A DNA stretch of 52,730 nt, from positions 1-52,730 of the forward strand of contig CAZCGJ010000002.1 of NCBI GenBank assembly GCA_964498295.1, given 5' to 3'. The translations under genes were made by a program, and so were the position numbers. A model generated the notes under the pieces. The model was not told the DNA's origin. It saw only the letters and a program-made list of their open reading frames with translations, and did no database searches. Source of the DNA: Candidatus Woesearchaeota archaeon (lineage in GTDB: Archaea > Nanobdellota > Nanobdellia > Pacearchaeales > GW2011-AR1). Positions 1 to 52,730 of this stretch are shown here, one piece after another; positions within the stretch are counted from its first letter, which is position 1; each line of letters begins with the position of its first letter.

Positions 1-307
1 TCCGTTGGACTATATCGATTAAATGTCACCGAGTTGTGACTGAATTTGCTATTTTATCGTTGATAGATAACATCCCATCAAAATGCCATATCGACCCTGT
101 CGCGGGTGGGGCTATTAATCTTAATTAAAAAATTACATTTACGAACCAGGGGAATCCCGAGCAAAGAGGCTTTTCAAAATAATTTACTAAAATATAAAAT
201 GAAAAGAGCTCTTTGCGAGTTGCGAGGGGCTATTTCTGAAGACCAAGATGATAACCTTCTAATATGAACATTTAAATAAGAGTTTTACTATATATAATTA
301 AGAAAAA

Positions 308-619
308 ATGAGGAATTATAACCCTGCAAATTATTTATTAACTCTATGTTTAGGAACAGTTCTTAATTATTCGGTTTATGCATCTGGAAACGGTTCAGAT
401 GAACCGGGATTTGTTGCACCACCCGCAACTCGCTCACCTCCTCCAGCACCTCCTCGTTCAGTGTCTTCAGGAGAAAATAACAATCCTTGCTGCTGTTGCC
501 CAGTTACTTCTCAAGCAAGAACAGAAGCAAAGAAACCACCTCAACCACCAGTATTAATTACAAAACTTAAATCGGAAACTAGCCCTTCTGGATTAGAAAA
601 GAAAGTAGACAAAAAGTAA
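308..619 (+). CDS. hypothetical small Pro-rich protein with signal-like N-terminus
   Basis: 103-aa ATG ORF. Hydrophobic LLTLCLGTVLNYSVYA segment, then PPPAPP and CCCC low-complexity sequence. No family recognised. Confidence 0.3.
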   Translation: MRNYNPANYLLTLCLGTVLNYSVYASGNGSDEPGFVAPPATRSPPPAPPRSVSSGENNNPCCCCPVTSQARTEAKKPPQPPVLITKLKSETSPSGLEKKVDKK

Positions 620-650
620 AATATTCAAGAAACTTGTTTTACCTATACAA

Positions 651-797
651 CTAAATCTTTACATTAGCATCTTTCAAATGCTCATCATGCTGATCCATGC
701 TTCCGCTTAACAAACAATCAAAGCAAGTATGTACGCTCCCGTCCTTTTCTTTAACGAAACCAGTACCGTGGCACTTCTGACAATTCATGTTTCCCAT
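651..797 (-). CDS. small zinc-ribbon protein (48 aa), below the ORF-track cutoff
   Basis: Hand translation of the minus strand gives MGNMNCQKCHGTGFVKEKDGSVHTCFDCLLSGSMDQHDEHLKDANVKI. It contains a DnaJ-type CxxCxGxG motif plus a second CxxC. ATG at 797-795, TAG at 653-651. Confidence 0.4.
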   Translation of the reverse strand: MGNMNCQKCHGTGFVKEKDGSVHTCFDCLLSGSMDQHDEHLKDANVKI

Positions 798-912
798 ATG
801 AAACAAACTAAAGGAGATTATTTAAGGATATCTGTATAAGAGAATATAATCCAAAAAGCACAAAGACTCCAACCAACAACTTTAAAAAGCACCAAAATTA
901 ACTATTTTTACT

Positions 913-1281
913 ATGGTAAAAGCAAAAACGCTAGAAGCAAAATATCCGAAACCAGTTTGGTTAAAGATGTCTGAAGAAGAACTTAGAAAATTAGTTTTAG
1001 AACTATCTGAAAAATATCAACCAGCTCAAATTGGTTTGATTTTAAGAGACCAATATGGCGTTCCAACTACAAAAGTTTTTGGTAAAAAATTATCTGCTTA
1101 TTTAAGAGAAGCTGGAAAAAATGAATTCTTTGAAGTAAAAAATATAGAAAAGAAAGTAGCTAAAATCAAAGAACATATGAAAAACAACGGACAAGATAAA
1201 AAAGCAAAACACAAATTCCAAAAAGCAAATTCAAGACTTAATGCTTTGAGAAAATATTCTGCAACAAGAAAACAGAATTAA
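913..1281 (+). CDS. rps15: 30S ribosomal protein uS15 (archaeal S15P/S13e type)
   Basis: 122 aa. The motif ...QIGLILRDQYGVPTTK... and the basic C-terminus are typical of archaeal S15. Confidence 0.85.
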   Translation: MVKAKTLEAKYPKPVWLKMSEEELRKLVLELSEKYQPAQIGLILRDQYGVPTTKVFGKKLSAYLREAGKNEFFEVKNIEKKVAKIKEHMKNNGQDKKAKHKFQKANSRLNALRKYSATRKQN

Positions 1282-1401
1282 TTCTGTTTCAAAAATTGCC
1301 CTTTCTTTATAAATATTGTTTTACATTCTAAAATAACAAAAAATTACAACAAACCTTATAAAGAAAAAATTCTCAGCACTTTTAGAAAAAAGAGGAAGAA
1401 G

Positions 1402-2727
1402 ATGATTAATTCGATAGCTAATTTGTCGAGAGAATTTTTGGAAGTAACTAAAGATAAACCAATAAGAGTTATTTCTCATTATGATACAGATGGAATAACC
1501 TCTGCCGCGATAATTACAAAAACACTTAGAAGACTTGAAAGAAAATTCAGTCTTAGAATAATTAAAGGAATAGATAAAAGAATACTCGATGATGAATTAA
1601 AAAGAAACACAAGAGAAGTCTTACTTTTTTTAGATTTGGCATCTAACAGCTTAGACTCTTTTCAAAATCTAGAAAACCCTTTATTTATTATAGACCACCA
1701 CGAAATAGATAGAAGCAAATTAAATGATAAAATAAAAATAGTTAACCCGCATCTTTTCGCAGAAGAAGAAGTTTGTGGAGCAGGCTTATGCTACTTATTC
1801 TCAAAATCAATATCTGAGAAAAATAAAGATCTTTCTTCACTTGCGATAATAGGTATGATTGGAGATAGACACGAAACAAAAATAAATAGAATTTATCAGC
1901 AAATATTAAATGACGCGGAAGGTTTGGAAATAAAAAAATCCCTCTTAATATTTTCAGCCACAAGACCTTTGAGAAAGTCATTAGAATACTCAACTGGTTT
2001 TTACATTCCAGGCGTTACAGGTTCATCTCAAGGAGTAGCTGAACTACTTAGAGAAAATCAAATTTCTTCAGAAAAAACATTATATGAATTAAATGAAGAA
2101 GAAATTTCAAAACTAGTAACTTCAATACTCATAAGAATGGCATCTAGCGGAGAAAAAACTGAAATTATAGGCAATATCTATATCATGAAATTTTTTAATA
2201 GAAAAGAAGATGTTAGAGAGTTATCAGTATTAGTAAATGCCTGTTCAAGACTAGGTCATCCAGAAATAGCACTCTCCTTCTGCCTGCAACATGAATATGC
2301 TAAAGAAAGAGCGCAAGAAATTTATGTCCAGTATAAACAAGAATTAATTGATGGATTAAAAAATGCAGAAAAAGTAGAAAAAATTATAGGAAATGGTTTT
2401 ACAATTATTAACGCACGAGATTCTATCAAAGATACAATTATAGGAACAATAACCTCTATCCTTTCATCATCTTTAGATTACAAAGAAGGAACAGTACTGA
2501 TAGGGATGGCATACAATCAGGACAAAATAAAAGTGTCAGCTAGAATTGCTGGAAGAAAAGGTAAAAATCTCAAAGAAGTTCTTGAAAAAACAATTATAAT
2601 GAACAATATAGATGCTGAAGTTGGAGGCCACCATATGGCAGCTGGATGTCTGATTAAAAAAGAAGACGAAACTAGATTCCTTGAAGAATTAAGAAAAATA
2701 TTAGAAATAGAAATTTTGAAAATATAA
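1402..2727 (+). CDS. DHH/DHHA1 phosphoesterase, archaeal RecJ/GAN (Cdc45-like) nuclease
   Basis: DHH-family motifs are present: HYDTDGITS, IIDHHE and the C-terminal GGHHMAAG (DHHA1). Adjacency to rps15 is common in archaea. Confidence 0.8.
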   Translation: MINSIANLSREFLEVTKDKPIRVISHYDTDGITSAAIITKTLRRLERKFSLRIIKGIDKRILDDELKRNTREVLLFLDLASNSLDSFQNLENPLFIIDHHEIDRSKLNDKIKIVNPHLFAEEEVCGAGLCYLFSKSISEKNKDLSSLAIIGMIGDRHETKINRIYQQILNDAEGLEIKKSLLIFSATRPLRKSLEYSTGFYIPGVTGSSQGVAELLRENQISSEKTLYELNEEEISKLVTSILIRMASSGEKTEIIGNIYIMKFFNRKEDVRELSVLVNACSRLGHPEIALSFCLQHEYAKERAQEIYVQYKQELIDGLKNAEKVEKIIGNGFTIINARDSIKDTIIGTITSILSSSLDYKEGTVLIGMAYNQDKIKVSARIAGRKGKNLKEVLEKTIIMNNIDAEVGGHHMAAGCLIKKEDETRFLEELRKILEIEILKI

Positions 2728-3252
2728 TTAAACAACTTTCTCTATTCTTGAATCTGCAGACACACAATTAGCTCTTACAGGACAGACTCTTTCCTCATAA
2801 CACCTTCTAAATCCTGAAAAAAATTCTAAAAAATCCTTGCTTCCCTGGAAATCCTGTTTAGCTTCTTCTTCAGTTACTGGATGATGAACTGCCTCCCCCA
2901 TATACCATTGGTGTTGTGAAATTTGTTCATCCAAACTTGGAACTTGAAGTTTGAAAAGTTCATAAGATTTAGGACATCCCTTTTCATTGCAAGGATCGCC
3001 AGTAGTTATTGGAACACACCTTTCACCCGCAGGAATCTGTGTTAAAAAACAAAGAGCATATCCTTCCTCGCGAGGTCTTAAATGATGACGAATGTAATCC
3101 AAAACAGCCACCTCTCTCTCAATAGGTTTATCCTTATCTATACCCATAAGGTAATGGTGATCATCAAGATGTTTACCAAAATCAGGAAAATGCTTAGGCA
3201 ATGCGTCTAACAATACTTCCAATTGAAAGTCACTTATAGGTCTATCTTTCAT
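2728..3252 (-). CDS. hypothetical Cys/His-rich protein
   Basis: The track ORF runs to 3312 from a TTG. The first ATG is at 3252 (MKDRPISDF...). Contains CxnC clusters and a HQWYMGE motif. Family not confidently recognised. Confidence 0.5.
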   Translation of the reverse strand: MKDRPISDFQLEVLLDALPKHFPDFGKHLDDHHYLMGIDKDKPIEREVAVLDYIRHHLRPREEGYALCFLTQIPAGERCVPITTGDPCNEKGCPKSYELFKLQVPSLDEQISQHQWYMGEAVHHPVTEEEAKQDFQGSKDFLEFFSGFRRCYEERVCPVRANCVSADSRIEKVV

Positions 3253-3357
3253 GTAATTTTGTAAAAATGAGACTTTATATAAAATACTATATTGCAGAAT
3301 ATATTGCTTCAAAATCTAAAACAAAACGCTTTTAAACCATCAAAACCACCAAAAACT

Positions 3358-3537
3358 ATGGAAGCAAAAGCAGAATCAAAGTTTGTAAGAGTAAAGTGCT
3401 CTAAATGCAAAAATTCTCAAATTATATTTGGAAAGGCATCTACAAAAGTAAGATGTTCTGAATGTGATGGAATTATTGCCTTACCTTCTGGCGGAAACGC
3501 AAAGATAAGAGCTAGAGTTGAAGAAGTTCTTAAGTAA
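3358..3537 (+). CDS. rps27e: 30S ribosomal protein eS27 (S27e)
   Basis: From the ATG at 3358: MEAKAESKFVRVKCSKCKNSQIIFGKASTKVRCSECDG..., a CxxC...CxxC zinc ribbon. It is the first gene of the conserved S27e-aIF2alpha-Nop10 operon. Confidence 0.9.
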   Translation: MEAKAESKFVRVKCSKCKNSQIIFGKASTKVRCSECDGIIALPSGGNAKIRARVEEVLK

Positions 3538-3580
3538 GAGTAACTATAAGCTTTTTAAAGCGACCTTTCTAACTATTTAT

Positions 3581-4291
3581 ATGGCAGAACTACAAGAAGG
3601 AGATTTAGTATTAGGTACAGTAACTGGTGTAGAAGGAACCTCTGTTTTTATAAAAATAGATGAGACTACTTCAGGAACAATAACTTTCTCAGAAGTAGCC
3701 CCTGGTAGAATTAGAAATATTAGAGATTACGTTATGCCTAATAAAAAGATAGTCTGTAAAGTCTTAAGAGTCTCCTCAAATAATATTGATTTATCCCTAA
3801 GAAGAGTTACTTCTAAAGAAAGAGATGAAGTTATGGAACACTTCAAATTAGAACAAACAGCTAAATCAGTTTTGAACTCTTTACTAAAAGAAAACGCAAA
3901 AGAAACAGAACAAAAGATTTTATCAGCTTTTGGTACTCTTTCAGAATTTTTCACAAAAGCAAGAGAAGACGAATCAATAATATCTAAATATATTCCTAAA
4001 GAATTTGAAGAACAAATTAAGAAAGTTTGTCAAAAAAGAAAAAAAGAAGTTGAAGTTAAGAAAATAGTAAAATTAAAATCACTTCAACCAGATGGGATAA
4101 ACAAAATTAAAACATTGTTTGAAAATGCAAATCCAATTATAGAAATAACATATCTTGCAGCAGGAACATTCCAAATAAAAGTAAAAGAAGAAGACTATAA
4201 AAAAGCAAATCTAATAATTAATGAATTCTTACAGCAGATAGAAGCTAAAGCAAAAAAGAATTTTGAAGAATTTTCAATCGAGGAAAAATAA
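3581..4291 (+). CDS. eif2a: translation initiation factor aIF2 alpha subunit
   Basis: From the ATG at 3581: MAELQEGDLVLGTVTGVEGTSVFIKI..., an S1/OB domain followed by helical and alpha-beta domains. Operon context supports the call. Confidence 0.85.
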   Translation: MAELQEGDLVLGTVTGVEGTSVFIKIDETTSGTITFSEVAPGRIRNIRDYVMPNKKIVCKVLRVSSNNIDLSLRRVTSKERDEVMEHFKLEQTAKSVLNSLLKENAKETEQKILSAFGTLSEFFTKAREDESIISKYIPKEFEEQIKKVCQKRKKEVEVKKIVKLKSLQPDGINKIKTLFENANPIIEITYLAAGTFQIKVKEEDYKKANLIINEFLQQIEAKAKKNFEEFSIEEK

Positions 4292-4434
4292 TGCCATCGA
4301 AACTTAAAAAATGCCCAGAGTGCAAAGAATATAATTTAACAGATACATGTAAAAAATGTAAATCAAAAACAGAAGACGCCCATTACAAATTCATTAAAAT
4401 AAGAGATGCACCAAATTCAGATAATTTTTTCTAA
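4291..4434 (+). CDS. nop10: H/ACA RNP protein Nop10 (47 aa), below the ORF-track cutoff
   Basis: Hand translation gives MPSKLKKCPECKEYNLTDTCKKCKSKTEDAHYKFIKIRDAPNSDNFF. CxxC...CxxC zinc ribbon. The ATG overlaps the aIF2alpha stop (TAATG). Canonical operon position. Confidence 0.7.
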   Translation: MPSKLKKCPECKEYNLTDTCKKCKSKTEDAHYKFIKIRDAPNSDNFF

Positions 4435-4468
4435 AAGAATATAAACCTTCTTCCAAAGATACTTTTAC

Positions 4469-4541
4469 GCCACAGTAGCTCAGTCGGTAGAGTATCGCAT
4501 TCGTAATGCGAGGGTCGGGAGTTCAATCCTCTCCTGTGGCT
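4469..4541 (+). tRNA. tRNA-Thr (anticodon CGU)
   Basis: Cloverleaf folded by hand. Acceptor GCCACAG/CTGTGGC, D stem GCTC/GAGT, anticodon stem TCGCA/TGCGA with loop TTCGTAA, T arm GGGAG-TTCAATC-CTCTC. No encoded CCA. Confidence 0.85.
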
Positions 4542-4655
4542 TAATTGATTGAACGATAAGAGTTCAATTCTCTAAATGAAACGACTAAAAAATATTTTCT
4601 GTTTCGTTTTTGAACGAAGATATTAAACGGAGACAAAGTCGAGGTTTTCACGAAA

Positions 4656-5288
4656 TTATCCTGTGGCTTCCTCAATTTCTTTTTTAACAATCTCCATGTC
4701 TGCTTCCCAAAGAGGCTTCAACTTTTGATTATAAATTATAGCGGCGGGATGAAATAAAGGAATTAATCTTATTTTTACTCCATGAAATTCCATTTCTTTT
4801 ACTTTACCATGAACTGAAGTAATTCCCGCCTGTTTATCCATATTTTCAACCACTCCATCAGCTAAAAAAAATTTAGTAGCATAATTTCCTAATGAACAAA
4901 CAACTTTCGGTTTCATATCCTTAATCTGCTTAACCAACCAAGGAGTATGTGCACGAATCTCATCTGGAAGAGGATTTCGATTCTCAGGAGGCCTGCATTT
5001 CAATATATTGGCTATATAGACGTCTTTTAAACTTAAACCAACATTATTCAACAGCTTATCCAGATTCTTCCCTGCAGCACCTACAAACGGAAATCCTTGT
5101 AAATCTTCCTTAGCACCCGGAGCCTCCCCAACAAAAAGAATCTTAGAGTTTAAATCTCCCTTACCAACTACTATATTCTTACAATTTTTACAAATCTCTG
5201 TTTGTTTAACTAATTCCGCTTCAGGAAACTTAAATTCAGATTCATTAATTGCCACAGTTAACACTAAAAATAGAAAATTAATAAACAT
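4656..5288 (-). CDS. udg: family 4 uracil-DNA glycosylase
   Basis: The GEAPGAKEDLQGFPFVGAAGKNLDKLL motif with an upstream CxxC and a C-terminal HPAA-type motif is typical of the family 4 (archaeal/thermophilic) UDG. Confidence 0.85.
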   Translation of the reverse strand: MFINFLFLVLTVAINESEFKFPEAELVKQTEICKNCKNIVVGKGDLNSKILFVGEAPGAKEDLQGFPFVGAAGKNLDKLLNNVGLSLKDVYIANILKCRPPENRNPLPDEIRAHTPWLVKQIKDMKPKVVCSLGNYATKFFLADGVVENMDKQAGITSVHGKVKEMEFHGVKIRLIPLFHPAAIIYNQKLKPLWEADMEIVKKEIEEATG

Positions 5289-5306
5289 ATGCCTTGAGCA
5301 AATAAA

Positions 5307-5477
5307 TTACTTAGCTTTTTTCTTAATTTTAAGCAACTTCTCAATTTGCTCACGAACTTCGCCAATATTAATCGGTTTTAATAAAAATCCATCAGCACCT
5401 TTTTTCTTAAAATCTGTAATTACAGACTCTACAACCTTGGATGCGTTCTTTTCATTTAGAAAGAATAAAGAAGAATA
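5307..5477 (-). pseudogene. possible remnant of a CheY-like receiver domain (C-terminal part only)
   Basis: The minus-strand frame reads YSSLFFLNEKNASKVVESVITDFKKKGADGFLLKPINIGEVREQIEKLLKIKKKAK*. It has no start codon and an upstream in-frame stop. GADGFLLKP...L is the typical beta5/alpha5 end of receiver domains. No N-terminal Asp pocket was found in any frame upstream. Confidence 0.35.
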
Positions 5478-5805
5478 TCAAATTAAGATTATTTTTTTAT
5501 AAAGTATCAAAAGAAGGCGGAAAAATACTCAATAACTTAAAACTTGTAGAATATAGGACACTGCCATTTGAACAACACGTAGAATCATCTAAAGTAACTA
5601 AAATAGTTTGTGAAGGAATTATTTATATAATACTTTGGACAGACCCGACTCAAACAATTGTAATAGAAAATGACTTAGTTGCAAAGGAGTATTTATATAT
5701 ATGATTCACTTTGGAATTGTTCTAGAAAATAAACTAACGTAAATTTAAAATATATTTACGCCCCGAACAAACAAAATCAAAATAATATGTCTATCGCAAG
5801 ATAAA

Positions 5806-5877
5806 CGCCCACACGAGGAATTGCACCCCGGTCACAGAGACCGCAACCCTGTATTCTATCTACTGAACTATGCGGGC
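5806..5877 (-). tRNA. tRNA-Arg (anticodon GCG)
   Basis: Hand fold of the reverse complement: GCCCGCA TA GTTC AGTAGATA GAAT A CAGGG TTGCGGT CTCTG TGAC CGGGG TGCAATT CCTCG TGTGGGC G. All stems pair, with a few G-U pairs. The T-loop is atypical (G at position 55). Confidence 0.65.
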
Positions 5878-5937
5878 CTAAAATAAACAAAATCACTTGA
5901 CTTTAAAACATTTCTAATTAGAAAAGCAGAATAAAAA

Positions 5938-6285
5938 TTACTTTAGTAAAACATTATAATATGTTTCATCCATCTTCTGACTATTTTTCCATCTTTTTAC
6001 TGCTTCCAAACAAGCAGCCGAAGGAGGACCAACATAGATTTTATCGCCAACAATATCACCTAACTTTCTTCTAGGTCGCTTTTTTATAGATACAGTTGAC
6101 TGCACACTATAATAAGACTCTACTTCCGGTAAATATAATCCTCTCTCTTCCAAATTTCCAAGTTTATGAAATTCGCCAACAACAGAACGATAAACAATTG
6201 GCTCAGGCTCACCAGCCAAAACCCAAGGCACGGTAGCTCTAATACCTTCAGTCGTAACAAGATCAGACTCAAATAACCCGCACAT
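5938..6285 (-). CDS. hypothetical protein
   Basis: 115-aa ATG ORF co-directional with radA, 23 nt downstream of it. Begins MCGLFESD. No family recognised. Confidence 0.45.
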   Translation of the reverse strand: MCGLFESDLVTTEGIRATVPWVLAGEPEPIVYRSVVGEFHKLGNLEERGLYLPEVESYYSVQSTVSIKKRPRRKLGDIVGDKIYVGPPSAACLEAVKRWKNSQKMDETYYNVLLK

Positions 6286-6308
6286 TTTAAAGAATATTTT
6301 CTCCCATT

Positions 6309-7352
6309 TTAATCTACAACAACATCATGTAAACCATCGGTCTCAACTTGGAATACAGTTTCATTATCAGGTAAGTTAGGAGAGTCTATTAATTTTGCAA
6401 CTCTCGTATCTTTCTTACTTCTTCTCAAATACATTCTATAAGTTGAAGCATGCGCAACAATATTTCCACCAACCGCAGTTGTAGGATCACCAAACATCAT
6501 AGCTGGATTTGCCATAACTTGATTTGTTACATAAACAGCTATATTATAGCTCTCAGCAATCTTCATTAAATTGTGTAAATACTTATTCATTTTCTGTTGT
6601 CTATCCGCAAGCATTCCTCTTCCAGAGAATTCAGCTCTGAAATGTGCAGTCAATGAATCGATAACAATTAGTTTTATAGGTTCACCATTCTTAATCAATT
6701 CTGCAACTTTGTCTAACAATAAAATCTGATGATCAGAATTAAATGCTCTTGCAACTAAAATATTTTTCAAAACTTTATCAGGATTAGCATTATATCTTGC
6801 AGCTAATTGTCTAATTCTTTCAGGCCTAAATGTTCCTTCTGTGTCAATAAAAACTGCTTTGCCATTTGCACCGCCTTGTTCAACGGGCAATTGGACATTA
6901 ACAGTTAAAGCCAGAGCCAACTGAGTCTTTCCAGAACCAAAAGCCCCGAAAGCCTCAGTTATTGACTTGGTTTCAACACCTTTTCCTCCCAAAAGGTTAT
7001 CAAGATTCTTACTACCTGTGGTAATATAGAATACTTCCTTTCGTTTTTCAGCAAATTCTAATCCATCCGAAAATCCTAAGTTCATCATAGAACGAGCAGC
7101 TTGAATAGCTTTTCTTGCAGCAGCTTCTCCCAAACCAGCTAATTCAGCTAAATCAGAAGGACCCATTACTGCAAGTCCCATTAAATCATAAATTCCTGCA
7201 GCTTCTAATTTTGCAGCAGTACCAGGACCAATTCCAGGGATATCAGTCAACTTCTTTTCAGTAGACTCTTCCTCTTTGTCTTCTTTTTTAGCAGCTTTTT
7301 TCTTTTTCTTATCTTCTTTTTCCTCAGAATCATCAATTTTTTCTTCAACCAT
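6309..7352 (-). CDS. radA: DNA repair and recombination protein RadA
   Basis: N-terminal HhH (GIGPGTAAKLEAAGI), Walker A GAFGSGKTQLA, and a RecA-fold core with a Lys/Glu-rich N-terminal extension. Confidence 0.95.
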   Translation of the reverse strand: MVEEKIDDSEEKEDKKKKKAAKKEDKEEESTEKKLTDIPGIGPGTAAKLEAAGIYDLMGLAVMGPSDLAELAGLGEAAARKAIQAARSMMNLGFSDGLEFAEKRKEVFYITTGSKNLDNLLGGKGVETKSITEAFGAFGSGKTQLALALTVNVQLPVEQGGANGKAVFIDTEGTFRPERIRQLAARYNANPDKVLKNILVARAFNSDHQILLLDKVAELIKNGEPIKLIVIDSLTAHFRAEFSGRGMLADRQQKMNKYLHNLMKIAESYNIAVYVTNQVMANPAMMFGDPTTAVGGNIVAHASTYRMYLRRSKKDTRVAKLIDSPNLPDNETVFQVETDGLHDVVVD

Positions 7353-7392
7353 AAACAGAATTACCTCTATCCTTTTATAAACATTTATGTAA

Positions 7393-7872
7393 TTAAATCT
7401 CTATGTTAAAAAACAAAAATACGACGATAAGAATATCACATAAAAGTAACAAAACAAAAACAATCTCTTCAATTATACCACCAGAATTTATCCCAATAAC
7501 AAAAAATTTCTTCTTATAAAAAGGCCAAAATAAAAAGATACCTCTTTTCGTGAAAAAATCAAGGAATAAATGACAAAAATAACCAATGAAAAAACCTACA
7601 CCTGCAGAAGAATTAATAAAATAAATTATCAAACTAATAATAGAAGCTATCAAAAGACTATGAATCATCCCTCGATGTGAAAAAAATAATTGAAAAGGCC
7701 TAAAAATCCAATACTTCCCAAGTTTGCTTTTTGTAGAATCAATATCGACAAATAAAGTAGCAATCAGTAAAAAAATTCCAAAGATAAGTTTATCATAAAA
7801 ACTAATTTCTAAAAATTTAAAGAAAGCCAAAAAAATAACTATTGCAAAAACAAAATGAGTTCTAAAAAGCAT
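7393..7872 (-). CDS. membrane-bound metal-dependent hydrolase-like protein (YdjM/DUF457-like)
   Basis: 159-aa polytopic protein with N-terminal RTH, a DIDS motif and HRGMIHS, as in the DUF457 family. Confidence 0.6.
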   Translation of the reverse strand: MLFRTHFVFAIVIFLAFFKFLEISFYDKLIFGIFLLIATLFVDIDSTKSKLGKYWIFRPFQLFFSHRGMIHSLLIASIISLIIYFINSSAGVGFFIGYFCHLFLDFFTKRGIFLFWPFYKKKFFVIGINSGGIIEEIVFVLLLLCDILIVVFLFFNIEI

Positions 7873-7881
7873 AAAAAATAA

Positions 7882-8679
7882 TTAAGTTAAAGTAAAGTCG
7901 CCCTTAAGTGTTCTTTCTGGATAAACTACTAGGCCCTTTCCACCTTTAATATCCATTTCTACAATTCTTCGATCAATATTTGCGCCTCGCAGTTTGATAA
8001 CTTCCATCGCTCTCTTTCTTGTTCCGCCCTTGTAGAAAACATTATAGATAGCAACGATACCATCTGAAAGGAAAGATACTGCTTCTCCAGCTTCTTGGAA
8101 ATTATTACCTACATGAGTAGGACTAGATACTTCTCTAATCAACAAAGAAGTCATATTGTGAGATTCTAGATATCTGAATAATTGTTCCATATAAATTCTA
8201 AATCTTGACTCTTCACCTGAGAACGCAGATGAAATAGAAGATAATGAATCTATTAATACTAAATCTGGTTGAAAATCTGTAGGAATCAAAACTGGTTGTA
8301 CATCAATCAATAATTCTTTCTTAGCTTCACTCAGTAATGCTTCAACGCTTCTTGCAATATCCAATGCATTGAATCTTTTAACATATAATAATTTCTTCTT
8401 TTCATATTCATCAACATCAGCACCGAAAGATTTCATATGATATCTTAATCTATACTCTGGCTCCTCAAAACTCATATAAAGAACTTTTTTTCCTCGCTCA
8501 CACATCTGCTTAGCCATTTCTAAACAAAATAAAGTCTTACCACTACCAGGGCCACCTTCTATTAGAATTGCACTACCCTTAGGAATACCTGCACCTATCA
8601 AAGCATCAAAGCCAGGAACATATGTTTTAATATATTCTTGTTGAAAGCCGTCTGCTTTACTATCTTTTTTTGAAACCAT
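7882..8679 (-). CDS. KaiC-like single-domain RecA-superfamily ATPase (ArlH/FlaH-like)
   Basis: Walker A GGPGSGKT, Walker B LVLIDSLS, about 265 aa. Lies directly downstream of the prepilin peptidase in the pilus-type cluster. Confidence 0.75.
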   Translation of the reverse strand: MVSKKDSKADGFQQEYIKTYVPGFDALIGAGIPKGSAILIEGGPGSGKTLFCLEMAKQMCERGKKVLYMSFEEPEYRLRYHMKSFGADVDEYEKKKLLYVKRFNALDIARSVEALLSEAKKELLIDVQPVLIPTDFQPDLVLIDSLSSISSAFSGEESRFRIYMEQLFRYLESHNMTSLLIREVSSPTHVGNNFQEAGEAVSFLSDGIVAIYNVFYKGGTRKRAMEVIKLRGANIDRRIVEMDIKGGKGLVVYPERTLKGDFTLT

Positions 8680-8721
8680 ATCACACTCTTGTCTATATCA
8701 AACTACTTGTATTTAAAAACC

Positions 8722-9537
8722 TTACGAAAATATTATTCCCGCTAGGTAATCACGAAATTCGAATAAAATAAGAGCAAATAAAAAAGAAGGAGCATATGGA
8801 ATACCGTCTTTAATAAAAACTTTTTTGTTAAATTTTTTCATATAAGATATTTCTTCTTCGCTTAATCCATCCCAATTTTTTTTAAATAATTTTTTACCAA
8901 TTTTCACGTCGGAAAAAAGCCAGTCACCGACTCTTAGCTCTTTTGTTTTAATATATTTTTTCATCGAAACTTCTTCAATACTTTTTGCAAAACAGATTAA
9001 AAAAACAAATAAGAAAATAAACAAAGAAAAAATAAAAAACATTTTCTCAATAAAACCTAAAAAAAACAAAATAACTACGAGACTAGATAAAAGATAGTTA
9101 TATTTTTTATGATAATTTTTTATAAATTCTAATTTTGTTTTCTTGAAATCCTTAAAGAAAAAATAAAAAGAAAATAATAAGCTATAAATGCTTCCACACA
9201 CAAAAAGCAAAATAGTATAGATCATCAAATTATACAATGAAGAAACTATAAGAGAAGTAAACATTAAAGGCGACAATGCAAAAAAAAGTTTTGAGTCTCC
9301 TCCGGAAAAAAATCTACCGTAATAAAATGCAAAACTAAGTATTACAACAAAAAAAACAAACAAACCAAAAGTAACTAAAGAAGTAGAATTGGTAAATAAG
9401 TTTTGAGTACAGCCCAAATACAAAACACCTGAAGAGAAGATAAACAGATTCAACCAGTCATCAATTTCTCTCCTAGTAAAATCCTGAAAAACAGCGATTA
9501 ATGCACCGACTAGATAAATAAAAAAAAGAAAGTTCAT
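8722..9537 (-). CDS. prepilin/preflagellin peptidase (A24 family)
   Basis: Polytopic membrane protein with two Asp motifs: REIDDW and FSGGDSKLFFA (the GxGDxK type). Confidence 0.75.
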   Translation of the reverse strand: MNFLFFIYLVGALIAVFQDFTRREIDDWLNLFIFSSGVLYLGCTQNLFTNSTSLVTFGLFVFFVVILSFAFYYGRFFSGGDSKLFFALSPLMFTSLIVSSLYNLMIYTILLFVCGSIYSLLFSFYFFFKDFKKTKLEFIKNYHKKYNYLLSSLVVILFFLGFIEKMFFIFSLFIFLFVFLICFAKSIEEVSMKKYIKTKELRVGDWLFSDVKIGKKLFKKNWDGLSEEEISYMKKFNKKVFIKDGIPYAPSFLFALILFEFRDYLAGIIFS

Positions 9538-9696
9538 CTTGATTCATTACTGACAACATTCATTGTCCTAAATCTTCCGCCTCTTTTAAACTGTCTATTC
9601 TTTCTTTTTTTCTTATCATCATTTTTATTCTTTCTCCTTTCGGAGTATCCATAGTCATCCATAAAGTATTAATAAAACGCGCATTATTAAATATTA

Positions 9697-11886
9697 CTAA
9701 CCGAATCCTTTCAAAACAACTGCCCCTAATAAAGACAATCCAGTAATAGAACCTAACGCAATAATCAAATAAAGAGTCATCCCATGTTTAAGATTTACAC
9801 CAATCTCAGCAGTCTGTTCCAATTCATCTTTACCCGATTTAATAATAACTAGCGTAGTTGTTAAAATAAATATTATCTCAATTAAATAAATTCCAATAGA
9901 AACTTGTATCCAATATGGAGCAACCATAGCAGTAGACTTGAATATAGACAAGACGCCCCCTAGACCAAAACCACTTACCTGAGAAGTACTAGCAGTTGCT
10001 GTTGCAGTAGATAAAGCTCCTAAGATGGCAGTAATCATTCCAGATAAACCTACAATTATACCTGAAAGTAATGGAGCTAAGAAAGTCATATTTGATTTCA
10101 TATCAGAAATAATATCTGCAAGCAAATCAGTTAATCTCTCATCAATCTTTCTAATATTTTTAACATAATCAGAAATAGACATTAAACTTCTAGCTGCAAC
10201 CTGCAAACCTTTCTTAGAAGACTCAATCAAAATTCTCATAGAAGTTTCAATCAAATGAGAAGGATAGAAAACAATTGCTCCTCGTTTAGGATTAAACAAC
10301 GCATTCTCAACTGACATACCTAATTGTTGAATATTCTGATTAACTAATCTGAAAAAACCTTCAGTTGAAGTCCCCTTAACAGAATCTAAAACTTTAGAGA
10401 ACGCAATCTCAGGAGGCATACCATCTCCAAGCCTATTACCTAATTGAAATAACGAAGAAGTAAACTCTGCTTCTACTTCCTTATACTTCTCTCTCTCGAC
10501 AAGCAATCTTTTTGTCCTCTGAGAATTTGCAATAATAAATACAAGAGAGATAGAGAGGGGAACAAGTAAAGAAAGGAGCAAGGACAATATCCCACTTGGC
10601 CCTACTAAAACACCATTTAATTCTTGTATACCGAACACACCTGTATTCTTTCCCAACATCTCCAAACCAACACTACCCCAAGTAGGATCTAAAGGAAGAT
10701 TAAACCAAGAGTGAATAGGCAAATACATCCACAGTAAAGGAAGAATTCCTAAAAAGAAAAGAGGAAAACAAATAAGACTGGCATTAATATAAGGTTGATT
10801 AGTGTTATATAAATAGTATAAAGGATTCTTTTGCAACAAACTAGATTCACCATAACCTCCTGGCCTCTCTTGAACAACTTTTTGTGTCATAAAAATAACA
10901 AAGAATGGAACAAGCAAATTAAACACAACAAAAAGATGATACCATTTAATCCCACCACCCAACATAGTAGTAGCCAAAGGTAAAATAGCTAAAGACAAAG
11001 TAGGTAAAACAATACCTAACATATAGATATTTGTTAACGGAGATTTAACGTTATGAGTATACTTTAACATTTTTTCATAAACACCATCTAAAATAACTTG
11101 TAAAGATTTTTCTAAGAATGCAACTCTTCTTGATTCAGAAGGCTCATACAAACTAGATTCAATTAAATGAAACGCCTCTATAAATTCTAATGAAAAATCT
11201 CTCCATGTTTCCAAATAATGATCAACACTGTCTTTAACAGTAGAGTATCTTCCAATTTGGACATCCCAAAAAACTTTTTTGAAATCTAAAGCTAAAGGCT
11301 CATCTAAATGTTGAGCAGCGAATGCCACTGCCTTTTCAAAGTTACTAGTATGTTTCATATAAATAACAATATACAAAATTGCCGGAACCATTTGGGAAGA
11401 AGCTTTCAATCTCCACTCAATTGCTAATTTTTTAGGATATCCTGCAGTGTAAAAATAAATTACAACAGACGCAAGAACTGCTAAAAAAAGTAACATTTTT
11501 GGAAATGTTTCAACAGTAGGATCTGGCATTAACAACCAATAGGAGATTATTGCGAGGAAGCTAAGCAAAAATACAAGTAAAAAAGAAAGAATTGCAAAAC
11601 CACCCGCCTCATCAGGAGTGATATTAAGATGAGCAATATCAATATTTTTCTGTAATTCTTGAGCATCTTTCTTTGACGCCTTAACATGAATTAAATTTCC
11701 AACATTCTTACACCACTTTTCATAACCAGTATAGTTTTGCACAAGACCCTTTCTAAAATCCTGATAAGACTTACTATATTCTGCAACATCTACATTTCCT
11801 TTGTCAAAACTATTAACTTGTCCACCTAACTTAGCTTCATACTTCTTTAGAATTTCATCTGTACTCGGTTTTGTAGCCATACTCAC
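9697..11886 (-). CDS. type IV pilus/archaellum platform membrane protein (GspF/TadC/ArlJ-like)
   Basis: 729-aa polytopic protein immediately downstream of the secretion ATPase. The size and alternating cytoplasmic helical and TM blocks fit this family. The track start is GTG; an ATG follows at 11880. Confidence 0.65.
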   Translation of the reverse strand: MSMATKPSTDEILKKYEAKLGGQVNSFDKGNVDVAEYSKSYQDFRKGLVQNYTGYEKWCKNVGNLIHVKASKKDAQELQKNIDIAHLNITPDEAGGFAILSFLLVFLLSFLAIISYWLLMPDPTVETFPKMLLFLAVLASVVIYFYTAGYPKKLAIEWRLKASSQMVPAILYIVIYMKHTSNFEKAVAFAAQHLDEPLALDFKKVFWDVQIGRYSTVKDSVDHYLETWRDFSLEFIEAFHLIESSLYEPSESRRVAFLEKSLQVILDGVYEKMLKYTHNVKSPLTNIYMLGIVLPTLSLAILPLATTMLGGGIKWYHLFVVFNLLVPFFVIFMTQKVVQERPGGYGESSLLQKNPLYYLYNTNQPYINASLICFPLFFLGILPLLWMYLPIHSWFNLPLDPTWGSVGLEMLGKNTGVFGIQELNGVLVGPSGILSLLLSLLVPLSISLVFIIANSQRTKRLLVEREKYKEVEAEFTSSLFQLGNRLGDGMPPEIAFSKVLDSVKGTSTEGFFRLVNQNIQQLGMSVENALFNPKRGAIVFYPSHLIETSMRILIESSKKGLQVAARSLMSISDYVKNIRKIDERLTDLLADIISDMKSNMTFLAPLLSGIIVGLSGMITAILGALSTATATASTSQVSGFGLGGVLSIFKSTAMVAPYWIQVSIGIYLIEIIFILTTTLVIIKSGKDELEQTAEIGVNLKHGMTLYLIIALGSITGLSLLGAVVLKGFG

Positions 11887-12038
11887 TCTCTTTTACATAT
11901 AACCATTCCCGACTATATAAATATTTAGAAAAAATAATTAAAGAATTTTATACTCGAGAGCCCCAGATAAATCCGAGGCAAAGCTTCTCGAGTTGTACAA
12001 AATTAATGAGAAATGACACTTCTTAAAGCTAACTAAAA

Positions 12039-14306
12039 TTACAAATTCACACGTTTAGATTCTTTTTCTAGCCATTTCTTCCATTCTGGGAAAACTCTAT
12101 TTGAGTCTGGCAAACCAACCTCAGCCATTATCTTTTCAGATATTTGATGAAACGCATTATTTGAACGAACAGTAAATTCTGCTTCAAGCAATTCAGGATT
12201 TTCAGTCTTCTGCGCAAATGAAACAGTTTCTTCTTTTATCTTCTGTCTTAAAGTAATATTATCCCAAACAGCATCCCAATTTCCAGCCCAACCTTTTACA
12301 TTTGATGCAATATCTTTTATAATTTCAGAATCTCCATTAATCAAATCGTCAGTAGGTTTTAATTTATCTTCTTTAACTTCATATTTCAACAAATCAACAA
12401 ACCCACCTTCAGCCAAAGGGTCTTTAGTCCAATGCTTTCTAACTTCAGAAATACTCAAAACTCTTCTCCAAGATTTCATTCCGTCTGGAGACTTTACCGG
12501 ATTAGCAACTAAAATACAATCTGTAGCTTTGAAAGAAGTTACCGGAACACCTAAGTCATTTACAACTCTATCAAAAATACCATAAGGAGATGCACCGTGA
12601 ATAGTACCTGCTACAACATTTGCAAGTGCACCAATTCTCATTGCTTCATACAAAGCCTTAGCTTCGCCGCTTCTGATTTCACCAACTATCAAAGAAGAAT
12701 CTCCAAGTCTCAGAGAAGCCCTGATACCTTCTTCAGCAGAAACTTCTGTTGTTTCACCAGTTAATGCACTTCTAACTTTCATTGATAAAATATTATAATC
12801 TAAATCTCTTAAAGCATCAACTGGAAGTTCAGGAGTGTCTTCAACAGTAATAACCCTATAACGAGGCATAATCTCTAACATTAAAGCACCCAAAACAGAA
12901 GTCTTACCAGATGAACGAGTACCTGCAACCAATAAAGTTCTTGCACCATCTATTAAGAAACTCATAACGCCCGCACCGAGCCCATCAATCATTTTGTTTT
13001 TAATAAATAAAGGAAGAGTCCATGGTTTTGTTCTGTGTCTTCTAACAGAATATGCCAAACCACCAATCGAAAGAGGCTGTTGAATAATAGCGACTCTCGC
13101 ACTCATATCACTTAAACTTAAATTTGTATCAAGAATAGGGTTTGCTTCATCTAAAGCTCTACCAGAAAGCATTCTAAATTTTGCAGCCCAAGATTCAACA
13201 TCTTCTTGTGATAAAACGAGATTAGAAGAACACTCTTCATAATCATTATGCCTAACAAAAACCCGTGAAAGCGCAACCGGAGCATTTAAGGAAATATCCT
13301 GAAGCTTTTCGTCCTGTAATAATACTTCTAGAATACCAAAACCTATAGTGTATCTAACTAAAATATGCGCAAGAAGATTCAACTCAGGATAACTTAAAGA
13401 AATTGTTTTGCTATTAGCAAGATCTTGTAATAAATCACGCGCAACATTAAAGAAAACCTGCCTAGTTCTCTCAACATCACTAAATTCTTCCTGTGTAGGC
13501 CTATGTTCAATTAAAACATTTCTCGCCAAGTTAAGCAAAGTATGGTGTTCTTCTCTAAGTGAATATTCTGGAGGAGCCAAACTGTAAATAAGTTTTGCCT
13601 TGTTAGGTTCTTTAAAAATAGTAACTGTACTTTTATCATAGCCAGAAGCTATTTCATATTGATCAATAATTTCCGAATCCTCTGGAATCTTGGAAATCAT
13701 CCTAGTAAATGTAAAGTTAGGCATAATATCTGGCCTAAAAAGCTTAGAATAAATTTCTCGACTATCTGAATACCCTTGCTCAATTAAAACTTGATATTTT
13801 TTTATTAAAGAAATATTTTCAAAGTATTTGATAAGTTTCTCGAGCAACCAGATATATTGATTATTGTTAACTCCTTTTGAATTTGACACTTTCTCTGCGA
13901 CAAGAGTTGCATTTAGAAATCTGTAAGCCTTCAGAGGATCATATTTGAGTAAAGTATTAACAAGATAATTAAGAGTATTATATATTCTCGGAAAGTCAGG
14001 AAATGAAGAAAGTTTTTCATTACTTAGAACTTGCTCTTGTTTTATTAAAAAATTATACAATGAAGCAACTTCTACAAGCATTTGAACTTGGCTAAAATTG
14101 TAAGAATAGTTTCTTTGTTGCACTAAAACAACCCTAGTAATATTAGAATTTTCTGCTAATGCATCTATTGTTTTAACCATAACCTCCGGAGAATCTGCAA
14201 TAGAAGGTACAGAAGCATCACCGAGATAATTAATATACATTACATTCTCCCCGGATTCGCTGATTACCTCATACGAATACAGAGCCGTTTCTGGTTTGAA
14301 CATCAC
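12039..14306 (-). CDS. type II/IV secretion-family ATPase (ArlI/PilB/VirB11-like) with a long N-terminal extension
   Basis: Walker A AGTRSSGKTS and a Walker B/Asp box LIVGEIRSGEA. At 755 aa it is longer than typical ArlI. The track start is GTG; an ATG lies at 14303. Confidence 0.85.
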   Translation of the reverse strand: MMFKPETALYSYEVISESGENVMYINYLGDASVPSIADSPEVMVKTIDALAENSNITRVVLVQQRNYSYNFSQVQMLVEVASLYNFLIKQEQVLSNEKLSSFPDFPRIYNTLNYLVNTLLKYDPLKAYRFLNATLVAEKVSNSKGVNNNQYIWLLEKLIKYFENISLIKKYQVLIEQGYSDSREIYSKLFRPDIMPNFTFTRMISKIPEDSEIIDQYEIASGYDKSTVTIFKEPNKAKLIYSLAPPEYSLREEHHTLLNLARNVLIEHRPTQEEFSDVERTRQVFFNVARDLLQDLANSKTISLSYPELNLLAHILVRYTIGFGILEVLLQDEKLQDISLNAPVALSRVFVRHNDYEECSSNLVLSQEDVESWAAKFRMLSGRALDEANPILDTNLSLSDMSARVAIIQQPLSIGGLAYSVRRHRTKPWTLPLFIKNKMIDGLGAGVMSFLIDGARTLLVAGTRSSGKTSVLGALMLEIMPRYRVITVEDTPELPVDALRDLDYNILSMKVRSALTGETTEVSAEEGIRASLRLGDSSLIVGEIRSGEAKALYEAMRIGALANVVAGTIHGASPYGIFDRVVNDLGVPVTSFKATDCILVANPVKSPDGMKSWRRVLSISEVRKHWTKDPLAEGGFVDLLKYEVKEDKLKPTDDLINGDSEIIKDIASNVKGWAGNWDAVWDNITLRQKIKEETVSFAQKTENPELLEAEFTVRSNNAFHQISEKIMAEVGLPDSNRVFPEWKKWLEKESKRVNL

Positions 14307-14415
14307 TTTCTTTTTTCACCTCAGAAACAGATAGAAGAACAACATTAAAAAGATTTGTATATAGAATAGAACTTGAGCAAACTCTTATAAATACCCAAAT
14401 CATATAATATAAAAG

Positions 14416-14835
14416 ATGGCGGATCAACAACAAGACAATCAGTTACAATACCTTCTATCGGATTTAGGGACCCGTATGAGAGAACTTGAAGAAAGAACAA
14501 GCTCAATAAAAGAAAGAGTTCTATTAATAAATTCAAACATGATTGACTCAAAAGAAGAAATAGAACAGAGAGTTCTAGCAATAGAAAAACAAAATGCAAA
14601 TCTTACTGCCGATTTAAAAAAAATTAATTCAACAATACAAAATATTCTAGCAGAAACAAATAATTTTGTAAGAAAAGACGAAATAATCTTAGTTGAAAGA
14701 ATGCTAAAAGACTTTCAACCATTAGAATTTGCAAGAAGAAAGGACTTAGAAGAATTAAAAGAGAGTATGAACATAAAAGCAGATGAAAGAATAATAAATC
14801 CAAAAGAAATAAAAACCAGAGAAACGACAGAATAG
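14416..14835 (+). CDS. coiled-coil protein, hypothetical
   Basis: 139 aa, heptad-rich and charged. Divergent from the secretion ATPase. Confidence 0.55.
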   Translation: MADQQQDNQLQYLLSDLGTRMRELEERTSSIKERVLLINSNMIDSKEEIEQRVLAIEKQNANLTADLKKINSTIQNILAETNNFVRKDEIILVERMLKDFQPLEFARRKDLEELKESMNIKADERIINPKEIKTRETTE

Positions 14836-14836
14836 T

Positions 14837-15421
14837 ATGATTCAGGTGAATAGAGTTGTACAAATGCAACAGCAAGGAATGTCGGACAATGACATCATAA
14901 CTGCATTAAAAAATGAAGGCGTTTCTTCAAAAGATATTTCGGATTCATTGGCACAAGCAAGAATAAAAATGGCAGTATCACAAGAAGACCAAACAGCAGA
15001 ATATCCTCAACAAGCACAGTATGCACCTCAAGAACAGCAGTACGCTCCACAAGATCAAGGACAATATGCACCTCAACAATATGCAGAACAAGGTTCGATG
15101 AGTATTGAAACAATAACTGAAATTGTAGATAGAATTATAGCAGAAAAACTCAAGGAAATTAATCAAAAAATAAAACCAGTTGTAGATTTCAAAAATAAAG
15201 CAGAAGAAGACATTACAGATCTAAAAGAAAGAGTTAAACGAATTGAATCAATGATGGATGCATTACAAAAATCAGTAATTGGAAAAGTAGGCGAATTTGG
15301 ACAATCAACTTCTATGATTCATCAAGACTTAGAAAACTTACACGGAACAGTTTCAAAACTAATGAATCCTTTAATTGATAATTATAATGAATTGAAGAAA
15401 GCAAATACTTCTAGAAAATAA
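14837..15421 (+). CDS. coiled-coil protein with a Q/P-rich repeat linker, hypothetical
   Basis: 194 aa. Starts 1 nt after the previous stop. The internal low-complexity run is YPQQAQYAPQEQQYAPQDQGQYAPQQYAEQ. The C-terminal half is coiled-coil-like. Confidence 0.55.
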   Translation: MIQVNRVVQMQQQGMSDNDIITALKNEGVSSKDISDSLAQARIKMAVSQEDQTAEYPQQAQYAPQEQQYAPQDQGQYAPQQYAEQGSMSIETITEIVDRIIAEKLKEINQKIKPVVDFKNKAEEDITDLKERVKRIESMMDALQKSVIGKVGEFGQSTSMIHQDLENLHGTVSKLMNPLIDNYNELKKANTSRK

Positions 15422-15451
15422 ATCTATAAAAAATAATTATAACAACAAAAA

Positions 15452-15937
15452 TTACTTAGTTACTTTCTTTGTAAGTACCCAAGAAACAAAGCCAGCAAGA
15501 ACAATCAAGATAATCATTCCAGCCCAGTCATTATTAAACCAAGCGTCAACAGTATCAAAACTTATAGCCCAATTAAAAGTATAACTTGAAGAAACTACAA
15601 ACATAATAACAACAATAGCAACTAAAACACCTGCAAAACTCTTTTCTTTTGTAAAAAATTTCAAAGCATCTTCACCTACAAAACTAAGCATCAGCAAAAT
15701 CATAAATAAACATACAATAAATACGACAAACCATGAAACATTCATTTTGGTAAATTCAACTAAATCTACATTAACTATAAAAAAAGAAGCAATAATAAGA
15801 GATAAAAATAAAGGAACCCAATTATTATCTCCTCCTAAAATTTTAGTCTTTACAAGCAAAGCATAAATTAAAATAAAAATAAATAAGAAAGAAATTACAG
15901 GCATAATAGTATTGATTGCAGCAAGTGAAACTACCAT
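15452..15937 (-). CDS. polytopic membrane protein, paralogue family member
   Basis: 161 aa. Shares its architecture and an N-terminal hydrophobic FxFIxIxYALLxKTKxxG-type motif with 15939..16460 and 19061..19549. Confidence 0.55.
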   Translation of the reverse strand: MVVSLAAINTIMPVISFLFIFILIYALLVKTKILGGDNNWVPLFLSLIIASFFIVNVDLVEFTKMNVSWFVVFIVCLFMILLMLSFVGEDALKFFTKEKSFAGVLVAIVVIMFVVSSSYTFNWAISFDTVDAWFNNDWAGMIILIVLAGFVSWVLTKKVTK

Positions 15938-15938
15938 C

Positions 15939-16460
15939 TTAATCTTTCTTGACTATCCAGTAGATTAGTCCTCCAATAGCGCCAATCAAAATTAATCCCC
16001 AGAAGTACTCTTCTAAGAAGTAAGTAACTCCCCAATTATCAACCCCGTAAAGATTATTCCATTCTGACCAAGCCCATAAAACAACACCTAAGCCCAATAC
16101 CCATCCTATCCAAGACAAAGATGCTGGATTTTTACCAGTAGGATCTGGTTTATAGAAGAAACCAATCAAAATTAATAAAACCAAAAATATTGCTAAAGCA
16201 ATTCCAAAACGAGGAAAGATAGTTGCAAAAAAAGTAGAAACATAATCATTCAATAAAGAAATAAAAGCAACTGAAACAGCAATAATTGCATTAATACCGT
16301 TCACATTCTTTTGACCATCTGTCTTAGCATTACCAAACAACTGAGTCTTCTGCAAGATAGCAAAAACTATTGAGAAAATAATTAAAAAAGGAAACACATA
16401 TGAGAAGACCCCATACTCTGCCCAAGTATTCAGTACCTGCGTAATATCTAATGTAGCCAT
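15939..16460 (-). CDS. polytopic membrane protein, paralogue family member
   Basis: 173 aa. Contains FPFLIIFSIVFAILQKTQLFG. Its stop lies 1 nt before the next gene's ATG. Confidence 0.55.
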   Translation of the reverse strand: MATLDITQVLNTWAEYGVFSYVFPFLIIFSIVFAILQKTQLFGNAKTDGQKNVNGINAIIAVSVAFISLLNDYVSTFFATIFPRFGIALAIFLVLLILIGFFYKPDPTGKNPASLSWIGWVLGLGVVLWAWSEWNNLYGVDNWGVTYFLEEYFWGLILIGAIGGLIYWIVKKD

Positions 16461-16597
16461 AAATTAAACCAGTATTTATAGTTTATAAATTCTTCTGTAG
16501 AATAAACTAAAACAGAATAAATAATACAACTGACGTTAGTTCGCACCTGTGTTTCTAAAAAGAAAACAAATATAAAAACAAAAAAGCAAACAATATT

Positions 16598-16867
16598 ATG
16601 AAATACCATCATTTACTAAAAACGAAACGTTCCTTCAAACAAGAATTCAAAAAACAGATCAGATTTGCGATAACCGCAGCAATCGGATTTACAATAGCCT
16701 TTGCATGGAGAGAAGCAGTATTCGATCTATTCTTAAATTTCACATCAAGAGTCTTAGATTTATCATTTGAACATTACTCCACAAAAATTTACACAGCAAT
16801 AGTTATTACAGTCCTAGGAGTATTACTTATTTTTCTCACATCAAAAATATTAAAAGAAAAGCAATAA
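16598..16867 (+). CDS. small two-TM membrane protein, hypothetical
   Basis: 89-aa ATG ORF with a basic N-terminus followed by two hydrophobic helices. Confidence 0.45.
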   Translation: MKYHHLLKTKRSFKQEFKKQIRFAITAAIGFTIAFAWREAVFDLFLNFTSRVLDLSFEHYSTKIYTAIVITVLGVLLIFLTSKILKEKQ

Positions 16868-19021
16868 TCAGGCTGAAAAAGTATAATTCTGAACAACGCT
16901 TTTTATCTTACTAACAAAATTTTGAGGACTTAAAGCAGCCCCTATTGCACTTTCTCGAAGCTCAAATTTACCCAACATCCGAGTTCCATTTCCAGAACCA
17001 TCAATAACTAAAACAGTAGGGAAATTAATAGTGCCACTTAAATATAATCTTTTGATAGTAACCCCGGGCTCAGGATATGTACAAGTATTTTCACAATTAA
17101 CTCTGTTTGCATACACTAACGGAATTCCATTATCCATGGCCCATTTAGTAAAATCTGCACGATTATATACCTGAAGATCTGCAGCAGTACAAGAAGAACA
17201 CCCGGAAGTTTTTCCATAGTTTACAATATAAAATTTACCATTTGCTTTCGCAAGAGCTTTCGCAGCAGCTAAATCATACGTCCACCTACCAGCCACAGAT
17301 CCGGAAGTAGCAATTGCAGAGTTCTCTAAATAAGGAGTATTATAAATTCCATAATTATTCATATGAGTCACAGAATTAGTAGATATTACAGGAGCAGAAA
17401 CAACCGTCCAATTTACTAAAGAAGAATAGTTAAAATTTTGAGCACCTATAGAGGAAACTGGAGCTGAAACAGCTGTTACATTTACCCTATATTTTCCAGT
17501 ATAAGAATCTACAATTTTAATGAAATCAGTAACTGTCAAATTAGCCTTTACCCCATTAATATTATAGCCTTTTCTGTAAGTAAAGGAAGCAACCGCATTT
17601 GTGTTCTCATAACCGACAATTATAATAAAAGGAAAACCTATACTAACCCCACTCGCCAATAGAGGATTAACATATCTTTGTCTAATTGTTTTAGTAGGAT
17701 CCAGACTTTCATACTTAGAACTTGCATAAATCATTGCAATACCATTACTATACGCCCATTGTTTAAATTCCTCTTTATTAAAAATATTATTTTCAGCCTG
17801 TGTACAATAACTACAACTTTGAAGATTACCGTAATTAATAATGTAGAATTTCTTATTCATTTGAGCAATTTGACTAGCTGCAGAAAGGTTTGTACTCCAA
17901 GTACCTGCAACAGTCCCTGAAAGATTAGTAACGAGAGTAAAAGAAGGCGCAACAGGAGTTTCATTCTCATAATCTGTGTAATTTAGACCAGATCCATTCC
18001 AAGACTCACTACAGTTTGGACAATCCTCTTCTGAAATATTTTCAGTTGAATTATCAACTTCCGTTAAATTAATTTGGCTTTGGTTTTCTTCAGATTGCTC
18101 TGGAATCTCGACAATCTCTTCGATATAATTAGAAACATATACAGTATATTGCTGAGTGCTATTATCTGTTGCCTTAACTATATAATTTACAGGAATAGTG
18201 AAATCCTTACCCACGCCAGAAAGAGGAGAAACTGAAGCATTTTCTGAAACAGAAATAGAAGGCACTAAATATTTCAAAGACCGATTATCTTGGAATTTTA
18301 CAAAAACCCTATGCCTTACATCATCAATTTCGCCAGAAACAGAATCTAAGCTAAAGGCAACTATTTTCTTCTGAGGTTTATTTGAAGAAAAAGTAGTTGC
18401 TGAAATTCCAGAATCGGAAGTTTCATTAGTAATATTTGAAAGAGGACTAGTTGCATTAACCAAAACTACCTCTAAATTTTCGTCATAATAATATTCAGGT
18501 TCCGGCTCTATAGAAATAACTTCCTCAGCCACACAACTAGATAAATAATTTACAAATAAAGACTCGCAAGTTTTTTGACCACCATTATCTTGTACAGTAG
18601 GAATAATTTCTATTTTTTGAACATTATCTAAAGTATAAGGTATAGGATAAACATAAAAAGAACTAGGAGCAAGACCATATGATGAAGAATAGTTTATGGA
18701 CCCGTTATTTGAAAATATAATAAAGTCTATTTTTTTTAGAATAACATTTTCAGAAGAACGACTAACATAAATTTTAACCAAATTGTTTGCATTATCAAAA
18801 CAACTATAGGCTTGCTGAGTATTAAATGACAAACCTAGCTTTTCACAACCGCCCGAAGTAACATCTAAAATATCTTCCTCATCTGAAACACTAGGTAATG
18901 TTGGTTTCTCTTTTGTTTCGTTTCCAGAATTTAACCAAAAAACCGCACCAGCGATAACTAAAAATAAAACTACAATACCTACAATCAAAAAAAACTTTGA
19001 ATTGTCCCTCTTTTCATCCAT
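16868..19021 (-). CDS. membrane-anchored surface protein with Ig-like modules and two thioredoxin-like CxxC modules
   Basis: 717 aa with an N-terminal TM anchor (residues about 10-31) and about two dozen N-x-S/T sequons. It carries an internal duplication: GTVAGTWSTNLSAASQIAQMNKKFYIINYGNLQSCSYC...FKQWAYSNGIAMIYAS versus GSVAGRWTYDLAAAKALAKANGKFYIVNYGKTSGCSSC...FTKWAMDNGIPLVYAN. Confidence 0.7.
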   Translation of the reverse strand: MDEKRDNSKFFLIVGIVVLFLVIAGAVFWLNSGNETKEKPTLPSVSDEEDILDVTSGGCEKLGLSFNTQQAYSCFDNANNLVKIYVSRSSENVILKKIDFIIFSNNGSINYSSSYGLAPSSFYVYPIPYTLDNVQKIEIIPTVQDNGGQKTCESLFVNYLSSCVAEEVISIEPEPEYYYDENLEVVLVNATSPLSNITNETSDSGISATTFSSNKPQKKIVAFSLDSVSGEIDDVRHRVFVKFQDNRSLKYLVPSISVSENASVSPLSGVGKDFTIPVNYIVKATDNSTQQYTVYVSNYIEEIVEIPEQSEENQSQINLTEVDNSTENISEEDCPNCSESWNGSGLNYTDYENETPVAPSFTLVTNLSGTVAGTWSTNLSAASQIAQMNKKFYIINYGNLQSCSYCTQAENNIFNKEEFKQWAYSNGIAMIYASSKYESLDPTKTIRQRYVNPLLASGVSIGFPFIIIVGYENTNAVASFTYRKGYNINGVKANLTVTDFIKIVDSYTGKYRVNVTAVSAPVSSIGAQNFNYSSLVNWTVVSAPVISTNSVTHMNNYGIYNTPYLENSAIATSGSVAGRWTYDLAAAKALAKANGKFYIVNYGKTSGCSSCTAADLQVYNRADFTKWAMDNGIPLVYANRVNCENTCTYPEPGVTIKRLYLSGTINFPTVLVIDGSGNGTRMLGKFELRESAIGAALSPQNFVSKIKSVVQNYTFSA

Positions 19022-19060
19022 CAGAAAATATAAAGAAAGAACTTTATAAATTTACGTAAA

Positions 19061-19549
19061 CTAACCGTTGTCACTAGATTCTTTTCTTAACGCAACCCAA
19101 AGTGCTGCAGCAATAACAACAACAATAAGAACATTTCCAAAAACAGAAGAATCGCTCGCCCAATTAGAGATATAAGTCCAAGCATCTGTAACTGTTAAAA
19201 CAAGAATTATAACAAAAAGAATTGCAGCAGCTAAAACTGTTTTATTAAACCACTTAGGCAAATCCAAACCTTTGTCCTTTTCAACCTTACCACTGAAACC
19301 ATAAATAACTAAAATAACAAATAAAACGACAAGAGCTACGGCAAGCCAAGGCACCATATTAACAATAATATCTCGAGGAGTAGGCATACCAATCAAAATT
19401 AAAGAAATAGCTAAAGAAATAAGAGCATCAATCTGTGATTTCCCTTCGCCAAATAACTTAGACCTTTGTAAAATAGCAAAAATCAGCACAAAAACTAGTA
19501 AAAAAGGCAGTATTCCCTTTGTAAACAAATCCGTAGTGAATAAATCCAT
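19061..19549 (-). CDS. polytopic membrane protein, paralogue family member
   Basis: 162 aa. ILPFLLVFVLIFAILQRSKLFG matches the motif of the two paralogues at 15.4-16.5 kb. Confidence 0.55.
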   Translation of the reverse strand: MDLFTTDLFTKGILPFLLVFVLIFAILQRSKLFGEGKSQIDALISLAISLILIGMPTPRDIIVNMVPWLAVALVVLFVILVIYGFSGKVEKDKGLDLPKWFNKTVLAAAILFVIILVLTVTDAWTYISNWASDSSVFGNVLIVVVIAAALWVALRKESSDNG

Positions 19550-19560
19550 AGTAAATATAA

Positions 19561-19851
19561 TTACATTGAATCTGAACCATCAAAGTTCATTTCTTCATCA
19601 TCTTCTTTCAATGGAATCGCATTCTTGCTAATCAATAAAACATCACCAACAGCCTTCAAAAACTGCTGAGGAACAATAACTCCTCTAGCGCCGCCAAGAA
19701 CGGAGCTCATTCCAGAACTTCTGGAAACTACAATTCTCCAACCATCGATTTTATTATCAGCAAGGTTTACTTCTTCCACGATACCAAAAAGATCACCGGA
19801 ATCTGTGAAAACCTTTCTTCCTATAACTTCACTCAATTTTTTTATTTTCAT
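19561..19851 (-). CDS. PRC-barrel domain protein
   Basis: From the ATG at 19851: MKIKKLSEVIGRKVFTDSGDLFGIVEEVNLADNKIDGWRIVV... The pattern is typical of small archaeal PRC-barrel proteins. The longer track ORF begins at a non-ATG codon. Confidence 0.6.
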   Translation of the reverse strand: MKIKKLSEVIGRKVFTDSGDLFGIVEEVNLADNKIDGWRIVVSRSSGMSSVLGGARGVIVPQQFLKAVGDVLLISKNAIPLKEDDEEMNFDGSDSM

Positions 19852-19949
19852 AAATATTTGATTAAAATCCCCTTTAAATACATTTCTATAGAATAATATA
19901 CAATATATGCGTTTAGCCTGAACTAATTGAATTAAATAATAATGACGGC

Positions 19950-20034
19950 TAAATAGATTTCTATAAGCCAATATACACTAAATCTGTTTACATAAATACT
20001 AGGAGTAAATAGATTTCTATAGGTCAATATATAC
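19950..20034. repeat. 29-nt direct repeat pair in a divergent intergenic region
   Basis: TAAATAGATTTCTATAAGCCAATATACAC at 19950-19978 and TAAATAGATTTCTATAGGTCAATATATAC at 20006-20034 match at 26 of 29 positions. Confidence 0.6.
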
Positions 20035-20105
20035 AAACCTACTTACAAAAATAAAGTTCTCGCCGAGAACATTAGATTTATAAAAAACAAAAGCTTCTTT
20101 AAAAT

Positions 20106-20741
20106 ATGGAAACAGAACAACTAAAAAAAGAATCTCTAATAATTATATTGACTGCTATTATCTTAGGTCTTGCATTATCTTATGCAGAAAGAAATTGGCA
20201 AGCAACTTTAATTGCTTTTGCAACAATATTGTTAGTAATTTTAGTTAACGTTCTTGCAAAAAAATTTATAGCATATAATTTAGAAACAAATGCAAATATA
20301 GGATTTTGGTCTTTGTATTGGTACGGATTTACATCCAAAAGCCATTATAACAAACCGATGGCAATGGCTTGGCTACCATTATTAACATCACTTATAACAA
20401 AAGGAGCCTTTGTTTGGATGCCGATAATAAACTTTGATGTTACAGCTAGACCTGAGAGAATAGCTAGAAGACATGGACTTTATAGATATACAGCAGTAAC
20501 GGATTGGCATATTGCAATTATTGCAGTAGTCGGTATTGTTGCAAATATTATAGCAGGAATAGCAGGTTATATTTTAGGATTCGAAACATTCGCAAAATGG
20601 AGCATATTCTATGCAGTCTGGTCAATAATACCTGTCGGAAGTTTAGACGGAACAAAAATATTTTTCGGAAGCAGAAAATTTTGGTTTTTGATGGTATTTA
20701 TTTTAGCAATAACACTTCTTTGGGGATTAACAGTTATATAA
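20106..20741 (+). CDS. site-2-protease (M50)-like membrane protein lacking the HExxH motif
   Basis: 211-aa polytopic protein. The C-terminal IIPVGSLDGTKIF matches the NxxPxxxLDG motif of the S2P family. There is no HExxH anywhere; the equivalent region reads VLAKKFIAYNLE. Confidence 0.45.
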   Translation: METEQLKKESLIIILTAIILGLALSYAERNWQATLIAFATILLVILVNVLAKKFIAYNLETNANIGFWSLYWYGFTSKSHYNKPMAMAWLPLLTSLITKGAFVWMPIINFDVTARPERIARRHGLYRYTAVTDWHIAIIAVVGIVANIIAGIAGYILGFETFAKWSIFYAVWSIIPVGSLDGTKIFFGSRKFWFLMVFILAITLLWGLTVI

Positions 20742-20777
20742 AAGAATATAAACGAACAATTTTTTGATTTTAAAAAG

Positions 20778-22310
20778 ATGACAACATTAACACCTAGAGA
20801 TTATCAAAGTTCAATTCTTGAAGTATGTAAAAAAGAATCTTGTCTAGTTATTCTCCCGACAGGTACTGGAAAAACATTAGTTGCATTAATGCTTGCTATG
20901 GAAGTATTTAGAAATAACCCTCTCCAGAAAGTAGTGTTTCTTGCACCAACGCGTCCTTTAATCGAACAACATGTAGAATACTTTACAAAAAATCTCCTGG
21001 AGGGATTTGCGCAAATAGATTTATTCACAGGAAAAACGCCTGCAGATCAAAGAAAAAAAATTTGGCAAAGAGCAGAATTTATTTTCTCAACACCACAATG
21101 TATTGCTAATGACTTAAAGAAAGGACTCTACGATTTATCAGAAGTTTGCCTGTTAATCCAAGACGAATGCCATAGATGTCTAAAAAATTACTCATATAAC
21201 TTAATATCTCAAAAATATAAAGAACAATCTATCAAACCACATGTCTTAGGACTAACAGCTTCTCCAGGAAGCGATAAAGCAACAATAAAGAAAGTATGCG
21301 ATAATTTAGGAATAAATTCTGTAGAGATCAGAACAAGAGACTCTCCGGATGTAAAACCCTACCTGCAAGAAAGAGAATTTGAGAAAATAGAAATAGAGTT
21401 TCCAATTGAATTTGAAGAAATACGTCAGTTAATGAGAGATGTGGTAAATGACAAAATAAATTCCCTTAGAGATATGAAAATCTTATTCGGCCCAGCAACA
21501 AAGGTAGCACTACTTGAATGTCAAAAAAAACTTTTCAAACATTTAGAATCAGGAGATAAAAATCCAAGCTACTTTGCAGGAATATCTGCCTGCTCACAAG
21601 CAATAAAAATTCAACACTCCTTAGAACTTCTAGAAACTCAAACAATAGGCTCTTTTATTAATTATATAAAAACAATTTTCAAAGAAGCTGAAGAAAAGAA
21701 ATCAAAAGGAGTTCAAATCTTAGCAAAGGATTTGAGAATAGGAAAAGCATTCACAATTGCAACAACCTTAGATTTGGAACATCCGAAACTAAACAAAATA
21801 AAAGAAATAGTAGAAGAAGCCATAAATTCAAACCCTAAAGCAAAAATAATTATTTTCGCACAATTTAGAGAAACAGTAAAGAAAATATCAGATATGCTTT
21901 CCACAAATCCATTACTAAAACCCGGAATATTTGTAGGTCAAGCAATGAAAGAACATGACCAAGGAAAATCTCATACAGGGTTAAAACAAAAAGAACAAAA
22001 AGAAATGATTGAAAAGTTTTCAAGAGGAGAAATAAATGTTTTATGTGCAACCTCTATTGCAGAAGAAGGATTAGACATTCCAGAAGTTAGCGAAGTTATT
22101 TTTTATGAGCCAGTTCCATCGGCAATTAGAACAATTCAAAGAGCAGGAAGAACTGCAAGACTTTTTCCAGGAAAATTAAAAATATTAATTACAAAAGACA
22201 CTAGAGATCAGATTTCACATTATGCTTCACAAGCAAAAGAAAGAAGAATGCATAAGGCAATCCAAGAAATAAAAAATGATTTCGATAATGGCCAGAAAAG
22301 CTTATTCTGA
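20778..22310 (+). CDS. hef: Hef/FANCM-type SF2 helicase (helicase part only)
   Basis: RDYQ...LPTGTGKT (motif I), DECHR (motif II), TASPG (motif III), and the C-terminal helicase lobe (ATSIAEEGLDIP, QRAGRTAR). Confidence 0.85.
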   Translation: MTTLTPRDYQSSILEVCKKESCLVILPTGTGKTLVALMLAMEVFRNNPLQKVVFLAPTRPLIEQHVEYFTKNLLEGFAQIDLFTGKTPADQRKKIWQRAEFIFSTPQCIANDLKKGLYDLSEVCLLIQDECHRCLKNYSYNLISQKYKEQSIKPHVLGLTASPGSDKATIKKVCDNLGINSVEIRTRDSPDVKPYLQEREFEKIEIEFPIEFEEIRQLMRDVVNDKINSLRDMKILFGPATKVALLECQKKLFKHLESGDKNPSYFAGISACSQAIKIQHSLELLETQTIGSFINYIKTIFKEAEEKKSKGVQILAKDLRIGKAFTIATTLDLEHPKLNKIKEIVEEAINSNPKAKIIIFAQFRETVKKISDMLSTNPLLKPGIFVGQAMKEHDQGKSHTGLKQKEQKEMIEKFSRGEINVLCATSIAEEGLDIPEVSEVIFYEPVPSAIRTIQRAGRTARLFPGKLKILITKDTRDQISHYASQAKERRMHKAIQEIKNDFDNGQKSLF

Positions 22311-22366
22311 AATATACATTCCACCGCATATTTGTTTAAAAATAGATAATCTATAAATAATAAAGT

Positions 22367-23407
22367 ATGGCACGAATAATCGGACAAGGTTTTTCTTTTG
22401 ATGACGTTCTTATAATTCCGAGATATAATAAAATTCGTTCTAGAACACAAGTAGATTTCAAAACAAGAGTAACAAGAAACTATTCTATCAATATCCCTAT
22501 TGTTGCAGCCAATATGGACACCGTTTGTGAAAAAAAGATGGCAATAACAATTGGAAAGTTAGGAGGCTTGGGAGTTCTTCACAGATTTATGACTATAGAA
22601 AAACAAGTAGAAGAAGTAAAAGCAGTCAAACATGAAAATCTAATTTGCGCAGCAGCAATTGGAATAAAAGATTACGAACAAAGAGTCCCATTACTTGTTG
22701 CAGCAGGAGTTAATATATTAGTTTTAGACATTGCACACGGACATTCGAAATATGCTGGAAAAACATTAGACTGGATAAAGGAAAATTATAAGCAAGTAGA
22801 TGTAATGGTAGGAAACATTGCAACAAAAGATGCAGCAGACTATTTCTTATCTAAAGGAGCAGATGCTGTAAAGGTAGGGATAGGTCCAGGAGCAATGTGT
22901 ACAACAAGAATAATGACTGGTGCAGGAGTCCCACAATTAACCGCCATAATGGATGTCTATGAAGCAATAAGAGGAGAGATACCTATTTGTGCAGATGGAG
23001 GAATAAAAAGACCAGGAGATATAACTAAAGCCCTAGGTGCTGGAGCAAACACTGTAATGGTTGGCTTTGTTCTTGCAGGAACAGATGAAACACCGGGAAT
23101 ATTAGTCAAGAAGAACGGAAAGTATTATAAGAATTATATGGGAATGGCGAGTTATGATGCTACATTGAAAAAACATAATTTGAATGGTGAGAAAAAAGAA
23201 GTAATTAGTGTAGAAGGGGAGAAAACACTAGTTCCATACAAAGGAAAGGCAGAACCTATCATTAAAAAATTTATAGGCGGGCTTGCATCAGGCATGACCT
23301 ACCAAGGAGCAGAAAATATGACAAAATTAATCGGAAGAGCAGACTTTATACAAATAACAACATCAGGTTTTCAAGAAAGCATAGCACACGGAAAAAAAGA
23401 ATATTAA
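22367..23407 (+). CDS. IMP dehydrogenase/GMP reductase family protein without a CBS insert
   Basis: 346 aa. N-terminal FDDVLIIPR and the catalytic loop [11 protein letters not shown]. The length fits GMP reductase or a short IMPDH. Confidence 0.8.
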
Positions 23408-24087
23408 CTTTTTAACAATTTCTTAAAATTATCAAGTTTCTTTTCGTCAAATAATTCTGTCTTAACCAATTTTTCTTTTGGACAAGTAAATATTTTTTCA
23501 AGAGTCTTAAATTTTTCAATAAGAGCTTTTGCAGTCGTAGGGCCTACTCCTGGAAAACCTTCTAAAATAAACTGCTTCTGTTCTTCAAAAGTCATCTCTG
23601 TTTTCTTAAATCTAAGAGAATTATCTTTTTCAGATTTTTCTAATCTTTTAGCAAGAACTAATAACAATTTTGCACTATCTTCCTCATTTTGAGAATAAAT
23701 TATGGGAATTCCGAAATCAAGAGCACAAGACAAAATCATTCCCCTAATAGCATTTTCATTTATTATAGAATCACGGAAGTTATACAAAAAACCCTCAAGC
23801 AATAAAAAACTTTTAGTATATTTTTTAAGTTCAGTAAGTTGCTTCATAAGTCTTTTATCAATTATACTAGCCTGAAAATCTTTGAATGTTTTTCTTTCAA
23901 TAACAATATCTCCAACTATATAATCACCAATGTCTAACTTCTCAAATTTAACATTTGCGCCCTTTCCGGAAAGATAAGAATAAACCAACGACTGTTTTTC
24001 CCTAGTATCTACAATTATCGGAAATTTGTTCTGTTCCACACTTTTAACTTCAACACTTTTAGAAAAAATATTTTCAATTTCTTTCAT
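23404..24087 (-). CDS. XPF/ERCC4-family nuclease with a C-terminal (HhH)2
   Basis: IIVDTREK...GDYIV...IERKTFKDF (ERCC4 motifs) and GFPGVGPTTAKALIEKF (HhH). The track start is GTG at 24102; the first ATG is at 24087. Confidence 0.85.
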   Translation of the reverse strand: MKEIENIFSKSVEVKSVEQNKFPIIVDTREKQSLVYSYLSGKGANVKFEKLDIGDYIVGDIVIERKTFKDFQASIIDKRLMKQLTELKKYTKSFLLLEGFLYNFRDSIINENAIRGMILSCALDFGIPIIYSQNEEDSAKLLLVLAKRLEKSEKDNSLRFKKTEMTFEEQKQFILEGFPGVGPTTAKALIEKFKTLEKIFTCPKEKLVKTELFDEKKLDNFKKLLKS

Positions 24088-24134
24088 TTTACTAAACACC
24101 ACTAATAAAAATTATTAAAACAGATTTATAAAAT

Positions 24135-24389
24135 TTACACTTCATCTAACTCATTCATTAAGACATTAACCAGCTCTCCATTTAAATATGGATCGAAATC
24201 TCGCTTCTTATCTTCCAAATAAGAAGCAACCTTATAGACATAATCTCTTTCTCCCGGAGGACTAACTTCTTGATAAAATAGATAGCCTTCTGCCCACTCC
24301 GAAAGACTTGATTTTCCAAACCGCGTAGAATCTATTGCATCAATAATAATCCCTCTCTTTAAACCATAAGGGAGTTTAAGTTTATCCAT
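24135..24389 (-). CDS. hypothetical protein
   Basis: The track ORF starts at GTG 24428; the first ATG is at 24389 (MDKLKLPYGLKRG...). No family recognised. Confidence 0.4.
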   Translation of the reverse strand: MDKLKLPYGLKRGIIIDAIDSTRFGKSSLSEWAEGYLFYQEVSPPGERDYVYKVASYLEDKKRDFDPYLNGELVNVLMNELDEV

Positions 24390-24496
24390 TAAAACATAAA
24401 AACAAATTTTCAATTTAAAAATAAACACGATAGTAAAAGATATATTTCACAAAACAAAAGTCATTTAAACCCTCAAATACTTAAGATTTTATATTT

Positions 24497-25690
24497 TTAA
24501 GGACTTAAAACTGAGTAAGAAAACTTTGTATTCTTTGCAAGAGCTTGCAACTGATCTAAACTAACACTTTGAATATTTTTTTCAAATTGATAATACTTCT
24601 CAGCCTTATCTAAAATTTCCTCCATCACTAAATTAACAACAGTTTCCTCGCTCCCCTCTGATTCAATAAGGTAATTACCTACAATCTGTCTTTTTGCTTC
24701 CTCTAATTCTTCCTTAGAGATATTCTCCATCTTCTTAAACTCTTTAGAAACAATATCTATCACTTGCTTTACCTTACTTTTATCAGTCCCAGCATAAATC
24801 AACAAATAACCATAATCCCTACCAACATCAAAATCAGATTTAATTGCATAAACAAGCCCTAGTTTTTCTCTAACCTCTAAAAATAATTTAGAAGACATAC
24901 CATCTCCAAAAATAGAATTAAACAATTGAGCTGCATATCTCTCTTTTGAACTCCCAATAGGAAAATGAAAACCCATTGCAAGATTTGCTTGCTCCAAACC
25001 GGGCCTTTTCTCTTCCGAAGTTAAACTGATTTTCTTAGGCATTTGGCTTTTTTCAAGAGAACTATTAGTTGGAAAATCGAATTTGTTTACAAACTTCATA
25101 ACATCAGACAATGAATTATTTCCAACGACACACAATACAGAATTTGCCGGACAATATTTAGCTTTGTGTTTTTTAATAATCTCTTCCCTAGTTAAAGAAA
25201 GAATAGTCTTCTCATCACCAGAAATATTTAATCCGAAAGGTTTTTCATACAAACTCTGTTTAAGTTTATCACAAACATAAACTCGAGGATTATCCTTACG
25301 CATTTTAATCTCTTCACATATAACTTTTATTTCCTTCTTTATTTCTTCCTCAGGAAAATTAGAATTAAAATAAATATCAAACAGAACATCCAAAGCTACA
25401 TCCAAATGTTTTGAAGGAAGCTTTGCATGATAAAGAGTCACTTCTTCATGCGTAAATGCATTCAAAATACCTCCAATCTTTTCAATCTCAGAAGAAATTT
25501 CCTTTGAGCTCCTTCTTTTAGTGCCTTTAAAGCACAAATGTTCAATAACATGGCTAATACCTTTTTCCGCTTCTTTCTCATATTCAGCCCCAAATCTGCT
25601 TGCAATAGCAACAGTTGTAACAGGTACATCTCTCTTCTCATGCAAAATAGTTAAACCATTAGACAATATTTTTTTTGTAAACTTTACCAT
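24497..25690 (-). CDS. M16 (pitrilysin/insulinase) family zinc peptidase
   Basis: The inverted zinc motif HxxEH is present (HVIEHLCFKGT). 397 aa with the two-lobe M16 layout. Confidence 0.8.
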   Translation of the reverse strand: MVKFTKKILSNGLTILHEKRDVPVTTVAIASRFGAEYEKEAEKGISHVIEHLCFKGTKRRSSKEISSEIEKIGGILNAFTHEEVTLYHAKLPSKHLDVALDVLFDIYFNSNFPEEEIKKEIKVICEEIKMRKDNPRVYVCDKLKQSLYEKPFGLNISGDEKTILSLTREEIIKKHKAKYCPANSVLCVVGNNSLSDVMKFVNKFDFPTNSSLEKSQMPKKISLTSEEKRPGLEQANLAMGFHFPIGSSKERYAAQLFNSIFGDGMSSKLFLEVREKLGLVYAIKSDFDVGRDYGYLLIYAGTDKSKVKQVIDIVSKEFKKMENISKEELEEAKRQIVGNYLIESEGSEETVVNLVMEEILDKAEKYYQFEKNIQSVSLDQLQALAKNTKFSYSVLSP

Positions 25691-25724
25691 ATCAACCTCA
25701 TTACTATAAAATATTGAAGTACAT

Positions 25725-26489
25725 TTATATAGGTTTTGCTATCAAAAACTCTTCATCGAACAAATCAAACTTGTCAACAAGCAAAAAATTCTCTTTAATA
25801 AAATCTTCAAGCCATCTTCTTTTTATATCAAACCTATTTCTCCCAGAAATACTCTTCAGCGGATTTGATATAACTAAAATATCTTGTTTACCTAATAAAC
25901 CTTTAATCTCTGAAAGAAAAGTTTTTGCAAAATTAGGCTCTAAATTTTCTAAGGCATCAATAACTTGCAATAACATAATAAGCCGAGGAGATTTAGAACC
26001 TTCTAAAATATTTTTTACCTCAGATAAATTAAATAAATCCCCCCAAACAACTTTTGCATTTGAAAAGTTATTTTTTATAAAATACTCATTTTGTAGATCA
26101 CACAATTGTCTAGTACTTTCTACACCGATATAAGATATCTCTCCAAAATCCTCTTTTAAATAAGAATATGAAAAACCATTCATACCGCATCCAAAATCTA
26201 AAACACTCTTAAAATTATTTCCGACAACAGAAACTATTTTTTTATAGAATTCAAAATAATTTCTTTTTTTGCTAGAGATATGACTCTCAAGTACAACCTC
26301 GTCTTTTCCTTTTAGAACCTTATTAGTCAAAAAAACACCAAAATACTTTCTTAAGAAAGCACGAACTAATTTAACTTTTTCTTCATCTGACTTATTCTTT
26401 ATTTGTTTCTGTAACAACACTTTCTCAACTAAACTGTCTGGTAAACCAGAAAATTCTCTCTTTTCTTTAATTTTTCTAATAAGATCCAT
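25725..26489 (-). CDS. FmrO/ArmA/Rmt-like 16S rRNA (guanine-N7) methyltransferase homologue
   Basis: Collinear with my recollection of ArmA/RmtB: IKEKREFSGLPDSLVEKVL (ArmA ILESKKYENLDSDIVEKVV), ESHISSKKR (IHSSTNER), VLDFGCGMNGFSY (ILDFGCGFNPLAL), VISNPLKSISGRNRF (VISFPIKSLSGKEKG). Confidence 0.6.
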   Translation of the reverse strand: MDLIRKIKEKREFSGLPDSLVEKVLLQKQIKNKSDEEKVKLVRAFLRKYFGVFLTNKVLKGKDEVVLESHISSKKRNYFEFYKKIVSVVGNNFKSVLDFGCGMNGFSYSYLKEDFGEISYIGVESTRQLCDLQNEYFIKNNFSNAKVVWGDLFNLSEVKNILEGSKSPRLIMLLQVIDALENLEPNFAKTFLSEIKGLLGKQDILVISNPLKSISGRNRFDIKRRWLEDFIKENFLLVDKFDLFDEEFLIAKPI

Positions 26490-26548
26490 CCCTGTTCAAA
26501 AGAGAACCTATTTAAATAAGTTATTCCTCTAAAATATGGAGGTATGAT

Positions 26549-26737
26549 ATGAGCTGGTACGAAAAAACAGCATTAGTTCTTTCCGCAATTGGAGCAATCA
26601 ATTGGGGCTTGACAGAACTAGGCTGGAATGCGGTAGCAAATACTGTAGGCCTAATAAATCCAATTCTTGCAAGCATAGTTTACTATGTTGTAGCACTTTG
26701 CGGTATTTGGGCATTAGTAGCTATCTTTAAAGATTAA
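26549..26737 (+). CDS. DUF378-type small membrane protein
   Basis: 62 aa with an AIGAINWGL motif and two TM helices. Confidence 0.65.
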   Translation: MSWYEKTALVLSAIGAINWGLTELGWNAVANTVGLINPILASIVYYVVALCGIWALVAIFKD

Positions 26738-26780
26738 ACAAACAGAAAATTTTTATTTTTTTTCTTTTATATAACGTGGG

Positions 26781-27332
26781 CTAATTTAATATAAAATTTA
26801 GAAGAAGCTCTTTTTGCCTCACTTCAGGATGAAATAATACTCCATAGATCTCTTTCTCTTTATGTTTGATTGCCTGAGGTACTTTTCCTTCCTTGCAAAA
26901 AATTTCAAATTCCTTTAATCTACTAAAATCCACATAATTGTTATGTAAGTGCCAAACCTCTTGCTTGCCAATAAGACCTAAAAAATCCTTATTAAAATTC
27001 TCAAAATAGAAGCCAATCTCACTTTCTTTTTTTACAGATCCTCTAAAAACTAACCCTATTAATTGCATGCCTGCACAAATTCCAATAAGAGGCTTGCTAA
27101 TATTTTTTATCCACTCAAATTTTTTTAAATCTTTTGCATATTCAAAATCTTTTAAAGAAGTTCCACAGATAACTATATGGCTTGCTTTTTTAAGATCTAA
27201 TTCTTTAATAGATTTATAAGATTTAACAAAAAAAGGAAAGTTATTATTTTTTAAAATATTTTCTATAGGCTTAACGAACTCATAATAATGAAGTTTTTCC
27301 TTACAAACATTTACAACAAGAATCTCCTTCAT
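26781..27332 (-). CDS. class I glutamine amidotransferase (GuaA subunit A-like)
   Basis: Nucleophile elbow GICAGMQL and C-terminal LFHPE (His-Glu). The ATG at 27332 overlaps the stop of the upstream gene (ATGA). The track start at 27350 is TTG. Confidence 0.75.
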   Translation of the reverse strand: MKEILVVNVCKEKLHYYEFVKPIENILKNNNFPFFVKSYKSIKELDLKKASHIVICGTSLKDFEYAKDLKKFEWIKNISKPLIGICAGMQLIGLVFRGSVKKESEIGFYFENFNKDFLGLIGKQEVWHLHNNYVDFSRLKEFEIFCKEGKVPQAIKHKEKEIYGVLFHPEVRQKELLLNFILN

Positions 27333-27991
27333 AAAAATTCGCCTCTCCAAGCATTTCCTTCACCAAAAACATTTCTTATTTCTACATCGAGTCTTTTTTT
27401 AAACAAAGGGCAATTTACAGCCAAACTTTCGAACTCACCACCTTCTCCAGCAGGATTTATTCTATACTTGTCCGATAATACCTTAATCTCTTCAATAAAT
27501 TTTCCATCAATTTTTCTTCCAATCCATTTTTTATCAAGAGGATATGCTGCAACTCCTGAAATAATAACCTCAAACTTATTCTTAATTAAATCTTCTAAAA
27601 TTTCAATCTGATTTTTTTGCCAAAGAGGATTAAAGCATTCAATTCCTAACTTATTACAAATATTCTGAACCCTGGAAGCCTGATAAACAGACTCAACTGC
27701 ACCAGTAACAACACCTTCAATTTTATATTTCTTAACAGCCAGTTTAATTGCTTTCTCTAAATCTTTAAGTTCTTTTTCTTTTTCGCCTCTTGTTTCTTGT
27801 ATAATCAAAGGAATTTTCATACAATCTGCTTGCCTTTTTGTAAGTTCAATTGCAGGAGTATGAAACATAAAGCTATCCTTATTTTTACTCCACAAACTAA
27901 TCAAACAAGAAATTTTGTAGCCTTCCTTTTTTGCAAGCCAAGCCGCATATGTAGAATCTTTCCCACCAGAGAATAAAACACCTAACTGCAT
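27329..27991 (-). CDS. PP-loop ATP pyrophosphatase of the Dph6/MJ0570 (DUF71) family, putative diphthine-ammonia ligase
   Basis: MQLGVLFSGGKDSTYAAWLA contains the SGGKDS PP-loop. The length of about 220 aa and the C-terminal EGGEFES motif are typical of MJ0570-like proteins. Confidence 0.7.
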   Translation of the reverse strand: MQLGVLFSGGKDSTYAAWLAKKEGYKISCLISLWSKNKDSFMFHTPAIELTKRQADCMKIPLIIQETRGEKEKELKDLEKAIKLAVKKYKIEGVVTGAVESVYQASRVQNICNKLGIECFNPLWQKNQIEILEDLIKNKFEVIISGVAAYPLDKKWIGRKIDGKFIEEIKVLSDKYRINPAGEGGEFESLAVNCPLFKKRLDVEIRNVFGEGNAWRGEFL

Positions 27992-28021
27992 ATAAGTGAA
28001 AATAAATAAATGTTTATTAAA

Positions 28022-29119
28022 CTACCTATTAAACTTATTTTTTATATAATCAATCATCCTATTACCTGATAAAAGAATGGTTGAAGCACCAATCCTTATA
28101 AAAAAGTCTTCTCTGCCTTCAAATTTTAAAAATACAGGTTTTGAACTTTTCATACAACTAATTCTTAGAATAGTTTTATTATCATCAAACTTGAAAAAAT
28201 CAAAACCTAAAAATGGAAGAAATTCAGGACCAATATCCTCTTTTATTAAATTTGTCAAATGTCTATTGAAAAGATCTAAATTTTCAAAACCATCTTTATC
28301 CAAACCTAGAATCTCAGATTTGTCTGAAACGCCAATAAATAGAAATCCTCCTTCACTATTCAAGAAAGAAGAAATAGACTTCAAAACAGCATGTTCCACT
28401 CTAGAATCTGCTTGACCAGTATGTAAATTTACACGCAAACTAGACTTAAACTCTACTCGCTCACCTTCTCCAGATATAAGCACTCGCCCAACCTCATCTA
28501 CTGCTTTGCTTCTGGAAATAAACAAATTAGGGTTTTCTTCTCTTATTTTTCTTGCAACACCTTTGAACAATCTCCCTTTTAATTGAGTAAGATAAAGATA
28601 GCCCAAAATATTAGAAATAATAGAACCTATTACAACTAAAAGTAGATTGGCCATTGCAAATTGATGATCTCCATAAGAAATTGAAAAACCAAATATACTC
28701 TTCAAATAAAATTTTGTAATTTCTAAAAAAGAAGCCATAGCTACAGAAACACAGAGAGACAAGAAAAAAACCATTCTAAATGAAAATTTAGAGTCTCGAT
28801 TAAATAAAAAAGTAAAAATAAATACAAACCCTAAAAAACCGAGCGTTAACCCGAAGAGTAACTGTGCAAATTCAGGTAAAAATTGTCCAACCAATGAAGA
28901 AAAAACTAGAAATAAGAGAAAAATAAACTCTAGCTCAAATGGAAACTTAAGAACATATTTTTGTTTAGTAAAATAAGGTAAAACAAACAAAATAGCAACT
29001 AACAGGTTTGCAGAAAGTATATGCCAAAAATGAGCATAAGCTAAATAACCTAAGAATAAAATAAAAAACAACCTGCATAAAAAAATAAGGGCCTTTCTTA
29101 AAATAGCCTTTTCTACCAT
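28022..29119 (-). CDS. membrane-anchored AlbA_2/Schlafen-like putative nucleic-acid-binding protein
   Basis: The N-terminal 190 aa or so is polytopic (about 5-6 TM). The C-terminus has GEGERVEFKSSL...EHAVLKSISSFLNSEGGFLFIGVSD, typical of the AlbA_2 (divergent AAA/Schlafen) domain. Confidence 0.55.
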   Translation of the reverse strand: MVEKAILRKALIFLCRLFFILFLGYLAYAHFWHILSANLLVAILFVLPYFTKQKYVLKFPFELEFIFLLFLVFSSLVGQFLPEFAQLLFGLTLGFLGFVFIFTFLFNRDSKFSFRMVFFLSLCVSVAMASFLEITKFYLKSIFGFSISYGDHQFAMANLLLVVIGSIISNILGYLYLTQLKGRLFKGVARKIREENPNLFISRSKAVDEVGRVLISGEGERVEFKSSLRVNLHTGQADSRVEHAVLKSISSFLNSEGGFLFIGVSDKSEILGLDKDGFENLDLFNRHLTNLIKEDIGPEFLPFLGFDFFKFDDNKTILRISCMKSSKPVFLKFEGREDFFIRIGASTILLSGNRMIDYIKNKFNR

Positions 29120-29214
29120 AAAAACAGATAATAATGCAGATTTAAATGGATTATGAAACTCAAATATACATAATTATCAATCAACTTTAAAAATAACAAT
29201 TCCTTATAAGAAAT

Positions 29215-30135
29215 ATGCCAGCAAACGCTTCCCCGGAATTTTCGCATGCCGAATTGAAATTTGACAAAGCACAGTCAGACGAAGAAAGACTTCTAGCTAT
29301 GGAAGAAATGATAAGATCTATGCCCCAACATAAGTCTGCAGAATCCCTAAGATCTAATTTACGTACCAGATATAAAAGACTTAAAGAAAAACTAGAAACT
29401 AGAGGTAAAAAATCAGGCGGCGGAAATAAACCAACAATAAAGAAAGAAGCAATGCAGGCAGTAGTTCTAGGTTTCCCAAATGTAGGAAAATCTTCTCTCT
29501 TTGAAATCTTAACAGAAAACAAAAATAAGACAATTTCACCGGTGGCTTTTTCGACATATACAACTATTGTAGCTATGATGCCTTTTGAAGATGTTAAAAT
29601 ACAGCTAATAGATATGCCTCCTTTTCCAAACGAAGATAAAAGTTTAGTAAATACTGCAGATACAATAATAATAGCAATAGACAATCTTTCTCAAATTGAA
29701 GAAGCAGAAAAATATCTTCAAAGAATTATTGGGAAAAAAGTATATGTTTTTACAAAAGCAGATATACTGAGTGAACAAGAAAAAAGAAGGTTAGAGGCAA
29801 CACTAAAATCAAAATATAAAAAAATAGATTGTACAATTTTTTCAAATAAGGAACATGTTAGAACAGAAGTTTATGAATTAAAAAAGAAAATTTTTGAAAC
29901 TTTCCCAATAATAAGAGTCTATACAAAAGAACCTAAAAAAGAATCAACAGGAATACCGATGATATTAGAAGAAGGAGCAACTGCAAAAGATGTAGCAGAA
30001 AAAATAATAAAGGGAATGTCAGCAAAAGTAAAGAAAACAAGAATTTGGGGGCCTTCCTCAAAATTTCCAGGACAAAGAGTAGGATTGGAGCACGCTTTAA
30101 AAGATAAAGACACAATAGAATTTCAAACAGAATGA
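29215..30135 (+). CDS. DRG/Obg-family GTP-binding protein with a C-terminal TGS-like domain
   Basis: G1 GFPNVGKSS and G4 TKAD are present, but G3 is degenerate (DMPP rather than DxxG). The N-terminal helical region and C-terminal TGS-like beta-grasp (RVYTK...GDTIEF-type) resemble DRG. Confidence 0.65.
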   Translation: MPANASPEFSHAELKFDKAQSDEERLLAMEEMIRSMPQHKSAESLRSNLRTRYKRLKEKLETRGKKSGGGNKPTIKKEAMQAVVLGFPNVGKSSLFEILTENKNKTISPVAFSTYTTIVAMMPFEDVKIQLIDMPPFPNEDKSLVNTADTIIIAIDNLSQIEEAEKYLQRIIGKKVYVFTKADILSEQEKRRLEATLKSKYKKIDCTIFSNKEHVRTEVYELKKKIFETFPIIRVYTKEPKKESTGIPMILEEGATAKDVAEKIIKGMSAKVKKTRIWGPSSKFPGQRVGLEHALKDKDTIEFQTE

Positions 30136-30425
30136 AAACAGAAAGAATTCTCCTTTTACTTTCAATATTAGGTATATTTATTTTATTGATCCTCTCAAAT
30201 TTTAACAAACCAACAATAACGGGAGAAATCTCTAAAATTGTCCAAACAAAAAATTCAATTCAAATAAATTTAGAAAATAAACAAGGAGAAATACTTGTTT
30301 TAAACAAATCCATACTTCCTGAAAAAATAAAAAAAGGAGACAAAATAGAAATTTATGGAGATAAGCAAACCAACCTAAACAAAACAATAATATTTGCAAA
30401 TAAAATTAAATGTTTGAATTGCTAA
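30132..30425 (+). CDS. small N-terminally anchored protein, hypothetical
   Basis: 97 aa. Its ATG overlaps the DRG stop (ATGA). One TM helix, then a beta-rich segment. Confidence 0.4.
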   Translation: MKTERILLLLSILGIFILLILSNFNKPTITGEISKIVQTKNSIQINLENKQGEILVLNKSILPEKIKKGDKIEIYGDKQTNLNKTIIFANKIKCLNC

Positions 30426-31621
30426 TGTTAATAGAAATAGTTATTGCATTGCTTTGTGGATTTATTTTAGGTATAATTGCAGGTTTAATCCCCGGTTTAC
30501 ACATAAATTTAATTTCTTCACTAATAATAGTCTTATCTCCAGCACTTCTTTCTTTTTTTAGCCCTTTTGCCCTTATTCTTTTTATTATTACAATGTCAAT
30601 AACGACTATTTTTCTAGATTTTATCCCAAGTACATATTTAGGGGCCCCGGAGGAAGAAACAGCCCTATCTATTTTACCTTCGCACGAATTACTTATGAAA
30701 GGAAAGGCAAATACAGCCATCTACTTATCCTCTTTAGGTAGTTTTATAGGAATAATCCTTAGTTTAATTTTAATACCTCTATTTTATATCCTATTAGAAA
30801 AAACTTATCCCTTCTTTGAAAAAATGATGTTTTTCTTATTGATATGGATAGCAATATTTTTAATAGTTGGAAATAAAAATATAAAACTAGTGATTTTTAT
30901 AGCACTACTCGCAGGATTTCTAGGTATTGCTTCTTTAAACTTAAACATAACTCAACCATTACTACCCTTATTAACTGGCTTGTTTGGAACTTCCGGAATT
31001 ATCTTTTCTATTAAGCAAAAAACCAAGATACCTAAACAGCAAGAAGAAATAGAAAAACCAAAAATACATGAAGTGATAAAACCCTCTCTTGTTAGTCTTT
31101 TAGTTTCTCCACTATGTTCGTTTTTACCAGGGCTTGGAAGCTCACAAGCAACAACAATAAGCTCTAAATTATTTGGAGATTTAGACAGAAAACAGTTTTT
31201 AATAACAAACGGAGCAATAAACATGATAATCTCAATTCTTTCAATAATTACTCTTCTAATAATAGGAAAGTCAAGAACCGGCTCTGCAGCAGCAATATCT
31301 CAAATCTCAAGCATATCTCAAAAAGAACTAATAATTATTTTAATAGGTATATTTTTTATAGGAATAGCTTCTTTTTTTACAGCTTTAAAAATATCTAAAA
31401 TATTATCAAGAAAAATAAGCAATCTAAATTATCAGAAGATTTCATGGACTTTATTGATTCTGCTGTCTCTTGCGGTTTTATTAGTTTCAGGATTACTAGG
31501 TTTTTTAGTTTTGATAGTATCAACATTTTTAGGATTAACAAGTCAATACTATGGCCTAAATAAAAATACATTAATGTTTTGTCTCCTGATCCCTACAATT
31601 TTATATTATATACCTCTCTAA
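30410..31621 (+). CDS. TctA-family (DUF112) membrane transporter subunit
   Basis: 403-aa polytopic protein with GxIPGL and LPGLGSSQAT motifs, as in the TctA/DUF112 family. Confidence 0.55.
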   Translation: MFELLMLIEIVIALLCGFILGIIAGLIPGLHINLISSLIIVLSPALLSFFSPFALILFIITMSITTIFLDFIPSTYLGAPEEETALSILPSHELLMKGKANTAIYLSSLGSFIGIILSLILIPLFYILLEKTYPFFEKMMFFLLIWIAIFLIVGNKNIKLVIFIALLAGFLGIASLNLNITQPLLPLLTGLFGTSGIIFSIKQKTKIPKQQEEIEKPKIHEVIKPSLVSLLVSPLCSFLPGLGSSQATTISSKLFGDLDRKQFLITNGAINMIISILSIITLLIIGKSRTGSAAAISQISSISQKELIIILIGIFFIGIASFFTALKISKILSRKISNLNYQKISWTLLILLSLAVLLVSGLLGFLVLIVSTFLGLTSQYYGLNKNTLMFCLLIPTILYYIPL

Positions 31622-31687
31622 AAGTTCCATGAGAAACCGATGGGTTAAAAAAACTTCTTTGACCGCAGGTCGCATGGAGTTTTTCTG

Positions 31688-34600
31688 TTAAAAAAACTTC
31701 TTCAAATCAATTTGTTTTTCTGTCTCTTTACCAAAAATACTTTCAATGTAAAGTTTTACAAGATTCAAAGCCTGTTTAGTATAAGCCGGAATACCATAGT
31801 TCTCTGCAAGCATAATAGCCTGTTCCAAATATTTTTTGATACTCCCTTCTGAAATAGTAAATAAGATTTTCCCACCACATTTATGACATACGCCAAGTAA
31901 AGGAGGTCTTCTAAACTTTTCATTACATGCAACACATCTAAACTCTTGATGTGAGAACTTTCTTAAATTACCCCTAATATCTCTAATAAGATGTCTTTCA
32001 ATAATTAATCTAGCAACGTCAGAAGCATCTACAGCACGTAACTTCTCTGCAAGAGACATTGCGGCATCAACTTTATCTTTCATAGTGGGTAAGGATTTAT
32101 AGGAAGAGTTGAACATCCCGGAATTAAAATTAGAAGTATTATGGGTAAACCCTGAATTAACAAAAGGATCCTTACCTTCTTTTAATAAAGTCTTTACAGT
32201 AACAATTTTTACTTCAGAAGAATGTTTCCTTTGTTCTGCTGCCTCATACATAGAAAGAGGATAAGAAGAACATGTTTCAAAATCTAAAATTTGATCGTCT
32301 ACTTCTCCCGCCCTAATATGTGCATTCAAAACCAAAGGAGCATCCTGTGTTCCGCCCCTATGCGAAGGTAAGAATTTTCTTGAAAAATTAATAAGCACGT
32401 CTAACAACATCATAACTGCTGCCTCATCACCATCGCAATCCCTTCTCATTGCAGCATGCATAAACGGACTAGCAACCAATCCTTGCAGTTTACAAAAACC
32501 AATAATTCTCCCAGTAACACCTGCACAATTATGTGGCGCCATACAAACAACTAAATGTCCAATTAAATCTTCTTTAGTTTTCAGATTATAGTATCGCGGA
32601 AGCCCATACACCTTTTCTAACTCTTCATCAATAAATTTACTTATATTAAAGAAAACGTCATCTCCTCTTTCATCCTTAGTATCTGGGCAACAGGGAAGAA
32701 CAATATCATGAGGCATCAATCTAATAATTTGGGAGGAACTCGTTAGAGGAAGACCTTCTATATCTTCTGTATAACCTAACTCAATTAATTTTTCAATACT
32801 TGCTCCAATTTCTTCAGGCTTAAAATGAGTAAGAGGTATTTCAGTTGCATCATACCTTATTGTCCCATCCTTATTAACACATAAATTATATTTTGCTCTC
32901 AAAATACCCTTAGCCATATTTTCAAAGTCGTGTTCTGCATTACTAGATCCCTTAACACCTTTGATTAATTCCGGTAACCCTATCTTATTAGGACATACTT
33001 TTTGAACAGCTTTGTCGAACATAGACTTAATCTCTACCCTGCGATTACTATATGTAGAGCAGGGACCATGCTGTGGGCAAGTGTCTTCTGTTTTTATCTG
33101 AGCACATCTAGAACAAAAATATTTCTTTTCTGTTTTTTCTCCACAAAGTTCACATAAATTATTGATAGTTTCTAAATTACATTTATTACAATAGTTTAAA
33201 GGAAAATCTGCTTTAACGAACCCTTCCAGTGCTGCAGCAGTCAAGCTTCTAAATCTCCCTCCTTGTTCGCCAACAGGAAATAAAACATTAGGACTTCCAG
33301 TGAGTTTTCGTAGTTTTGCCTTCTCAGGCCTACCCATTCTAGCGCCTATAAAATCGCCAGCCTTGTCTTTTATCAAATATTTAGAAAAAGAATTAATAAT
33401 TTCTAAAATAATTTCTTTCTCACCACAAACTTTTAAAATATTTTCACAACATTCTTTAAAATTAGAAGAAACACCCATTCCTAAATTTGATAAAAATGCT
33501 TCTCCATTAGTTATAACTACATTATCTAATATAACTTCATGATCGGCGCCTATTAACTCTAAAGCACGTTTTGCAGCTTTGAAAGTTTCTCTATCTTGTG
33601 AAGAATAGGGTAAAACCAATTTCCCATTCCAAGTAGCATAACCAATCCAATCAACTAAAGCGGAAAACTCTTCTTTCTTTATTTGTGTCCAATAAAAGAT
33701 ATAAGAGGGATGCATTGGTAAAGAATATCTCTCCGAAAGTTCAATTGCTTTAGGTAAAGAAAGATTATATTCATCAACAACTAACTTTTCACCACTAATC
33801 TCTAATTTTTTATCTAATTCTAGTCTCCACCATTCTTCAACATAACCTGGCCTAAGGAGCTCTGCATTTCTATTCATTACATCTCCTAAAGGAAAGAGAA
33901 TATCGCCAATATAAATAATTTCTTCAACATCACGATACGCTTTTTTTGCTTCTTCAACATCTGAAATTTTTTTTACACTCCCATTTTTAAATTTTACAAT
34001 AGGGCCATCAATCAAATCACAACTAGTCACAACACACCCTTTAGTAGGTCTTTCAATTTTAAGTTGATTACCATTAGACAAGAAATTATTTGATAAAAAC
34101 ATAGTAGCTGGATGAATAGATGTAGCTGAAAAACCTGCAACCCTAGAACGACCATACCTAAACCTAAAACTACCAGAACGAGAAGGATGGCCAAAAACAG
34201 GTCTTCCCGCAACTAAATCTTTAATATAGGTAGCTACAGTATCTTTAGTACCTTTCTCTCTTTTTTTATGTAGCTCTATATATCCATCAAGAAAATCCCA
34301 GTCAGTTAATTTGAAACCTTTACCTCTTGCATTTTTTACCATTCTAGCAATTTTAGCTGCTTTTTGAGCTAGACCTTCAGCAAATACAAGACACATACCA
34401 CCTCTGATAAAGTTAGTTTCTATTCTAGGTAAGTCCTTGTAGTTTGAAACTTCTTTATCTTCAGAAGGATCGCCAGATATTTCTATAGGGATAGTTTTCG
34501 CTAAAAAAACCATTTCTTCTTCTGTTGGAAAATACTGTAAATTATTTATTCTTTCATGATAATCAGTTATTTCTGTAAAATACCTTCTAATTTCTTTTTC

Positions 34601-35149
34601 ATCCGGATCATATTTAGAATACCCAAACAATTCTCTTAGATGATCTATAACTACTAAAGAAAAAGCAGCACCAGTACCGCCTGCACTTCTAACAGGACCA
34701 GAATATTGAGCTGATAGATATTCTTTCCCATCTCGAGTTTTACAAACTTTAAGGCCTGTAAACCCTTCAATAGGAGAAGATACAACCCCGAGAGTAACAT
34801 AAGCAAAACCTATTCTAATTCCCGCATCCATAGCTTGTAATTTAGATTCAAATTTACAATATTTTTCTTGCGCAATTTCCTCAGCAATTTTTAAAGGAAC
34901 ACAAGAGTCTAATTGCCCATATTCTTTTTCCAAATCAAGAATTCTTTGAGAAATTATTTTAGTGTTTTCATCCCCTAATTGTGGATAAACCGTAGAAATT
35001 AAACCAACTACTTTTTCCGCAAGAGACATAGCTAAAGGAATTTCCACTTTTTTTACAGGGTCTAACCCTTTGCTTCTAGCAAGTTCAGCAACTTCATACT
35101 CTTTCCTTACGCCATCTACTAAATTATGAAAATATTCTTCAGTTTGCAT
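31688..35149 (-). CDS. DNA polymerase II (PolD) large subunit DP2
   Basis: 1153 aa, with the Cys clusters characteristic of DP2. Overlaps the DP1 gene by 11 nt in the canonical DP1-DP2 order. No intein-sized insertion. Confidence 0.9.
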   Translation of the reverse strand: MQTEEYFHNLVDGVRKEYEVAELARSKGLDPVKKVEIPLAMSLAEKVVGLISTVYPQLGDENTKIISQRILDLEKEYGQLDSCVPLKIAEEIAQEKYCKFESKLQAMDAGIRIGFAYVTLGVVSSPIEGFTGLKVCKTRDGKEYLSAQYSGPVRSAGGTGAAFSLVVIDHLRELFGYSKYDPDEKEIRRYFTEITDYHERINNLQYFPTEEEMVFLAKTIPIEISGDPSEDKEVSNYKDLPRIETNFIRGGMCLVFAEGLAQKAAKIARMVKNARGKGFKLTDWDFLDGYIELHKKREKGTKDTVATYIKDLVAGRPVFGHPSRSGSFRFRYGRSRVAGFSATSIHPATMFLSNNFLSNGNQLKIERPTKGCVVTSCDLIDGPIVKFKNGSVKKISDVEEAKKAYRDVEEIIYIGDILFPLGDVMNRNAELLRPGYVEEWWRLELDKKLEISGEKLVVDEYNLSLPKAIELSERYSLPMHPSYIFYWTQIKKEEFSALVDWIGYATWNGKLVLPYSSQDRETFKAAKRALELIGADHEVILDNVVITNGEAFLSNLGMGVSSNFKECCENILKVCGEKEIILEIINSFSKYLIKDKAGDFIGARMGRPEKAKLRKLTGSPNVLFPVGEQGGRFRSLTAAALEGFVKADFPLNYCNKCNLETINNLCELCGEKTEKKYFCSRCAQIKTEDTCPQHGPCSTYSNRRVEIKSMFDKAVQKVCPNKIGLPELIKGVKGSSNAEHDFENMAKGILRAKYNLCVNKDGTIRYDATEIPLTHFKPEEIGASIEKLIELGYTEDIEGLPLTSSSQIIRLMPHDIVLPCCPDTKDERGDDVFFNISKFIDEELEKVYGLPRYYNLKTKEDLIGHLVVCMAPHNCAGVTGRIIGFCKLQGLVASPFMHAAMRRDCDGDEAAVMMLLDVLINFSRKFLPSHRGGTQDAPLVLNAHIRAGEVDDQILDFETCSSYPLSMYEAAEQRKHSSEVKIVTVKTLLKEGKDPFVNSGFTHNTSNFNSGMFNSSYKSLPTMKDKVDAAMSLAEKLRAVDASDVARLIIERHLIRDIRGNLRKFSHQEFRCVACNEKFRRPPLLGVCHKCGGKILFTISEGSIKKYLEQAIMLAENYGIPAYTKQALNLVKLYIESIFGKETEKQIDLKKFF

Positions 35150-36719
35150 TTTTTACCTCTGTTGATTCTTCAGGAGTTGAAAAATCTAAAATTTTAACTT
35201 CCCGAGTTTTTAAATTAAATACGGGAACCTTGCAAGGATCAGGATTATTACCAACTTTCTCTTCAAAGGGAGTTTTTGATTGCCAGCAAGAACTTGCAAC
35301 TAGAAGGATATTATTATAACTAGAAACTTCTGGTTTATGCAAATCGCCTGTAGCAATAATATCTGGAACTGTTTCAATAACTAAAGGGTCTTTATTCTCC
35401 ATAGGAATATAATCACATTCACCATGGGAAGGAGCTAGATGTCTTTTTTTCAGAAGCTCTTTTAAAATAATAGTAGGATTATTATGCCCGTGATTCACTC
35501 TTATATGAGGCACATTTTCAACAATTCCATGAAAACTAGCTCCGTGATAAACTAAAATTTTAAAGCCTTCTTCGATCTCCATTAAACAAGGGTTAGTCAC
35601 CAAGTTAATATTTTCCATTTTAAATAAATCTGGCGCCCAAAACTCCCCAATAGCAGGTTGAGGTTCACCAACCCAAACAGCATCGTGCTGGCCGGGAGAA
35701 ATAGTAATAGTTATATCTTTTCTTATTAATTTAAGATACTCTGCTAATTTTTTATATTGTTCAGTCATCTCAGGAATTTTTAAAAGTTTTTCTTGATCTG
35801 GAAAAACACCTATACCATCAACATTATCACCTACTAAAAAGAGATATTTCACTTTTCTAGCTATTTCTTTTTGTTCATCAGTACCTTCTTCCCCATTAAT
35901 CCATTTAATAAATTTTAAAAAATTATCTTCTAAAAACATCTTCGAACCTACATGAACGTCGGAAGTAAAAACTATATTAACATCAGAACTAGACTTTTTC
36001 TTTTCAGATAACAGCAAATCTGGAAAAATAACATCATTTACAAAAAGAAGCTCTTTTTTACCAACAACATTAAAAGCCACAACCTCATCAGGAAGAATAT
36101 CTTTGCATTTTTCATACAATTCTGGCTTGTTATTATTAATAAGAACCCTAGATCTCCCAGTCATATCTTCTACTTCAAACATCAAATTTTTATTTTTAGT
36201 AACTTTCTTTTCAATAATCATAACAATTATGTGTTGATTTTCTCTTTCATCAGTAATTCTTCTAATAGCTTTTAAATTATCTAAGTTTCTTTCTTGTAAT
36301 ATATTTTTTAATTGCTCATATCTATTCTTAAAATGTCTAACAAAATCCTGAACTTCTACTTTTTTTGGTAAAATAAGTGCAGAAGAGAGAATTTTAATTG
36401 GATTTTTTCTTATAGTAGAAATAGATTCTATTTTAGAAGAAGTAATTGAAGAAGAATTATTTTCTATATTAATACTATTAAAAAAACTTTCAAGAAGATC
36501 TTTCTGACCATATCCTATAAATATTTTAGATAAATTTTCCTTATTACTAAAAAAAAGATTTTTATTTATGACTCTTTCCTTTATTTTAAGATTATAGAAT
36601 GATTCTATAATTCTAATAGAAAAAGACTCTTCAAAATTAGAAAGAGAGTCTAATATCTCTTTATCAAGCAGAAAACCTTTCTGCATACATGCTTTTAAAA
36701 TTTGTTTTTTAACTTCCAT
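35139..36719 (-). CDS. DNA polymerase II (PolD) small subunit DP1 (exonuclease)
   Basis: C-terminal calcineurin-like phosphoesterase motifs (TSDVHVGS, GDNVDG, GQHD, GDLH) and an OB region. The track start is GTG at 36731; the first ATG is at 36719. Confidence 0.9.
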   Translation of the reverse strand: MEVKKQILKACMQKGFLLDKEILDSLSNFEESFSIRIIESFYNLKIKERVINKNLFFSNKENLSKIFIGYGQKDLLESFFNSINIENNSSSITSSKIESISTIRKNPIKILSSALILPKKVEVQDFVRHFKNRYEQLKNILQERNLDNLKAIRRITDERENQHIIVMIIEKKVTKNKNLMFEVEDMTGRSRVLINNNKPELYEKCKDILPDEVVAFNVVGKKELLFVNDVIFPDLLLSEKKKSSSDVNIVFTSDVHVGSKMFLEDNFLKFIKWINGEEGTDEQKEIARKVKYLFLVGDNVDGIGVFPDQEKLLKIPEMTEQYKKLAEYLKLIRKDITITISPGQHDAVWVGEPQPAIGEFWAPDLFKMENINLVTNPCLMEIEEGFKILVYHGASFHGIVENVPHIRVNHGHNNPTIILKELLKKRHLAPSHGECDYIPMENKDPLVIETVPDIIATGDLHKPEVSSYNNILLVASSCWQSKTPFEEKVGNNPDPCKVPVFNLKTREVKILDFSTPEESTEVKNAN

Positions 36720-36768
36720 CACTCCAAACACCTGCTAAAAAGCAGTTTAATCGGTTTTAAGTAAAAAG

Positions 36769-37980
36769 TTACAATCCTAACGATTCAATTAATATACCTT
36801 CAACCTTTTCTAAAAGATTAGAAGGAATAGATAATTTAACTTCCCTTGTTCTTCCATGCCTCCCTTTTGAAATAACTTTAGCATTAATTAATCCTAACAT
36901 ATCAATTTCACCAATAATATCAGAAACTCTTCTTTGTGTTAATACTTCAATCCTAATTTTGTTACAAATTTCCTGATATAAATTATAAATATCTCCTGTA
37001 AAAAAATTAATATTTTCTGCATTTTCTTGTTTATTTAATTTTAAAATAGCATACAAAACTACTTGAAACTGAGTAGGTTCTGTTTCAACTATATCTAAAA
37101 TTTTATCTCTTTCAATTTTTGAATTTGCCTGATCTATATACTCTTCAGTAATTTTTAATTTTCCCTCTCTTTCTGCTAATTCCCCTGCAATACGTAATAA
37201 ATCTAAAGCTCTCCTAGCGTCGCCGTGCTCTCTAGCAGCAAAGGCAGCACATTTAGAAATAACAGCTTCATCAACAGTATTTTCTTTAAAGGCCCTAGAA
37301 CATCTTTCATTAAGAATATCTTTTAATTGCACAGCATTATATGGAGGAAATACAATTTCTTCTTCACCTAAAGAACTTCTTACCCTTGGATCAATATTTT
37401 CCAAAAAAGTCACATCGTTTGAAATACCTATTAAAGAAATTTGAGCCTGGCTTAACTCTGAATTTAGCCTAGTTAAATTATATAAAAAATTATCATCTAT
37501 TTTTTTTATTGCTTGATCTATTTCATCGAAGATAATAACTAGTGTTTGTTTCCTATTATCAACCATTTCAATAAATTTTTGATATACTGCAGGGGTCGGA
37601 AGACCGGTGTCCGCTACTTTACCACCTAATAAATCAATTAATGCCGCTAATATTCTATATTCAGTATCTGCAACCTTTTTAAGTTTACAATTAAGATACT
37701 CTATTCTAACATTTACGTCTGCTTCTTTTGATCTTTTTAGTAATTCATCTCTTACATATTGGACTGAAAGAGTCTTTCCAGTACCTGTTTTCCCATATAC
37801 AAAGAGATTACTAGCTCGTTCACCTCTTAAAATAGGAGCTAAAATAGAAGCAACATGTTCAATTTGCTTATCCCTATGAGGTATAGATTCTGGAGTATAA
37901 TTTGTCTGTAAAACACTTTTATCTTTGAATAAAGAATTCTTCATAGCAGAATCAAATATATGACCTATTTGTACACCCAT
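36769..37980 (-). CDS. cdc6: Orc1/Cdc6 replication initiator
   Basis: AAA+ Walker A GKTGTGKT, Walker B IIFDEID, and a C-terminal winged helix. Adjacent to the AT-rich intergenic region. Confidence 0.9.
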   Translation of the reverse strand: MGVQIGHIFDSAMKNSLFKDKSVLQTNYTPESIPHRDKQIEHVASILAPILRGERASNLFVYGKTGTGKTLSVQYVRDELLKRSKEADVNVRIEYLNCKLKKVADTEYRILAALIDLLGGKVADTGLPTPAVYQKFIEMVDNRKQTLVIIFDEIDQAIKKIDDNFLYNLTRLNSELSQAQISLIGISNDVTFLENIDPRVRSSLGEEEIVFPPYNAVQLKDILNERCSRAFKENTVDEAVISKCAAFAAREHGDARRALDLLRIAGELAEREGKLKITEEYIDQANSKIERDKILDIVETEPTQFQVVLYAILKLNKQENAENINFFTGDIYNLYQEICNKIRIEVLTQRRVSDIIGEIDMLGLINAKVISKGRHGRTREVKLSIPSNLLEKVEGILIESLGL

Positions 37981-38048
37981 TTTAATCTAATCTTAAAAAA
38001 GTTATTACTATATAAATATTCATATATAAGAAAATATAGTTCATCTAA

Positions 38049-38066
38049 CCTCTATTTCATATGGAA
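38049..38066 (-). repeat. ORB-like box (left, inverted)
   Basis: The reverse complement reads TTCCATATGAAATAGAGG, which fits the pattern TTCCA-N3-GAAAT-N3/4-GG shared with the right box. Confidence 0.5.
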
Positions 38067-38303
38067 AATATTTCTTATATAAACTATTATTTTAAAGGAA
38101 ACTTATAATATTTATTTTTAATCCTTAAAATTCAAAATAACACCCCCACTCCTTCACTTCCTATAGAGATTTATATTCGATAAAGAAAATAAAAATAATA
38201 TATATACTATATTATATATATTATATTATATATAATATATAATATAAATACTTATAAATAAAAATAATAAAAAAAGAGTATCTTTTTTTCATAAAAATCG
38301 TTT

Positions 38304-38323
38304 TTCCAACCGAAATCATAGGG
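38304..38323 (+). repeat. ORB-like box (right)
   Basis: TTCCAACCGAAATCATAGGG resembles archaeal origin recognition boxes (a TTCCA..GAAA dyad followed by a G-string). Confidence 0.5.
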
Positions 38324-38414
38324 ACAGAGAGTCTAATTATTTATAGTATCAGTAATTAAAAATATATAAACTACTATACAAAGATTTATAAATAAATTTT
38401 ATATATTTTCTTCT

Positions 38415-38669
38415 ATGGATAAAAGAACTTATAGAAGTTTATTGGGAAAACAAGTGGTAACTAAAGAAGGAAAGAAGTTAGGTGTTGCAAAAGACTTAAC
38501 ATTTGAAACAAAGACAGGTGAATTAATTCATTTGGTTTTGAAAGACCTTACTCAGTATACAGCTAATCTTTCTTTGGAGAGAACAAAGGATAGAGAAGCT
38601 TTAATACCATTTAATTCTGTTATAGCTGTAGGAGACTTTATAGTAGTTTCAGAAGAAGATTTAGCTTAA
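38415..38669 (+). CDS. PRC-barrel domain protein
   Basis: 84 aa. LLGKQVVTKEGKKLGVAKDLTFETKTGELIHLVL...VGDFIVV is a typical small PRC barrel. Confidence 0.6.
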   Translation: MDKRTYRSLLGKQVVTKEGKKLGVAKDLTFETKTGELIHLVLKDLTQYTANLSLERTKDREALIPFNSVIAVGDFIVVSEEDLA

Positions 38670-38684
38670 ACTTTTAATAAAAAA

Positions 38685-39098
38685 ATGGCACAGGAAATCA
38701 AATTAATAGGATTCAAGTACACTAAGGTAAGTGTAGAAAGAAATGAGGAAGGTAAAGGTGATTTAAAAATTACTCCTAATATTAATATTAAATCTATTGA
38801 TCAATTCAAATCAGAATCAAAACAAGAAATTTTAGAAATTAAATTTAATTTTAATATAGATTACGCTTCTTTAGGAAAAATCGAATTGACAGGTAGGTTA
38901 TTATTATCTGTAGACTCTAAAACTCTAAAAGATGCTATTGAAGGCTGGAAATCTAAAAAATTAGATAATAATATTAATATGATTATACTTAATGTAATTA
39001 TGCAAAAAGCTTCTATTAAAGCACTACAATTAGAAGAAGAGATGAATTTACCTCCACATATTCAACTACCTAGACTTCAATTAGGTAAGAAAGATTAA
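38685..39098 (+). CDS. hypothetical protein
   Basis: 137-aa ATG ORF 15 nt after the PRC-barrel gene. The beta-rich N-terminal half and helical C-terminus are loosely reminiscent of a SecB-like fold. Not confidently assigned. Confidence 0.45.
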   Translation: MAQEIKLIGFKYTKVSVERNEEGKGDLKITPNINIKSIDQFKSESKQEILEIKFNFNIDYASLGKIELTGRLLLSVDSKTLKDAIEGWKSKKLDNNINMIILNVIMQKASIKALQLEEEMNLPPHIQLPRLQLGKKD

Positions 39099-39150
39099 TT
39101 ATTCACACAATTCAAAAGTTTCTTAAACACTTTATTTTTAGGACTACTGC

Positions 39151-39231
39151 GCCCACATGGCACAATGGTACTGCAATGGTCTCGAACACCATGTCTTTAC
39201 AGACTTCCCGGTCCGATTCCGGGTGTGGGCG
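39151..39231 (+). tRNA. tRNA-Ser (anticodon CGA)
   Basis: Hand fold. Acceptor GCCCACA/TGTGGGC, anticodon stem ATGGT/ACCAT with loop CTCGAAC, long variable arm GTCT-TTAC-AGAC, T arm CCCGG-TCCGATT-CCGGG. Confidence 0.75.
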
Positions 39232-39234
39232 TTT

Positions 39235-39966
39235 TCATTTTATTTTTCCAAAATCATATGTCTTTCCGCTTCCATCAATAAGTATAGCTTTCATTCCTTT
39301 TTCATAAATTTCTAATTCTTGTATAATATCGCTTCCTTCAATTAAAGGAAAGAAACTAGGGGTAAAAATAACTTCTTTTTGATATTCAGAAGAAAACCCA
39401 TAAAGGAAACATTTGAATTTTTCTTGTTTTACACTATTTTTGTCTTTTAATATATAAGCAGGATGAAAATGTCCTACAACTATTAATTTTATCTTCTTAT
39501 CTTTTATACACTCATAATTTTCTCTTACACTTTTAGAATCCCCATGTAAAAAAAGTGTTTTTCCTATAATATATTTGTCACATAAAGTAATCTTTTCATA
39601 TTTTCTTGAAATATTTTCTAAAATAGTATCGTGATTGCCTTTAGTTATTATTATCTCACCCCTTTCTATCAAGTTTTCTGTAAATAATGTAATTAATTGT
39701 TCAAAATCAAAGAATTCTTGTTTCATAATTTTTCCAAAAACATGTTTTACATCACCTAATAATAATATTTTGTCTACTTTTCCGATTTTATTAAAAATTT
39801 TCTCAAATATTTCTTTTGTTTGCATAAATTGACTTCTAGGTACTGCAAAGCCTCTGCTTGCTAAATTATCTTCATACCCTAAATGAAGATCTCCTACTAT
39901 CAAAATCTTCTTCTCTTTCCAAAATAAACACCTATCTACTACTTCAAATTGTTTTATTTTTACCAT
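39235..39966 (-). CDS. calcineurin-like metallophosphoesterase (MPE) coupled to Lhr
   Basis: Motifs GDLHLG, GDVKH, GNHD and GHFHP. The ATG overlaps the Lhr stop by 1 nt (TAATG). Confidence 0.75.
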   Translation of the reverse strand: MVKIKQFEVVDRCLFWKEKKILIVGDLHLGYEDNLASRGFAVPRSQFMQTKEIFEKIFNKIGKVDKILLLGDVKHVFGKIMKQEFFDFEQLITLFTENLIERGEIIITKGNHDTILENISRKYEKITLCDKYIIGKTLFLHGDSKSVRENYECIKDKKIKLIVVGHFHPAYILKDKNSVKQEKFKCFLYGFSSEYQKEVIFTPSFFPLIEGSDIIQELEIYEKGMKAILIDGSGKTYDFGKIK

Positions 39967-42542
39967 TATTTTTCAAGCTCACTCCAAACACGTTTAATAA
40001 ATTCATTTTTATCTTCAATTCTAATTAAGTCAGAATGACTTTGTAAAATAAGATTTATGGCAAAAGGGCTTATTATTTTTGTATTTTTTACTTCAATTTT
40101 TATTTCTCCTTTTTGCACTTTATCTATTATTTCTTTAGCATTTTTTATATCCATCAAGTCCTCTAAAACCTCTCTTCTAGCTTCTTTCAGAATTGGGAAA
40201 TCTTTTGTGCTTTTATTTACTGCTGCAAGTAAAAAATGACTTGACATTTGTTGTTTTCCTGCCGTTTTTATATATCCTTTATAATTTCTAAGAATCATCA
40301 AACTTCTAGTTGCACAATGTCTAAATCTTCTTTTCAAAACTTCAGTTTTATCAATCGCTTCATCAAGTACTTTTTGAATATTCTCTTTTTCTAATAATTT
40401 AAAGCCTCTTAATATTTTTTCAAGTTCAATATCTTTTCCTGCAATAAAAAAACCATTATCATTTATTCCCACTTCCACATCTCTTTTTCTTGCAGAAGCA
40501 ACAACAAAGGCGCAAGCTCTAGATAAGGCATCATTAACTCTTCTTCCAAAAAGGCTATGAAACACGACATACTTTTTCTTATCTATTTTATACTCTTCAA
40601 CAAGTATTTTTTTGTCATTCGGAATTACGGAGTATTTGAACTGTTTTTCAAAATAATTATAAATTGTTTCAGCAATTTTATTATTACAATAAACATATTC
40701 TTTAATTAACTCCTTTATTTCCTTTGGAGATTTTTTTGCTCTAAATTTATCATCTAAAGTTCTCCTAAATTTTCCAATAGAACATGCTGTAGTAAAACTT
40801 AAAGGCAACATTTCTGAAAACCAAGAAGGGATAGTGGGGCTTCTATCTGAGGGAATAACATAAACTTTCATACCTTTGTTATAAAGGAATTGGTACTTTT
40901 TGCCACCCAAAACAAAAACATCTCCTTTTTTCATTTTCTCTAAAAATATTTCATCAATTTTTCCTATTTGAGTTCCATCTCTTAAGACTACTGTAGCAAA
41001 ACTTTCATCAGGAATAGTTCCAATATTAGTCATATATATTACTCTAGCCATTTTACCTCTCTTTCCAACTTCATTAGTTTCCGGATCAAACCATATTTTT
41101 GAGTAAAGATTTCTAACTTTTAGTTCATATTCTCCTGCAAGATAAGAAATTACAGAATAAAAATCATTTTTATCTAAATTTCTATAACAATAGCTTTTCT
41201 TTATGAGATTATACATCTCATCTAGTTTCCAAGTCTTGTAAATAGCCATCCCATATATTTGTTGAGATAATACGTCCAAGCAGTTTTCAGGTATATAGAC
41301 ATCATCAATTATTTTTTCTTTAGAGTTCTTTAAAATAATAGCAGATTCAACCAAATCATCAAAGTCGTTTACTATAAATTTGCCTCTTGCTGTTTCATGT
41401 AATTGGTGACCTGCACGCCCTATTCTTTGCATTGCTCTAGACACTGCCTTCGGACTCCCGAGCAAAACTACTAAATCAATATAACCTATATCTATACCAA
41501 GTTCTAAAGAGGTTGAGCAAACTACTACTTTTAGTTTTCCATCTCTTAAGTTCTGTTCAATCTCCTGTCTATGTTCTTTCGAAAGAGAAGAATGGTGTGC
41601 TCCTATATTTTCAACATAGTTTTTAGGAAATCTTTCTTTTAAGTTATTAACAACTCTTTCGGTTGCAGCCCGGGTATTTGTAAAAATAAGGGTTGTTTTG
41701 TTCTTTTGGATCAATTCGTCCAACATTTCATATAGTTTATGTGCAAGTTGTATATTATTTGTGTTCAAGAAGTCTTCAACTGGGCTTAAAATTTCCAAAT
41801 CGACCTTTTTTATCATTTCAATATCAGCAATTAGGCAGTCTCTCTCCTCTCCTACTAAATAATGAGCCACTCTCTCTAGGGGCGAAACGGTTGCGGAGAG
41901 TCCTATTCTTACTATAGGCATAATAGATATTTCTTGAAGTCTTTCGATTGTTAAATTTAAGTGTGTTCCTCTCTTATTTTCAGCTAAGGAGTGGATTTCA
42001 TCTATTATTATAAACTCTAAACGTGCAAACTTTTCAACAAATTTTGGAGAATTAATCATAATTGCTAAACTTTCAGGAGTTGTTACTAATATATGTGGGC
42101 ATTTTTTAGCCATCTTGGCTCTTTCTTTAGCTTCCGTATCTCCTGTTCTCAACCCAACTATTATTTTTTGTAATTTTATCCCTCTTTTCTCGGCTATTTG
42201 TTCTATTTCTTCCAAAGGTCTTATTAGATTTACAAAAATATCATTACTTAACGCTTTAAGGGGTGAACAATATGTTGCATAAACTCTATCCTCTAATTCA
42301 TTTCGTTTGCTTAACATAACTAAATAGTTTAAAATTGATAAGAAAGCAGTCAATGTCTTTGTTCCACCTGTTGGTGCAGAGATTAAAATGTTTTTTCTTT
42401 CAAAAATAGGTAAAACCCCATACTTCTGAGTAAGTGAAAATGAAGGAAACCTAGAAAAGAACCATTCTTTTACAAGAGGATCCAGCTTTTCTATTATTTC
42501 TTCATCCTTTCGGGCATAGGTATTCTGATATAGAACGCGCAT
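39966..42542 (-). CDS. lhr: Lhr-type SF2 (DEAD/DEAH) helicase
   Basis: Motif I APTGGTKT, motif II DEIH, motif VI QRIGRAGH, plus a long C-terminal Lhr-core-like extension. 858 aa. Confidence 0.8.
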   Translation of the reverse strand: MRVLYQNTYARKDEEIIEKLDPLVKEWFFSRFPSFSLTQKYGVLPIFERKNILISAPTGGTKTLTAFLSILNYLVMLSKRNELEDRVYATYCSPLKALSNDIFVNLIRPLEEIEQIAEKRGIKLQKIIVGLRTGDTEAKERAKMAKKCPHILVTTPESLAIMINSPKFVEKFARLEFIIIDEIHSLAENKRGTHLNLTIERLQEISIMPIVRIGLSATVSPLERVAHYLVGEERDCLIADIEMIKKVDLEILSPVEDFLNTNNIQLAHKLYEMLDELIQKNKTTLIFTNTRAATERVVNNLKERFPKNYVENIGAHHSSLSKEHRQEIEQNLRDGKLKVVVCSTSLELGIDIGYIDLVVLLGSPKAVSRAMQRIGRAGHQLHETARGKFIVNDFDDLVESAIILKNSKEKIIDDVYIPENCLDVLSQQIYGMAIYKTWKLDEMYNLIKKSYCYRNLDKNDFYSVISYLAGEYELKVRNLYSKIWFDPETNEVGKRGKMARVIYMTNIGTIPDESFATVVLRDGTQIGKIDEIFLEKMKKGDVFVLGGKKYQFLYNKGMKVYVIPSDRSPTIPSWFSEMLPLSFTTACSIGKFRRTLDDKFRAKKSPKEIKELIKEYVYCNNKIAETIYNYFEKQFKYSVIPNDKKILVEEYKIDKKKYVVFHSLFGRRVNDALSRACAFVVASARKRDVEVGINDNGFFIAGKDIELEKILRGFKLLEKENIQKVLDEAIDKTEVLKRRFRHCATRSLMILRNYKGYIKTAGKQQMSSHFLLAAVNKSTKDFPILKEARREVLEDLMDIKNAKEIIDKVQKGEIKIEVKNTKIISPFAINLILQSHSDLIRIEDKNEFIKRVWSELEK

Positions 42543-42664
42543 ATTATTTATGTTAAATGAAATTTAGATAAAACTAATTCTAATAGTATGTTAATTACGT
42601 TCCTTTTTATATTTTTCTGTTATTTGCCAAAAACTATATAAACTCAAAACCGAATAATTATCTT

Positions 42665-42976
42665 ATGCCTTCAATTTCTAAAGAAAAAAAAGAAAAAATA
42701 CAAGAACAAGTGATTTATTTTCTATTTACTATATTTCCAAAACAAGTTTTTACATCAGATATTGCAAAAGAGCTTGCTCGAGATGAGGAATTTGTAAAAA
42801 AACTGCTTTTAGAGCTCGAATCAAAAAACATTTTAGTAAAAATTGATAAAAACTCTCAAGGAATAAAGTATGAGAGACGTGCAAGATGGAGAATTTCTAA
42901 TGAGACTTACGAAATATATAGTAAGCATCAACAAAATCAGCAAAGTATCTCTCAAAAAGTAGAACAAAATATATAA
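42665..42976 (+). CDS. small winged-helix DNA-binding protein, hypothetical
   Basis: 103 aa. FTSDIAKELARDEEFVKKLLLELESKNILVKI...RWRIS fits a wHTH recognition helix plus wing. Confidence 0.5.
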   Translation: MPSISKEKKEKIQEQVIYFLFTIFPKQVFTSDIAKELARDEEFVKKLLLELESKNILVKIDKNSQGIKYERRARWRISNETYEIYSKHQQNQQSISQKVEQNI

Positions 42977-43048
42977 TATCGGTCCTTCTTTTGAAAATAT
43001 ATCTTATAGAATAATTAATATTAAAAAGACCTCCTTGTTTTATATAAT

Positions 43049-43717
43049 ATGGATCCTGTAAAAGAGGCATTTCAAAGGATAAAAGAGGAAATTCAGTCAC
43101 TTAGGTTAGAAATCTCTTCTCTTAATAATGAAATTGCCATTCTTAAAGCATCTTCTCAATACCAGCAGAAACCAACACAAAACAACCCCTTTACTTCCAC
43201 TCCAGCAGACAAACCGGCAGATTTCCCAACAGTTCCACAGGAAACAACGGGGTTAAAAGAACATATTAACTTATTTTCCACAGGAAACAAGGGGGTTCCA
43301 ACAGACACTTCAACACACAGGCAAACAAACCAACAAACCGACTTTTTAGGCGGAATAATGCATGAAAATAGCGAAAAACTCAATTTAGAGAACGTTCAGG
43401 AAACCCTAAATTCCCTCGATAATCTCAAAAAAGAGCTTCGACTGAAGTTCAAAAGACTTACTACTCAAGAAATGCTTGTTTTTTCTACAATTTATAGTTT
43501 AGAAACAAAAGGTATAGAAGAAATTACTTATAAAACACTCGCAAATAACCTCAATTTAAGCGAATCATCAATTAGAGATTATGTTATCAAACTTACTTCA
43601 AAAGGCGTCCCTATCGTCAAAAGAAGGGTAAATAACAAGCAAATTGCACTCCAGATCTCTCCAAATCTTCAAAAAATTGCATCCCTATCTACAATCATAA
43701 AGCTTCGCGAACTCTAA
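43049..43717 (+). CDS. coiled-coil plus C-terminal HTH protein, hypothetical regulator
   Basis: 222 aa. N-terminal heptads, a T/Q/P-rich linker (GNKGVPTDTSTHRQTNQQTD), and C-terminal LTTQEMLVFSTIY...LNLSESSIRDYVIKLTSKGVPI. Confidence 0.5.
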   Translation: MDPVKEAFQRIKEEIQSLRLEISSLNNEIAILKASSQYQQKPTQNNPFTSTPADKPADFPTVPQETTGLKEHINLFSTGNKGVPTDTSTHRQTNQQTDFLGGIMHENSEKLNLENVQETLNSLDNLKKELRLKFKRLTTQEMLVFSTIYSLETKGIEEITYKTLANNLNLSESSIRDYVIKLTSKGVPIVKRRVNNKQIALQISPNLQKIASLSTIIKLREL

Positions 43718-43993
43718 GAGCTAATTAGCATTCGGCTAACCGATTAATTCTTTTTAGTTATAATTACATGGACCCTAAATCTCTCTTATTTAGGCTTGTC
43801 CTCGATATTTTTTAGCTTTTCCTTGTTTTTTGACTCCCTACTTTCAAAAAACTCTCTTTTCTGCCAAAAATACTTTTTTTTCTGTCTTTCTTTTCTATTT
43901 TTTCAATACTCTCTTTTTTAGTATTTTTATTTTAATCTTATTATATGTCTATTTCTCTCACTTTTTCTTCTAATTTTCATTCAACTATCTAAT

Positions 43994-44590
43994 TTAAACC
44001 GTTTTTTTGTTTGATTTAACTCTCACTTTTTCCTTTTTGAGTATAATTTGCCTCATTTCTTCAGGAATATACACTCTTTTCTTCCCATTTGCCTCTTTTG
44101 ACTCTTCAATTAACCCTTCACATTTCTGTTTTATCATATTTATCTGACCTCTGATTGTACTTTTATCTTTTCCAAGAACTATTGCTAGATCTTCATAACT
44201 CAACTTGCTATTATCTGCATTTACTAATGCCCATACTATTCCTCTTTCCATAAGTGTTAAATTGTCTAAAATGCTTGTTTGAACAGCCGTTTGAACAGTA
44301 CTTTGAACATCTAAAACACTTGTTTGTTTTATCCCTACAGGCTGTTGTTGTTTGGAAATCTTAGTTCCAAACAGAGAAATAAAATCCTTTACATCATCAA
44401 TTTCATTTTGCAATACAAATATTTGTTGCTTTAGTTCAGCAATTTCTTCATTCTGTTGTTTATTATTGCCGTCGAAATGGCTTATCCATTGACCTACTTT
44501 GTTAAAATCTTCTTTAACTGCATCAAAAGATTTCTGAACTTCTTCTTTTTTTATTGTACTCTCTTCTCTTTTTTTAAAAAATCCGAACAT
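43994..44590 (-). CDS. coiled-coil plus C-terminal HTH protein, hypothetical regulator
   Basis: 198 aa with the same architecture as 43049..43717: N-terminal coiled coil, a Q/T-rich linker, and C-terminal LTLMERGIVWAL...LSYEDLAIVLGKDKSTIRGQINMIK. Confidence 0.5.
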   Translation of the reverse strand: MFGFFKKREESTIKKEEVQKSFDAVKEDFNKVGQWISHFDGNNKQQNEEIAELKQQIFVLQNEIDDVKDFISLFGTKISKQQQPVGIKQTSVLDVQSTVQTAVQTSILDNLTLMERGIVWALVNADNSKLSYEDLAIVLGKDKSTIRGQINMIKQKCEGLIEESKEANGKKRVYIPEEMRQIILKKEKVRVKSNKKTV

Positions 44591-44968
44591 GTTATAGTTG
44601 TTTAAACAACCGCCTTTATAAACCTTTCGTTTTTTCTTTAAAAAATCACGAAAATAGGGTAAAAATAAGGTGTTTTAGCCTACTGTTTATTTAACAAACA
44701 ATTATACTTATATTCGATAATAATTAAAAAATATGTTTTAAACTAAACAGCCGGTAAACATTTAATAAACAAGGTATAAACACTCAAACAGGCATCAAAA
44801 AATGCCTCTAAACGACTCTTTTTGCCTCTTTTTTTCAAATGTCTGTTTGAGAGTGTTTACTTTTTTTTCAAACAGCGGTCGTTTGGGTTGTTTAAACGCT
44901 TCTCATAGAGGGTAAATTTATTTATATTTTTGAGAAAAGTTTATAAATAAGAAGAACTTCATTTAAAC

Positions 44969-45313
44969 ATGGGGTGGAAAACGAGGTTAGCTGTACCTTC
45001 TTTAGCAGCAATAGGTTACTTAGTTACTTCTTTTTTTATTAAAATTGTTCCCTGTCAGGTTTCTGCAAATATTCCCAACCCTTCTTTTACTTGGAGCCTA
45101 TGTACTCTAAATCCTGACAAACTTTCTATATTCGGTGTCCAGGAAATGTATTGGGGAATTAGTACTCAATTGACAGAAGCATATCTAATTTCATTAGGTC
45201 TTATTTTCTTAGGGGTTTTCTTATTTCTTATGCCTTTTACTCGTAAAAAACATACTAATTTTCCTAAATCGAAAGATAAAAAAGGACCTGAAAGGGGGTT
45301 TGAAACATATTAA
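44969..45313 (+). CDS. membrane protein, hypothetical
   Basis: 114 aa with two hydrophobic segments and a basic tail. Its stop overlaps the next ATG (TAATG). Confidence 0.45.
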   Translation: MGWKTRLAVPSLAAIGYLVTSFFIKIVPCQVSANIPNPSFTWSLCTLNPDKLSIFGVQEMYWGISTQLTEAYLISLGLIFLGVFLFLMPFTRKKHTNFPKSKDKKGPERGFETY

Positions 45314-45510
45314 TGGCAAAAAAAGGATTTAACTTTTCTGCATTTATTGCATGGATTGTAGGTATTTTAGTATCTCTAGCAGTTGGTTCCGGAATGATCC
45401 AGGGAATTCTAGATGTACCTTATATACCTGAAATTATTACTGCAATTGCAGGTTGGATTGTTGTAATCGGTGCAATAATCTCTGTCGTAGCTGCTCTTTT
45501 CGGCAGATAA
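45313..45510 (+). CDS. small two-TM membrane protein, hypothetical
   Basis: 65 aa (MAKKGFNFSAFIAWIVGILVSLAV...). Translationally coupled to the previous ORF. Confidence 0.45.
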   Translation: MAKKGFNFSAFIAWIVGILVSLAVGSGMIQGILDVPYIPEIITAIAGWIVVIGAIISVVAALFGR

Positions 45511-45722
45511 ACAGACAAATTTTTTATTTATTTTTTAGATTTTTATAATCTTTCTCCAAACAAACACCTAAACACTTGTTTTTGAGTGTGTTTTAGATGT
45601 TAAACAGTATAAAATATAGCGTCGATAACTGGTGTTTAAACAGCTATTTTTTCATTTCAAGTAGTTTTATATAGTTCTTTTTCTGTTTAAACAGATAAAT
45701 CCTGAAAAGGGAGGTAAAAATT

Positions 45723-45884
45723 ATGGCAGCAACACCACCAGATGCACAAAAAAGGAAAATTGACTGGAACATAGACAGAAGAGTTTACGATGATTTTATG
45801 AAAGCATGTAGTAATAAAGGATATGCCCCTCAAGTCGTTGTAGAAAAAATGATGGCTAAGTTCAATCAAACAAAACAGATTTAA
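45723..45884 (+). CDS. ribbon-helix-helix (CopG/Arc-like) small DNA-binding protein, 53 aa, below the ORF-track cutoff
   Basis: Hand translation gives MAAATPPDAQKRKIDWNIDRRVYDDFMKACSNKGYAPQVVVEKMMAKFNQTKQI-type sequence (read from ATG 45723 to TAA 45884). It shows a beta-strand, helix, helix pattern and is preceded by GGGAGGT. The 60-aa track ORF on the opposite strand (45687..45869) is probably spurious. Confidence 0.5.
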   Translation: MAATPPDAQKRKIDWNIDRRVYDDFMKACSNKGYAPQVVVEKMMAKFNQTKQI

Positions 45885-46001
45885 TTCTGCTTTGAATCTT
45901 ATTATTTTATTTTTAATTTATATTATACTTATTTTTTCTTTACACTTTACTGATCCTTAAACGAAGATATTGGGGTTTTTGGAGATCTTTGAATAAAGTT
46001 G

Positions 46002-46056
46002 ACCTTAGTGCACAAAACCGCCGAAACCAAAAAGCAGGTTAAGCGGTCGAACCTAA
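46002..46056 (+). repeat. 55-nt direct repeat, copy 1
   Basis: ACCTTAGTGCACAAAACCGCCGAAACCAAAAAGCAGGTTAAGCGGTCGAACCTAA. Identical to copy 2 except at one position. Confidence 0.85.
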
Positions 46057-46107
46057 GTAACTCCCCTAAATATAAATCTTTAAAAAGAATTAATATATCC
46101 ACTAATA

Positions 46108-46494
46108 ATGACTTTAAGAGATTGTCTCGATAGTGAAGTAAGAAGAGGTCCATATCTCAATATTAAAACAGGCGAGCCTGTGAGAGTTTATAACTTAGAA
46201 GGTAACTTACATTATGCCGATCCATATCAAACTTTTGGCGAAAATGAAAGACCCCTATCTTTAACGGAGGAAGTTGCAAAAAATTTATTGAGGCTAGCTA
46301 ATTCTTCAAAAATTCAAAAACTTCTTTTTGACACAAAATACTCTGATGACTCTCGAGCTCCTAAATTAGATACTCTTCCTAAAAAAGATTTGGTCTTTAG
46401 AGCAGCACAAAGCCAACATAAGTGCACAGCCGCCATTATACCGGTTGATGCTCCGGAAATAATTAGGAGAGGGTTTAGAGTTCCTCATGTCTAA
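46108..46494 (+). CDS. hypothetical protein
   Basis: 128-aa ATG ORF. No family recognised. Contains a 30-nt partial copy of the flanking repeat at 46405-46434. Confidence 0.45.
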   Translation: MTLRDCLDSEVRRGPYLNIKTGEPVRVYNLEGNLHYADPYQTFGENERPLSLTEEVAKNLLRLANSSKIQKLLFDTKYSDDSRAPKLDTLPKKDLVFRAAQSQHKCTAAIIPVDAPEIIRRGFRVPHV

Positions 46495-46753
46495 TAAAAA
46501 TCCTCTATATTTTTGTAAATGGAAAGGTTGCAAAGTTTCTGGAGTTGTGGCAAGAAATTGTGATTATTGTAATTTGGATAATTATGTTTGTAGACATACT
46601 GGTGAATTATGTGTTGCAAGTAAAGGTTTAGAGGCGTTCGCACAATCTCTTACTAAAAGTTTGGAAGATGGCGAGCCAGGATATCTCGGATTATTTCCTA
46701 GTGCAACAATAGACCCTAATTCTCACTTGCTTTCAACACCATACACTTTATAG
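46487..46753 (+). CDS. hypothetical Cys-rich protein
   Basis: 88 aa. Overlaps the previous ORF by 8 nt. Six Cys in the first 42 residues (CKWKGC...CDYC...C...C). Confidence 0.45.
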   Translation: MSNKNPLYFCKWKGCKVSGVVARNCDYCNLDNYVCRHTGELCVASKGLEAFAQSLTKSLEDGEPGYLGLFPSATIDPNSHLLSTPYTL

Positions 46754-46796
46754 ACAAAAATATATCTTAAATTAAATAGGCTTTCGCACAAAGCCA

Positions 46797-46851
46797 ACCT
46801 AAGTGCACAAAACCGCCGAAACCAAAAAGCAGGTTAAGCGGTCGAACCTAA
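46797..46851 (+). repeat. 55-nt direct repeat, copy 2
   Basis: ACCTAAGTGCACAAAACCGCCGAAACCAAAAAGCAGGTTAAGCGGTCGAACCTAA. Matches copy 1 at 54 of 55 positions. Confidence 0.85.
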
Positions 46852-47176
46852 AAACTGTTGAGAGATATGATTTTTATTTCCAAAACATCAAAAAACAGTA
46901 AAAAATCACCAAAAATAGCCTAAAATTCCCTTTATGGTTCGTACAAGATACATTGTTACAACCCTATTTTTACTCAAAAAATACAGAAAAAACTTGTTTT
47001 TTGGTCAAATTTGAAAAATCACATATTAATCCTCAGCCAAAAAATAAAAATGCCTAAAATCGCCAGGACTCTTTAATTTATAATTTGTGCACATTGATTA
47101 CCTAAGTGAACAACTCTCTAAATAAATTTATTTAATCTTTGAACTAAACAAACCAAAGTGCACAGAGAATTATTCT

Positions 47177-47500
47177 TTACAAAAATTGTTCCGATCGTCC
47201 ACCGGTTCCATAAAGATCTACTGGCATTCCTGCCATCAAATCCCAAGCATCAAAATCATCATTCAAACGTTTAGTTTCCAACATTCCAGGCGTAACTCTT
47301 TGGGTTCCAACAGGTACTTGTGCAAATCCTTGAACACATTCAGCAGCAGGTTCTCTTCCTAACTCGCCCTTACAAATAAATTGTGTTCTGGGCCAATTAA
47401 GTCCACATGAATAAGAAGTAATATCTGCTTCTATTCCTAAATGTCCTCCAGATGTATCATCTTCTCTAATTAAATAAGGACAGGTTGATTGACATCTCAT
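47177..47500 (-). CDS. hypothetical protein
   Basis: 107-aa ATG ORF and the only minus-strand gene in this block. No family recognised. Confidence 0.4.
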   Translation of the reverse strand: MRCQSTCPYLIREDDTSGGHLGIEADITSYSCGLNWPRTQFICKGELGREPAAECVQGFAQVPVGTQRVTPGMLETKRLNDDFDAWDLMAGMPVDLYGTGGRSEQFL

Positions 47501-47541
47501 AAATTTCTAAACCTTTTTTAATATTTAAGCATTTATGTCCT

Positions 47542-47575
47542 CCAAAATCTATTTAAACCCCGGTTCGCACAATCT
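47542..47575 (+). promoter_or_regulatory. duplicated 34-nt leader/promoter element, copy 1
   Basis: CCAAAATCTATTTAAACCCCGGTTCGCACAATCT ends 3 nt before the ATG at 47579. Contains the TATA-like TATTTAAA. Confidence 0.45.
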
Positions 47576-47578
47576 CTT

Positions 47579-48001
47579 ATGAAAAAAGAAAAGATAATTG
47601 CAGCTTCTGGATATTTCGATCCTATTCATGTTGGGCATATTGAGTGTTTAGAGCTTGCAAAAAAGTTAGGAGATAGACTCGTGGTTATTGTTAATAATGA
47701 TAATCAGGCCGTACTAAAAAAAGGTAAGCCGTTTATGAAACAAGAAGAGAGATTAAAAATTGTTCAGTCCTTAAGGTGTGTGGATGAAGTTTTTCTAAGT
47801 ATTGATCAAGACAGAACTGTGTGCAAATCCTTGGCGGCAGTTAGGCCTGATGTTTTTGCAAAAGGCGGAGATAGAACTAGTGGTGAAATTCCTGAATCTG
47901 TAATCTGTAAAGAATTAAATATACAAATTATTGATGGGCTGGGTGCCAAGATACAATCAAGCTCAAGCTTAATCGAAAATTCTAAATCTGAATTAAATTA
48001 G
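47579..48001 (+). CDS. cytidylyl/adenylyltransferase-family nucleotidyltransferase (RfaE domain II/TagD-like)
   Basis: 140 aa. ASGYFDPIHVGHIECL carries the HxGH motif. VIVNNDNQAVLKKGKPFM...ERLKIV..LRCVDEV...KGGD resembles heptose-1-P adenylyltransferase-type enzymes. Confidence 0.7.
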   Translation: MKKEKIIAASGYFDPIHVGHIECLELAKKLGDRLVVIVNNDNQAVLKKGKPFMKQEERLKIVQSLRCVDEVFLSIDQDRTVCKSLAAVRPDVFAKGGDRTSGEIPESVICKELNIQIIDGLGAKIQSSSSLIENSKSELN

Positions 48002-48007
48002 ATTCTC

Positions 48008-48041
48008 CCAAAATCTATTTAAACCCTGGTTCGCACAATCT
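48008..48041 (+). promoter_or_regulatory. duplicated 34-nt leader/promoter element, copy 2
   Basis: CCAAAATCTATTTAAACCCTGGTTCGCACAATCT matches copy 1 at 33 of 34 positions and ends 3 nt before the ATG at 48045. Confidence 0.45.
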
Positions 48042-48044
48042 AGT

Positions 48045-48548
48045 ATGAAAAAAAGAGTTGTTGTAAATGATTTGATGCAAAAAAATTATATTTATTTTCT
48101 AACTGAACCGATCGGTAAAAATTTTGATCCGGAGTTTAAACCAGAGTTAACACCTAAACAGATGTTGGAGTTGGGTGTTTTTAGTGGAAAGTACATGACT
48201 GACTGCAAAAAAGAGTTTCCATCGTCATGGTTCGCACAATCCAAATTGTCTCCACTATATCCTCAAGATTCTCTAAACTTCTTTAAAGTACATGCTTCAC
48301 AACCTCTTTCAGTATGGCGAGAAAAGGGTTGGATTTATCGCGAGGATCCTCGCGGTTGGTTTCAATGGTATTGTCGGTATTTCATGGGTCGTAGATGTTC
48401 TGATGATCAAAGACAAATCAAACGTTGGAAAGCAATCAAACGACACATCTCTCAACTAAAAAAACACTGCAAAAAAAGAGATTTTTCTTGTCGACCTGTT
48501 CAACGACAAGCTATTCTTCATTGGGCATACGATTCAAGGAAGCTATGA
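48045..48548 (+). CDS. hypothetical protein with a conserved-looking Trp/Arg-rich core
   Basis: 167 aa. The motif REDPRGWFQWYCRYFMGRRCSDDQRQIKRWKAI looks like a conserved domain, but I cannot name it. Confidence 0.5.
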   Translation: MKKRVVVNDLMQKNYIYFLTEPIGKNFDPEFKPELTPKQMLELGVFSGKYMTDCKKEFPSSWFAQSKLSPLYPQDSLNFFKVHASQPLSVWREKGWIYREDPRGWFQWYCRYFMGRRCSDDQRQIKRWKAIKRHISQLKKHCKKRDFSCRPVQRQAILHWAYDSRKL

Positions 48549-49741
48549 AATTCGAAACAAAAACAAAATCTTTAATGTACGGAATGGAGTTTACCCATGG
48601 TGTCCGTCGTGCAATTTTATCTGCATTGGGATTGCTTTATTTTCTATCTTTCGGTTTTAGTCTTATTTCAGTAACCACTCTTTTTTCAATCTCGACTATC
48701 ATTATGCTTCTTTTTGAATTTCCGACTGCAGCCATTGCCGATTTTGATTCTAGAAGAAAGTCACTTCTAATTTCTTTTTTTCTAATGTTTGTTGCATTTT
48801 TAGGTCTTTTTTATTTTAGGACTTTCTGGCCGCTTGCATTTTTCTGGATACTCGGAGATATTGCATGGACCTTCTGTTCTGGCGCAAATTATGCATGGGT
48901 AATTGATACGCTCGGTTATTCTGGAAAGAAATCGAAGATAGTTTCTATTATCTCACACTCATATTCATTCGAAAAAGCAGGAAGGGCAATAGGTGGTTTA
49001 ATAGGGCTCGCACTCGTGTTAATTAATTTCCGTTTTATTTGGTTATTAATTTCTCTATCTTATTTATTCTTTTTATTTGTTTTTTGGAGATATGCAGAGG
49101 AAAGAAATTTTAAGAAAATAGAAACGCCTTATCATTTTCTAAAGAAACCCCTTATCCAGGCGAGAGAAGTAATTAGTTATCTTTTCAAAAAAGAAAATAA
49201 ACAAATAAGAAACTTAAATTTTATTGACATGCTGAATATTGCTTCGCTTAGTGCTTTTTTTATATGTCTTCCATTAGTCTTTTCGCAGTTTTTTAGAATT
49301 TCAACAAGCAGCATTTCCGGGATTTATTCTTGTCTTGCACTAGTAGTTATCTTAGGCCCTATCTTAGCAAGAAAACTAAGCAAACTTAAAATTAAACTAC
49401 TTTTGGTTTCATTCACCTTATTAATTGGCATTTGTATGCTATTTTTTATTTATTCCTCTATATTGCTAGTTGCCTTATTATTTTTAGTTTTAATTGAAAT
49501 TTTTATGACTTCTTATAATGCTACTCTCGACTCTGCTTGTCACCATTTGTTTCCTTCAAAAATTAGGGCATCTCTTGGTTCTATGACAAACATTTTATGG
49601 GCTATTTCAAATGCAACCGCTATATTTTTAGCAGGAATTAGCATTTCATTTATAGGTCTAAAAGAAACCATGTTTATTTGCGGGTTACTATTATTTTTGT
49701 CTGCTATTTTATTTTTCTTTAAATTAGAGGATAAAAAATGA
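48545..49741 (+). CDS. MFS-type transporter
   Basis: From the ATG at 48545, which overlaps the previous stop as ATGA. About 12 hydrophobic segments and a DFDSRRK loop after TM2 (the MFS DRxGRR-like motif). The track start at 48425 is TTG. Confidence 0.6.
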   Translation: MKFETKTKSLMYGMEFTHGVRRAILSALGLLYFLSFGFSLISVTTLFSISTIIMLLFEFPTAAIADFDSRRKSLLISFFLMFVAFLGLFYFRTFWPLAFFWILGDIAWTFCSGANYAWVIDTLGYSGKKSKIVSIISHSYSFEKAGRAIGGLIGLALVLINFRFIWLLISLSYLFFLFVFWRYAEERNFKKIETPYHFLKKPLIQAREVISYLFKKENKQIRNLNFIDMLNIASLSAFFICLPLVFSQFFRISTSSISGIYSCLALVVILGPILARKLSKLKIKLLLVSFTLLIGICMLFFIYSSILLVALLFLVLIEIFMTSYNATLDSACHHLFPSKIRASLGSMTNILWAISNATAIFLAGISISFIGLKETMFICGLLLFLSAILFFFKLEDKK

Positions 49742-50571
49742 ACGCTGAAGAATTTCTAAAAAAACTTGAAATAGAACTAAAAATTTCTAAAAACTCTAGT
49801 TATACACTCAGAAATTATCTAGATGCTAATAAACAACTGCTTGAACAGTCGCATAAACAACCGGAAGAATTAGCAGTAGACGATGTCAAGATGTTTATGG
49901 CTGAGAAATTAACGGAAAAATCTTCTTCTTCTATTATCTTATTCTTAGCTGCAGTAAAATATGCTTACTTAAACATCTTAAAAAAAGATATTACTCTAGG
50001 AATTAAACGACCAAAAAAAGAAAAAAGAATCCCTGTGGTTATGTCTAAAGAGGAAGTTAAACGTTTGATAAACAGCATTTACAGTGATAAAAGTCGTTTA
50101 ATGGTTTCTATGCTGTATGCTTGCGGTTTCCGTATTTCAGAATTAATTAATTTAAAAATTGAAGATTTAGATTTTATAGAAAAAACAGGCATGGTTAAAC
50201 AGGCAAAAGGAAAGAAGGATAGGGTGTTTAATATTCCAGAATTTTTAGTTGTTGATTTAAACAAGCAAATCGAGTTTCAAAAAAAATTAAATCATGAATT
50301 ACTATTCTCAAACGAGGAAACTGGAAATAAACTCTCTGCTTCAAACATCGAAAAAATTGTAAGAAAGGCCGTCAAACGAGCAGGAATACAAAAAGATGTT
50401 CATTGCCATACTCTCCGGCATTCATTTGCCACACATTTATTAGAGAATGGGGTTGACATTAGAAAAATCCAAGAACTTTTAGGTCATGCGGATTTATCGA
50501 CAACACAGATATATACACATGTTTCAAAAGAAGAGTTAAAGAAAATAAAAAGCCCTATAGATTCATTATAA
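49738..50571 (+). CDS. xerA: tyrosine recombinase, XerA/XerC/XerD type
   Basis: 277 aa. ACGFRISEL (the Arg box), HTLRHSFATHLLENGVDIRKIQELLGHADLSTTQIYTHV (the H-x-x-R...H...Y catalytic set). Its ATG overlaps the MFS stop (ATGA). Confidence 0.85.
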   Translation: MNAEEFLKKLEIELKISKNSSYTLRNYLDANKQLLEQSHKQPEELAVDDVKMFMAEKLTEKSSSSIILFLAAVKYAYLNILKKDITLGIKRPKKEKRIPVVMSKEEVKRLINSIYSDKSRLMVSMLYACGFRISELINLKIEDLDFIEKTGMVKQAKGKKDRVFNIPEFLVVDLNKQIEFQKKLNHELLFSNEETGNKLSASNIEKIVRKAVKRAGIQKDVHCHTLRHSFATHLLENGVDIRKIQELLGHADLSTTQIYTHVSKEELKKIKSPIDSL

Positions 50572-51969
50572 TTATTCTTTCATATATAGTTTGTATGCTT
50601 CCTTCATCCAATGTAAATCAAAAATATTTATAGCTTCAACACCTGGATGGTGTAGTCCACACACAGGAATCCCCACATTTAATGAGGGGATAGAATCTCC
50701 AAACGAATCATACATTTGACCGCTTGCTCCCCAAGGTCTTAAATCTGCAGGCATATAATCTCCTCCGATTTGATATCTTTGATTTCTTTTTTTCCCTGGC
50801 AATTTTTTTTCAAGCATTGTTATGAATCTATCTACATGTTTTGGTGAAGTAACTATTCCTGTGCCGATCATTATTCCCCATCCAAGCCTAGATGCTCCCC
50901 TCATATCTACTAATCCGAGTGGATTTTCCAATTCTGAAGATCCGAGTCCTACTCCTACATCAGCAAAAATTGCAGGCATATCTCCTAACAGTTTTCTGTT
51001 AAGCTCTCCCGGCAAATATACATTAGCAGCATCCTTTTTTCCATAAACTACCTTGACAGTTTCTCTTAATACATTTTCAAAAAATCCCCTATAACTTGCA
51101 GAGTTTCCTATTCCTCCAATTTCCTCATTGTCCAGTGCAAAGAACATTGTAGTATTGTCTGTTTCAAGACGAGTTTCAAGTCCTGCCTTCAATCCTGCCC
51201 AAACACAACAACGATCATCATGTCCATATCCTCCAAGTTCTAATCCTATTAGCAAGGCTCTTTTTTTATCTTTAAATTGTCTTGGAAGACAATAAAGTCT
51301 TGCTCTTGAAAAATCGTCTGCACTCTTTATACCTAAAAATCTGTACAGGTCTTCAGCAGTACTAAATCCAGTATCTACTTTTAATGAATCAAAATCTTTC
51401 ATAATTGCCGGATGGTCTACATGCAAAGATCTCGCTTTTATTCTCCCAGGCATTTCAACTTTTTTTTCCTTTCCACCAATATACATTTTTCCAATAATAT
51501 CTACATCTACTCCTGTCCAGTCTTCTATTCTTACTCCTCCAAAAGGCTCCGTACATAAAGAAATTGTGGAAGTACTCATTTCTCTAGAGGTATCTGTAGC
51601 TGTATAAACAGGATTAGCGGGAATACGTAGAGAAGGAACATCAGAGTGTGCAATGATTATTCTAAAAGGTTTATCTTTTTTCCCCGGTTTTACGAGAGCA
51701 AAAGCGCTTCCTACTGCACCGTTTACTCCAGCTTCTTCGTCAGTAATAAAAAAAGGTTCAGAGCCAAAAGAATTTTTTTTAATTCCGTGATCTTTAACAA
51801 TTTTTCTTGCATTTTCAATAGAGTCACAAATGAACCTTGATTGCATAAACTCCGAATATTGAGGCAGTGTTTCAGTTATAACTTTGTCAGCAATTTCCTT
51901 TCCAGATTCCATGACTGCAGGCATTATTCCTCGAAAATTTGCTACCTGAATATCATTCCACGAAGTCAT
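50572..51969 (-). CDS. M18-family (aspartyl) aminopeptidase
   Basis: IIAHSDVPSLRI, GYGHDDRCCVWA, DNEEIGG and GLHHP match the M18 metal-ligand motifs. 465 aa. Confidence 0.75.
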   Translation of the reverse strand: MTSWNDIQVANFRGIMPAVMESGKEIADKVITETLPQYSEFMQSRFICDSIENARKIVKDHGIKKNSFGSEPFFITDEEAGVNGAVGSAFALVKPGKKDKPFRIIIAHSDVPSLRIPANPVYTATDTSREMSTSTISLCTEPFGGVRIEDWTGVDVDIIGKMYIGGKEKKVEMPGRIKARSLHVDHPAIMKDFDSLKVDTGFSTAEDLYRFLGIKSADDFSRARLYCLPRQFKDKKRALLIGLELGGYGHDDRCCVWAGLKAGLETRLETDNTTMFFALDNEEIGGIGNSASYRGFFENVLRETVKVVYGKKDAANVYLPGELNRKLLGDMPAIFADVGVGLGSSELENPLGLVDMRGASRLGWGIMIGTGIVTSPKHVDRFITMLEKKLPGKKRNQRYQIGGDYMPADLRPWGASGQMYDSFGDSIPSLNVGIPVCGLHHPGVEAINIFDLHWMKEAYKLYMKE

Positions 51970-52058
51970 ATAAACTTTAGAGGGTTTACCTTAAAAAGGA
52001 TTTGTATATTTTAAAATATATCTTTATTCTTATAAAAACCTCATTGATAGTCTATAAT

Positions 52059-52454
52059 TTAAGAAAAACTTATTTTTACTAAATACATATAAATAATCAC
52101 GCCCAATAAAATTAAGATTCCTAAGAATATTAACAAAGTAAATGCAAGTTCAAGAGAATCTGTTTGTTCTCTTAGTAATGTTAACTCTTCTCTGTTTGCT
52201 TTTCTCATTCCCGTCAAGTCTTCATCCCAATCTTTTCTCTTAACATAGCCTAAAATTGCAAAACCTGCTCCCATTATCCCTAAACTTAAGATTTTAAACA
52301 GCAGACCTAATATTGTCCAGCCAATACCAATAAGAAACATAACATAATAATCAATAAATCTTTTTTTGTATTTATAATTTAAGAAACCGAAGGCAATTGC
52401 CATAATAACTGAAATAGCAAAGATGATCAGCAGCAACAAAGTCCTTTCTATCAT
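52059..52454 (-). CDS. membrane protein, hypothetical
   Basis: 131 aa with three to four hydrophobic helices and a charged loop. Confidence 0.45.
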   Translation of the reverse strand: MIERTLLLLIIFAISVIMAIAFGFLNYKYKKRFIDYYVMFLIGIGWTILGLLFKILSLGIMGAGFAILGYVKRKDWDEDLTGMRKANREELTLLREQTDSLELAFTLLIFLGILILLGVIIYMYLVKISFS

Positions 52455-52546
52455 CTTTATATGACTTATTGGAAATTTATAAACTTAGTCATTTCGATCA
52501 AAATCCAAAAACTTACTTTTTTAAACCATTTATTATTAACAATAAC

Positions 52547-52730
52547 ATGGCTTGTGATAAGTGTAGTTATCAAGATAAAAAAGAGGGTGAAAAATTAAAT
52601 TCTAAACTTTGTAGGATTTGTTTAATGTTTGCTCCAGAAACTGAATCTGATTTTCAAAATTACATTTCTGAAAAAATAGACTGGAAACTTTTAGAAACTT
52701 TTAGAAAATATGGTCAATCAACAGGTTCTC
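52547..52730 (+). CDS. partial ORF, N-terminal zinc-ribbon protein (runs off the window)
   Basis: From the ATG at 52547: MACDKCSYQDKKEGEKLNSKLCRICLMFAPETESDF... CxxC...CxxC. Open to the end of the window. Confidence 0.4.
   Translation, partial: MACDKCSYQDKKEGEKLNSKLCRICLMFAPETESDFQNYISEKIDWKLLETFRKYGQSTGS

Follow-up and report, generated by a model that had tools for sequence, protein, structure and literature searches.

A conserved 23-bp palindromic motif accompanies a variable array of small genes beside the dif site of DPANN archaea

The window analysed here is a 52,730-nt stretch of a Candidatus Woesearchaeota archaeon genome (GCA_964498295.1, contig CAZCGJ010000002.1, positions 1 to 52,730). 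Judged by sequence comparison, the 55-nt direct repeat that it contains is the long form, specific to its genus, of a conserved imperfect palindrome of 23 bp. DPANN archaea (records titled Pacearchaeota, Woesearchaeota or Nanoarchaeota) keep this motif at one syntenic locus, in 1-5 copies per genome that lie on the same strand downstream of two coiled-coil HTH genes. The motif is conserved, its copies are co-oriented, hold their position and vary in number, a protein tail is swapped at one such joint, and the motif occurs independently of the type of Xer recombinase encoded nearby. The comparison of related genomes indicates that this site has seen the gain, loss and exchange of gene pieces. 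Our preferred reading, which we put forward tentatively, is that the motif is a joint read by a protein and a box upstream of promoters, at which modules recombine.

The repeat and its surroundings in the window

The preliminary description of this DNA had reported a near-perfect 55-nt direct repeat with a period of 795 nt around two overlapping ORFs (genes A and B, Table 1), and both the repeat and its period were confirmed. The two copies agree at 54 of 55 positions, the sole mismatch being ACCTTAG in one and ACCTAAG in the other. The exact core comprises 49 nt (46008-46056 equal to 46803-46851), for which 100 dinucleotide shuffles gave 0 matches, and weaker identity extends the repeat to 69 nt (45988-46056 and 46783-46851, 90%). 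The third, partial copy claimed inside the cassette was also found, with 24 nt (46405-46428 against 46786-46809, 23/24), as were the five GTGCAC words (within 46008-47163) and the tyrosine recombinase gene 2.9 kb downstream of the repeat. Besides these three, no copy occurs anywhere in the assembly (0.8 Mb, 71 contigs), so this is not a dispersed repeat, and an exact 46-mer taken from it had no match in a collection of 185,579 species.

Table 1. Features of the motif array and its neighbourhood, in window coordinates
Feature	Position	Strand	Remark
103-aa wHTH protein gene	42665..42976		
HTH222	43049..43717		
p198, coiled-coil + C-terminal HTH protein	43994..44590	-	
Repeat copy 1, long form	46002..46056	+	core 23-mer 45990-46012, CCTTAG form
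Gene A, 128 aa	46108..46494	+	no family match
Short motif copy within gene A	46404..46428	+	in frame, reads AQSQHKCT
Gene B, 88 aa, small Cys/His-rich	46487..46753	+	invariant C10, C25, C35, H37, C42
Repeat copy 2, long form	46797..46851	+	core 23-mer 46785-46807
dif-like site GGTTCGTACAA-GATACA-TTGTTACAACC	46936..46963	+	11-6-11, 8/11 symmetric
Two degenerate motif copies beyond dif	47089-47112 and 47141-47164	+	
dif-arm word TTCGCACAA	47564..47572	+	6 nt upstream of cytidylyltransferase ATG
Second TTCGCACAA copy	48030-48038		precedes 167-aa gene
xerA, 277 aa	49738..50571	+	XerA_Arch NF040815 231.5 bits, cut-off 220

The core of copy 1 is followed by a genus-specific extension (AAAACCGCCGAAACC..GCGGTCGAACCTAAG), and the ATG of gene A lies 94 nt past the core. 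Copy 2 joins a left part of the intragenic type (TTCGCACAAAGCCAACCTAAG) to a right part equal to the copy 1 extension, and it forms the end of the array, no gene following it there. The short copy within gene A stands 60 nt upstream of the ATG of gene B, the start of which overlaps the gene A stop (ATGTCTAA). Neither gene A nor gene B matched a family in PADLOC, Pfam or NCBIfam, and the AlphaFold model of protein B (pLDDT 52) was too poor for a fold search.

A dif-like site lies 85 nt past copy 2, upstream of xerA, and is conserved in relatives; its arms are perfectly palindromic in the genomes G007, G147 and G029. Within the 53%-complete assembly the dif pattern recurs just once, inside a coding sequence, and xerA is the only PF00589 gene. 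An XerA equivalog with a single 11-6-11 dif site corresponds to the archaeal XerA/dif module. By the bacterial and Thermococcales pattern, dif is expected near the chromosome terminus.

The earlier observation that the repeat can fold holds for the window's genome, where a hairpin (ACCGC..GCGGT) reaches -15 kcal/mol (plus strand) or -23.7 kcal/mol (minus strand); z is about -2 (-1.9) for copy 1 and -1.1 for copy 2. The fold is not conserved, however, as RNAalifold returned 0 pairs in 16 same-genus copies, with neither a consensus structure nor covariation. The suggestion that the repeats are two copies of a small structured RNA gene or of a transcription terminator is therefore unsupported, and we consider it extremely improbable: Rfam searches with E as high as 10 gave no family, the hairpin has no T-tract behind it on the coding strand, and what is conserved is not the hairpin but the palindrome upstream of it.

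The motif across DPANN archaea and its relation to dif and XerA

The consensus of the motif is TKCACWAAGCYAACCTWAGTGCA, with TGCACTAAG-N5-CTTAGTGCA as its ideal form. The motif has about 19 informative positions and a strongly conserved asymmetric centre (AACC), and its dyad symmetry extends to 8-9 of 11 positions, being perfect in G097. With up to two mismatches allowed, the motif was present in 50 of the 151 genus-representative genomes of the family, against 1 of 151 for a reversed-pattern control, and in each positive genome the copies were confined to one contig, one strand and ~1.5 kb. Genomes scored as negative still hold diverged copies at the same place, one of which is a perfect 8-7-8 palindrome. 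For an exact 18-mer, all 40 of the matches listed in the 185,579-species collection were titled Pacearchaeota, Woesearchaeota, Nanoarchaeota or 'archaeon'. Allowing up to four mismatches yielded 121 matches at 49 loci, all those counted being co-oriented within their locus; a single and weak match on the opposite strand occurs at five of the 49. Variant letters are common to the copies within one genome (for example, GAGCA in 4/4 copies of G121, CCAAAG in 5/5 of G147). A third of all copies are intragenic. Two reading frames are in use, one by 21 copies and the other by 12, and the motif is therefore conserved as DNA and not as a peptide. An exact 20-mer of it is also present on two tailed-virus contigs that have no integrase.

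The order HTH222, p198 on the opposite strand, motif cluster, dif and xerA is constant. Of 37 genomes, 28 have an Xer match downstream of the cluster, on its contig and its strand, and at ~25 loci the last motif copy stands 26-365 nt upstream of dif in a fixed orientation; at the level of the genus, the terminal repeat, a conserved spacer of ~130 nt and dif make up one conserved unit. The left arm of dif, TTCGCACAA, is also the left arm of several motif copies and recurs in other genera about 17 nt upstream of the xerA start. On a conservative reading, these data locate the dif site for a large uncultured lineage, identify a conserved XerA leader word, and define a lineage-specific cis element with candidate HTH readers.

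Most loci that reach far enough have a recombinase gene near the array, whether XerA, a pair of HNH and Xer type 2, or a serine recombinase, the last in three genera and directly after a motif copy. Some genomes encode an Xer of only 40% identity and have another dif (TTCGCCTAA-N6-TTACACGAA), but their motif is the same. The motif is kept as well in G004, where no xerA or dif was found in the 17 kb examined downstream of the array. Since the motif persists with different Xer and dif types, it is probably not a substrate of XerA, whose own dif-like site differs from it and lies beyond copy 2. The idea of cassette boundaries thus survives in part: the copies are borders of modules in a variable array beside a recombinase gene, but neither a self-contained excisable unit nor XerA as the enzyme of the site was upheld.

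Other identities of the motif were considered. That it is dif itself was rejected, because a canonical 11-6-11 site lies downstream in most loci. The view that XerA-driven integration left behind a hybrid, composed of the left arm of dif and an arm of the element, was weakened by the motif being unchanged alongside other Xer/dif pairs; an origin-recognition box was dropped, as the locus carries dif and all copies are co-oriented; and the odd centre of the dyad makes a serine-recombinase crossover site unlikely.

It is quite improbable, in our estimation, that the motif is an accessory or architectural site of chromosome-dimer resolution and of the terminus, bound by the coiled-coil HTH proteins, which would control XerA at dif (as cer/psi) or organise the terminus (as matS/MatP), with the small genes being incidental. 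The fixed orientation and range of the last copy upstream of dif, the synteny of the whole block across the family and the conserved genus-level unit all fit such a role, as do the absence of FtsK from archaea and the conserved dif flanks noted in Thermococcales (PMC2958812). On the other hand, the distance between motif and dif varies widely between genera, the copies lie 300-900 nt apart with genes between them whereas the accessory regions of cer and psi are compact, G004 keeps the motif with neither xerA nor dif in the 17 kb mentioned above, and the fixed spacing to gene starts would be left unexplained.

Module turnover and the reading of the motif

Identity between the window and its sister species G003 is 82% as far as 35 nt past copy 1, and beyond that point gene A has no nucleotide match; collinearity holds for gene B and from the repeat on to dif. 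Gene A has been replaced outright between the two species, its coding sequence having no nucleotide counterpart in the sister species while its flanks are 82% identical. G003 carries two A-B modules where the window has one, and sister genomes hold 1 or 2 such modules between the same flanks. An A1-type N-domain ends in a B-type tail in G007 and in an FPFPH tail in G003, with the junction at a motif copy, and in B domains FAQS is followed by one of at least four different tails. The B family was found at this locus alone (11/11 metagenome loci).

These comparisons bear on the proposal that the repeats are attL and attR of an excisable unit. A classical pair of this kind, in which a site-specific integrase duplicated its attachment site around a 795-bp mobile element, would account for near-perfect direct repeats that bracket exactly two genes, for a tyrosine recombinase gene 2.9 kb away, and for the serine recombinase gene placed directly after a motif copy in three genera. 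Nevertheless, we regard it as very unlikely. The 795-bp unit has neither a recombinase nor a replication gene. All species of the genus that were examined have homologous A-B units at this locus, to which the B family is confined; seven genomes of that genus and 11 metagenome loci were inspected without an empty site being seen; and gene A itself contains the third copy. In the assembled contigs of four runs, neither a circle nor an excision joint appeared; these contigs break at the repeat, as de Bruijn assembly would lead one to expect, and were uninformative on excision. ARAGORN detected no tRNA or tmRNA fragment near the repeat that could be an attachment site.

The motif also has a regular relation to gene starts. 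The next plus-strand ATG lies 40-120 nt past the motif for 45% of the copies, compared with 14% of random positions, and for first copies the distance is 72-86 nt. A second box (AAAAATTTnC) follows 28-31 nt past the motif and precedes a BRE/TATA-like stretch. As A and B overlap in the window's genus, B needs no promoter of its own. An operator role leaves the intragenic copy unexplained. The products of p198, HTH222 and the 103-aa wHTH gene are candidate readers of the site, since they are the constant upstream neighbours of the motif cluster.

Same-strand motif copies punctuate a short array of small, fast-evolving genes set between two coiled-coil HTH genes and the chromosome's dif and xerA; copy 1 heads gene A, the short in-frame copy precedes B, and copy 2 ends the array just before dif. 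According to the reading that we tentatively prefer, the copies are joints that would allow recombination to duplicate, delete and re-assort gene modules and protein tails, most likely through gene conversion or homologous recombination of the ordinary kind over the 20-50 nt that are conserved. We propose that the sequence of the motif is retained because a putative protein reads it. The likeliest putative reader would be a neighbouring HTH protein, because the motif stands at a fixed distance upstream of a gene start in most genera, where the site may be part of a promoter module. We infer both the binding of a protein at the motif and the mode of recombination. Several observations count against this reading: the conserved asymmetric centre AACC fits the core site of a recombinase better than the operator of a symmetric dimer; one third of the copies are inside ORFs and a recombinase gene is near most loci; the 20-mer is found on integrase-less virus contigs; and the left arm can equal that of dif.

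Rather unlikely, though it deserves weight, is that the locus is a dedicated platform for site-specific recombination, integron- or shufflon-like but made of other parts, with the 23-bp site as its core site. Here, the conserved asymmetric centre would have an arm on either side, mini-gene modules would be inserted, excised and re-joined, sometimes in frame, by a recombinase encoded nearby, and the A-B pair of the window would be one captured cassette between two sites. This possibility is consistent with the co-orientation and high information content of the copies, their conserved asymmetric centre and their 8-7-8 or 9-5-9 dyad, and with the identity of the two window copies over 49 nt while orthologous copies differ between species. 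The variable number of modules, the swapping of tails exactly at the site, the recombinase gene near most loci, the resemblance of the motif left arm to a dif arm and the presence of the site on two integrase-less virus contigs also agree with it. ORFs pass through the site and stop shortly after; many integron cassette ORFs likewise run into attC and end shortly past it.

Against such a platform, three recombinase types, unrelated or divergent, and two dif types accompany one and the same site. The break in homology between the window and G003 falls ~85 nt past the core, at the start codon of gene A, and in the chimeric copy 2 the two parts meet within the right arm or past it, not at the edge of the spacer. 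B cassettes were never seen outside the locus, no circular contigs were found, and the contigs of the four runs held no joint. Moreover, cassettes without promoters would have no need for the fixed promoter geometry seen here. A fixed crossover within AACCTAAG would favour a site-specific system, whereas scattered breakpoints, or none, would favour homologous recombination.

We likewise consider it unlikely that mini-genes are shuffled beside dif by a dedicated process in which a recombinase, or gene conversion triggered by an HNH nuclease, would act on the 23-bp joints, and in which integrase-less viruses would integrate there. Modules may, in that case, be inserted, deleted and re-joined, often in frame, with N-terminal domains being mixed with alternative tails. 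If the joints were true recombination sites, they would constitute a DPANN system for gene capture and protein diversification at the chromosome terminus, built from parts other than IntI/attC, and would bear on how integron-like platforms arise from Xer/dif neighbourhoods.

Comparison with known recombination and promoter systems

Integrons and CALINs are known from archaea (Ghaly et al. 2022, PMC9668308). The array resembles them in its co-oriented small genes of unknown function, the repeated site between these genes, the adjoining tyrosine recombinase gene, and the ORFs that run into the site. In contrast to integrons, the recombinase is an XerA equivalog without the IntI-specific domain; against the integron integrase model TIGR02249 the 277-aa protein scored 217.2 bits, below the cut-off of 265 and in two separate stretches. 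Its gene does not form an intI-attI arrangement, as it lies downstream of the array in the same orientation, 2.9 kb past the last copy and beyond dif and four genes. In attC the structure is conserved and the sequence variable, with R''/L''-L'/R' boxes. The site described here is conserved in sequence and not in fold, lacks R''/R' boxes, and no RYYYAAC...GTTRRRY pair bracketing it was visible by inspection of the repeat. Also unlike integrons, promoter-like boxes follow the sites and the cassettes are confined to one locus.

IMEX elements and dif modules (CTX-phi, TLC-phi, the gonococcal island, Acinetobacter pdif) are similar in that recombinase-less modules gather on one side of dif, an intact dif ends the row, and the left arm of some joints is the dif left arm. 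They differ in that the joints of the array are not 11-6-11 and dif-like, the real dif lying 85 nt beyond the last joint: the sites flanking the cassette share at most the left arm TTCGCACAA with dif, and their spacer and right arm differ. As regards dependence on the host Xer, the cassette encodes A and B only, and the same joint is unchanged in genomes with a different pair of Xer (40% identical) and dif, a finding that speaks against dependence on XerA.

With the R64-type shufflon (sfx repeats, Rci) the locus has in common a short conserved repeat inside coding sequence, which joins a constant protein part to alternative tails, and a tyrosine recombinase gene nearby. Unlike sfx, the motif copies are all direct and none inverted, so that an exchange between them would delete or insert rather than invert; they are also read in two frames, and a dedicated recombinase is at most a candidate. 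The comparison with polymorphic loci that have orphan modules (CDI cdiA-CT/cdiI and Rhs orphan tips, which recombine where a conserved sequence encodes the junction) rests on a conserved nucleotide stretch at the border between a domain and variable tails, on tandem partial modules, and on exchange explained by homologous recombination at the conserved stretch. Here, however, the tails comprise only 20-40 aa and show no toxin or immunity signature, and many copies are non-coding, in promoter regions.

Finally, archaeal operator-promoter modules (palindromic sites for TrmB- or Lrp-type regulators, placed upstream of BRE/TATA) resemble the array in a dyad site at a fixed distance upstream of BRE/TATA-like boxes and of putative leaderless starts, and in adjoining HTH genes of the regulator type. 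The motif differs from such operators in its much higher information content, in its conserved and asymmetric centre, in the third of its copies that are intragenic, and in the coincidence of its copies with recombination junctions.

Composition and distribution of the repeat

The preliminary description of this stretch had reported a near-perfect 55-nt direct repeat bracketing a two-gene cassette, with a third, partial copy inside it, and all of these elements were recovered here. The two full copies differ by a single mismatch (ACCTTAG vs. ACCTAAG), lie 795 nt apart and enclose the overlapping genes A (128 aa) and B (88 aa), while the partial copy, of 24 nt, matches the stretch entering copy 2 at 23 positions. 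At reduced identity the repeat stretches to 69 nt. It contains an exact 49-nt core (46008-46056 and 46803-46851), for which dinucleotide shuffles gave zero matches; over this core the copies of the window are identical to each other whereas orthologous copies differ across species, a pattern which points to recent exchange or gene conversion. The word ACC[T/A][T/A]AG opens and closes the 55-mer, as had been noted, implying that homology between the copies starts and stops inside that word. On the plus strand it occurs 5 times in 46002-47152 and 7 times in the remaining 51.5 kb. The genome-wide search proposed for the 55-mer covered all 71 contigs of the assembly (0.8 Mb, with a completeness of 53%) and yielded no further copies; thus the 55-mer is not a dispersed repeat.

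Coordinates of the repeat copies and of the neighboring features
Feature	Position	Strand	Remark
wHTH gene	42665..42976		103 aa
HTH222 gene	43049..43717		222-aa coiled-coil HTH protein
p198 gene	43994..44590	-	198-aa coiled-coil HTH protein
Repeat copy 1	46002-46056	+	
Gene A	46108..46494		
Partial repeat copy	46405-46428		within A
Gene B	46487..46753		
Repeat copy 2	46797-46851	+	
dif-like site	46936-46963		GGTTCGTACAA-GATACA-TTGTTACAACC; canonical; 85 nt past copy 2
Degenerate motif copy	47089		downstream of copy 2
Degenerate motif copy	47141		downstream of copy 2
xerA	49738..50571	+	

Comparison with relatives resolved the 55-mer into two parts, a 23-bp site (the motif; consensus TKCACWAAGCYAACCTWAGTGCA, ideal form TGCACTAAG-N5-CTTAGTGCA) and an extension, AAAACCGCCGAAAC...GTCGARYC, restricted to the genus of the window. 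The site is an imperfect palindrome, with 8-9 of 11 position pairs symmetric and a perfect 8-7-8 version in one genus, and nowhere is conservation stronger than in its asymmetric AACC center; variant letters are common to the copies of a same genome. The hairpin previously described is located in the extension and does fold in the genome of the window; however, RNAalifold found no conserved base pair among 16 copies from the genus, indicating that the fold is not the conserved feature. tRNA, tmRNA and Rfam searches gave no match at the repeat either. The proposal of a small structured RNA or a terminator is hardly tenable.

With up to 2 mismatches, the core was found in 50 of the 151 genus-representative genomes of the family, against 1 of 151 for a reversed-pattern control. 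Every motif-bearing genome carries 1-5 copies, all on the same contig and strand and no more than about 1.5 kb apart. The p198 gene was present in 11 of 12 genomes scored as motif-negative, several of which have diverged motif copies at the equivalent place. When an exact 18-mer was searched in a collection of 185,579 species, all 40 matches listed were records titled Pacearchaeota, Woesearchaeota, Nanoarchaeota or "archaeon".

Module turnover at the repeat

Our analysis identifies the repeat as a joint at the module borders of a mosaic gene array close to dif. The searchable literature includes work on the XerA/dif system of archaea (PMC2958812, PMC8371274), on archaeal integrons and CALINs (PMC9668308) and on bacterial IMEX elements, but no account of such an array was found in it. 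In the sister species (G003) the flanks are as in the window, but the A-B module is present twice between them and the long repeat three times, and metagenome contigs of the genus carry one or two modules, or a tandem pair of B genes. From the membrane-protein genes to 35 nt past copy 1, identity between the window and G003 is 82%; the gene A stretch (46092-46486) has zero nucleotide match, and B and the repeat-to-dif stretch are collinear again at 69-75%. Judging from this alignment, gene A has been replaced outright between the two.

Exchange is also apparent within proteins. G003 encodes an A1-type N-terminal domain to which the motif, translated as QSQPKCT, and a FPFPH..GGDNP tail are attached, whereas in G007, another relative, an A1-type domain 49% identical to that of G003 runs into a motif copy in the other open frame and then into a tail of the type ending B (..YKKIAHIADHLK); the tails have been swapped at the motif. 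Likewise, B proteins have in common a Cys/His domain up to FAQS, the in-frame translation of the motif left arm, and continue into at least four unrelated tails. Of 99 copies in the family 33 are intragenic and fall into two frames (21 and 12 copies), which implies that the DNA and not the peptide is conserved. The invariant residues of B (C10, C25, C35, H37 and C42; 46487-46753, alignment A1) suggest a small zinc-binding domain; B had no family match and its AlphaFold model was poor (pLDDT 52).

The layout had originally been compared to the attL/attR borders of an excisable unit, a reading we consider very improbable. No recombinase is encoded by the A-B unit, members of the B family were found at this locus alone (11 of 11 metagenome loci), none of the relatives examined showed an empty site, and homology with G003 breaks at the start of gene A instead of at the core. 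The suggested check for excision junctions, carried out on assembled contigs of four lake metagenomes holding the sequence, revealed no deletion joint, just such graph breaks as a 49-nt repeat would be expected to cause. Some same-lake contigs follow the window as far as 46777, immediately ahead of copy 2, and others as far as 46956, within the right arm of dif, before diverging; they represent co-occurring relatives or structural variants.

The conserved locus, dif and xerA

Across the family the order is conserved: the 103-aa wHTH gene, the 222-aa HTH gene, the divergent p198, the motif cluster with its accompanying small genes, a dif-like site and xerA; two small membrane-protein genes and an RHH gene sometimes lie between p198 and the cluster. 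The recombinase of the window belongs to the XerA equivalog (231.5 bits, cut-off 220), scores under the integron-integrase cut-off and is the sole PF00589 gene in the assembly. The dif-like site, absent from the preliminary description, is the single occurrence of its pattern in the assembly besides one match within a coding sequence. Its left arm, spacer and TTGT are kept across the genus, and its arms are perfectly inverted in some relatives (e.g. TTCGCACAA-gataca-TTGTGCGAA in G007). At about 25 loci dif follows the final motif copy at a distance of 26-365 nt, and a downstream Xer match on the same contig and strand was detected in 28 of 37 genomes, in 25 of them within 8 kb.

The dif-arm word TTCGCACAA (TTCG[C/T]ACAA) also occurs about 17 nt ahead of the xerA start in many genera (e.g. 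loci L030 5967, L048 5441 and L052 7337) and, in the genus of the window, directly before the starts of a cytidylyltransferase gene (47564-47572) and a 167-aa gene (48030-48038), which could reflect XerA autoregulation or a shared leader. These two genes are inserted and have a duplicated 46-nt leader in common. Contig 38 of another relative, G088 (L065 and L066), carries two dif-like sites in inverted orientation (1922 and 6212, 4.3 kb apart), and its array is 35 kb from xerA, suggesting that a segment was inverted, or a large one inserted, at dif.

Candidate readers of the site

The motif is not tied to one type of neighboring Xer. In G005 (L069, reverse strand), G030 (L018) and G159 (L033) the Xer at the equivalent position is only 40-44% identical, forming an operon with an HNH gene in G030 (L018 6855) and G159; G005 and G030 have a differing dif-like site (TTCGCCTAA-tgtaga-TTACACGAA, left arm cATTCGCCTAA), none was found in G159, and all three retain the motif without change. 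In G004 a serine recombinase gene comes after the array, split into two ORFs of which the second carries an HNH domain, and no xerA is near. Thus, by comparison of these loci, the site appears independent of XerA specificity. An accessory role for it in Xer/dif or terminus organization seems improbable.

The spacing of the motif probably fits a promoter layout in which a predicted protein-binding site lies upstream. A plus-strand ATG follows within 40-120 nt of 45% of copies, against 14% of random positions, and the first copy of the array lies 72-86 nt from the ATG in some fifteen genera. Downstream of first copies, at 28-31 nt, there is a second box, AAAAATTTnC, and then a BRE/TATA-like stretch about 25 nt ahead of a leaderless start. 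Three HTH proteins are constant neighbors of the cluster. Hence the reading we tentatively rank as most likely: a protein would read the site as part of a promoter module, causing its retention, and the repeated, co-oriented and highly conserved copies would be spots where ordinary recombination could duplicate, delete and re-assort modules.

A dedicated site-specific recombination system is a less likely but serious alternative. The approximately 19 informative positions and conserved asymmetric center resemble a recombinase core site more than an operator and, because A and B overlap in this genus (ATGTCTAA), B can dispense with the intragenic copy as a promoter element. Nearly every array has some type of recombinase gene close by; in three genera, that of G004 included, the start of a serine recombinase gene falls on or right after a motif copy (L012 8380-9748, L037 1087-1758 and L051 1786-2598), and several copies, copy 2 of the window among them, have a left arm equal to that of dif. 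Moreover, two tailed-virus contigs that encode terminase, portal and capsid proteins, but no tyrosine or serine recombinase, carry the exact 20-mer CTAAGCTAACCTAAGTGCAC in non-coding DNA. Both may derive from viruses of these archaea. One (L063, 33.5 kb) has direct terminal repeats and the motif at 1578; in the other (L059, 12.2 kb) the motif lies 200 nt from one end, and a dif-like word, TTCGTGCAAggctta, is found 53 nt past it.

Follow-up and report, generated by a model that had tools for sequence, protein, structure and literature searches.

A proposed xerA/dif-like module with a candidate operator arm in the xerA promoter of DPANN archaea

A short motif repeated in the 52,730-nt stretch of DPANN DNA analysed here ("the window") would, in the reading that we favour on balance, be one 11-bp arm of the site recognised by a XerA recombinase whose gene lies 1.7 kb downstream. 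It would be the XerA binding arm of a xerA/dif-like module, and the copy in the promoter of the xerA operon would be an operator for autorepression. The module has a recognisable anatomy, is conserved among relatives and is strictly associated with xerA, which supports the link that the first-pass annotation had drawn between the motif and the adjacent XerA-like tyrosine recombinase. Coordinates are collected in Table 1.

Table 1. Features of the locus (positions in the window)
Feature	Position	Strand	Description
Arm copy CGTTCGCACAATC	46635..46647	+	inside 88-aa Cys-rich gene 46487-46753; encodes F-A-Q-S
Weak variant CTTTCGCACAA	46781..46791	+	fused to CCTAAGTGCACA element and 69-nt repeat
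Left flank of site A, AAAATTCCCTTTAT	46922..46935	+	kept in close relatives
Site A, dif-like full site	46936..46963		GGTTCGTACAA-GATACA-TTGTTACAACC; intergenic
Promoter copy P1	47542..47578	+	BRE 47542-47549, TATA 47550-47557, single arm GGTTCGCACAATC 47562-47574
Cytidylyltransferase-like gene	47579..48001	+	140 aa; Pfam CTP_transf_like, E 9e-18; rfaE domain II-like
Native promoter P2	48008..48044	+	BRE 48008-48015, TATA 48016-48023, single arm GGTTCGCACAATC 48028-48040
First operon gene	48045..48548	+	167-aa protein; overlaps next gene
Intragenic arm copy GGTTCGCACAATC	48229..48241	+	in 167-aa gene; codons W-F-A-Q-S
Second operon gene	48545..49741	+	MFS transporter; Pfam MFS_1
xerA	49738..50571	+	tyrosine recombinase, 277 aa; NCBIfam recomb_XerA_Arch, 231.5 bits (cutoff 220)

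The motif, TTCGCACAATC, occurs in four exact copies in the window (at 46637, 47564, 48030 and 48231), all on the plus strand, where none are expected; it was absent from 100 dinucleotide-preserving shuffles, and the copies, their over-representation and their common strand are thereby confirmed. The core TTCGYACAA has seven copies, these four plus those at 46783, 46938 and 21855, against 0.63 expected. Six of the seven fall inside 1.6 kb, and the minus strand of the 52.7-kb window has none. GTTCGCACAATC is the top over-represented G+C-containing 12-mer in the window. The alignments suggest an 11-bp arm consensus of (A/G)GTTCG(C/T)ACAA, or (A/G)(G/C)TTCGYACAA across lineages. The variant beginning at 46781 probably belongs to another element, whose overlap with the core is due to chance. 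As the annotation had noted, the copies beginning at 46636 and 47563 have 17 nt in common, and these are part of a longer match (21 of 23 positions, 46636-46658 versus 47563-47585).

The four exact copies are literally in the same codon phase, as had been claimed, but this is not statistically meaningful, because the two leaders are copies of each other and only three independent same-phase events remain (chance 1/9). The two intragenic copies differ in their conservation. In the 88-aa Cys-rich gene family, the peptide FAQSL and the DNA TT(C/T)GCACAATC are retained in all five members. Only the close clade keeps the codon position of the copy within the 167-aa gene; the equivalent position reads TGGTTTAAAAAC in L202, TGGTTTGTAAAA in L204 and TGGTTTGCAAAA in L088.

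The duplicated 34-nt leader, which indeed matches at 33 of 34 positions, extends to 43 of 46 when 47542-47587 is aligned with 48008-48053, and in both copies the motif begins 15 nt ahead of an ATG. Judged by its sequence, the leader is an archaeal BRE/TATA core promoter for predicted leaderless transcripts: at both P1 and P2 the TATA box TATTTAAA is centred about 26 nt before the start, as in archaeal promoters generally, and ends 22 nt before the ATG, with a purine-rich BRE (CCAAAATC) just upstream. Most genes of the window have the same TATA-to-ATG leaderless geometry, and the promoter copies are non-coding, contrary to the reading of all four copies as F-A-Q-S codons. The idea of a portable promoter/operator unit with a TATA box is supported. 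The motif is not a genome-wide promoter consensus, as other promoters of the window have A+T-rich, unrelated sequence between TATA and start.

P2 is the native promoter of the operon comprising the 167-aa gene, the MFS gene and xerA. P1 is a strain-specific duplicate ahead of an inserted cytidylyltransferase gene, in keeping with the earlier suggestion that one promoter copy is a recent local duplicate; the sequence to its left agrees with the ancestral flank of L087, L089 and L005. The insertion was found in none of the relatives and is missing from the otherwise collinear L087. Among nine close relatives the P2 block from -31 to -7 has a mean pairwise identity of 0.95, compared with 0.69 at third codon positions and 0.35 in the upstream flank, which points to selection on the promoter block.

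The most important copy of the motif is one that had been listed as a shorter variant, GGTTCGTACAA at 46936. It is a real copy, but the annotation had missed that it is the left half of a full two-armed site. This site, site A, is 28 bp long and consists of two 11-bp imperfectly inverted arms (complementarity 8/11) around a 6-bp spacer. It is the only dyad site in the 52.7-kb window and lies 1.1 kb upstream of the xerA operon. Its left arm, spacer and TTGT are invariant in all close relatives that have the site, and a weaker form of its left flank, CCAAAAT..CCC..T.A, is present in L202, L206 and L208; beyond the site and this flank, the DNA on either side varies between genomes. The right arm is poor (5-8/11) within the window's own clade. 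Taken alone, the window contains 30 comparable inverted repeats and 395 sites that match E. coli dif at 15 or more of 28 positions, so that neither the dyad symmetry of site A nor its match to dif is significant; the dif-like case therefore rests on the comparative data.

We compared the locus in 13 related DPANN lineages whose XerA proteins are 68-100% identical. Two features are constant: an 11-6-11 dyad site 0.06-2.8 kb upstream of the xerA operon, and one arm directly after the TATA box of the operon promoter (13 of 13 lineages), whatever the first gene. The dyads of some relatives are better than that of the window, with arm complementarities of 10/11 in L204 (GGTTCGCACAA-GATACA-TTGTGCGAACT) and 9/11 in L211 (GCTTCGTACAA-TATACA-TTATACGAACC) and L212; L206 and L210 have 8/11, and in L210 the dyad and the promoter arm are only 56 nt apart. 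An exact arm is missing from L088, which has a possible homologous site, AGTTTCAACAA-CCTATC-TTGTTGTGACC. The dyad sites match E. coli dif at 16-20 of 28 positions (background P 2e-3 to <5e-6), and the L211 site contains the entire central TGTATA of E. coli dif (P <5e-6). Matches to T. kodakarensis dif are 13-17/28.

Since the dyad and the promoter arm are constant whichever gene comes first, the motif follows xerA and not the 167-aa gene. The TATA-plus-arm unit is kept in L206, where the 167-aa gene is a 23-codon remnant, in L208, where an unrelated 247-aa gene replaces it, and in L210-L212, where it is absent and xerA comes first; these lineages rule out a motif belonging to the 167-aa gene. 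Among more than 80 loci with a homolog of that gene, the promoter motif was confined to 10 loci at which xerA lies downstream on the same strand and 2 at which the contig stops too early to show what follows, and similarly divergent homologs in other contexts are without it. A metagenome scan for TATA plus arm returned 10 matches, of which 8 lie ahead of the 167-aa gene and 2 are chance-like.

The annotation had also missed that 48045-50571 is one operon ending in xerA. Its genes lie on one strand, with 4-nt overlaps at both ends of the MFS gene; a TATA box precedes the first gene, and Shine-Dalgarno-like sequences are present at the internal genes. The slot of the MFS gene is occupied in relatives by a 154-aa gene, by 103-aa or 238-aa genes, or by nothing. 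The best full-length PDB matches of XerA are the XerA proteins of T. acidophilum (5hxy) and P. abyssi (4a8e). The 167-aa protein has more than 8000 homologs and no Pfam family, and no PDB match was found by sequence or by fold; we rejected it as the binding factor on these grounds and because the motif persists without its gene. A small PF07508-domain protein is encoded downstream of xerA in relatives.

A dif site has an 11-6-11 structure, and XerA binds each arm and cleaves half-sites (PMC3646895, PMC8371274). We infer XerA binding, recombination at the site and repression at this locus. Site A would be bound by two XerA molecules, with strand exchange at the edges of the 6-bp spacer, in chromosome dimer resolution and possibly in the integration of foreign DNA. 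Relative to the start of the leaderless operon transcript, the promoter arm would span about -20 to -8, where bound XerA would block TFB and RNA polymerase and so produce negative autoregulation; single arms in the operon promoter thus probably let XerA limit its own production. In this strain the 46-nt promoter-plus-arm unit appears to have been duplicated along with the inserted cytidylyltransferase gene, which would place that gene under the same control, and the two intragenic copies would be extra single arms. A literature search turned up no earlier report of a Xer protein that regulates its own gene through a half-site in the promoter.

An unlikely alternative is that a dedicated transcription factor, not XerA, recognises the motif, the dyad and the promoter arm being operators of a small regulon that includes xerA. 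The arm lies between TATA and start, the position where archaeal repressors classically act, and dyad operators are common. Candidate factors are a conserved 53-aa ribbon-helix-helix protein (45723-45884), winged-helix proteins (42665-44590) and the small PF07508-domain protein, and ribbon-helix-helix and winged-helix genes are syntenic with xerA in all lineages. This alternative does not account for the exact 11-6-11 recombinase geometry or for matches of up to 20/28 to E. coli dif, its whole centre included. Moreover, the motif tracks xerA itself, whatever genes surround it, and a single promoter arm would be unexpected for a dimeric regulator.

We see a small chance that XerA uses the TATA-plus-arm unit together with the dif-like site as a platform for gene capture, in effect an archaeal IMEX or integron-like system. 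XerA would insert small circular single-gene units, such as the 466-bp cytidylyltransferase unit, at the arm just downstream of the resident promoter, from which they would be expressed. If true, this would explain why the co-oriented genes between promoter arm and xerA differ in almost every lineage (no gene at all, a remnant, the 167-aa gene, MFS, or a 154-aa, 103-aa, 238-aa or 247-aa gene), as well as the turnover of the DNA that flanks site A on either side. The mobile partners would be virus-like contigs that have the same type of site (L113, L214 and L216). Scans of viral contigs gave 106 and 8 matches, which are near chance numbers; among them are a few true dyads and three A+T-rich virus-like contigs, which we treat as leads only.

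A related possibility, which we consider improbable, is that the motif copies themselves are active crossover points at which XerA deletes, inserts or swaps cassettes, in-frame ORF fusions included. All copies have the same orientation, the cytidylyltransferase unit is a single gene bracketed by arm-containing 46-nt repeats, nearly every genome has its own set of genes between site A, the promoter and xerA, the same 6-nt "spacer" (TCTCTT) is found at P1 and at the copy in the 88-aa gene, and half-site cleavage by XerA has been observed in vitro (PMC3646895). Against this, neither the promoter copies nor the intragenic ones have a dyad partner (second-arm complementarity 4-6/11); as single arms they are poor recombination substrates, which speaks against the earlier proposal that they are recombination sites. 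The genes from promoter to xerA abut by ATGA overlaps with no repeat or motif between them, and the point at which homology between genomes is lost lies upstream of the BRE and not at the motif. P2 is ancestral along its entire length and P1 has differences on either side of the arm, a pattern that does not fit a spacer crossover as the origin of the cytidylyltransferase insertion. The shared codon phase adds nothing given its chance probability, no variant junctions were seen, and nothing indicates the in-frame crossover or N-terminal swapping that had been suggested.

That the motif has no function at the DNA level, the promoter copies being kept simply as promoter and the others being duplication relics or FAQS coding coincidences, is very improbable. 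The copy at 21855, which encodes the helicase peptide IIFAQFRET, is clearly a coding coincidence, the copy in the 167-aa gene is two substitutions from an ancestral TGGTTTGCAAAAGC, and P1 is a plain duplicate of P2. Yet promoter function or chance is insufficient to explain a G+C-rich 11-mer that is invariant between TATA and start down to 68% XerA identity, stands ahead of four different first genes and is repeated as a nearby dyad. A structured RNA was rejected, as Rfam gave tRNAs only and RNAalifold found in the conserved 190 nt after site A just the small palindrome of the site, with no compensatory pairs; origin iterons were rejected because the probable origin lies at 38 kb by orc1/cdc6, away from the motif.

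Much is known of Xer/dif systems from bacteria and from a few cultivated archaea; in the literature searched, we found no publication that combines XerA with the uncultivated DPANN archaea. The xerA/dif-like module that we favour provides a concrete candidate recognition sequence for DPANN XerA and places it in a conserved unit near the probable replication origin, not the terminus. It also suggests a simple feedback loop: one arm of the recombination site would double as an operator in the promoter of the recombinase. Such autorepression, if confirmed, would put a Xer site to a new regulatory use. The region is also a hotspot of gene turnover, and so bears on Xer-exploiting mobile elements in archaea.

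Like the XerA/dif systems of Pyrococcus abyssi, Thermococcus kodakarensis and Thermoplasma acidophilum, the module has a single XerA and a 28-bp non-coding 11-6-11 site, and its similarity to bacterial dif is comparable to the 14-18/28 of published archaeal dif sites (PMC2958812). It differs in the inner arm bases, which are CAA-N6-TTG in most lineages, whereas TAA-N6-8-TTA is reported as the most conserved feature of archaeal dif (PMC11840125), and in the extra single arm in the xerA promoter. It also differs in location. Some 9 kb separate site A, which lies by xerA, from both orc1/cdc6 (36769-37980) and the 77% A+T region at 37981-38684, where the replication origin, adjoining orc1/cdc6 near 38 kb, is probably situated; this synteny recurs in L206 and L210-L212, and distances from site to orc1/cdc6 span 5-12 kb. 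By the inferred origin position the site is not in the termination region, where the dif sites of Thermococcales sit (PMC2958812). A termination-region location is not universal for archaeal dif.

Some archaea possess a xerA/dif module (PMC5357621). In haloarchaea a dif-like site lies upstream of the xerA operon, and streptococcal XerS adjoins difSL (PMC5357621, PMC11840125); recombinase gene and site are linked as a unit in these modules as they are here. In the DPANN module, by contrast, the distance varies between 56 nt and 2.8 kb, with variable genes in between, and a promoter-embedded arm is not described for the other modules in either paper. IMEX with degenerate dif sites (CTX and TLC phages, gonococcal difGGI) have direct repeats with one good and one degenerate arm (PMC5357621), are not reported in archaea, and are not named as such in a 2021 review (PMC8371274). 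The present locus resembles them in that direct repeats of this kind flank variable DNA beside a dif-like site and in that similar sites occur on virus-like contigs. Arm-containing 46-nt repeats enclose the cytidylyltransferase unit, and variable DNA abuts site A; no defined element ends, second full or good site, or excision or integration junction was found at the locus.

In B. subtilis, XerD-binding half-sites act without recombination, in SMC unloading. The present single arms are likewise clustered near a dif-like site with a proposed non-recombination role, in another organism and with another proposed role. The XerD phenomenon is mentioned in PMC11840125. Integrons share with our locus a tyrosine recombinase of the Xer clade, a promoter beside a putative recombination site and a single-gene insertion predicted to be expressed from it. 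The 277-aa XerA, however, lacks the IntI-specific insertion, its match to IntI4 is split and TIGR02249 scores below cutoff in two stretches, which rules out an integron; in addition, the genes are not separated by attC-like hairpin sites, and the recombinase is encoded last in the operon and in the same direction. The resolvase of Tn3/gamma-delta represses its own gene through res, and TnpI of Tn4430 has accessory direct-repeat motifs. As in these transposons, binding motifs here lie at or inside the recombinase promoter, with a presumed autoregulation, and extra single motifs stand beside a core dyad; those are transposon resolvases with a fixed site architecture, whereas the DPANN system is chromosomal and of Xer type, with a dyad-to-arm spacing that is not fixed.

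The first-pass annotation proposed that an 11-nt motif, held in phase with the local reading frames, marks recombination or regulatory sites of a cassette system. The motif, TTCGCACAATC, is present beyond chance: exactly four copies lie in the window, on the + strand only, and 100 dinucleotide-preserving shuffles yielded none. The core TTCGYACAA has seven copies where 0.63 would be expected; these too are confined to the + strand, and six of them lie within 46637-48239. The remaining copy, at 21855, is a coincidence of coding for the helicase peptide IIFAQFRET. The leaders at 47542-47587 and 48008-48053 are identical at 43 of 46 positions. The shared codon phase was correctly described, but because these leaders are copies of each other it amounts to only three independent events, with a chance probability of 1/9. 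We retain the motif as real and functional-looking, but do not uphold a phase-locked cassette system.

Most genes in the window are preceded by a TATA box (TTTATAAA or TTTAAA type) that ends about 22 nt 5' of the ATG, the geometry of leaderless archaeal transcripts. The 34-nt leader, in which a TATA-like box had been noticed, is an archaeal core promoter of this same geometry: a BRE-like CCAAAATC is followed by TATTTAAA, CCNN, the G+C-rich GGTTCGCACAATC, 4 nt and the ATG. One arm, meaning an 11-bp half of the two-armed site A, occupies roughly positions -20 to -8. Nine close relatives, whose versions of the 167-aa protein are 86-95% identical, share the promoter block CCAAAATCTATTTAAACCnnGGTTCGTACAATCtagtATG, and the DNA 5' of it is unrelated among them. 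Mean pairwise identity is 0.95 in the block (-31 to -7), 0.93 at codon positions 1 and 2, 0.69 at third codon positions and 0.35 in the upstream flank; by these values the block is under purifying selection of the same strength as the protein.

At 31% G+C, the window is part of an archaeal chromosome and encodes RadA, both PolD subunits, Orc1/Cdc6, an Lhr-type helicase and tRNAs; annotation places its close relatives in Candidatus Woesearchaeota. The genes for the 167-aa protein, an MFS transporter and XerA, on one strand with 4-nt overlaps, form one operon whose internal genes are preceded by Shine-Dalgarno-like sequences. The XerA protein clears the NCBIfam XerA cutoff; in the PDB it is matched best over its full length by two XerA structures, 5hxy and 4a8e, and its match to the integron integrase IntI4 is split. 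The 167-aa family is very widespread and highly conserved (>8000 homologs, about 70-85% identity), occurring in archaea, candidate-phyla bacteria, Planctomycetota, Desulfobacterota and others; the protein has no Pfam family, and its AlphaFold model (pLDDT 73) has no fold match in the PDB. Downstream of xerA, relatives encode a conserved small protein of 140-180 aa that starts with a zinc ribbon and matches the PF07508 'Recombinase' domain, whose expected position here is just past the end of the window.

Sequence comparison indicates that the motif follows xerA rather than the 167-aa gene. Of the more than 80 loci compared that carry a homolog of that gene, 10 have the motif together with a same-strand xerA downstream, 2 have it on a contig that ends first, and the others lack it; homologs of comparable divergence, both archaeal and bacterial, are without it. 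At further loci, retrieved through XerA homologs, the first operon gene varies and the arm stays in the promoter. The genomes of L210-L212, the related loci in which xerA comes first, are of Woesearchaeota, Pacearchaeota and Nanoarchaeia type. At locus L206 all that is left of the 167-aa gene is a fusion of its N-terminus and C-terminus (MKKKVMIKYLMQISQLGHDPRRI), and despite this reduction promoter and arm are still present before xerA.

Site A, of which the left arm had been listed as a shorter variant, is indeed related to the motif, but it is rather a two-armed, 11-6-11 imperfect inverted repeat. Left arm, spacer and TTGT are invariant among all close relatives in which the site is present. 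The flanks may vary among genomes on either side: the related contigs L002 and L004 diverge directly 3' of ...ATTGT, and in L005 the left side is different. Neither its symmetry nor its likeness to dif is remarkable within the window, where comparable inverted repeats number 30 and sites matching E. coli dif at 15 or more of 28 positions number 395; we regard it as a genuine two-armed element because of homologous sites in relatives. A two-armed version lies upstream of the promoter arm, by 56 nt to 2.8 kb, in every lineage sampled. Against E. coli dif these sites have 16-20 matches over 28 positions (background probabilities 2e-3 to <5e-6), and the L211 site agrees with it throughout the central TGTATA and at 9/11 of the XerC arm; published archaeal dif sites share 14-18 of 28 with the bacterial consensus (PMC2958812). 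The probable replication origin is intergenic, has an A+T content of 77% and contains long TA runs; it adjoins orc1/cdc6 and the PolD genes. Synteny is kept in distant lineages: the order PolD-small, Cdc6, PRC-barrel, three winged-helix genes, xerA, rpS9/rpL13 recurs in L206 and L210-L212.

Features of the window and of related loci (L handles)
Feature	Location	Strand	Sequence or content	Arm complementarity
orc1/cdc6	36769-37980	-		
Probable origin	37981-38684			
53-aa protein gene	45723-45884			
69-nt direct repeat	45988-46056, 46783-46851			
Second motif	46003, 46417, 46797, 47101, 47153		CCT(A/T)AGTGCACA	
88-aa Cys-rich protein gene	46487-46753			
11-nt motif	46637, 47564, 48030, 48231	+	TTCGCACAATC	
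Site A	46936-46963		GGTTCGTACAA-GATACA-TTGTTACAACC	8/11
P1, promoter of cytidylyltransferase gene	47542-47578			
P2, promoter of xerA operon	48008-48044			
167-aa protein gene	48045-48548	+	operon gene 1	
MFS transporter gene	48545-49741	+	operon gene 2	
xerA	49738-50571	+	operon gene 3	
Promoter	L202, L204		XerA 77-79%; first gene 167-aa; TATTTAAACCAAGGTTCGTACAATCTnGTATG around arm	
Promoter	L206		XerA 74%; first gene 23-codon remnant of 167-aa gene; CCTATTTAAACCATAGTTCGTACAATCCATTATG	
Promoter	L208		XerA 72%; first gene unrelated, 247-aa; TTTATAAGCCCGAGTTCGTACAATCTTGAGAGGTGAAAAATG	
Promoter	L210, L211, L212		XerA 68-70%; xerA first; TATA box, within 1-2 nt AGTTCG(T/C)ACAAT	
Two-armed site	L204		GGTTCGCACAA-GATACA-TTGTGCGAACT	10/11
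Two-armed site	L211		GCTTCGTACAA-TATACA-TTATACGAACC	9/11
Two-armed site	L212		ACTTCGTACAA-CCTATA-TTGTGCGAACT	9/11
Two-armed site	L210		ACTTCGTACAA-CCTATA-TTGTGCGAACC; 56 nt from promoter arm	8/11
Two-armed site	L206		AGTTCGCACAA-GATATA-TTGTGGTTACT	8/11
167-aa gene remnant	L206:5930-6000		MKKKVMIKYLMQISQLGHDPRRI	
PF07508-domain protein gene	L202:7322-7855, L204:9249-9794, L211:7831-8256, others			
Site in virus-like contig	L113:11560-11660		GGTTCGCACAA-TGCAGA-TTGTTACAACT; right arm and flank common with window	
Site in virus-like contig	L214:6550-6610		AGTTCGCACAA-CAAAGA-TTGTACGAAGT; directly 3' of TATA box	
Site in virus-like contig	L216:11590-11650		ACTTCGCACAA-TATAGA-TTGTGCGAACA	

P2 is ancestral both in its own sequence and in its right flank, and P1 has the ancestral left flank. 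The related contig L087 is collinear with window 45990-47587 and is without the cytidylyltransferase gene. This gene with one promoter copy is a 466-bp strain-specific insertion, and the duplicated promoter would place it under the same control as the xerA operon. L001, a contig from another sample (Logan SRR12261226), is identical to window 46927-48064 and ends exactly 30 nt past the C/T-variable arm position 48034, an end that would fit a k=31 assembly graph if a T-variant strain coexists in that sample.

Almost every genome has a different gene content in two intervals, from site A to the promoter and from the promoter arm to xerA, and the cytidylyltransferase unit, bracketed by 46-nt repeats, resembles a single-gene cassette. 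Such variability would suit an XerA-based platform for gene capture with active recombination at the arms, as would the 11-6-11 sites of the motif's type on three A+T-rich virus-like contigs from IMG/VR (L113, L214, L216), in the examined parts of which no integrase was seen. However, operon genes abut without a repeat between them, single arms are without a partner (4-6/11), homology between genomes starts upstream of the BRE, no junction variants were seen, and collection scans gave match numbers close to chance; for these reasons we consider capture a minority possibility.

The intragenic copies at 48229 and 46635 may be further XerA arms, or chance matches that coding constraint has preserved. 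The former, in the 167-aa gene, keeps the same codon in the close clade only and is two substitutions from TGGTTTGCAAAAGC of locus L088. The latter, in the 88-aa Cys-rich gene, encodes FAQSL, with TT(C/T)GCACAATC in 5/5 family members, and is identical to P1 at 21 of 23 nt (46636-46658 against 47563-47585), including 6 nt past the arm. The conserved part of this family always closes with GLExFAQSL, and the protein has faint similarity to an AN1-type zinc finger (PDB 1wfe, E 0.05). A 69-nt direct repeat, 90% identical between its copies, brackets the 128-aa and 88-aa genes; relatives have two to three copies, and L003, which carries the two-gene unit as a tandem duplication, has three. The repeat contains a small hairpin, ACCGC..AACC-loop-GGTT..GCGGT, with an inner stem of AACC/GGTT or AACT/AGTT depending on the copy. 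A second strand-specific motif has five copies, and every + strand GTGCACA of the window falls inside the same 1.2-kb stretch; a longer form, ACAAAGCCAACCTAAGTGCACA, recurs within otherwise dissimilar genes of L003, L005, L082, L087 and L088. A 53-aa ribbon-helix-helix-like protein, which is encoded at the left boundary of the variable DNA and is nearly identical in L005, L082 and L202, is a candidate for binding one of the local DNA motifs.

Sites of the dif type have an 11-6-11 architecture, and XerA binds each arm, cuts where the arms meet the spacer and also takes half-sites as substrates (PMC3646895, PMC8371274). Read most simply, (A/G)GTTCGYACAA would be an XerA arm, 46936-46963 the lineage's dif-like recombination site, and the promoter copy an XerA operator. 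XerA bound at the promoter arm would prevent assembly of TFB and RNA polymerase, as the position of the arm and general knowledge of archaeal repressors suggest. In some archaea xerA and dif form one module (PMC5357621), and in haloarchaea a dif-like site lies 5' of the xerA operon (PMC11840125). The dif site of Thermococcales is terminus-proximal, whereas site A lies about 9 kb from orc1/cdc6 and the probable origin. Judged from its sequence, the locus is probably a xerA/dif-like module of DPANN archaea; xerA/dif systems as such are already known, and what is new is a site arm built into the promoter of the xerA operon.
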